Source of the DNA: Synechocystis sp. PCC 6803 substr. PCC-P
GTDB lineage: Bacteria; Cyanobacteriota; Cyanobacteriia; Cyanobacteriales; Microcystaceae
Reading direction: 5' to 3'
DNA: 32,000 bases
NCBI RefSeq assembly: GCF_000284455.1
Contig: NC_017039.1
Coordinates: 1,740,001-1,772,000, forward strand
This document shows, in pieces, positions 1 through 32,000 of this stretch. The notes below the pieces were generated by a model. It was given only the letters and a program-made list of their open reading frames with translations. It did not search any database and had not been told where the DNA came from. Positions within the stretch are counted from its first letter, which is position 1. Every line of letters begins with the position of its first letter. The translations under genes were made by a program, and so were the position numbers.

Positions 1-1403
1 CGGTGGGCAATGTCCGCTTCCAATTGGGCTAAATCCACTGCTTGATTACCCTGAGCTTCAAAATCCTTGAGGCGACGGCGGGCTCGTTCCTGAACTGAAG
101 CGGTGAGGAAAATTTTCAATTCCGCGTTGGGAAAAACCTGGGTGCCAATGTCCCGACCTTCCGCCACAATTCCTCCTTGGTCGCCATACTTCCTTTGTAG
201 TTTTAGTAACTTGGCTCGAACGGCTCCCTGGGCAGCAATGGTGGAAACCAATTGGGTCACCGCCGGGGTGCGAATGGCATCACTGACATCTTGCCCATTA
301 ACTTTAACTCCGGTCAATTGGGGGGCAGGACGGGGCATTAGTTCAATCTCCGCACCACTGGTAAGTTCCGCCACCGCTGGTTCATCCTCGGGAGCAATGC
401 CCTGGTCTAAAATCAGCCAAGCCAAAGCTCGATACATGGCTCCGGTGTCTAAATAGGTCAGACCCAGGCCATCAGCCACCTGTCTGGTAACAGTGGATTT
501 TCCGGCTCCGGCGGGGCCATCAATGGCAATAATAGGCAGTCGATGATTAAGCACAAGATTATCAATTAAGCGGGTACTACCCACATAGGCGGCGATCGCC
601 ATTAAAACAGGATTTTGGTCCGGTAATGTTCCAGTGATGGGTTGCAGGGTGTCAGCTTCCACCAATTGCAAATATTGCACCTGGACAGACGGTTCCGCGT
701 CCAAAACGTCCTGGGTGGCGGTCAACAAAGCAGAAACTTGGCGATCGCCTTGACGATATCGCTGTTGGGCGGCTTGCAAACTGCGGTATAGCACCGTAGC
801 CTGTTCCTTTTCTATCGGGCTTAAATATTGATTGCGGGAACTCATGGCCAAACCCGATTCCTCGCGCACTGTGGCACAACTGCGGATAGTCACAGTTAAG
901 TTCAAGTCCTGCACTAGGCGACGAATAATAGCCAATTGTTGGGCATCTTTGGCACCGAAATAAGCCACATCGGGACAAACAATGGTGAACAATTTAGTGA
1001 CGATAGTAGCTACCCCCTGGAAATGGCCGGGACGATGGGCACCGCAGAGAACTTCCGTCATGGCTGGAGGAGGCAGTACCGTAGTTTGATCTCCTTTGGC
1101 ATCAATGCCCAAATCCGTCACCGTCGGGGCAAAAATTACCGCCACCCCCAAAGATTCTGCCCATTGGCGATCGCCGTCGAAGTCCCGGGGATATTTTTCC
1201 AAATCTTCACCGGGGCCAAATTGCAGGGGATTAACGAAAATAGATAACACGACTAAATCCATTTCCGCCACCGCCCGTTTGAGCAGACTGCCATGGCCGG
1301 CGTGGAGAGATCCCATGGTAGGAACTAAGCCCACGGTTTTGCCCCGACCAGCTTGGCGGAGATAGGTTTGTAACCCTGCGATTGTGCGAAAAACCTGCAC
1401 CAT
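1..1403 (-). CDS. panC-cmk: Bifunctional pantoate--beta-alanine ligase / cytidylate kinase (PanC-Cmk fusion); the 3' end runs off the window
   Basis: Absent from the ORF track because it has no stop inside the window. My reverse-complement translation from ATG (comp. 1401-1403) reads MVQVFRTIAGLQTYLRQAGRGKTVGLVPTMGSLHAGHGSLLKRAV... (PanC nucleotidyltransferase HxGH motif). It continues without stops into ...LPIIAIDGPAGAGKSTVTRQVADGLGLTYLDTGAMYRA... (Cmk P-loop) down to position 1. Confidence 0.9.
   Translation of the reverse strand, partial: MVQVFRTIAGLQTYLRQAGRGKTVGLVPTMGSLHAGHGSLLKRAVAEMDLVVLSIFVNPLQFGPGEDLEKYPRDFDGDRQWAESLGVAVIFAPTVTDLGIDAKGDQTTVLPPPAMTEVLCGAHRPGHFQGVATIVTKLFTIVCPDVAYFGAKDAQQLAIIRRLVQDLNLTVTIRSCATVREESGLAMSSRNQYLSPIEKEQATVLYRSLQAAQQRYRQGDRQVSALLTATQDVLDAEPSVQVQYLQLVEADTLQPITGTLPDQNPVLMAIAAYVGSTRLIDNLVLNHRLPIIAIDGPAGAGKSTVTRQVADGLGLTYLDTGAMYRALAWLILDQGIAPEDEPAVAELTSGAEIELMPRPAPQLTGVKVNGQDVSDAIRTPAVTQLVSTIAAQGAVRAKLLKLQRKYGDQGGIVAEGRDIGTQVFPNAELKIFLTASVQERARRRLKDFEAQGNQAVDLAQLEADIAH
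592..599. repeat. HIP1 octamer GCGATCGC; one example of roughly three dozen copies in the window
   Basis: Exact GCGATCGC. Other copies seen by eye include 741-748, 1167-1174, 3398-3405, 18037-18044 and 22623-22630. HIP1 over-representation is a known cyanobacterial genome signature. Confidence 0.9.
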
Positions 1404-1572
1404 TACTTCTTTGTTATTCTTTGGATTGTGTGCAAACGATGGAGGTCATTAAAACCTTTCCATGGCCGAAGTTTCATTGATATCCCAGACAAATTGCCCC
1501 GCTGTCCTAGACCCCCCGCCGCAAGTCTTCAATGATACAATGGAAGGCTGGAATTCCATCAACGGCGATCGT

Positions 1573-2397
1573 ATGCAAAGACTCATCGAGGGACTACAAA
1601 AATTTCGAGAAGGTTATTTCTCTTCCCACCGTGACCTCTTTGAGCAACTTTCTCACGGCCAACATCCCCGCATTCTCTTCATCTGTTGTTCCGATTCCCG
1701 GGTGGACCCCAATTTAATCACCCAATCGGAAGTGGGCGACCTGTTTGTTATTCGCAACGCTGGCAATATTATTCCCCCCTATGGAGCAGCCAACGGTGGG
1801 GAAGGGGCAGCCATGGAATATGCCCTAGTGGCGCTGGAAATTAATCAGATCATCGTCTGTGGCCATTCCCACTGCGGAGCCATGAAAGGTCTGCTCAAAC
1901 TCAACTCTCTCCAGGAAAAACTTCCTCTGGTGTACGATTGGCTCAAACATACGGAAGCCACCCGCCGTCTAGTTCTAGACAATTACAGCCATCTGGAAGG
2001 GGAAGATTTGATTGAAGTTGCTGTGGCAGAAAATATTCTCACCCAACTCAAAAACCTCCAGACCTATCCCGCCATCCATTCCCGGTTACATCGGGGAGAC
2101 CTTTCCCTCCACGGCTGGATTTATCGCATTGAAGAGGGTGAAGTACTGGCCTACGACGGTGTACTCCATGATTTTGTCGCCCCCCAAAGTCGCATCAATG
2201 CCCTGGAGCCGGAGGATGAGTACGCTCTCCATCCCAACTCACCCCTGATTTCCTACGATGCGTTTAAGGTTCCCGGCAAGGAACGTCCTGGTCGTGAGAA
2301 AGCAACAGAATCCCCAGCTCCCCAACTGTCTCCTTTACCTGGTTTTGGCCATTTGCCCAGGGAACAGGCGGAGCGCATTTATCGAGGCTCCCGTTAG
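1573..2397 (+). CDS. ccaA: Carboxysomal beta-class carbonic anhydrase CcaA/IcfA
   Basis: MQRLIEGLQKFREGYF...ILFICCSDSRVDP...VCGHSHCGAMKG carries the beta-CA Zn ligands (CxDxR ... HxxC). I chose the internal ATG at 1573 (274 aa), which matches my memory of the Synechocystis CcaA N-terminus. The track ORF starts at 1462. Confidence 0.88.
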   Translation: MQRLIEGLQKFREGYFSSHRDLFEQLSHGQHPRILFICCSDSRVDPNLITQSEVGDLFVIRNAGNIIPPYGAANGGEGAAMEYALVALEINQIIVCGHSHCGAMKGLLKLNSLQEKLPLVYDWLKHTEATRRLVLDNYSHLEGEDLIEVAVAENILTQLKNLQTYPAIHSRLHRGDLSLHGWIYRIEEGEVLAYDGVLHDFVAPQSRINALEPEDEYALHPNSPLISYDAFKVPGKERPGREKATESPAPQLSPLPGFGHLPREQAERIYRGSR

Positions 2398-2470
2398 ACT
2401 GGGTTAAACCCCATTGCAACCTTTGTCGGATAAACGCAAACAATGCCAATTTTAGGTAGGAATTGACCGG

Positions 2471-3220
2471 GTGCTGAATTCACTAATTGCTGACTTTAGG
2501 ATTATTTTTGAGCGAGATCCCGCTGCCCGCAATTGGTTAGAGGTGCTGTTTTGTTATCCTGGCTTGCAAGCTTTACTAATACATAGATTTTCTCATCGTC
2601 TTTATACTCTCGGGCTACCTTTCTTTCCTCGCCTAATGTCCCACCTTGCCCGCTTTTTCACCGGCATTGAAATCCATCCAGGGGCCCAGATTGGCCAGGG
2701 CGTGTTCATTGACCATGGCATGGGGGTAGTGATCGGTGAAACGGCGATCGTGGGGGACTATTCTTTGATTTACCAAGGGGTAACTCTGGGGGGCACAGGA
2801 AAAGAAAGTGGCAAGCGTCACCCGACCCTGGGGGAAAATGTGGTGGTGGGAGCTGGTGCTAAGGTATTGGGTAACATTGCCATCGGTGATAATGTCCGCA
2901 TTGGGGCGGGGTCAGTGGTGTTACGGGACGTGCCAGCAGATTTTACGGTGGTGGGGGTGCCAGGGCGCATGGTGCATCCTTCCGGGGAAAGGGTTAATCC
3001 TTTGGAACATGGTAAGTTACCAGATTCGGAGGGCAAAGTAATTCGCCTATTATTAGAAAGAATTGAATTACTAGAGCAACAGGTGGCCACCTTACAACAG
3101 CAACAATCGGAACAGGCCTGGGAATCGGATTATCGCTCCTGCTCTGAAACTGACCGGGAACCGGTGCTCTGTCGCCTTGGCGATCGCGAAATTGAAGAAT
3201 TTTTGGGGGGCACCCTCTGA
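2471..3220 (+). CDS. cysE: Serine O-acetyltransferase
   Basis: The SAT N-terminal helical region ([33 protein letters not shown]) is followed by left-handed beta-helix hexapeptide repeats ([29 protein letters not shown]...). GTG start. Confidence 0.9.
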
Positions 3221-3525
3221 TATTCTCCCGGTAGCCATAACTGGGATGGGATGTGGAGGGGCATAGGAGGTGACTATTTGTTGGTTCACTTAGGAATTTT
3301 GGACAGAACTTTGGTGGTTAACCACACACTGTCGCCAAACTTGCCCCATTTTGCTCCGAGGGAATTTTCTGGGGTTGGTGTTGCGGGAAAAGCCTTGGCG
3401 ATCGCCTTTTTTTGTCCTCAATTTTTGGCCGGATGTTTTTTCCTGTTTAATAAAATCTTTCTAATTGTCTTAAGATGTGAACGCAAGGCCGTCCTCAAGG
3501 GCGGGGTTTCAGACCCATTTTTTCG

Positions 3526-5121
3526 ATGAATAACCAACAACTTTGGCAACGTTATCAAGATTGGCTTTATTACCATGGTGGCCTCGATTTTTACCTGGAT
3601 GTGAGCCGCATGGGATTTAGTGATGCTTTGGTAGAAGATTTGCAACCCAAGTTTGCCAAAGCTTTTCAAGATATGGTGGCGCTGGAAAAAGGGGCGATCG
3701 CCAACCCAGACGAACAACGCATGGTGGGGCATTACTGGCTACGCAATCCGGCCCTGGCCCCCAATGATGGGATCCGGGCTGAAATCACTGAACCATTACG
3801 GCAAATCAAAGCCTTTGTCGCTGACGTACACCAAGGGAACATAAAACCCCCCACAGCCCCTAAATTTACCGACCTGCTGGCGATCGGCATTGGTGGTTCG
3901 GCTCTAGGCCCCCAATTTGTGGCCCAGGCCTTGGCCCCCAATTTCCCTCCCTTGGCGATTCACTTCATCGATAACTCTGACCCCGACGGCATTGACCGGG
4001 TGCTGAACTGCTTAAAAGCCCAAGACAAACTAAAAAGTACGCTAGTGGTGACCACTAGTAAATCCGGCGGCACCCCCGAACCCCGCAATGGTCTGGCGGA
4101 AACGAAGGCAGTATTTGAAGCCCAGGGCCTTCATTTTGCCGATTATGCGGTGGCGGTGACCATGCCCGGCAGTAAACTTTCCCAGCAGGCCCAGACGGAA
4201 CAATGGTTACAAGCTTTTCCCATGCAGGATTGGGTGGGTGGGAGAACCTCTGAGTTATCGGCGGTGGGACTATTACCGGCCGCTCTCCAGGGCATTGACA
4301 TTCAGGCCATGCTCGACGGGGCTAAAACCATGGATGAAGCCACTAGGGTGAGGGAATTAAGACAAAATCCAGCGGCTCTATTGGCGTTAGCTTGGTATTA
4401 TGCCGGGGATGGCCAAGGGAAAAAAGACATGGTGATTCTCCCCTATAAAGATAGGCTGTTGTTATTTAGTCGCTATTTGCAACAGTTGGTTATGGAATCC
4501 CTCGGTAAAGAGCGGGATTTGGATGGCAATGTGGTCCACCAGGGCATTGCAGTCTATGGCAATAAGGGTTCTACGGATCAACATGCCTACGTCCAGCAGT
4601 TGCGGGATGGGGTGCCCAACTTTTTTGCCACTTTCATTGAGGTATTGCACGATCGCCAAGGGCCATCCCTAGAGTTAGAGCCGGGGGTCACCAGTGGGGA
4701 TTATTTATCGGGATTTTTGCAGGGCACCAGGCAAGCGCTATTTGAAAATCAACGGGACTCCATCACTGTCACCATTCCCGAGGTGGACGCTACCAGCGTT
4801 GGGGCTTTGATTGCCCTATATGAAAGAGCAGTGAGTTTTTATGGTTCCTTGGTGAACGTCAACGCCTACCATCAACCGGGGGTAGAAGCGGGGAAAAAGG
4901 CCGCCGCCTCGATTTTGGAACTACAGAAGGCGATTCTCTCTACCCTACAAAATGAATCCGGGCCCATTGCCCTAGAAGCGTTGGCCACCAAAGTGCAAGC
5001 ACCAGAACAGGTGGAAACGGTGTATAAAATAGTCCGCCATTTAGCCGCCAATGACCGGGGCGTGACCCTCCAGGGCGATCGCCAATTTCCCCAACGGCTG
5101 CAAATCCAGTGGCGGAGTTAA
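3526..5121 (+). CDS. pgi: Glucose-6-phosphate isomerase
   Basis: 531-aa ORF with PGI signatures ([47 protein letters not shown]). Confidence 0.95.
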
Positions 5122-5335
5122 GACAGATTAATTCTCAATTGTTAATGGTGGACCAGGTAATCGCGGCTGAATTCAGAAGCAATTCGGTTCCTGGTCAATG
5201 GCAACGTGTTATAAAAAGAAAAGTTTGTTTACCTGAGTATTAATTCCTAGGCACGGCAAACCTTGGCCGCTTTATAGCCCATGAATCCATAAACAAAATC
5301 TGTCCGACCTTCCATTTGGAGATAAACCTTTATAA

Positions 5336-6391
5336 ATGACTGCCACGATTCCCCCGTTGACACCAACGGTAACGCCCAGCAATCCCGATCGCCCGATTGC
5401 GGATCTCAAACTACAAGACATCATTAAAACCCTGCCCAAGGAATGCTTCGAGAAAAAAGCGAGCAAAGCCTGGGCTTCTGTTTTGATTACCCTAGGGGCG
5501 ATCGCCGTGGGCTATTTGGGCATTATTTATCTGCCCTGGTACTGCTTGCCCATTACCTGGATCTGGACAGGGACAGCCTTAACGGGGGCCTTCGTTGTCG
5601 GCCATGACTGTGGCCATCGCTCCTTTGCTAAAAAACGCTGGGTCAATGATTTAGTGGGACATATCGCTTTTGCTCCCCTCATCTACCCTTTCCATAGCTG
5701 GCGCCTACTCCACGACCACCATCACCTCCACACCAACAAAATTGAGGTTGATAACGCCTGGGATCCCTGGAGTGTGGAAGCTTTCCAAGCCAGCCCGGCG
5801 ATCGTCCGGCTTTTTTATCGGGCCATCCGGGGTCCCTTCTGGTGGACTGGTTCCATTTTCCATTGGAGCTTAATGCACTTCAAACTTTCCAACTTTGCCC
5901 AAAGGGACCGCAATAAAGTCAAATTATCCATTGCCGTTGTCTTCCTGTTTGCGGCGATCGCCTTTCCTGCCCTAATTATCACCACAGGGGTGTGGGGTTT
6001 CGTCAAATTTTGGCTAATGCCCTGGTTGGTGTATCACTTTTGGATGAGCACTTTTACCATTGTGCACCACACCATTCCCGAAATTCGTTTCCGTCCCGCC
6101 GCCGATTGGAGTGCCGCCGAAGCCCAGTTAAATGGTACTGTTCACTGCGATTATCCCCGTTGGGTGGAAGTGCTCTGCCATGACATCAACGTCCATATTC
6201 CCCACCACCTCTCCGTTGCCATCCCTTCCTATAACCTACGACTAGCCCACGGAAGTTTAAAAGAAAACTGGGGACCTTTTCTTTACGAGCGCACCTTTAA
6301 CTGGCAATTAATGCAACAAATTAGTGGGCAATGTCATTTATATGACCCCGAACATGGCTACCGCACCTTCGGCTCCCTGAAAAAAGTTTAA
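5336..6391 (+). CDS. desA: Acyl-lipid delta-12 (omega-6) fatty-acid desaturase
   Basis: 351 aa with three histidine boxes ([19 protein letters not shown]) and membrane spans. The length and sequence match my memory of Synechocystis DesA. Confidence 0.93.
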
Positions 6392-6547
6392 TACTGGGAC
6401 AACTAGTAATTTTTGACCCATGATTGGTCAGTAATTAACTTTGACTGATCCCCAGGGAGAGAAATACCAGATCACAAATTAACTATCTTGGAATGCGGCC
6501 ATCGAGCTGTATTCCTTTTTTCTTTTCTTGGTGAGGAAAAAAACTTT

Positions 6548-7921
6548 CTAAGTGGGCAGATGGGAGCGGTTCAGACTAGAAAGATCCACTCGGCCAAAAT
6601 GAATGCTAAACGCAACCTGCATATTCTCCAAGGTTTTCACTAGCCAAGGTACCCCTTCCCGGGCCACCGACTCATAATGATTAAACAAAATTGAAAAACG
6701 TTTTTCCAAATAAGGCTTAACCTTGGAGCAGAAAAGCACAATTTTTAGCAATACGCCAATGGTCTTCTTCACACCAATATTGGAAATTAGATCAATAAAG
6801 ACATAGTGATCAGGATTTTTGCTACCTTCCACCACCAAAAAGTTGAGCAACTGACTAGAAGTCCGCATCATTAAAAATTCTGTTGGCTTCTGTTGATTGC
6901 ACTCTGGATAGGCATTTTGGAATAGATCAAATAATTTCTTATCAAAACTTCCTTGTTTGTAATTATTCTGTAGGGAGCCCCGGATATATTCGTAAAGTTC
7001 ATCCTTAAAAGTGCCAAAAGATTGGGTATAGGCCACATGGTTACGAAAACTTTTGGAAAGGGACCGGTAACTCTGACCGTTTTCCACGGAACCAACAAAA
7101 TGTTTGAGGGAACTGTTTAGATCCCGATCACTCAGTAGGGTGGGATTTTGCACGGGCTTGATCAATTCCTTATCCGGCAAGATGAGTCCGGCTTTATTAG
7201 TTCTGGCCATGCGCACCCGGTAGGTGACGTACTGAGAAAGGTTAATTTCAAACTTACGCTCATTTTGAGCTTTGATGCGGTGGATAGTTTGGCGATGTTC
7301 CCGACTGCTGTCATCCCCCATAAGACAATAATCATACAGATAGGGATAGCGGTGGATAAGGGTGCCGACGGAGCTAGATTTCGTTTCAAACTTGGTGCTG
7401 ACAACGCTGGCCAATCTTTTCAAGCGGACAAATTGTTCGCTCAAGGTAAAGTTTTTAACTAGTTGGCGGATGTTACCTTTTGTATTACCCCCGGGGCTGA
7501 TGTTAGCCACTGCTTTTTCCACCATATTTACCAGCTGGGGAATGGAACGCTGGGTTTGGGGAGAAAGTTGCCAATAGTTGATCAGAATATAGCAACAACG
7601 GTTAAAAAAGTAGTTAAATTCTTCGGTATTATTTTTAACTCTAATTACTTTTTCTAAGTGGGTAGAAACTTGTCCTTGGGAACTGCCCTGTCCGCTCAAA
7701 AAAAGATTACCCATTACTTCCAATACCCGTTCCCCTTCCACCGACTGGACCAAGTCGAGCAGATAATCATAAATTGCCTGCTCGTCATTCATTTTGTAGG
7801 GGTCGCTAGCCTGGGGATGGTTATAGTTCACAGTGGTAACCCTCTTTGGGGAAAAGGGGGCAAATTGGGAGCAGGAAAAATCGATAATGAAAACGAAATC
7901 ATGAGATAAGGTCAAAGACAC
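6548..7921 (-). CDS. Hypothetical protein with no domain I can recognise
   Basis: Long uninterrupted ORF of 457 aa from GTG at 7921. An alternative ATG at 7792 gives 414 aa starting MNDEQAIYDY. The gene is AT-rich and has no HIP1 site. It is coding by length only. Confidence 0.6.
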   Translation of the reverse strand: MSLTLSHDFVFIIDFSCSQFAPFSPKRVTTVNYNHPQASDPYKMNDEQAIYDYLLDLVQSVEGERVLEVMGNLFLSGQGSSQGQVSTHLEKVIRVKNNTEEFNYFFNRCCYILINYWQLSPQTQRSIPQLVNMVEKAVANISPGGNTKGNIRQLVKNFTLSEQFVRLKRLASVVSTKFETKSSSVGTLIHRYPYLYDYCLMGDDSSREHRQTIHRIKAQNERKFEINLSQYVTYRVRMARTNKAGLILPDKELIKPVQNPTLLSDRDLNSSLKHFVGSVENGQSYRSLSKSFRNHVAYTQSFGTFKDELYEYIRGSLQNNYKQGSFDKKLFDLFQNAYPECNQQKPTEFLMMRTSSQLLNFLVVEGSKNPDHYVFIDLISNIGVKKTIGVLLKIVLFCSKVKPYLEKRFSILFNHYESVAREGVPWLVKTLENMQVAFSIHFGRVDLSSLNRSHLPT

Positions 7922-8073
7922 CCTGGGCCTTTAATCAGGCACCGCTGTGGATGGTAAGATACACCCTGGTCCCATCGGAATAAAACCAGGATGTTTTTAC
8001 TGGTCATTACTGGCTTCCGATTTTTCTGTATCTATTTCTCCTCCAATGTAAGTGATGCAAGCACCCATGGGAG

Positions 8074-8087
8074 GTGATCTAGATCAC
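8074..8087. promoter_or_regulatory. Perfect 14-bp palindrome GTGATCTAGATCAC in a divergent intergenic region
   Basis: Read directly from the sequence. It lies 87-100 nt upstream of the murF ATG and about 150 nt upstream of the divergent hypothetical gene. It is an operator-like candidate only. Confidence 0.3.
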
Positions 8088-8173
8088 AGATAAAAATTGC
8101 AAATGACTTAACATTCCTGAGTCAATTCTAACTCAGTTTTCCTCCGCCATATTTTTCACTCCTATTCTTTCCC

Positions 8174-9538
8174 ATGAACTCCAAACTTTCCCTATTTGAC
8201 ATCCGTACATTCCTAGAAAGTTGTCTATTGTCTGTTACCAATCTTTCCGAGGATATACGGATAAATAATATTTGCACCGATACAAGATCTTTGGTGTCAG
8301 GGGACCTATTTCTTGCCTTGCGGGGGGAAAGTTTTGATGGCCATAGCTTCATTCCCCAGGCCTTGACGGCGGGGGCGATCGCCGTGGTGACGGATCGGCC
8401 AGTGGAGGGATTAGGGGAGACGGTGGCCCAATTTTTAGTGGAAGATACTTTGGTGGCCTATCAACACATCGCAGCGGGATGGCGACAACGGTTTACCATT
8501 CCCATCATTGGGGTAACCGGTTCTGTGGGTAAGACCACCACCAAAGAATTAATTGCGGCGGTGTTGTCCCAGTTTGGCAATGTGCATAAAACCAGAGCTA
8601 ATTACAACAATGAAATTGGGGTGCCGAAAACTTTGTTGGAACTATCCCCAGACCATGATTTTGCCATTGTGGAAATGGCCATGCGGGGTCGGGGGCAAAT
8701 TGCTCTTTTGGCGGATATTGCCAAGCCCACCATCGGTTTAATTACTAACGTTGGCACTGCCCACATTGGTCTTTTAGGCTCGGAGTTGGCGATCGCCGAA
8801 GCCAAGTGTGAATTACTAGCCCACCAACCGCCCGAGAGCACCGCCATTCTCAATCGGGATAATGCTTTGTTAATGGAGACAGCCCAACGGTTTTGGCAGG
8901 GAAAAACCATTACCTATGGCCTAGAAGGGGGAGATGTGCACGGGACAGTGGATGGGGAAAATTTAATCCTTGATGGAGTTAGTTTGCCTTTGCCCCTAGC
9001 CGGTGTCCACAATGCCTCTAATTACCTAGCGGCGATCGCCGTGGCCCAATGTTTAGGGTTGGACTGGCAGCAGTTACAGTCGGGGCTGACGGTGGAGTTA
9101 CCCAAGGGGCGGGCCCGTCGTTACCAATGGGGCCAGGACGTGGTTCTATTGGATGAAACCTATAACGCTGGCTTGGAATCCATGTTGGCATCCTTGGATT
9201 TATTGGCCAATACCCCTGGGAAGCGACGTTTAGCAGTGCTGGGGGCGATGAAGGAACTGGGAGATTATGGCCCGACATTTCACCAACGGGTGGGGGCCAA
9301 AGTGAAAGCCCTAGGTTTAGACGGTCTTTTCCTATTAGCCAATGATCCCAATACCGATGCCATTGCCGCCGGGGCTAACGGTGTGGAGACCCAATCCTTC
9401 AGCGATGGGCCTAGTTTAGTGGCAGCCCTAAAAACTACCCTCCAACCAGGCGATCGCCTCCTGTTTAAAGCATCCAATTCCGTCGGTCTAGGGGCTGTGG
9501 TCAGTCAGTTGTTGGCAGAAAATCCCACTTCGGTTTAA
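8174..9538 (+). CDS. murF: UDP-N-acetylmuramoyl-tripeptide--D-alanyl-D-alanine ligase
   Basis: Mur ligase architecture with the P-loop GVTGSVGKTTTKE and MurF-like N- and C-terminal domains. 454 aa. Confidence 0.9.
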   Translation: MNSKLSLFDIRTFLESCLLSVTNLSEDIRINNICTDTRSLVSGDLFLALRGESFDGHSFIPQALTAGAIAVVTDRPVEGLGETVAQFLVEDTLVAYQHIAAGWRQRFTIPIIGVTGSVGKTTTKELIAAVLSQFGNVHKTRANYNNEIGVPKTLLELSPDHDFAIVEMAMRGRGQIALLADIAKPTIGLITNVGTAHIGLLGSELAIAEAKCELLAHQPPESTAILNRDNALLMETAQRFWQGKTITYGLEGGDVHGTVDGENLILDGVSLPLPLAGVHNASNYLAAIAVAQCLGLDWQQLQSGLTVELPKGRARRYQWGQDVVLLDETYNAGLESMLASLDLLANTPGKRRLAVLGAMKELGDYGPTFHQRVGAKVKALGLDGLFLLANDPNTDAIAAGANGVETQSFSDGPSLVAALKTTLQPGDRLLFKASNSVGLGAVVSQLLAENPTSV

Positions 9539-9708
9539 AACGGCAAGGCTTGAGTCAGTTAAAAATGGGGTTAATCTCACTCCAGCGGGATCAATCGAGA
9601 TCAATAGGTGTGGGGTTGGTTGGCAGTGGCATCCAACAAATGGCCTAAAACCAGATGGTTAAGAACATGGCTAAAAACGTCTATCCAAACCAATCTGGCC
9701 TTATCCCT

Positions 9709-10095
9709 TCAGAGGGTTTTGAGGTAATTCAATAAATCCGCCATCTCCTGGGGATTGGGTTCAAACTGGGGCATGGGAGGAGTTTGACCACTCACCACCT
9801 GATGAATGATGTGGCTCTGGGACCGCCGTTGGGATACCCCCCAAAGACTGGGGCCAATGTAACCGTCAGCTTGGATGCCATGGCAAACTGCACAGTTAGC
9901 TTGAAAAATGGCCCGACCCCTATCCGCATCTCCTTTGAGAGCGAGTACCTGGCTTACATAGGGGTCAAAGTTCATAAAACTAAACAAAGCCACTGCCAAT
10001 ATCACCAGGGAAACAATGCCTGCCATAATCCATATCCCAGTGGGGGAAGCATTTACCGTGGCAACAGTTGGACTTTTTTCGATTACAGGGGCCAT
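9709..10095 (-). CDS. cytM: Cytochrome cM (membrane-anchored c-type cytochrome)
   Basis: N-terminal hydrophobic anchor (IWIMAGIVSLVILAVALFSF), heme-binding CAVCHG and a distal Met region (PPMPQF). Confidence 0.82.
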   Translation of the reverse strand: MAPVIEKSPTVATVNASPTGIWIMAGIVSLVILAVALFSFMNFDPYVSQVLALKGDADRGRAIFQANCAVCHGIQADGYIGPSLWGVSQRRSQSHIIHQVVSGQTPPMPQFEPNPQEMADLLNYLKTL

Positions 10096-10140
10096 GGGTT
10101 AAGAACGATTGGTCAAGGTGGCCAGAACCACCACTCAGAA

Positions 10141-10160
10141 ACTTAATCTAACTTAATCTA
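10141..10160. repeat. Perfect tandem duplication ACTTAATCTA x2
   Basis: Read directly from the sequence. It lies 46-65 nt upstream of the cytM start on the minus strand. Confidence 0.8.
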
Positions 10161-10230
10161 TTGTATTGATGCCGGGCATTCCTGTCTTTGCTCAGTCCCA
10201 GATTGAAGTCCGGATTAACCCTGTTGACAA

Positions 10231-10283
10231 ACTAAAACTCCCCCGATATCGATACCCAGAATTTTCCTAGGTCGGGGGGGGAG
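10231..10283 (-). terminator. Candidate intrinsic terminator downstream of rplI
   Basis: The minus-strand RNA reads CUCCCCCCCCGA...(loop)...UCGGGGGAG followed by UUUUAGUUUG. The stem is C/G-rich, the C run is longer than the G run so there is a bulge, and the loop is large. The hairpin starts about 55 nt after the rplI stop. Confidence 0.4.
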
Positions 10284-10338
10284 CATTGACAAAAATCTAT
10301 CCAGCTCGGCCCCAATGGATCAGCAAGGGCCCGCCGGC

Positions 10339-10797
10339 TTATAGGGGAGCAACTTGCACTTCCACCGTAGCGATGACTTCGGGGTGCAGTTTGATTTGGG
10401 CTTGGTAAAAACCAGTTTTGTGGATATCCGGCAGACTGATGCCCCGGCGATCGAGACTTTGGTTGGTAGCCGCTTCCACTGCATCGGCCACTTCCTGGGT
10501 GGTAACGGTACCAAAAATAGCTTCCGCTTCCCCTACTTGTTTTTTGATCACAAATCGACCGATGGTTTCCAGGGCCACTTTGCGGGCTTCAGCGGCATCT
10601 TTTTCCGCTTTAAGCCGTTCTAGTTCCTTGAGCCTTCTTTGTTCCACCTGGCGCAAAATACCAGGGGTGGCCACCACTCCCAGACCCTTGGGAATGAGAT
10701 AGTTCCGGGCATAACCGGGGGCCACTTCCACTAAATCGCCGGTGAAACCTAGTTTATTGATAGTTTCGTTTAAAACGACCTTGACTCGCTTTGCCAT
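10339..10797 (-). CDS. rplI: 50S ribosomal protein L9
   Basis: MAKRVKVVLNETINKLGFTGDLVEVAPGYARNYLIPKGLG is the canonical L9 N-terminus. I trimmed the start to ATG at comp. 10795-10797 (152 aa). The longer track ORF reaching 10974 would overlap the divergent gene. Confidence 0.9.
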   Translation of the reverse strand: MAKRVKVVLNETINKLGFTGDLVEVAPGYARNYLIPKGLGVVATPGILRQVEQRRLKELERLKAEKDAAEARKVALETIGRFVIKKQVGEAEAIFGTVTTQEVADAVEAATNQSLDRRGISLPDIHKTGFYQAQIKLHPEVIATVEVQVAPL

Positions 10798-10978
10798 AAC
10801 CGTAATTTTTCCAATATGAAGTTTGTTTAGCTTGTGGAGCAATTCACAAACCTCCATCTTAACCTTTAGGGGGAATCCCGCCAAAATTGGCGATCGCCAG
10901 GGAGCAATTTTTACCTGGGGCAATGGACAGAAAGGCAAAGTTACTCTGTTACCATGGGGGACGGCCCTCCGCAACCAG

Positions 10979-11854
10979 ATGCCAATGTCCAGTCTGATTT
11001 CCCTTTTTCGCCAACATTATCCCCAGGGCAGTCTCTGCTGTGACCTGCTCGAAATTGACCGGGGGTTATATATAGTCCAAGCCAGCATCACCTTAGAAGG
11101 CATTGTGGTGGCCAGCGCGTTAGCAGCCCAGTCTCCCCTAGAAGCTGCTGAGGATTTAGCCAAAGAAAGGGCGATCGCCAGCTTGGATTTAACCCATATT
11201 TCATCAACAGTCCCACAGTCTTCCCCAACAGCCATTGTTGAAGATATGGAAGCGAAGCCATCGCCCCCACCTTCCTCCCCTAAAAAAGAAAGTAAATCTC
11301 CGAAGCAGAACCATAAAGTCGTTACTCCCCCCGCCATTGTCAATCCGACACCGGTAACTCCTGCGCATCCCCCTACTCCCGTTGTTGAAAAGTCGCCGGA
11401 AGTTGAGGCGGCGATCGCCCCTGAGCCAACCTTAACCCCCGCTCCCATTTCCTTTCCCCCTAGTCCTGATCCAGTGCTGTCCTTAGAGGAGCCGACCCCG
11501 CCTCCGGCAATGGTCAATAGCACCTTTAATCAACCGGAAGAGTCCGCTCCTATTGACTCCGAACTTCAACTCGACTTTGCGACCCCAGAATTACCCCTCG
11601 CTGTTGAAGCTAAACCAGATTCGCCTGAACCGGATATGGCGGTCTCCGGAGCAACAGAACTGCCCGCAGGACCCATGGACTTTTCGGAAATTATTGCCCG
11701 CAGTAACCTGGAACTAAAACGACTGGGCTGGACCAGTGACCAGGGACGGAACTATCTTTTGCAAACCTATGGCAAACGTTCCCGTCAGTTATTATCCGAT
11801 GAGCAGTTAATCGAGTTCCTTGCTTACCTGGAACAACAGCCAGACCCAAATTAA
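10979..11854 (+). CDS. Hypothetical protein with a long Pro/Ser/Thr/Glu-rich linker
   Basis: Starts MPMSSLISLFRQHYPQGSL. A globular-looking N-terminal segment of about 100 aa is followed by about 170 aa of low complexity (PSPPPSSPKKESKSP...PTPVTPAHPPTPV...). The C-terminal segment is ...NLELKRLGWTSDQGRNYLLQTYGKRSRQLLSDEQLIEFLAYLEQQ. The start was trimmed from the TTG at 10823. Confidence 0.6.
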   Translation: MPMSSLISLFRQHYPQGSLCCDLLEIDRGLYIVQASITLEGIVVASALAAQSPLEAAEDLAKERAIASLDLTHISSTVPQSSPTAIVEDMEAKPSPPPSSPKKESKSPKQNHKVVTPPAIVNPTPVTPAHPPTPVVEKSPEVEAAIAPEPTLTPAPISFPPSPDPVLSLEEPTPPPAMVNSTFNQPEESAPIDSELQLDFATPELPLAVEAKPDSPEPDMAVSGATELPAGPMDFSEIIARSNLELKRLGWTSDQGRNYLLQTYGKRSRQLLSDEQLIEFLAYLEQQPDPN

Positions 11855-11918
11855 TCGGATTGATCCTGCTTTTGTCCCAGGGTTGGTAAAACATAAATCC
11901 CCGGGACATTTTATAGGC

Positions 11919-13529
11919 TTAACTAGCTAGAACTTTTTCTGTTTCTGCGGCGATCGCCGTTGGACTGAGAACTGTTTCTTCTACTTTGTCCTGTTGTTGG
12001 CGGCTGAGATAATCTCGCAATTGTTCACCAATTTCCTGGCGGACAATTTCCCGGTATTGGAGGAAATGTTCGTTATGGGCGCAAAGGGTGATGTAGTGCT
12101 CAAACACGGCGGGATTATGGCGCAAAATACCGAAAGCATGGTGCCAGAAGCGGAACCTAGTGTCCCGTTTAACGCCCTGCCGCCAAATTACAATCGCCAA
12201 AGCCTTTAAATCCACTAAATTGGGGAGTTTGAAAGCGGTCTTGCATTTCGGTGCCCCCAGCTTGAGAAAACAACGGTAATTGCGGTCTAAATAGCCATGG
12301 GGATCGTATAACTCCCAGAAAGCCTCCACATACTCGTTGGCAATGTCTTCCAAGGGGCGAGTGGGAATAAAGTTCATCAACGTGGTTTGGTTGATGTTGC
12401 CTTTGCTCTCATCCAGCAGGCGATTTTCCCGTTTTAGTCGATGCCACAGGGCTGTGTTGGGTAAAGCCTGGAGCATGGCAAAGGTGGTGGTGGGAATGGC
12501 CGTCTGTTCCGCAAAACGGACAATGCGATCGCCAGCCCCCTGTTTTTCCCCATCAAAACCGATGATGAAGCCCGCCATGGGTCGCAGACCAGCTTTGATG
12601 ATTTTATCAACGGAGTCCGCGAGGGAATTACGGGTATTTTGGAATTTTTTGGTGAATTCTAAACTCTCTTCATCGGGGGTTTCAATGCCCAAAAAGACCG
12701 CATCAAAATAGCACTCCACCATCAAATCCATTAATTCCTGGTCATCGGCCAAATCCACCGAGGCTTCAGTGTTGAATCTAAAGGGATATTGGTGCTCTTC
12801 CTGCCAAACTTTCAGTTCCTTGAGCAGTAATTTAACGTTGCGCTTATTGCCGATGAAATTGTCATCCACCATAAACACCGATCGCCGCCAACCCAACTCG
12901 TAAAGATAATCCAATTCCCTGAGTAACTGGGCTGGTTCCTTGGTGCGAGGCTTACGGCCGTAGAGGACAATAATGTCGCAAAATTCACACTGGAAAGGAC
13001 AACCCCGGGAAAACTGCACCGACATGGAATCGTAGGCATCCAATTCCAGCAGGTCATAGCGGGGAATGGGGGTAGTGGTAACGTCGGGTTTTTCTTGGGC
13101 CCGGATAATACCTGCTGTTTCCCCCCGCTCCAACGCTTCCACAAACAGGGGTAGGGTAATTTCCCCTTCGTCCAAAATCAAAAAGTCTGCTCCGGCATTC
13201 TGCACTTCATCCGGTACTGACGTGGCAAAGGGGCCTCCCACTGCGACCAACTTACCGTGGGCCTTAGCTTCCTTGATGTTTTCCACCATGTCATCCCGCT
13301 GGACAATCATGCCGGAAATGATTACTACTTCCGCCCAATCCCATTCCGCTTCGGTCACATTGCGGACATTGCGGTCCACCAGCTTAAACTCCCATTCTTG
13401 AGGGAGAATGCCCGCCACGGTGATCAACCCTAGGGGAGGCAATAAAACCTTCCGACCCACTAGCTCCAGAATTTTTTCGTAGGACCAGAAAGTAGGGGGA
13501 AACAACGGATAGATTAATAGGGCGCGCAT
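11919..13529 (-). CDS. Class B (cobalamin-binding) radical SAM protein, BchE-like
   Basis: N-terminal B12-binding Rossmann-like region, then the radical SAM cluster motif SRGCPFQCEFCDI (CxxxCxxC), then a long C-terminal domain. 536 aa. Confidence 0.88.
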   Translation of the reverse strand: MRALLIYPLFPPTFWSYEKILELVGRKVLLPPLGLITVAGILPQEWEFKLVDRNVRNVTEAEWDWAEVVIISGMIVQRDDMVENIKEAKAHGKLVAVGGPFATSVPDEVQNAGADFLILDEGEITLPLFVEALERGETAGIIRAQEKPDVTTTPIPRYDLLELDAYDSMSVQFSRGCPFQCEFCDIIVLYGRKPRTKEPAQLLRELDYLYELGWRRSVFMVDDNFIGNKRNVKLLLKELKVWQEEHQYPFRFNTEASVDLADDQELMDLMVECYFDAVFLGIETPDEESLEFTKKFQNTRNSLADSVDKIIKAGLRPMAGFIIGFDGEKQGAGDRIVRFAEQTAIPTTTFAMLQALPNTALWHRLKRENRLLDESKGNINQTTLMNFIPTRPLEDIANEYVEAFWELYDPHGYLDRNYRCFLKLGAPKCKTAFKLPNLVDLKALAIVIWRQGVKRDTRFRFWHHAFGILRHNPAVFEHYITLCAHNEHFLQYREIVRQEIGEQLRDYLSRQQQDKVEETVLSPTAIAAETEKVLAS

Positions 13530-13661
13530 GGCTTCTCGCTAAGGGAAGATTTATGTTAAAAAATCTAGGAATTGATTAGGTATGGGCTCAACTTTAGCTA
13601 AAGCTAGCACACCCTTGCCAGGAAGTCCCCGAAAGCCAGACCGTTGGCATAGATAAATCCT

Positions 13662-14180
13662 ATGGTTAACCATGGTTATCCCCTAGGCCGCTCCCTCTTG
13701 TCCATAGCTATGGCTATGTTGGGGGCATTGTCATTGGTTTTTCCCTTGCCTCTGTTAACCCAAGACATGGTTGACAGTGAGCGTTCCCTGCCATTGCTGG
13801 GGGACCATCCCCTGGAGGAAAGGTTAATTGATGGCATGGATGAGGGGATCAAAAAAAATTACCGGGGGGCGATCGCCATTTTTACGGAATTAATTCTGCT
13901 AGATCCTAGCTATGCTGATGCCTATTTTAATCGGGGTATTGCCCGGGCCAGAATAGCGGACTACCAAGGGGCGATCACCGACCACAGCCAGGCCATTACC
14001 CTAAACCCCCAATTGGCCGAAGCCTACAAAGCTAGGGGGAAAATTTATTGGCAATTAGGAGAGCAAGCCCAAGCCATTGCTGACCTAGAAGCGGCCCTAG
14101 CCCTTTTCTCTGACCAGGAAAATCTTGTGAGCCAACGGGAAGCCTGGGAACAACTGCAAACATGGCATGGTAATCCTTAA
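13662..14180 (+). CDS. Secreted or periplasmic TPR-repeat protein
   Basis: Signal-like N-terminus (LLSIAMAMLGALSLVFPLPLL). Three TPR-like units follow (AIAIFTELILLDPSYADAYFNRGIARARIADYQGAITDHSQAITLNPQLAEAYKARGKIYWQLGEQAQAIADLEAAL). Confidence 0.8.
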   Translation: MVNHGYPLGRSLLSIAMAMLGALSLVFPLPLLTQDMVDSERSLPLLGDHPLEERLIDGMDEGIKKNYRGAIAIFTELILLDPSYADAYFNRGIARARIADYQGAITDHSQAITLNPQLAEAYKARGKIYWQLGEQAQAIADLEAALALFSDQENLVSQREAWEQLQTWHGNP

Positions 14181-14261
14181 GAGCCTGTTTGGAAAGTTTT
14201 ATTCCGCCCCCTAAATCGACCCACTAAAGCTCCGGCAATACTGGAGGACTTTCACTCATTT

Positions 14262-14294
14262 CCCCCCAAATTTGGAGGGCCAGGGGGGCTTTTC
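14262..14294 (+). terminator. Weak candidate terminator after the TPR gene
   Basis: C6 (14262-14267) and G6 (14283-14288) arms with a 15-nt loop, followed by CUUUUC. The stem is short and the U tract is poor. Confidence 0.3.
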
Positions 14295-14619
14295 AAACAC
14301 GTTCTTAAATAGGCCCCAATATTTCTTCTCAACTTCTCCGACAGTTTCCCAAGCCCGTCGATCAATTTTTAACTCCCCTTGCCCACGCCCTAGTTTTACT
14401 GAATTTTGCCGATCTTTTTGTCGATTTGAGGGACACTTTTTGCCCACAAATTTGCATATTTGCCCTGGATTCGGGACCATTAACTTGAGTTAAACAAAGT
14501 TAAGTTTTATGGCATTTTTCTTTCCTCCCAAATAGCCTTGCTAAGATAGCGGGAAAGCCGGGTTGCTAGTCCCATGGTTGCTTTTTTATTGAGTACAAGG
14601 TAAGCATAAATACCTAAAC

Positions 14620-14940
14620 ATGAGACATTTTTGCGACGCTTGGATTGAAGAATGGTGTGAAGCCAATGGTTGGACGGATTTGTTCATGGAAAGACTCAAT
14701 TACTATTGGGCTTTTCCCCCTGGGGCTGTCATGCCGGAGCCCATTCCTGGCAAAATTCTCCGGGCAATTAAACTAGAAAAAGGTCTTTGCGAAGAAGAAA
14801 AAGCTTGGTTAACCGCCGCTGTGGCTGTTTCTGCTTTGGCGATCGGTTCTGCTTTTCTGCTCAAAAATCCCATGCCTGTAGTACTGGCTTTTGCTTTTGA
14901 CGCTGTAACAGCGGGGCGTTTAGAGATGGAAGAAATTTAA
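14620..14940 (+). CDS. Small hypothetical protein with a C-terminal membrane segment
   Basis: 106-aa ORF. The N-terminus is Trp-rich (MRHFCDAWIEEWCEANGWTDLF). One or two hydrophobic helices follow (AWLTAAVAVSALAIGSAFLL..PVVLAFAFDAV). No family recognised. Confidence 0.5.
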   Translation: MRHFCDAWIEEWCEANGWTDLFMERLNYYWAFPPGAVMPEPIPGKILRAIKLEKGLCEEEKAWLTAAVAVSALAIGSAFLLKNPMPVVLAFAFDAVTAGRLEMEEI

Positions 14941-15009
14941 AAAATTTGAGAAGATTAATCCATTACCTGCGATATCAAACACTCTGATTGGAGTAACTAA
15001 GCAACATTT

Positions 15010-15612
15010 ATGGCTGATTCCATCACCCCAGACTCCAATGAACACAATTATGCTGAGCTGGCTCAACAATGCCAGAATTTGGCCAGCCAAGTCCAGAGCC
15101 TCAGCCAACGGGTGGAAAATCTGGAAAGCAAACTGACCTTAATCCCGGACATTGAGCGCTATGGTAGGTTGCAGGAATGCTTAATTGCGGGGGATTTTAA
15201 GACGGCGGACCACGAAACCACCCGCATTATTCTCGAAACCCTCAATCGTAATCGGGATAACCTCAGCCCAGAAACTTTATCTGCTTTGCCCTGTACAGTT
15301 TTAACGGTAATTGATCGCCTGTGGCGTACCTACAGCGAAGATCGTTTTGGCTTTAGCCGGCAATTGGAAGCCTATCAAAAGGTAGGTGGTAACACCGATA
15401 CTTTGCGTACCCAAGACCGGAAAGTGATGGGGGCCTTTGCCCAGGAAGTGGGTTGGGTGCAGGAAGGAAAGGTTCGTTTTGATGAGTATGACCAATGGGA
15501 TTTTTCCCTCAATGCTCCGGTGGGTAGTTTCCCTGCCATTTGGTGGAAGTCTCCCTATGGTTTGAAAATGGTGACTTTTTTCTTCATTCGTTTGTTTGAA
15601 TGTAACGGCTAG
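15010..15612 (+). CDS. GUN4-domain protein (short GUN4 paralogue)
   Basis: An N-terminal coiled-coil-like stretch (AELAQQCQNLASQVQSLSQRVENLESKL) precedes a GUN4 core pattern: FKTADHETTRIILE...LPCTVLTVIDRLWRTYSEDRFGFSRQLEAY...FAQEVGW...FSLNAPVGSFPAIWW. Confidence 0.78.
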   Translation: MADSITPDSNEHNYAELAQQCQNLASQVQSLSQRVENLESKLTLIPDIERYGRLQECLIAGDFKTADHETTRIILETLNRNRDNLSPETLSALPCTVLTVIDRLWRTYSEDRFGFSRQLEAYQKVGGNTDTLRTQDRKVMGAFAQEVGWVQEGKVRFDEYDQWDFSLNAPVGSFPAIWWKSPYGLKMVTFFFIRLFECNG

Positions 15613-15621
15613 CCCGATGCC

Positions 15622-16251
15622 CTAACTACAGTTTTTTAACGCTTCGATATCAGCCCCGGCAATTTTGTCCAGATTGCGGGTAATTTTCTCTATGTCCCAA
15701 TCCCACCAAGCAATGGTTAACAAAGCTTGAACTACTTCGTCCTTAAAACGTTGACGGATAGGACGGGCGGGATTTCCCCCCACAATGGTGTAGGGTGCCA
15801 CATGGTTAGTGACAACGGCTTTGGCGGCAATAATGGCCCCGTCTCCCACCTTTATTCCGGGCATAATTACCGCTTCGTACCCAATCCACACATCATTGCC
15901 AATGACTGTATCTCCCTTATGGGGCGGTTCTTCTTCCAGTTCTGCTGTTTGCCAACCATTAGCAAAAATTGCAAAGGGATAGGTGGAAAATCCTTCCATG
16001 GCATGGTTAGCCCCATTCATAATAAATTTTACATTCCGGGCTAGGGCGCAGAATTTGCCAATGATCAGGCGATCGCCAACGAAGGGAAAATGGTACAGAA
16101 CATTGCGCTCAAAGTTTTCTGAATCTTCGGGATCGTCGTAATAGGTGTAATCACCAATAATTATGTTGGGGTTAGAAACAGTATTTTTAATAAAGCAAAT
16201 CTGGGCAAATCCCGCCATGGGATGCTTATTTTGGGGATCTGGGCCGTACAT
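15622..16251 (-). CDS. Xenobiotic (Vat/CatB-type) hexapeptide-repeat acetyltransferase
   Basis: MYGPDPQNKHPMAG...IIIGDYTYYDDPEDSENFERNVLYHFPFVGDRLIIGKFCALARNVKFIMNGANHAMEGFSTYPF is the characteristic Vat/streptogramin-A-acetyltransferase-like pattern. Confidence 0.82.
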   Translation of the reverse strand: MYGPDPQNKHPMAGFAQICFIKNTVSNPNIIIGDYTYYDDPEDSENFERNVLYHFPFVGDRLIIGKFCALARNVKFIMNGANHAMEGFSTYPFAIFANGWQTAELEEEPPHKGDTVIGNDVWIGYEAVIMPGIKVGDGAIIAAKAVVTNHVAPYTIVGGNPARPIRQRFKDEVVQALLTIAWWDWDIEKITRNLDKIAGADIEALKNCS

Positions 16252-16311
16252 TATTTGTCACCCGTAACGGTTCTGGAGTCGTGTCTATTTCTCTATTCTT
16301 AACTCTAGGAA

Positions 16312-16542
16312 TTAAACTCCCATTTCTGCCAAGTCTATCAAAGTTTCCTGGGCCGCCTCTTCGTCCACAATGCTAATGGCAAAGCCCACATGGACAATCA
16401 CGTAATCCCCCACCTTAACCTCGGGTACGTAGGCAAGGCTAATGGTTTTAATGATGCCCCCAAAGCTAACCTTTCCCGTCAGTAACAGGGGATCGGAGTT
16501 GGGCATTAAACTGACAACCTGGCCAGGTAGGGCTAGACACAT
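16312..16542 (-). CDS. hypC: Hydrogenase maturation chaperone HypC/HupF family
   Basis: Trimmed to the start MCLALPGQVV... The essential N-terminal Cys2 is typical of HypC. 76 aa ending ...VGDYVIVHVGFAISIVDEEAAQETL. Confidence 0.82.
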   Translation of the reverse strand: MCLALPGQVVSLMPNSDPLLLTGKVSFGGIIKTISLAYVPEVKVGDYVIVHVGFAISIVDEEAAQETLIDLAEMGV

Positions 16543-16619
16543 GGGAGGAAAGGAAGGAGGAATTGGCAAATAAGTCAGTGGAGCTTTGAGAAAAACCAAA
16601 CCTGGGCCATGGTTCAACT

Positions 16620-17570
16620 TTAACCCAACAGTAAAGTTCCCATTTGGGCCACCAACTGATGGGTGACGGGCAAACTGTCAATCACCATGGCCAGGCAGAG
16701 CAACATTAGGTAAAAAATGGAGAACTTGAACAATCCCCTAGCCAAATCCCGATCGCCGGGAGCCTGTTTGAGTTGCCAAGCTTTGACCAGAAATTGTCCC
16801 CCCAAAATAATGGCGATCGCCAGATAAAGTATGCCCAACTGGTGCAGAGGATAAACTAGCAGCAAACTGAAAGGCACCACCAACAGTGAGTAGTACCAGA
16901 TTTGGCTAACGGTTTTTTCCTCCCCCGCAATTACCGGCAACATGGGGACATTCACCTGGGCATAATCATCCTTGATCATCAAAGCCAGGGCCCAAAAGTG
17001 GGGGGGAGTCCAAAGAAAAATTAGCGCAAACAGTACCCAGGGAGTCCAGCTTAAATCCCCCGTAACAGCGGCCCAGCCCACCAAGGGGGGAATGGAACCC
17101 GCAGCCCCACCGATGACAATGTTTTGGGCCGTGTGTCGTTTCAGCCAATGGGTATAGACCAACATGTAAAAGACAATGCCGGATAATGCTAGGCAACCGC
17201 TTAGTACATTGACAAAGGTGGCCAAAAGAGCGAACGAAAGTACCCCTAAGGCTAGGGCGAAAATCAACGCATGGCGGGGTTGCACTTTTCCGGCTGGGAT
17301 GGGTCGGGCCCTGGTGCGGAGCATTTCATAGTCAATGTCTTGGTCGTAAATACAGTTCAGGGTTTGGGCTGAAGCGGCTGCAAGGGTTCCTCCCAGCAGA
17401 GTGATCAGCAATTTGGGTAAATCCACCCGACCTTCCGAGGCAATCCACATGGAAGCAGCGGTGGTAATCAGCAAGAGGGGGATAATTCTCGGTTTGGTTA
17501 ACTGATAATAACTTTTGCACACCGCCCCCATGGAATCGTGTTGGCGATGGATTTTTGTCGAAGTAACCAT
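16620..17570 (-). CDS. ctaB: Protoheme IX farnesyltransferase (heme O synthase)
   Basis: UbiA-family polytopic protein with the CtaB/CyoE pattern ([55 protein letters not shown]). Confidence 0.93.
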
Positions 17571-17720
17571 AGAGAATCAAAAGAAAGGGTAAGCAGGGGG
17601 GAGATCAAAAATTTTTCCTGAATTTTAAGCGAGTATTCCCCAACTGGACAAAAAATGGCAGTTAGTTTAACCGCAACGGCAGAAATTTCCCTCCCTAGGG
17701 AGACTTAAAGATTTTTATCA

Positions 17721-18662
17721 TCAGGATGTAATGGGGGCCGTCGGTCGATGGTCCCGCACCGCCAAAACGGCGATCGCCAACAGGGTAGCCCAGAGACAAA
17801 TTCCCACTGTATGGTGGGCTACGGTTAGGGGTTCAATTTGTAAATGGAGCTTTAGCGTAGCAACTCCCAATAGGATCTGTCCCCCCAAAAGGGCTAGGGC
17901 CCCATTGCCCAACTGGCGCAAAAAGGGATTTAGGGCCGGAGTGCGCCTGGTACACCAAAAAGTCAGTCCCACCCCCAACACCGTCGGTAACACCCCCAAC
18001 AGATGACTGTGCAACACTTGGCAAAATTGTGTGCCGGCGATCGCCAAACACTGATGGGCCGCCCACTGGGAACCCACCAATCCCCCCAGTAAACATTGCA
18101 GATAAATGATGGTGGTGCTAGCCAGGGCCACCGGCCTTAACTTGCCCGCCGTTTGATTACTTTGGTAGGGCATCAGACAGAGACCAATGATCACCAAAGA
18201 ACCCAAAAAAGCCATGGCTGTGCCCAAATGGGCGGTTACAATGTCAAACCGTAGCAGTTCGATCACTGTCAGCCCCCCCAACAATCCCTGCACCAGGATC
18301 AACGCCAGGGAGCCTAAGGTAGCCCAGGGTAACCACTTGGGTAGAACCCGACGGAACCACCAGCTCAAGCCCACCAGAATCAGGGTACTAAAACCAATCA
18401 ACGCGGCATCCAAGCGATGGAACCATTCCAAAAATACCTGTAAATTCATTTGTTGACTGGGAACCCACTGACCATAGCACAGAGGCCAGTCAGGACAGGC
18501 CAACCCTGCATTCATCACCCTGGTGGCACTGCCCACCGCCATCAATAACACTGTGGCAATGACAATTTTCCATACCAGCCGACGGATCCAGACTTCAACC
18601 TGGACAAAGGCTTGGGGTTGACTTTGGGAGCGAATGGCATTGGGGAGAATAGACTCAGCCAT
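17721..18662 (-). CDS. ctaA: Heme A synthase (COX15/CtaA family)
   Basis: Multi-span protein with conserved His and Cys pairs (ACPDWPLCYG, FLEWFHRLDA, VTAHLGTAM, VAHHTVG). It lies immediately upstream of ctaB on the same strand. I chose the start at MAESIL (comp. 18660-18662). The track ORF extends to 18719. Confidence 0.82.
   Translation of the reverse strand: MAESILPNAIRSQSQPQAFVQVEVWIRRLVWKIVIATVLLMAVGSATRVMNAGLACPDWPLCYGQWVPSQQMNLQVFLEWFHRLDAALIGFSTLILVGLSWWFRRVLPKWLPWATLGSLALILVQGLLGGLTVIELLRFDIVTAHLGTAMAFLGSLVIIGLCLMPYQSNQTAGKLRPVALASTTIIYLQCLLGGLVGSQWAAHQCLAIAGTQFCQVLHSHLLGVLPTVLGVGLTFWCTRRTPALNPFLRQLGNGALALLGGQILLGVATLKLHLQIEPLTVAHHTVGICLWATLLAIAVLAVRDHRPTAPITS
18037..18044. repeat. 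HIP1 octamer; the last copy before a 4.6-kb stretch with no HIP1
   Basis: Exact GCGATCGC. By eye, the next exact copy is at 22623-22630. Confidence 0.85.
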
Positions 18663-18968
18663 GGTTTTGATCTGCAACCTCAACGATGGGGGCAAGGGGG
18701 GGAGAAAAACCCCAGTCACCGTCAGATTCTAACCAACACTCTCCCCAGGGGAAAGAAAACTTGGCTACAGCATCAATATTCTTTAGATTTACTTCAGATT
18801 TCCCTGCCCTAGGCGATTGATTTAGTTGAGATCGGGAAAATTTGGTATTTAACCGGTTACATGTAGTTGCGTGGAGGTGAGCAATACACTTAAGCTATTT
18901 TATCTGGTGAATTAAATTTGAAGTTATTCTTGTGGCTATCATGGGAGTAATTGCTTCCCATCACAGCT

Positions 18969-21452
18969 ATGGATAAACCCAGTTCCTTTTTCGTTGTAGA
19001 TTCTGAAGGTTCTCAAATACTTAGGGAAATTTGCATTATTAATCACTGTGGGGAAGTGGTATATGAAGCATTGGTGGATGAAGTCTTAGCAGATCGAGCA
19101 CAGGGTTTAAAAGTTTTTCCTCTGAAACAGGTGTTGGAAAATTTTTGGCGCATCACCCATGGGCATTTAGTCATTTTCCATTATGCTGACCATGACTGCC
19201 GTGTCTTACGAAATAGCTGTTTGCAGGTGGGCATTCCTTGGCGGCCAATAAGCACCCAATGTACTATTGAGTTGGCCAAGGAAAAATATCCCGGCCTAAG
19301 CAGTTACTCTTTGGAGTTTTTGAGCAAAAAATTTTTCTTAAAGGTTGAAGGCAAGTATTTCAACCAAGAATCGGCGCACCGCGCTCGCTACGATGCCCTT
19401 TTCACCCACCAGTTATACAATTTTTTACAAGATTGCAACGGCTTTTCCAAATCAATGAATATTGGCATTAATCCTTTTTCTTCCAGTAGAGTTGACACCC
19501 CTTTTCAGGAACACGTTGATGCAAAAGCTATTTATCAACAACAATTTGAACAACTGAAGGCAATCATTAAGGAAGTCAGACAGGATAAAAATCGACAATC
19601 TAAGGGTGTAGTAGTGACAGGGATTCCTGGATCAGGGAAAACCCACCTGATGATGCGGCTCACCAAGGAAATTTTACAGATAAACCGAGTATTATTCATA
19701 CGCCACCCCAACAATCAAGAATCAATCATTTACCATATTTACAGCCGCATTTTAGAATCGTTCATTTATCAAATTCCCGGCACTAGTTATAGTCAGCTAG
19801 AGTTTTTGCTGGCCCATAGTTTTACTAAATTAATTAGCCAAATGAAAAATATTCGGCTGACCCAAAAAGATCAACATATAGTCGATATTGTCCAGCAAAA
19901 CCCCTTAAATATTTATCAGCTACTAGGAACGGAAGGAACAGATAAGAAACGGGATTACTGGGATCACATTGAAAAAAGAGCCAGTGAATGGTGGACAGAG
20001 CACTATGGCATTGGAGGAAATAGCCCTGAAATTATTAAGGGAATTATCAAATTTTGTCGCTATACAGAACGTTATCGTCAACAGACCACTGCACGTTGGT
20101 TGGCCGGACAAGAATTGAGTGAAGAAGATTTAATGTTATTGGGTTTGAGTAATTGGCATGAAAACCTGGGTAAGGAGGGCTTTTCCCTGGAAGCAATTTC
20201 AGTTTTCAGTAAATTATCCTTGTTGGACGAGCCGTTAGTAATGGTATTTGATCAATTGGAAGTGCTGGGTTTACCCAAAAACCAGAGCTTATTAATTGGC
20301 TTCGGCGAAGCGCTTAAGGAAATTTTTACCCATGTGCCCAACTGTTTGGTTATCCTAAACCTTTTTCCAGATCGGTGGCAATATTTTCAGTCCCATTGGG
20401 ATTCTTCCGTGGTGGAAAGGGTAGGCCAATATCACATTAATCTTGACCGTCCAGACGATCAATTGATGGGTCAGGTGTTGATGACCAAGGCTGATGCAGT
20501 AGGGGTTAAGCTCACGGATATATTTAGTGAGCAAGAAATTACCTCCCTTTTGCGCTCACCGTCAATTCGTCACTTGATCAATAATGCTTCCAAACTTTAT
20601 TCTGCTAAGGCTAATGGATCTGGCATCATCCCTCAGAATTTCGACCTTGGTAACAAAAATCTTGATTTCGAGCAAAGATTAAATTTACTGGAAAATGGAT
20701 TAAGTGATTTGCAAGCAAAAATTTACGACATTGGCTTGACTTTAACAAACTTTTTTGCTCCTACAAGCCAGAATGTAAGCAAAGCATTAATTGGTAATCC
20801 CGTGGGGGAAACTAATCAAAATAATGAAATTGACGCTGATCTTAATTTCAATTTTTTCATTACAGAAAATCAGTCGCAACAATCGCTAGAAATACAGGTA
20901 AAAGATTTCTTCTGCCAAAATCGTGAAATCTTAAAAGATGATTATCAAAAACTACAAATAATCACTGAATCCGATGATATTGGCAAACTAAAAATTATTT
21001 TGGAAGCCCTTAACTCAATACACTCTTTCAAAACTGATTTTCTTAGTCTGGGCAGAAAAAGGTTACCAGAACATATCTTGATTCGTACCGCTAAAGCCTC
21101 AACAGTCATCGCATTTTTGCACCGCGATGGTAGTCAATTTACCAACTATATTAAGAACTTTAATCAATTGGTGTCATTGGAGAAGAGGCATCAATTTCAC
21201 CTCTGGCGAGATCGACGGCAAAAGGCTATCACCGGCAAAGTTGGCCGGGAAGAAATTGAAAAACTCAATAATTCTGCCAACGGACAATTTCAATTTATGG
21301 AAGAGCGGGAACGGGTGGACTTTGAGCTGTTGTATTTGTTGATCACAGCAATTTATAACCAGGACATAGAGCTGGAAATAGGGCAGGCTTGGTCGATCGC
21401 CTGTGGGGAATTAAGGCATAACTGGTTGGTTCAACTGTTAGACCATGGTTGA
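18969..21452 (+). CDS. Fusion protein: N-terminal DEDDh (DnaQ-like) 3'-5' exonuclease, central P-loop NTPase, uncharacterised C-terminal region
   Basis: Residues are numbered from the TTG at 18951. Exo I is VVDSEG (D17/E19, nt 18999-19007). Exo II is HYADHDCRVL (D82, nt 19194-19196). Exo III is H143-x4-D148 (AHRARYDAL, nt 19377-19394). Walker A is GIPGSGKT (nt 19620-19643). A Walker-B-like stretch is LSLLDEPLVMVFDQLE (nt 20214-20261). I could not assign the last ~350 aa. The probable ATG start is at 18969 (MDKPSSFF). Confidence 0.8.
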   Translation: MDKPSSFFVVDSEGSQILREICIINHCGEVVYEALVDEVLADRAQGLKVFPLKQVLENFWRITHGHLVIFHYADHDCRVLRNSCLQVGIPWRPISTQCTIELAKEKYPGLSSYSLEFLSKKFFLKVEGKYFNQESAHRARYDALFTHQLYNFLQDCNGFSKSMNIGINPFSSSRVDTPFQEHVDAKAIYQQQFEQLKAIIKEVRQDKNRQSKGVVVTGIPGSGKTHLMMRLTKEILQINRVLFIRHPNNQESIIYHIYSRILESFIYQIPGTSYSQLEFLLAHSFTKLISQMKNIRLTQKDQHIVDIVQQNPLNIYQLLGTEGTDKKRDYWDHIEKRASEWWTEHYGIGGNSPEIIKGIIKFCRYTERYRQQTTARWLAGQELSEEDLMLLGLSNWHENLGKEGFSLEAISVFSKLSLLDEPLVMVFDQLEVLGLPKNQSLLIGFGEALKEIFTHVPNCLVILNLFPDRWQYFQSHWDSSVVERVGQYHINLDRPDDQLMGQVLMTKADAVGVKLTDIFSEQEITSLLRSPSIRHLINNASKLYSAKANGSGIIPQNFDLGNKNLDFEQRLNLLENGLSDLQAKIYDIGLTLTNFFAPTSQNVSKALIGNPVGETNQNNEIDADLNFNFFITENQSQQSLEIQVKDFFCQNREILKDDYQKLQIITESDDIGKLKIILEALNSIHSFKTDFLSLGRKRLPEHILIRTAKASTVIAFLHRDGSQFTNYIKNFNQLVSLEKRHQFHLWRDRRQKAITGKVGREEIEKLNNSANGQFQFMEERERVDFELLYLLITAIYNQDIELEIGQAWSIACGELRHNWLVQLLDHG

Positions 21453-21481
21453 ATCCCGGCGATGGGAACCGAAATTTTTTT

Positions 21482-21907
21482 CTAGCCTTTAAGGCTATAG
21501 ACACGCTGCCATTGCTCTTCTGTGACCCGAAAGTTGGTGCTGTTGGGAGCCCGAATAACCAGTAAATCCCGTAAAATCTGGTCCTGTTTGAGTTCGTGGC
21601 GGCGGAGGGGTTGGCCCAGCAACTTGCGTAGGAATCTGAGCTGTACCCTCGGTTTATCCAACTTAGCTTGGTCAGACATTAGCCAATATTGCCCATCGGG
21701 TAGCTCTGGGTAAATTTCCGGCGGCTTAGTTACTTCGGCAATGGCATAAATCCCTGCTTCTGGCCCGGCCATCCAGATCAAAGCCCGATCGCCAACTTGA
21801 ATTTCTTTGCTATAACGGGTCACCAACCAGGGCAATTCCTCTTGCTCCTCAATGGCTTGAAGAATGCGATAGTACTTAGGATTGCCTTGAAATAACCAGT
21901 AGGCCAT
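21482..21907 (-). CDS. Stand-alone EVE-domain (PUA-like) protein
   Basis: MAYWLFQGNPKYYRILQAIEE...WLVTRYSKEIQVGDRALIWMAGPEAGIYAIAEV matches the usual EVE pattern as I remember it (YWLfq.NP...W.v.r....i..GD....w..g...GIyaiaev). 141 aa. Its stop lies 29 nt from the stop of the convergent fusion gene. Confidence 0.7.
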   Translation of the reverse strand: MAYWLFQGNPKYYRILQAIEEQEELPWLVTRYSKEIQVGDRALIWMAGPEAGIYAIAEVTKPPEIYPELPDGQYWLMSDQAKLDKPRVQLRFLRKLLGQPLRRHELKQDQILRDLLVIRAPNSTNFRVTEEQWQRVYSLKG

Positions 21908-22028
21908 GGTGGGGTCGCGAATCAGAACAACTGCGGTGGGAACTGGGCCGGGGGAATAAAATTATCCCTCTTTCATCAGACTGAGGGAATTAAAATGGAG
22001 ATAAAAGGCTGAAAAGCCCGGAGGGAGA

Positions 22029-22412
22029 ATGACAAAGACAAGAGAGGCGAAAAAGACAGTACAGTGTGTAGACACATATAGTGAATTGTATAAAGATATA
22101 TTTCCAGAAGTGAGGTCTTATGAGTCATTTAAATATATCATTGTGGGAATATTAAGTGATATAAAAAGAAAGAGTCTACCTGCAATAGCATCATCACTAG
22201 GATTGAAAAATGAACAGGGACTACTGCATTTTATGACAGATTCTCCTTGGGAATTAAAAGAATTAGAAAAAAGAAGATTAAATATTATCTTAGAAGTTTT
22301 AGAAGGAAGAGAAATAATAGTAATAATAGATGAAACAGGAGACCCCAAAAAAAGGGAAAACAACAGATTATGTAAAAAGACAATACATTGGAAATTTAGG
22401 AAAAATAGAAAC
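22029..22412 (+). pseudogene. N-terminal fragment of a DDE transposase (IS701/IS4-superfamily-like), frameshifted and truncated
   Basis: ...KRKSLPAIASSLGLKNEQGLLHFMTDSPWELKELEKRRLNIILEVL.GREIIVIIDETGDPKK continues in the +1 frame as GKTTDYVKRQYIGNLGKIE, after an A7 run at 22347-22353. The similarity then stops, and no DDE catalytic core is present. The segment is extremely AT-rich: 12/60 G+C in nt 22261-22320 by hand count. Confidence 0.7.
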
Positions 22413-22419
22413 CCGACTT

Positions 22420-22601
22420 TTAATGTGGGGTAATAGAACGCCCAGCAAATTAATAACCAAATCATCGTGGGGAATACTGCTACCAGTCATAGCTAGGATT
22501 TCCCCGTCAATGTACTCGTGGCAGATTTCTTGTTTCGCTTCCCAGGCTAGATATTCCTCTGGGGTCAATGGGGTCGGTCGGAGGTCGGGCGAAGCAATCA
22601 T
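22420..22601 (-). pseudogene. N-terminal stub of a Uma2-family (DUF820, PD-(D/E)xK-like) endonuclease gene
   Basis: MIASPDLRPTPLTPEEYLAWEAKQEICHEYIDGEILAMTGSSIPHDDLVINLLGVLL is the typical Uma2 N-terminus. The frame then runs into antisense transposase DNA and stops, leaving about 60 of an expected ~190 aa. The boundary at about 22412-22421 is approximate. Confidence 0.6.
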
Positions 22602-22622
22602 GGTTAATTTGCCGCCAATTTG

Positions 22623-22630
22623 GCGATCGC
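22623..22630. repeat. HIP1 octamer; the first copy after the stretch with no HIP1
   Basis: Exact GCGATCGC. Confidence 0.85.
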
Positions 22631-22753
22631 CATTAGGTTGATCAACAATCACATTTACATTTTAAATTAAAGACAAGTTTTCCAAAATCGACCGAATATC
22701 GCCGTAAACCTGTGGGAAAATCCCTTCAATCATATTTTTAATCCCCCGTCCCT

Positions 22754-23866
22754 ATGAAACGCCGTCAACTCCTTGGCCAATCGGCGATCGCCGCTGGAAC
22801 TGCTGCTGGTTTAGTTGCCTGTGGCAAGGCCACCACCTCCAATAATCAAGCCACCGCTGGAGGAGAACTGCCAAATATTCGTTGGCGCATGGTCACCAGT
22901 TGGCCCAAATCCCTCGACACTCTTTTTGGGGGCGCTGAGGACTTCTGCAAGGCGATCGCCGCCATGACCGGGGGTAAATTCCAGATTACGCCCTACGCCG
23001 CTGGGGAAATTGTGCCGGGGTTAGAGGTGCTAGACGCAGTACAAAATGGCACCGTTGAATGTGGCCACACCGCCAGTTATTACTACATCGGCAAAAATCC
23101 GGCCCTGGGTTTTGCCTGCGTGATGCCCTTTGGTTTGACGGCCCAACAACAAAATGCATGGCTCTATGCCGGGGGGGGGTTGGAAATGATCCAAAAAGTT
23201 TACAGCGACTTTAATATCATTAACTTCACCGCCGGTAACACCGGGGCTCAGATGGCTGGTTGGTTTAAAAAGCCAGTGGAATCCCTAGCGGATTTGCGGG
23301 GTTTAAAAATGCGGATTCCCGGCTTGGGAGGGCAGGTAATGGCTCAACTAGGGGTCAACGTCCAGGTGATTCCTGGGGGAGAACTATTCCTAGCTCTAGA
23401 CCGGGGCACCATTGACGCAGCGGAATGGGTAGGGCCCTACGACGACGAAAAGTTAGGGCTAAATAAGGCGGCCAAATACTATTACTATCCCGGTTGGTGG
23501 GAGCCAGGCCCCAGCTTGGACGTATTGGTAAACCAAAGCCAATGGGCGAAATTGCCGCCGGAATACCAAGCTATTTTCCAGGAAGCGGCCCGTAGTGCCA
23601 ATCTATTGATGCTATCCCGTTATGAAACTTTTAATAGCATTGCCCTGAAAACATTACTGGATGGAGGCACAATTCTGAAATCCTTTTCTCCAGAAATTTT
23701 AACAGTGGCCCAGGAAACTTCCCGAGCATTGCTAGCAGAATTTGCCAGTAAAGATGCCCAATTTAAGGAAATTTATCAACAATGGCAAACATTCCGCAGT
23801 CAAATGTTTAGTTGGAATGCAATCAATGAACTTAGCTATACTAAATTCGTCGAAAAAGCTCCCTAA
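22754..23866 (+). CDS. TRAP-type (DctP family) periplasmic solute-binding protein, Tat/lipoprotein signal
   Basis: MKRRQLLGQSAIAAGTAAGLVACG combines a twin-Arg signal with a lipobox. A DctP-like body follows (RWRMVTSWPKSLD..., GLKMRIPGLGGQV, GTIDAAEWVGPYDD). No DctQ or DctM membrane genes lie nearby. Confidence 0.82.
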   Translation: MKRRQLLGQSAIAAGTAAGLVACGKATTSNNQATAGGELPNIRWRMVTSWPKSLDTLFGGAEDFCKAIAAMTGGKFQITPYAAGEIVPGLEVLDAVQNGTVECGHTASYYYIGKNPALGFACVMPFGLTAQQQNAWLYAGGGLEMIQKVYSDFNIINFTAGNTGAQMAGWFKKPVESLADLRGLKMRIPGLGGQVMAQLGVNVQVIPGGELFLALDRGTIDAAEWVGPYDDEKLGLNKAAKYYYYPGWWEPGPSLDVLVNQSQWAKLPPEYQAIFQEAARSANLLMLSRYETFNSIALKTLLDGGTILKSFSPEILTVAQETSRALLAEFASKDAQFKEIYQQWQTFRSQMFSWNAINELSYTKFVEKAP

Positions 23867-25953
23867 CCGAGGCAAAATCTTTGGAAATTGCCTTCTGCTA
23901 GGAAAGCCGTAATTTCTGCTTCTGAAAGGGGATGACTAAACCAATAACCTTGCATTTCTCGGCAACCTAAATCGTAGAGACAACGAGCTTGGGGCTCCTC
24001 CTCTATACCTTCAGCAATAATGTTTAAATTAAAACCATTGCCCAACAGCAGCATGGCCTGAATAATGGCAGCATCCTTGGGGGTGTGGAGGATATCTTTA
24101 GTAAAGGAACGATCAATTTTCAGGGTATTGAAAGGAAAGGTTTTAAGATAGGAAAGGGAAGAATAGCCAGTGCCAAAATCATCCATGGAAAGCCGAATAC
24201 CGTGGGATTGCAGAGCATTGAGGAGATTTTGGGTAGCTGTGACGTTCTGCATGACAATATTTTCGGTAATTTCCACCTCAAGACGATGGGGAGGGAGGGA
24301 AGACTCTGCCAAAATACGTAAAATTGTTGGCAACAAATCCGGAGCTTGGAACTGTTGGGGAGACAGATTAATGGCAATGCGAAAATCATCGTCTACCGCC
24401 GGAGCCCAATGGTGGAAATGTTGAAAAGCTGTACGCATAATCCATTCCCCCACGGGAATAATTAGGCCAGTGGTTTCCAGCAAACCAATGAATAATCCTG
24501 GAGATACTAAACCGTGAATGGGATGTTGCCAACGAATCAGAGCTTCCACTCCACAAAGGCGACCGGATTGCACATCAATAATCGGTTGGTAATAAAGCAA
24601 GAATTCATCCCTTTCCAAAGCCTGGTGTAGGGCATGCTCCAATTGAATTCTTTCTAAATGGTCACTATTCATGGACTCTTCATAGAAGCAGTATTGCCGA
24701 CTGCCGATGTCCTTAACTTCGTTTAATGCTATTCCCACTCGGTTCAGCAAAATTTCCACGTTATCACCATGGTTGGGATAACAGGCAATGCCCGCATAGC
24801 CCTGGAGGTAAAGGGGATTATTAGCAATGAAAAATGGTCTTTTTAGCACTGCCAACAGTCGTCGCACAAAAACTTCAATTTCGTCGAGGTTACGGCAGGA
24901 TTGAATTAACAATATAAAAGTATCTCCACGCCACCGGCAAAGTAAATCTTCTAATCTCACATGGGCGGATAATCTTTCCGTGATAATTTTGAGTACTTCA
25001 TCGGCGACGCTGTGCCCCAGCAAGTCATTTAAAGATTGCAGTTCTCGGAAACCTAAAAGCACTAAACCTAAAACACTGCTTTGATTCTGAACGTTACTTA
25101 GGACTTTACCCAATTCTTGCTTGAACAAAAAGCGGTTGGGCAAGTCCGTTAGGGGATCATAAAAAGCTTGGTAATGAATTGATTGCTCAATTACTTTACG
25201 CTCTGTGATATCGAAAATGTAACTACGTATAAACTGACTTTCGGCGGGATAGTGAATATGTTGCTCATAAAATTTATCTCCTATTTGTACCTCTCTAGTG
25301 CGGAGATAGTAAATGGGAGTATCTTCCCTTTGGGGAATAATATCTTTGAGTAGGGGATGGGCCATGGAATCTTTCTGAATGGAGGGAAACTTTTCCTTAG
25401 TAGCTGTGTTCAGATAGGTCAAGTTGCCGAAGTAATCGATCTCCACCATGGGGTAGGGACTATATTCAATACAGGCGGCTAGTTTAGATAGCTTTTCATG
25501 GCTCAGTTGGGATAAGTCATCCTCGTGGCCAATCAGAGTGATGTCCCATTGTTCCTGGGGAAAATGCTCTGATAGATCTGGGGTTAACCGCTGGCGATCG
25601 CCGCCGCCGGAGATAGTATCTTTGGGGTCGGTGGGGATGGCCTGATAGAAAATTTGAATATCTTCCGATAGGGCGATGACGTCTCCATGCACCAACTCAT
25701 AATCTAGATGGGATTCACCGTTAACCCACACTCCATTACGACTGCGATGACCTTCTAAATCTCCATCAATGATGTGGAAGGAGATATCTAAATTAGGATT
25801 AATTTTTTTGATTAGGGTGGCGTGGCGACGGGAAATTTGGGGAGAAGGAATAACAATGGTGTTGCTCGGATGACGGCCAATGGAATAACAAGAATTTTGT
25901 AAACGAATGACCTTTTTAAACGAGGGTGAATCAACGACCAATTGATAAAGCAT
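23863..25953 (-). CDS. FHA - PAS-like - degenerate GGDEF - EAL signalling protein (probable c-di-GMP phosphodiesterase)
   Basis: FHA motifs are present (SIGRHPSNTIVIPSPQISRRHATL...SRNGVWVNG). The GGDEF domain has its active-site motif degenerated to RGDTF. The EAL domain has EALIRW, DDFGTGYSS, KIDRSF and EGIE intact. 696 aa. Confidence 0.88.
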   Translation of the reverse strand: MLYQLVVDSPSFKKVIRLQNSCYSIGRHPSNTIVIPSPQISRRHATLIKKINPNLDISFHIIDGDLEGHRSRNGVWVNGESHLDYELVHGDVIALSEDIQIFYQAIPTDPKDTISGGGDRQRLTPDLSEHFPQEQWDITLIGHEDDLSQLSHEKLSKLAACIEYSPYPMVEIDYFGNLTYLNTATKEKFPSIQKDSMAHPLLKDIIPQREDTPIYYLRTREVQIGDKFYEQHIHYPAESQFIRSYIFDITERKVIEQSIHYQAFYDPLTDLPNRFLFKQELGKVLSNVQNQSSVLGLVLLGFRELQSLNDLLGHSVADEVLKIITERLSAHVRLEDLLCRWRGDTFILLIQSCRNLDEIEVFVRRLLAVLKRPFFIANNPLYLQGYAGIACYPNHGDNVEILLNRVGIALNEVKDIGSRQYCFYEESMNSDHLERIQLEHALHQALERDEFLLYYQPIIDVQSGRLCGVEALIRWQHPIHGLVSPGLFIGLLETTGLIIPVGEWIMRTAFQHFHHWAPAVDDDFRIAINLSPQQFQAPDLLPTILRILAESSLPPHRLEVEITENIVMQNVTATQNLLNALQSHGIRLSMDDFGTGYSSLSYLKTFPFNTLKIDRSFTKDILHTPKDAAIIQAMLLLGNGFNLNIIAEGIEEEPQARCLYDLGCREMQGYWFSHPLSEAEITAFLAEGNFQRFCLG

Positions 25954-26167
25954 AGGAGCGTTACAGGAAAAAAGCTGAGCCTGAAGAAAAATAGTTTTAG
26001 AGAGTGACTATTGTCGCGACTAGGGAACAATTATTGATCACCACTCCAACCAGTTACCACTGAGAGGAAATAAATAATAGAACAATCTGATTTGTATCCG
26101 TTGATGCCATCATTTAGATTCCCCAACTAATAGTAGCCCACACAATAATTATTCAGCCACTATATTC

Positions 26168-26197
26168 TTTGTCCTATTATTGTCAAGCTAGGACAAA
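26168..26197. promoter_or_regulatory. Inverted repeat TTTGTCCT-N14-AGGACAAA upstream of ocp
   Basis: Perfect 8-bp arms read directly from the sequence. It lies about 100 nt upstream of the ocp ATG in the 345-bp divergent intergenic region. Confidence 0.3.
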
Positions 26198-26297
26198 CTT
26201 TTAGAAAAAATCTGGGTTTTCATTCGGTTTTCCGATCCTAAAGGGGGCTACCAAACCATGGTAAATTCTGGGGAAAGTTGATTCACGTATAAAACCT

Positions 26298-27251
26298 ATG
26301 CCATTCACCATTGACTCTGCCCGCGGAATTTTCCCTAACACCCTAGCGGCCGACGTTGTACCCGCTACCATCGCCCGTTTTAGCCAACTCAATGCCGAAG
26401 ATCAATTAGCTCTGATTTGGTTTGCTTACCTAGAAATGGGTAAAACCCTTACGATCGCCGCCCCTGGGGCCGCCAGCATGCAACTGGCCGAAAATGCCCT
26501 CAAGGAAATTCAAGCCATGGGGCCCCTCCAACAAACCCAGGCCATGTGTGACTTGGCCAACCGAGCTGACACTCCCCTGTGCCGCACCTACGCCAGTTGG
26601 TCCCCCAACATTAAACTTGGCTTCTGGTACCGTTTAGGCGAACTGATGGAGCAGGGCTTTGTCGCCCCCATTCCCGCTGGTTACCAACTTTCTGCCAATG
26701 CCAATGCAGTGCTAGCTACGATCCAAGGCCTAGAATCCGGTCAACAAATTACCGTATTGCGTAATGCCGTGGTGGACATGGGCTTCACCGCTGGTAAGGA
26801 CGGCAAACGCATCGCTGAGCCCGTAGTTCCTCCCCAAGATACCGCCAGCCGCACCAAAGTTTCCATTGAAGGGGTGACCAATGCCACTGTCCTCAACTAC
26901 ATGGACAACCTCAATGCCAATGACTTCGACACCTTAATCGAATTGTTCACCTCCGACGGTGCCCTCCAACCGCCCTTCCAACGGCCCATTGTCGGTAAAG
27001 AAAATGTGCTCCGCTTTTTCCGGGAAGAGTGCCAAAACCTGAAATTGATCCCGGAACGGGGGGTTACTGAACCCGCTGAAGATGGTTTCACCCAAATTAA
27101 AGTTACCGGTAAGGTGCAAACCCCTTGGTTTGGTGGCAACGTGGGCATGAATATCGCCTGGCGCTTTCTCCTCAACCCCGAGGGCAAAATTTTCTTTGTG
27201 GCGATCGACCTCCTTGCTTCCCCCAAAGAATTACTCAACTTTGCTCGCTAG
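26298..27251 (+). CDS. ocp: Orange carotenoid protein (photoprotective NPQ inducer)
   Basis: MPFTIDSARGIFPNTLAADVVPATIARFSQLNAEDQLALIWFAYLEMGKTLT... ending in the NTF2-like C-terminal domain. 317 aa. It matches the Synechocystis OCP (slr1963) sequence as I remember it. Confidence 0.97.
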   Translation: MPFTIDSARGIFPNTLAADVVPATIARFSQLNAEDQLALIWFAYLEMGKTLTIAAPGAASMQLAENALKEIQAMGPLQQTQAMCDLANRADTPLCRTYASWSPNIKLGFWYRLGELMEQGFVAPIPAGYQLSANANAVLATIQGLESGQQITVLRNAVVDMGFTAGKDGKRIAEPVVPPQDTASRTKVSIEGVTNATVLNYMDNLNANDFDTLIELFTSDGALQPPFQRPIVGKENVLRFFREECQNLKLIPERGVTEPAEDGFTQIKVTGKVQTPWFGGNVGMNIAWRFLLNPEGKIFFVAIDLLASPKELLNFAR

Positions 27252-27318
27252 AATAACTCCCTTCAGAGTTTTGTCTTTGCCATAGTCGGTCGGACAAGCA
27301 GCCAAAATACTAATAACT

Positions 27319-27354
27319 GTGGGCTTCTCGTTGCAGAGCAGGCTCACTTTTTTT
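27319..27354 (+). terminator. Intrinsic terminator downstream of ocp
   Basis: GUGGGCUUCUC (27319-27329), loop GUUGCA, GAGCAGGCUCAC (27336-27347). That gives about 11 bp with one bulged C and two G-U pairs, followed directly by T7 (27348-27354). Confidence 0.65.
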
Positions 27355-27393
27355 ATTATGGTAATGATAATTACAAATCAATATCATAAGTTA

Positions 27394-27723
27394 ATGTTAC
27401 AAACCGCCGAAGCACCTTGGTCCCAAGCTGAAACCCAGTCTGCCCATGCCCTGTTCCGTAAGGCCTACCAAAGAGAATTGGATGGACTGTTGGCAACGGT
27501 GCAAGCCCAAGCTTCCCAAATTACGCAGATCGATGATCTTTGGAAACTCCATGATTTTTTGAGTGCAAAACGCCACGAAATTGATGGCAAGTACGACGAT
27601 CGCCAGTCGGTGATTATTTTTGTTTTTGCCCAACTGCTCAAGGAAGGTCTGGTGCAAGCGGAGGAATTGACTTTTTTAGCCGCCGATAAGCAATCTAAAA
27701 TTAAGGCCCTGGCCCGGCTGTGA
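27394..27723 (+). CDS. frp: Fluorescence recovery protein (OCP antagonist)
   Basis: MLQTAEAPWSQAETQSAHALFRKAYQRELDGLLATVQAQ... gives 109 aa from the ATG at 27394. The longer ORF from the GTG at 27319 begins inside the terminator hairpin. Published work, as I recall it, supports the short form. Confidence 0.88.
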   Translation: MLQTAEAPWSQAETQSAHALFRKAYQRELDGLLATVQAQASQITQIDDLWKLHDFLSAKRHEIDGKYDDRQSVIIFVFAQLLKEGLVQAEELTFLAADKQSKIKALARL

Positions 27724-27775
27724 TTCTAGTAAATATCTAAAACTCCACAACTATGTTCCTGGGGGGAAATGGAAT

Positions 27776-29446
27776 TCATCTGTTAGTCATTTCTCCGCTG
27801 CCTTGCTTGCTGTAGGTGTACACCGTTTGGGGCTGCCATTGGTTTAGGGCGTCGGCGGTGAGGTCGGCAAAGGATACATTTTCCCGGTCCAGACTGACTT
27901 GGAGAGTTTCCATGGGGTCTTTCCCTTGGGCGATGAGGAATGCTAGAGCCTGTAGGTCTGGCCATTGTTTGAGCTGTACGAGAAAATCCTTTACCAAAGC
28001 GGGGTAGGGAGAATGGTCGTGCTTTTGCCAAGGCTGGCCCGATGGTAAGTTTTGGTCTAGGCCGACGTGGAAAATTAGGCTATTTTTGCCAAATAGGGCG
28101 ATCGCCACGGGGCGGTTGTCTTCATGCACCATGAGGGGGGTTCCCTGTAACAGGGCCCGGATTTTTTCCAATTTTTCGTACCGTTGTTGGGCCGAAGCAA
28201 CGTTGGGAGTAAATTTAATGGCGATCGCCAGCAGATAGTTTTTGACTAACCAGTGCCCTAGTTTTTCTGCCTTGGTGGTCAGGTAATGGGAGTTATAGTC
28301 GTTGGCCTCAATTAACAGGGGCACCCGTTCGACAATTTCTAGACCGTAGCCTTTCAGTCCGGCAATTTTACGGGGATTGTTGGTGATCAAACGGATTTGT
28401 TTCACCCCTAAATCGTTGAGCATTTGCGCCCCCATGCCGTAGTCCCGCAGATCCGCCGGAAAACCTAATCTTTCATTCGCTTCCACGGTGTCATAGCCCA
28501 AATCCTGTAGGGAATAGGCCTTGAGCTTATTGACCAAACCAATACCCCGGCCTTCCTGGCGGAGATAAACCACCACCCCCAAACCATGGTTTTCCAGCAT
28601 TTTGAGGGCCGCCTGGAGTTGCATGCGGCAATCACAACGGAGAGAACCCAGGGCATCCCCCGTTAAACATTCTGAATGCATCCGCACCATCACCGGCTGT
28701 TGACCAAATTCACTAGGATCACCCTTCACAATGGCAATGTGCTCTGTTTGATCCAATAAATTGCGGTAGGCGTAGAGTTTAAACTCCCCAAACTGGCTGG
28801 GAAATTCACAGATGGTTTCCCGTTGCACAAAGCGGTCATGTTGGAGTCGGTAACTGATTAAATCGGCAATGCTGATCAGTTTGAGGTCATATTTGCGGGC
28901 ATACTCCACCAATTCCGGTAGGCGGGCCATGGAGCCATCGGCATTTTGAATTTCGCAAATTACCCCCGCTGGATAGAGTCCTGCTAGGCGAGAAAGATCG
29001 ACTGCCGCCTCGGTGTGGCCGGCTCGTTTCAGTACTCCCCCAGTTTTGGCCCGCAGAGGGAAAATATGGCCAGGTCGGGAAAGGTCCTCCGGGCGGGTGA
29101 CGGGGTTAATGGCAATCTGGATCGTCCGGGCCCGGTCTTCGGCGGAAATCCCTGTGGTTACGCCCAAATGGGGGGCTGCATCAATGCTGACGGTGAAAGC
29201 GGTTTGGTTGCTGTCGGTGTTTTTACTGACCATCAAGGGCAGATCCAATTCGTCCAGGCGATCACCAGTCATGGCTAGGCAAATCAAGCCCCGGGCTTCC
29301 ACTGCCATAAAGTTAACTAGAGCAGGGGTGGCAAATTGGGCCGCACAGATTAAATCCCCTTCATTTTCTCGATTTTCGTCGTCCACCACCACCACGGCCT
29401 TGCCCGCTTTAATGTCAGCTAGGGCTGCATCAATGGCATCAAACAT
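27776..29446 (-). CDS. ribBA: Bifunctional 3,4-dihydroxy-2-butanone-4-phosphate synthase / GTP cyclohydrolase II with a C-terminal extension
   Basis: The start [32 protein letters not shown] is the RibB motif. It is followed by GCH-II ([33 protein letters not shown]). The final 156 aa (nt 27779-28246) lie beyond the normal RibBA end. The start was trimmed to comp. 29444-29446. Confidence 0.9.
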
Positions 29447-29717
29447 CGGTAAATCGGACGGGATACGGGGGACAGAAACGTTCAAGGTGCAGAAAAGGAA
29501 AAAGTTAAAACTTAAGAAGCTGGAGGAAAATTGACAACGGTGGTCGCAGAAGATCGACTGTTGCAACAATTTAGCTTTGTTAACTATTTTAAAGCTTTTC
29601 TGGGAAGGCTTTGGTTTCTTCGTCGTAGGGGATGAATTTCTCTAAAAAAGGGAAACTTATTCTGCCATGGCTATAGTCCTATGATGGAAAGCGCCCTGGT
29701 TCCGCTGGCCCCCATCC

Positions 29718-30449
29718 ATGATTGACCGCGAATTTTTGCTTGACCCCAATTCCCACTCCCCATCCGACCTTTCCTCGGCTAAAAGTCGCCCCTGGTTAGC
29801 TTCCCCCTGGCCCTGGACCATGGCGATCGCCGTTTTGTTGGGTTGGGGAGGTATGGCCCTGTGGCAGTCCCCTTGGTCGAAGCTAAAACTACCTTCTTTC
29901 TCCAGTTCGGTGGAAATCGCCCCTCTAGTGATGGAAGGGGGGGATCCCTATCTGCGGGCCTTGATGCGGACCATCAGTGCTAGTGAAGCCAATACGCCCC
30001 AACCCTATAACGTTATTTACGGGGGACAGCATGTCCAGGACTTGAGCGAACATCCCAACCGTTGCGTCAAAATTTTTATGGGGCCGAATCGGGGCAATTG
30101 CAGTACTGCCTCTGGGCGTTACCAGTTTTTGAATACCACCTGGGCTGAAAAAGCGGGTAAATATCATCCCCAGCCCCAGAAATTTTTGCTCTGGAAAAAT
30201 TACAGCTTTGAGCCGGAGTACCAGGACCAAGTGCTTTACCGTTGGCTAGCTGATACCAAAGCCTGGGGGATGGATATTGGGGCCCAATTGCGGGCAGGGC
30301 ATCTAGACCAGGTTTTGCGTCACCTTTCCCCCACTTGGACTAGTTTGGGCTACGGCATTGAGGACAATGTGATTACCAGACGTTTACCGGAACTTTATCA
30401 AAAGTTGTTGCAAGAAGAATTGCTTTTGGCCCACCATCATCAGGATTGA
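29718..30449 (+). CDS. Membrane-anchored lambda-R-like lytic transglycosylase (GH104-type lysozyme fold)
   Basis: N-terminal TM helix (WTMAIAVLLGWGGMALW). The body aligns by eye with phage lambda R: ISASEAN..YNVIYGG..VQDLSEHP....STASGRYQFLNTTW versus AWSEGT..YDVIVGG..FTDYSDHP....STGAGRYQLLSRWW. Confidence 0.7.
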   Translation: MIDREFLLDPNSHSPSDLSSAKSRPWLASPWPWTMAIAVLLGWGGMALWQSPWSKLKLPSFSSSVEIAPLVMEGGDPYLRALMRTISASEANTPQPYNVIYGGQHVQDLSEHPNRCVKIFMGPNRGNCSTASGRYQFLNTTWAEKAGKYHPQPQKFLLWKNYSFEPEYQDQVLYRWLADTKAWGMDIGAQLRAGHLDQVLRHLSPTWTSLGYGIEDNVITRRLPELYQKLLQEELLLAHHHQD

Positions 30450-30485
30450 AGGGATTTGACAAAAAATTTATTCCTAGTTGTCCCC

Positions 30486-31271
30486 TTAGCCACAAACCGC
30501 AGTGTGCCTGACTGGAATTTGTCTCGCTTCTAAAAAGGTTTTCAACTCCCCAATGGTTAACTGACCATAGTGCAATAGGGAAGCTAACAGTGCCGCTTCA
30601 GCTTTGCCTTCCGTGAATGCTTCGTACACGTGCTGACAATTACCCGCTCCCCCGGAAGCAATCACCGGAATTTCCACCCGTTCGGCGATCGCCGCTGTGA
30701 GGGCCAGATCGTAACCCGCTTGGGTGCCATCCCCGTCCATACTGGTGACCAGCAATTCCCCTGCCCCCCGTTTGGCCACTTCCTCCGCCCAGGCGATCGC
30801 ATCTAGGCCGGTGTTTTCCCGCCCCCCCCGCACATACACATCCCAGCCGGGATTATCCGCATCTAACCGACGACGGGCATCGATCGCCACCACAATGCAT
30901 TGCCGCCCAAAACGGTCACTAGCTCGACTAATAAAGTCCGGGTCCCGCACAGCAGAGGAATTAACACTCACCTTATCTGCCCCAGCCCGGAGCAGATTTT
31001 TAATATGTTCCAACGTAGAAATGCCGCCCCCTACCGTTAGGGGAATAAACACCTCTTCCGCAGTGCGATAAACCACATCAATAATGGTGTCCCGTTGCTC
31101 GTGGGTAGCAGTGATGTCTAAAAACACCAACTCGTCTGCCCCCGCTTCGTTATAGGCCCGGGCCAACTCCACCGGATCCCCGGCATCTTGGAGATCAACA
31201 AAGTTTATGCCCTTGACCACCCGCCCTGCATTGACATCTAAACAAGGCAAAATCCGTTTTGCTAAGGTCAT
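30486..31271 (-). CDS. hisF: Imidazole glycerol phosphate synthase, cyclase subunit
   Basis: [55 protein letters not shown]... is the canonical HisF (beta/alpha)8 barrel sequence. 261 aa. Confidence 0.95.
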
Positions 31272-31484
31272 AATTTTATTGCAAATATTTCAAACAAAAA
31301 TTGTGGTCAATGTGAATTAAACGAAGCAAATAAAACATCCGAACCCGGCAATTTGTCCGTAGTATCCCAAAGATTAAGCTCGAATGGGGCGGTGAAGTTC
31401 CATTTCCCCATCCAAGTCCCTTGGCCGACAAATACATTTTCCCAGCAACTTAGTTGAGGGGAAGGTTTTCTGTTGACTATTGAT

Positions 31485-32000
31485 TTAGAAACCAAAGCTG
31501 GGGAAAGGAATGGGCACCGGCAAACTGGGGATAGGGGGAGAGTAGTTCACTCCGCCGGTGGAACAACTCAGCCCGGGCAAAAGGTTGGAGCACATACTCT
31601 GCAAGGCTCCATCCGGAGTGATCGGAATGCTGAAGCCATTGAACAAACTACCACTCAAAAGGGCGACTAACTCCTCCGGAGTCATGGGAATCACAGAACC
31701 GAGGATGCCCTCCAAAACACTGACCTTTTCCCCCGCTTTAACCCGAGTTCTTTGCTGTGGATTTTCCGGATCACTAACCAACACCGCCCCCTCCAGAACC
31801 TTAATTTCCCCCGATTGACCTTCATTCCTTTCCATGACATACACTGTGCCAGTCACCGCCACACTGACCCCCGCCATACAACCATTGACAGGACCACTGG
31901 CCAGCAACTTACCCCGTTCCAACTCTACGCATTGACCGACAATTACGCTGGCATTTTCGCTCAATCTTCCTGACGCCCCATTATTAAACAATATTCCGGC
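31485..32000 (-). CDS. Hypothetical protein, possibly FecR-domain-like; the 5' end probably lies beyond the window
   Basis: The frame stays open from 31991 to the window edge (AGI upstream of the first Met). A beta-rich segment VAVTGTVYVMERNEGQSGEIKVLEGAVLVSDPE...RVKAGEKVSV resembles FecR-type domains. The tail is Pro-rich. Confidence 0.4.
   Translation of the reverse strand, partial: AGILFNNGASGRLSENASVIVGQCVELERGKLLASGPVNGCMAGVSVAVTGTVYVMERNEGQSGEIKVLEGAVLVSDPENPQQRTRVKAGEKVSVLEGILGSVIPMTPEELVALLSGSLFNGFSIPITPDGALQSMCSNLLPGLSCSTGGVNYSPPIPSLPVPIPFPSFGF

Follow-up and report, generated by a model that had tools for sequence, protein, structure and literature searches.

Among described systems, the closest to the gene analysed here is a class of proteins whose gene neighbourhoods combine Orc/CDC6, iREase, REase, HerA/FtsK and wHTH components (PMC10853773; NAR 2024). 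A counter-invader role was predicted for this class computationally, and the prediction is repeated in PMC12839542. The gene, slr1959 of Synechocystis PCC 6803, shares with the class an insertion-bearing Orc/Cdc6-like AAA+ ATPase followed by a module that may be REase-like and has no canonical active site, a mobile and patchy distribution, and homology over the full core (aa 161-785) to a planctomycete family fused to HerA/FtsK. It differs in that it has no HerA/FtsK translocase or active REase, either fused or within 10 kb; in that the 3'->5' exonuclease, which is found in some neighbourhoods of this nuclease-associated class (PMC10853773), is joined N-terminally to the Orc/CDC6 protein; in a predicted coiled-coil hairpin between the lid and the REase-like module; and in that the gene stands alone, mostly in housekeeping contexts.

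Other systems resemble parts of slr1959. Avs/AVAST proteins likewise combine, in one polypeptide, a nuclease effector at the N-terminus with a P-loop switch in the centre and a further module at the C-terminus, whereas slr1959 has an AAA+/Orc-Cdc6-like NTPase, no repeat sensors, a conserved C-terminal module and a DEDDh effector. The BrxC/PglY/DUF499/DUF6079 proteins also have an AAA+ domain of the Orc/Cdc6 type, in which an insert follows strand 2 and both an arginine finger and a helical bundle are present, and they too have alpha+beta and coiled-coil elements after the AAA+ domain; however, slr1959 loci lack PglZ, BrxA/B and PglX, and BrxC differs in its size of 1200-1300 aa and its domain order of wHTH, alpha+beta and wHTH (PMC12839542). 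KAP NTPases such as PifA share the long insertion between Walker A and Walker B and the sporadic, plasmid-prone distribution, and their implied role in phage exclusion would be a further likeness. On the nuclease side, Cas2-DEDDh/CRISPR DnaQ (8fyc, 8h2f) and PolC/DnaQ have the same DEDDh fold and catalytic pentad, and S. aureus DinG (SaDinG) also carries an exonuclease fused N-terminally to an NTP-driven DNA enzyme. Unlike these, slr1959 contains no Cas2, polymerase or SF2 helicase, and the fusion partner is an AAA+ ATPase. Our literature search found no paper that mentions slr1959.

The gene and its domains

The window is the whole 32,000-nucleotide stretch of DNA that we analysed. The open reading frame is present on the forward strand where the original prediction had placed it, and is known in databases as slr1959. 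It runs from an ATG at 18969 to a TGA at 21450-21452 and encodes 827 aa plus the stop. An 833 aa version, which starts at an alternative TTG at 18951, gives the residue numbering of the original prediction, and public databases carry both versions (slr1959/BAA18183.1 and BAM51935.1). The homologues begin near the position of the ATG, and the ATG numbering is used below. In the AlphaFold model (AF2; pLDDT 84), the exonuclease has a DnaQ fold and is followed by an Orc/Cdc6-like AAA+ domain into which helices are inserted; then come a coiled-coil hairpin, hypervariable at its tip, and an alpha/beta module at the C-terminus. The profiles and the model bear out the proposed order, in which the DEDDh nuclease is N-terminal, the P-loop NTPase is central and the C-terminal module is a separate unit. 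The features are as follows.

18969..21452, + strand: slr1959 coding sequence (ORF call; exact match to slr1959/BAA18183.1; homologues begin near the ATG; Ka/Ks 0.12)
18969..19433, + strand: predicted DEDDh (DnaQ/RNase T-fold) 3'->5' exonuclease domain, aa 1-155 (profile matches, Foldseek, catalytic residues in 76-79/79)
18993-19010, + strand: Exo I, VVDSEG
19179-19199, + strand: Exo II, HYADHDC
19377-19394, + strand: Exo III, HRARYD
19434..19535, + strand: conserved linker, an N-terminal extension of the NTPase core, aa 156-189, with the NPFSSSRVDTPFQEH motif (invariant residues; start of sister-family homology)
19536..19775, + strand: AAA+ core, N-terminal half, aa 190-269 (AAA_16 match; strand-P-loop-helix; K224 in 79/79)
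19620-19643, + strand: Walker A, GIPGSGKT, aa 218-225 (invariant)
19776..20168, + strand: helical insertion, ~130 aa long (aa ~270-400), which separates strand 2 from the Walker B strand (AF2 helices; common to the sister family)
20169..20453, + strand: AAA+ core, C-terminal half, aa 401-495 (AF2 strands 423-427, 459-465 and 488-492; conserved residues)
20235-20261, + strand: Walker B, LVMVFDQLE (D428 and E431 in 79/79)
20358-20360, + strand: sensor-1 N464 (79/79)
20418-20420, + strand: candidate arginine finger R484 (79/79)
20454..20618, + strand: AAA+ lid, a C-terminal helical bundle, aa 496-550 (AF2 helices 497-548; R534 in 79/79; Foldseek Cdc6 matches)
20562-20570, + strand: SIR motif with the sensor-2 arginine R534 (79/79)
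20661..20948, + strand: a pair of long helices (aa 567-596 and 633-659) taken to form a coiled-coil hairpin (AF2; coiled-coil-type PDB matches only)
20757-20864, + strand: tip loop, aa 597-632, disordered, hypervariable and of low complexity (pLDDT <50)
20949..21449, + strand: signature C-terminal alpha/beta module, aa 661-827, a predicted REase-like fold followed by a helical part (pLDDT 94, pTM 0.89; weak REase-like matches)

The five catalytic residues that had been read in Exo I, II and III (D17, E19, D82, H143 and D148 in the earlier numbering) are all there as D11, E13, D76, H137 and D142, and 76-79 of 79 independent family members keep them. The Pfam RNase_T profile matches slr1959 marginally (24.8 bits against a cut-off of 24) and its homologues at 27-33 bits. 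Foldseek aligned the domain with 8h2f (TMt 0.69, rmsd 3.8 A) and 8fyc_K, a Cas2-DEDDh structure (TMt 0.67), with the PolC exonuclease, 2p1j and RNase T also among the solved DnaQ-type matches. The motifs, the modelled fold and the threshold-passing profile support the assignment of the N-terminal domain to the DEDDh (DnaQ/RNase T) superfamily. Its arrangement is missing from defence catalogues, as the original prediction had supposed: PADLOC-DB v2 holds no system-specific model and matches the domain only with its generic CRISPR-associated DEDDh model (2.8e-11), and the STAND and conflict-system surveys that we searched report no exonuclease effector, including any DEDDh effector for Avs families. 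The PADLOC matches to PDC-S48, PDC-S41 and mad8 are weak (E 3e-4 to 2e-3) and cover single domains only. In the linker that follows, N168, P169, F170, V175, P178, F179, Q180 and D184 are invariant in the family.

The Walker A motif, which had been called clean, is invariant across the family, with K224 kept in 79/79 members, and Pfam AAA_16 passes its cut-off (33.2 bits versus 32.6). Mean pairwise identity is 73% in both halves of the AAA+ core, and Ka/Ks is 0.01 in the N-terminal half and 0.03 in the C-terminal half. The unusually long spacing between Walker A and Walker B is explained by an inserted helical domain, as had been suggested; the model puts its helices at aa 276-391 (pLDDT 78-94), after strand 240-244, which is the position of the helical insert of Orc/Cdc6 proteins, but the insert is greatly expanded. 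It holds a conserved WLAG..LSE..L..LGL..W motif and is common, with its motifs, to slr1959 and the sister family. The stretch previously described as Walker-B-like does contain Walker B, but the functional part is the LVMVF strand followed by D428-Q-L-E431 and not the preceding LLDEP. Foldseek matches include Cdc6 (1fnn) and ORC/Cdc6 (9gm5), and the NCBIfam ORC1-type model gives E 7e-5, far below the model cut-off. Walker A and B, sensor 1, R484 and R534 are all intact as judged by conservation. Together with the lid and the insert after strand 2 in the model, these elements indicate that the NTPase is an AAA+ ATPase of the Orc/Cdc6 clade.

Two other NTPase groups were considered and rejected. 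The match to nSTAND_NTPase5 reached 26 bits against a cut-off of 34 and covered only the P-loop region (aa 188-251); nSTAND3 (19.8 versus 27.2) and NACHT (12.7 versus 26.7) were also below threshold, and neither Pfam nor the model, in which a coiled coil and a compact alpha/beta module follow, revealed TPR, WD40 or LRR repeats. Long forms of the sister family pass nSTAND_NTPase5 at 37-41 bits, and slr1959 would be a divergent STAND relative at best. For KAP P-loop NTPases, slr1959 has no KAP_NTPase match at E <= 1 and its insertion is soluble, helical and free of TM segments; a distant Pseudanabaena relative does pass the profile (24.8 versus 20). Weak Pfam DUF6079 and BrxC_BrxD matches occur in relatives, and slr1959 itself is below threshold.

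The remaining part had been left unassigned except for an Asn/Gln-rich low-complexity segment and a compact terminal module, and both are real (aa 597-632 and aa 661-827, respectively). The helices on either side of the segment appear to pack as a hairpin and are 25% identical across the family, and the tip loop has 10% identity, 58% gaps and a Ka/Ks of 0.37. The C-terminal module was proposed to be variable. This did not hold: its mean pairwise identity is 53%, and only the loop varies. The module, carried by 156 of 1.84 billion representatives, is modelled with high confidence, but its Foldseek matches are weak (E 3e-3 to 0.1, probability up to 0.97-0.99, TM 0.3-0.39). REase-like folds recur among them (EcoT38I, Nt.BspD6I, Kpn2I, Mus81/Eme1, Rpb5-N and phage 'restriction endonuclease' models). 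K673, D670, R747, D748 and R782 are conserved, as is E701 in 65/79; in the 79 members, the canonical PD-(D/E)xK residues are absent or variable, with no (D/E)xK on strand 3. The model is consistent with an iREase, that is, a REase-like fold without the canonical PD-(D/E)xK site. The last ~70 aa (helix 757-768, strand 772-777 and helices 779-796, 804-814 and 819-825 in AF2) could form a wingless HTH-like unit; structural searches with the whole module gave no wHTH match. In the Orc/CDC6 conflict-system core, the likely counterpart of the module is the 'iREase (+wHTH)'.

A sister family with DNA translocases and nucleases

A family found mostly in planctomycetes, the sister family, is homologous to slr1959 over aa 161-785 (hhalign probability 100%, E 3.9e-62). 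The homology starts within the linker, at aa 161/167, and leaves the DEDDh domain outside the common core; BLASTP links the NTPases (E 4e-12), hhalign and profile matches link the C-terminal modules, and motifs are held in common. This core is joined, in the sister family, to a HerA/FtsK-type (HerA/DUF87-type) ATPase with or without a Top1 zinc ribbon. One sister-family cluster consists of a SNF2 helicase, the gene itself, a MmeI/Eco57I-type methyltransferase, an RT and a helicase, in which the neighbouring methyltransferase is a likeness to BREX; a second contains an N6/N4 methyltransferase, SNF2 and a McrB-like GTPase. One member is followed immediately downstream by a DnaE-type Pol III alpha gene. 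A more distant relative on a Pseudanabaena plasmid, compared in its NTPase only, adjoins a PD-(D/E)xK-FtsKalpha-FtsK gene.

We infer that the sister family is the class of PMC10853773, because its architecture matches the published description. slr1959 would then be a stand-alone variant of this Orc/CDC6 and inactive-REase core, with an exonuclease and without HerA. HerA/FtsK is not among the Pfam families of slr1959-family neighbours, and within 10 kb of 81 slr1959-family loci we found no HerA/FtsK, REase-FtsK, SNF2 or RT. No active REase is fused or adjacent in these loci, where the DEDDh exonuclease is present instead.

Distribution, composition and neighbourhood

The slr1959 family is rare: a survey of 185,579 species genomes gave only 272 pattern-confirmed loci, and a set of 1.84 billion representatives contains only 88 strong ones. 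Its hosts are limited to bacteria that are large, filamentous or polyploid. The gene is plasmid-borne in Calothrix, Nostoc, Tolypothrix, Leptolyngbya and S. elongatus PCC 11801. The last of these carries it on the defence-rich plasmid p11801_1, which encodes a CyRepA1 replicase of its own; there a Thoeris ThsB/ThsA pair follows immediately downstream of the gene, which is divergent from parA/parB. Some genomes hold two divergent copies, and the family has been transferred between phyla into Beggiatoaceae (giant sulfur bacteria) and cable bacteria; no copy was found on IMG/VR viral contigs. In the family tree, the cyanobacterial clades agree for the most part with taxonomy, and micro-synteny is retained in Synechocystis and Merismopediaceae, which points to long-term vertical maintenance. 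The original prediction had named core, syntenic and vertically inherited homologues as a finding that would speak against it. Descent is indeed largely vertical within cyanobacterial clades, but the family is not core, its gene order is not kept from clade to clade, and it has moved between phyla and occurs on plasmids. It is accessory: patchy, plasmid-borne in places and horizontally mobile.

The gene was also described as compositionally foreign. Its G+C content is indeed low (0.397 versus 0.481 for the window), and the reported lack of HIP1 sites is correct, although weakly significant (0 of the 32 in the window, ~2.5 expected). Recent acquisition is another matter. An orthologue with 90% identity occupies the same GUN4-ctaB-ctaA-gene-EVE block, where the IS debris is absent, Ka/Ks between the two is 0.12, and the family gene is AT-richer than its flanks in 63/73 loci; because of this shared locus, the low Ka/Ks and the family-wide AT-richness, slr1959 is not recently foreign in Synechocystis. 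The IS and nuclease debris noticed nearby consists of DDE_5 and Uma2-nuclease fragments at 22029-22652.

The neighbours of the family are overwhelmingly housekeeping genes rather than defence islands, and PADLOC matches are sporadic at positions +/-1 and +/-2,3. A photolyase is a neighbour in 5 loci of the Planktothrix group. We found no conserved partner gene or operon and no consistently linked recombinase or transposase, and the search for CRISPR linkage gave one adjacent Cas1 among 127 neighbours and nothing further.

Discussion

Our preferred reading, to which we assign a probability of roughly 45%, is that slr1959 is a stand-alone, ATP-regulated, DNA-directed 3'->5' exonuclease derived from the Orc/CDC6 and inactive-REase core of the 'HerA/FtsK capture' systems. 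In its favour are the computationally established domain identities, conserved catalytic residues and core homology to the sister family, with the DNA-related partner domains and defence-type clusters of the latter; the match to PMC10853773; the accessory, plasmid-borne and inter-phylum distribution, established in the same way; the family-wide AT bias; and the hypervariable tip loop. Against it are the housekeeping neighbours and sporadic PADLOC matches; the absence of the sister-family partners within 10 kb of 81 loci; an AAA+ core that is 73% identical across orders and phyla, with a Ka/Ks of 0.12 for the gene, which is unusually conserved for an immune sensor; the taxonomy-following clades, micro-synteny and lack of an IMG/VR copy; the equation of the sister family with the PMC10853773 class by description; and a REase fold of the C-terminal module drawn from weak Foldseek matches (TM 0.3-0.39).

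The conservation could instead reflect a domesticated DNA-maintenance enzyme, in which the AAA+ loader and exonuclease trim 3' ends in repair, recombination or replication restart of the host's polyploid chromosomes and the conflict-system ancestry is only historical. This explanation, unlikely on balance though a serious one, accommodates the very strong purifying selection, the coherent cyanobacterial clades, the stable place beside ctaA/ctaB in Synechocystis, the housekeeping neighbours with the photolyase, the lack of a defence-island association, and hosts that are all large, filamentous or polyploid; moreover, slr1959 has a Pol III epsilon-type domain, and a sister-family member lies upstream of DnaE. 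It fits poorly with a family that is far from universal in cyanobacteria, duplicated in some genomes, transferred between phyla, present on plasmids of which one is defence-rich, and devoid of a conserved partner gene or operon, and the photolyase and DnaE adjacencies are each limited to one lineage or one locus. The substrate would be different altogether if the DEDDh domain, controlled by the ATPase, processed the 3' ends of RNA as RNase T and oligoribonuclease do. Sequence alone cannot assign DEDDh domains to DNA or RNA, and RNase T structures are among the Foldseek matches; however, it is DNA exonucleases (PolC/DnaQ, Cas2-DEDDh and Exo X) that match best in sequence and structure, the sister family combines the core with dsDNA translocases, REases and a topoisomerase zinc ribbon, and the patchy distribution argues against a general RNA-maturation role, so that we regard RNA processing as very improbable.

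The comparison with STAND/Avs proteins made in the original prediction is partly upheld: the three-part order is as described and the sister family provides a conflict-system link, but the NTPase is of the Orc/Cdc6 type. A receptor of this kind would recognise a phage protein through a variable sensor at its C-terminus, oligomerise through the NTPase and bring about abortive infection by destroying DNA with its N-terminal nuclease. It would agree with the domain order, the weak nSTAND_NTPase5, nSTAND3 and NACHT matches on the P-loop, the sister-family NTPases that pass the nSTAND_NTPase5 threshold, and the Avs3 nuclease domain among the weak structural matches of the C-terminal module. We consider it improbable: the STAND arm, the winged-helix 'MHD' region and the sensor repeats are missing, the lid with its sensor-2 arginine and the arginine finger is Orc/Cdc6-like, the slr1959 profile match is confined to the P-loop region, the C-terminal module is highly conserved rather than diversifying and resembles a nucleic-acid-type fold, and a processive exonuclease, which requires DNA ends, would be an unusual effector of abortive infection. 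There is similarly little to expect from a service to mobile elements or plasmids, such as maintenance, incompatibility, exclusion or selfish addiction, rather than host defence. The plasmid-borne copies, the parA/parB arrangement on p11801_1, the IS fragments in PCC 6803 and a transposase near loci L085 and L091 would suit it, but most copies are chromosomal in stable housekeeping contexts, the PCC 11801 plasmid brings its own replicase, no recombinase or transposase is consistently linked, and the orthologous locus is without IS debris.

In the mechanism that we infer for the ATP-regulated exonuclease, including the oligomerisation, DNA as the substrate, the order of events and the anti-invader role, the AAA+ domain would bind ATP and oligomerise on DNA, the expanded helical insert and the REase-like module would contact the DNA and recognise the target, and the DEDDh domain, held on the conserved linker, would digest the captured DNA from its free 3' ends. 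Its substrates might be incoming DNA from phages, plasmids or transformation, or else rolling-circle or replication intermediates. The sister family would rely for nuclease and motor on the fused or adjacent HerA/FtsK translocase and PD-(D/E)xK nuclease, for which cyanobacteria would use the fused exonuclease instead. A role in defence is our best guess, plausible but unproven. In cyanobacteria, slr1959 represents an uncharacterised offshoot of the core that other bacteria combine with DNA pumps and nucleases in predicted anti-invader systems.

slr1959 fuses a DEDDh exonuclease to an Orc/Cdc6-type AAA+ ATPase

The slr1959 open reading frame runs on the + strand from an ATG at 18969 to a stop codon at 21450-21452 and encodes 827 aa, and an in-frame TTG upstream, at 18951, gives an 833-aa version, from which the original prediction took its residue numbers. 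Public databases list each version under slr1959 of Synechocystis sp. PCC 6803 (BAA18183.1 and others) with no annotation beyond 'hypothetical protein', and no mention of slr1959 was found in the literature searched. With residues counted from the ATG, D11, E13, D76, H137 and D142 make up the DEDDh pentad, GIPGSGKT at G218-T225 is Walker A, and Walker B comprises the LVMVF strand and the D428-Q-L-E431 that comes next. For the quantification of conservation, residues were counted over 79 independent genome-derived members of the slr1959 family. The DEDDh residues are kept in 76-79 of the 79, and all of them have K224, D428, E431, N464 (sensor 1), R484 (candidate arginine finger) and R534 (sensor 2), corroborating the reading frame and the nuclease and Walker motifs that had been proposed from the sequence. 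The intact arginine finger and sensor 2 imply a predicted oligomeric, ATP-hydrolysing assembly. No promoter or terminator signal exceeding shuffled expectation was seen in scans of the sequence around the gene.

The Pfam profiles RNase_T (24.8 bits; cut-off 24) and AAA_16 (33.2 bits; cut-off 32.6) match slr1959, as does the PADLOC model of CRISPR-associated DEDDh (2.8e-11), while matches to nSTAND_NTPase5, nSTAND3 and NACHT are sub-threshold and limited to the P-loop. An AlphaFold2 model built from a 68-sequence alignment (mean pLDDT 84, pTM 0.70) divides the protein into the regions listed below, including a ~130-residue insertion that agrees with the helical domain suspected earlier between Walker A and Walker B. 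The profile and Foldseek comparison that had been proposed matched a DnaQ-type exonuclease and a Cdc6/ORC-type NTPase. In the PDB, the N-terminal domain matched the S. thermophilus CRISPR-associated DnaQ domain 8h2f (TM 0.69, rmsd 3.8 A), Cas2-DEDDh 8fyc_K, PolC exonuclease and RNase T, and the NTPase matched Cdc6 1fnn, ORC/Cdc6 9gm5, Cdc48 and VirB4.

Table. Regions of slr1959 in the AlphaFold2 model, with mean pairwise identity over 68 homologues for the regions in which it was computed
aa 1-155: DEDDh (exonuclease) domain; 51%
aa 156-189: conserved linker, motif NPF.S.RVDTPFQ
aa 190-495: AAA+ alpha/beta core, split by the helical insertion; both halves 73%
aa ~270-400: helical insertion, ~130 residues, between strand 2 and the Walker B strand; 55%
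aa 496-550: helical lid
aa 567-596 and 633-659: two long (coiled-coil) helices, either side of the disordered loop; 25%
aa 597-632: disordered (tip) loop; 10%, 58% gaps
aa 661-827: compact alpha/beta module (C-module); 53%

Compared with a 90%-identity orthologue, Ka/Ks is 0.12 for the whole gene, 0.01-0.03 for the AAA+ core and 0.37 for the loop. The C-terminal domain had been predicted to be variable. The 53% identity of the C-module, set beside 10% identity and a Ka/Ks of 0.37 in the loop, reverses this: the C-terminal domain is conserved, and the sole fast-evolving element is the loop at the hairpin tip.

The C-module is a family signature

Modelled alone, the C-module reached pLDDT 94 and pTM 0.89, and Foldseek found no significant structural neighbour of it in the PDB or a viral library. 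The weak matches (TM 0.3-0.39) have the restriction-endonuclease (REase) fold as their common theme and include EcoT38I, Nt.BspD6I, Kpn2I, Mus81/Eme1, FAAP24, the Rpb5 N-domain, the Avs3 nuclease and phage 'restriction endonuclease' models. A canonical active PD-(D/E)xK site is absent, as judged over the 79 members: only 65 of them retain E701, with which strand 2 begins, and strand 3 lacks an acidic-x-Lys. The near-invariant charged residues are D670, K673, R747, D748 and R782 (79 members), and a non-canonical site may be built on D670/K673. An exhaustive profile search with the C-module over 1.84 billion representatives returned 156 matches, 88 of them at E <= 1e-30. Nearly all belong to the same ~800-aa slr1959 family or are pieces of it; the module is therefore diagnostic of the family, and the family is a small one. 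The remote matches were proteins of 650-690 aa without the exonuclease and one of 1156 aa.

The core is probably shared with predicted counter-invader systems

A protein from a Pseudanabaena PCC 7367 plasmid aligns with slr1959 aa 167-497, spanning NPF, GSGKTH, the insertion motif WL.G..LSE..L..LGL and FDQLE. On this plasmid (pPSE7367.01, L083:316-10076) a candidate operon comprises a 266-aa hypothetical protein, the aligned protein, a 680-aa Orc/CDC6-type NTPase that also passes Pfam KAP_NTPase, and, following it, a 688-aa PD-(D/E)xK-FtsKalpha-FtsK fusion; a 1060-aa DEAD/DEAH helicase and a SWIM zinc-finger protein lie divergent from it. The locus is a cyanobacterial example of the 'capture system' layout.

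A profile of these remote relatives retrieved a mostly planctomycete sister family (Tundrisphaera, Tautonia, Thermostilla, Maioricimonas, Blastopirellula). In its dominant form, of 1100-1170 aa, a HerA/DUF87-type ATPase comes after the NTPase and C-module, and a topoisomerase-type zinc ribbon may or may not be present; the family's NTPase exceeds the Pfam thresholds for AAA_16 and nSTAND_NTPase5. Profile-profile comparison of the two families gave a probability of 100% and E 3.9e-62 over slr1959 aa 161-785; with this core shared, the exonuclease is therefore a lineage-specific N-terminal addition.

Orc/CDC6 systems with an inactive REase between the AAA+ core and a C-terminal wHTH, an active REase, HerA/FtsK and wHTH have been described, and some of the HerA/FtsK proteins carry an FtsKalpha domain (PMC10853773). 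A counter-invader role was predicted for them, in which Orc/CDC6 positions the machinery on DNA and the invader's DNA is pumped by HerA/FtsK (PMC10853773; restated in PMC12839542). The sister family and the Pseudanabaena operon fit these systems point by point, equated by description rather than by accession. The core of slr1959 thus falls in a class previously sketched by computation. Whereas the capture systems contain HerA/FtsK and a REase, no HerA/FtsK, REase-FtsK, SNF2, RT or McrB-like gene lies within 10 kb of 81 slr1959-family loci, where the sole partner-type match is one MmeI-type methyltransferase on a Calothrix plasmid. The partner domains of the sister family (dsDNA translocases, REases, the Top1 zinc ribbon and methyltransferases) point to DNA as the predicted substrate.

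Several sister loci are of interest in themselves. On the Tundrisphaera sp. TA3 chromosome (L092:4741-19342), a tight co-directional cluster surrounds a 1113-aa Orc/CDC6-iREase-HerA protein (iREase, inactive REase-fold domain) in the order SNF2 helicase (1070 aa), sister protein, 86-aa ORF, MmeI/Eco57I-type methyltransferase (1381 aa), RVT_1 reverse transcriptase (RT; 679 aa) and helicase (>1200 aa), and resembles a composite system of BREX/DISARM type, including an RT, that has yet to be described. Another neighbourhood holds an N6/N4 methyltransferase, a transposase, SNF2 and a McrB-like GTPase. In the MAG contig CAYYJM010000300.1 (L086:280-5604) an exonuclease-less 671-aa sister gene lies 169 bp upstream of a co-directional gene for a 1046-aa DnaE-type Pol III alpha (PHP, DNA_pol3_alpha, finger, HHH_6), a single but intriguing observation given the Pol III epsilon-type domain of slr1959. 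The 814-aa gene call P0278 (L093:1517-3961) begins mid-C-module and ends in an FGE-sulfatase (FGS) domain. Given this start, it was rejected as evidence for a C-module serving as the N-terminal effector of an FGS protein, and it is probably a truncated call of the sister long form with FGS in place of the zinc ribbon. The remaining sister neighbourhoods examined held nothing suggestive.

Distribution and history of the family

More than 800 full-length homologues share 43-54% identity with slr1959. A search of 185,579 species, one genome each, with two conserved peptide patterns, which limit the count, confirmed 272 loci. The family occurs in many cyanobacterial orders, in Beggiatoaceae (Thiomargarita, Thioploca, Parabeggiatoa and others) and in cable bacteria. 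In a neighbour-joining tree the cyanobacterial clades are taxonomically coherent, and Lyngbya PCC 8106 holds divergent paralogue pairs; Microcystaceae bin 85 holds two closely related copies. All Beggiatoaceae and cable-bacteria (Desulfobulbaceae/Electrothrix) copies, 18 proteobacterial loci among L019-L071 (e.g. L028, L042, L071), form one clade in which the deltaproteobacterial sequences (Desulfobulbaceae) are nested inside the gammaproteobacterial ones (Beggiatoaceae). This implies transfer from cyanobacteria to sulfur bacteria and further transfer between the two sediment-dwelling groups, in agreement with earlier reports of genes passing among cyanobacteria, Beggiatoa and other gliding filamentous bacteria (PMC1951784, PMC6390638).

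Plasmid copies occur in Calothrix, Nostoc, Tolypothrix, Leptolyngbya and the S. elongatus PCC 11801 and IITB strains. Carriage by phages was not seen: no relatives were found on IMG/VR viral contigs, and the PHROGs matches were generic, to exonuclease and P-loop only. Overall, the family is an accessory one that is mobile on occasion. On the 33-kb plasmid p11801_1 of S. elongatus PCC 11801, the homologue is transcribed divergently from parAB and immediately precedes a Thoeris ThsB(TIR)/ThsA(Macro) pair. Its Orc/Cdc6-like NTPase and place by parAB raised a role as the plasmid replication initiator, which we rejected since p11801_1 also encodes the CyRepA1 replicase with ParAB and most copies of the family are chromosomal. 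The strain is a fast-growing one used in biotechnology, and its plasmid is mainly devoted to defence (L081:11986-15952 and L082), with HNH; a radical SAM, DUF6375 and 1331-aa ATPase set; DUF87, metal-dependent hydrolase and ATPase; thermonuclease; and AbiEi besides the genes above.

Genomic neighbourhood and residence in Synechocystis

The following features of the window bear on the neighbourhood and composition of slr1959.
6548-7921 (-): 457-aa ORF, G+C 0.428, no HIP1 site
21482-21907 (-): EVE-domain gene (PUA-like, modified-base reader), 141 aa, convergent with slr1959, 30 bp from its stop
22029-22641 (+): DDE_5 transposase fragments, overlapping the Uma2-family gene
22371-22652 (-): truncated Uma2-family gene, 'putative restriction endonuclease'
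23863-25953 (-): FHA-GGDEF-EAL gene, G+C 0.435

The G+C content of slr1959 is 0.397 against 0.481 for the window, and none of the 32 HIP1 octamers of the window lies inside the gene, where ~2.5 are expected. The low G+C, the missing HIP1 and the IS and nuclease debris (22029-22652; G+C 0.33-0.37) noted in the original prediction are thus real, but its reading of the gene as foreign, in the sense of a recent arrival, does not hold. In 63 of 73 loci the family gene has a lower G+C than the flanking sequence (median difference -4.4 points), and the low G+C seen in Synechocystis is therefore characteristic of the family. With the two other low-G+C genes, slr1959 is not the sole AT-rich gene of the region. 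A 79%-identity orthologue is present in Synechocystis CS-94. The locus of the 90%-identity orthologue (L084) has the identical block GUN4, hexapeptide transferase, HypC, ctaB, ctaA, gene and EVE, without IS/Uma2 debris; there the EVE gene is followed by a ferredoxin-dependent bilin reductase gene, and the debris is therefore a PCC 6803-specific insertion. The family-wide AT bias, this synteny and the Ka/Ks of 0.12 rule out recent horizontal acquisition in PCC 6803, and slr1959 has long been resident in the Synechocystis lineage.

The slr1959-EVE pair is kept at L084 and absent from other family loci; GUN4 is also near the gene in Snowella and Merismopediaceae loci, EVE is not. A two-gene system was ruled out as a family feature, and with the adjacency confined to Synechocystis a functional link is unlikely. 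No neighbour is conserved across the 81 loci, and a conserved operon partner was ruled out, as the biggest neighbour cluster covers 8 of the 81, all close relatives. Most +/-1 neighbours are housekeeping genes (photolyase, SAM decarboxylase, GidA, PEP-utilising enzymes, GUN4), PADLOC matches turn up only sporadically in this set (Cas1 once, mads components twice, WYL twice), and the +/-2 and +/-3 neighbours are as poor in such matches. No defence-island association was found at either distance.

Interpretation

slr1959 is a stand-alone gene combining DEDDh, an Orc/Cdc6-type AAA+ with an expanded insert, a coiled-coil and an iREase-like module, an architecture confined to cyanobacteria and their gene-exchange partners. 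Searches of the literature for slr1959, nSTAND plus exonuclease and DEDDh anti-phage ATPases returned no description of it, and neither PADLOC nor this literature contains a defence family so arranged, as had been surmised. From sequence and models, the best-supported reading is an ATP-gated, DNA-directed 3'->5' exonuclease on the Orc/CDC6 and iREase core of predicted anti-invader systems, in which the fused DEDDh domain would take the place of the relatives' pump and endonuclease.

A role in defence or against mobile elements is plausible from ancestry, accessory distribution, plasmid carriage and architecture, and we place it slightly below even odds (about 0.45). A domesticated role in DNA maintenance, which we consider rather unlikely, would instead suit the missing link to defence islands, the extreme degree of conservation and a descent within cyanobacteria that is mostly vertical. 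The original prediction likened the protein to STAND/Avs ATPases; the general logic of effector, NTPase switch and third domain stands, but membership fails, as slr1959 has no repeats or STAND-specific modules and its C-terminus is conserved. More speculative, and doubtful at present, is a domesticated conflict core (Orc/CDC6 AAA+ and iREase) that exchanged pump and endonuclease for a proofreading-type exonuclease and now serves as an ATP-gated ring or loader trimming 3' ends of entering or replicating DNA in polyploid, naturally competent cells. If true, it could set the fate of transforming or conjugating ssDNA or process stalled replication intermediates, and would define an unrecognised AAA+-controlled exonuclease class common to cyanobacteria, giant sulfur bacteria and cable bacteria.

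Returning to the predicted ATP-gated exonuclease, slr1959 had no assigned function, yet it resides in the most widely used cyanobacterial model organism. It can now be framed as an exonuclease-fused, stand-alone derivative of an Orc/CDC6 and REase-like core found elsewhere with HerA/FtsK DNA pumps in predicted anti-invader systems. Synechocystis is tractable, naturally transformable and conjugable, and thus offers a direct route to testing the AAA+ 'capture' protein class. If the protein restricts incoming DNA, it would bear on how efficiently cyanobacterial biotechnology strains can be transformed and how stably they keep plasmids, for which the S. elongatus PCC 11801 plasmid homologue is also relevant.
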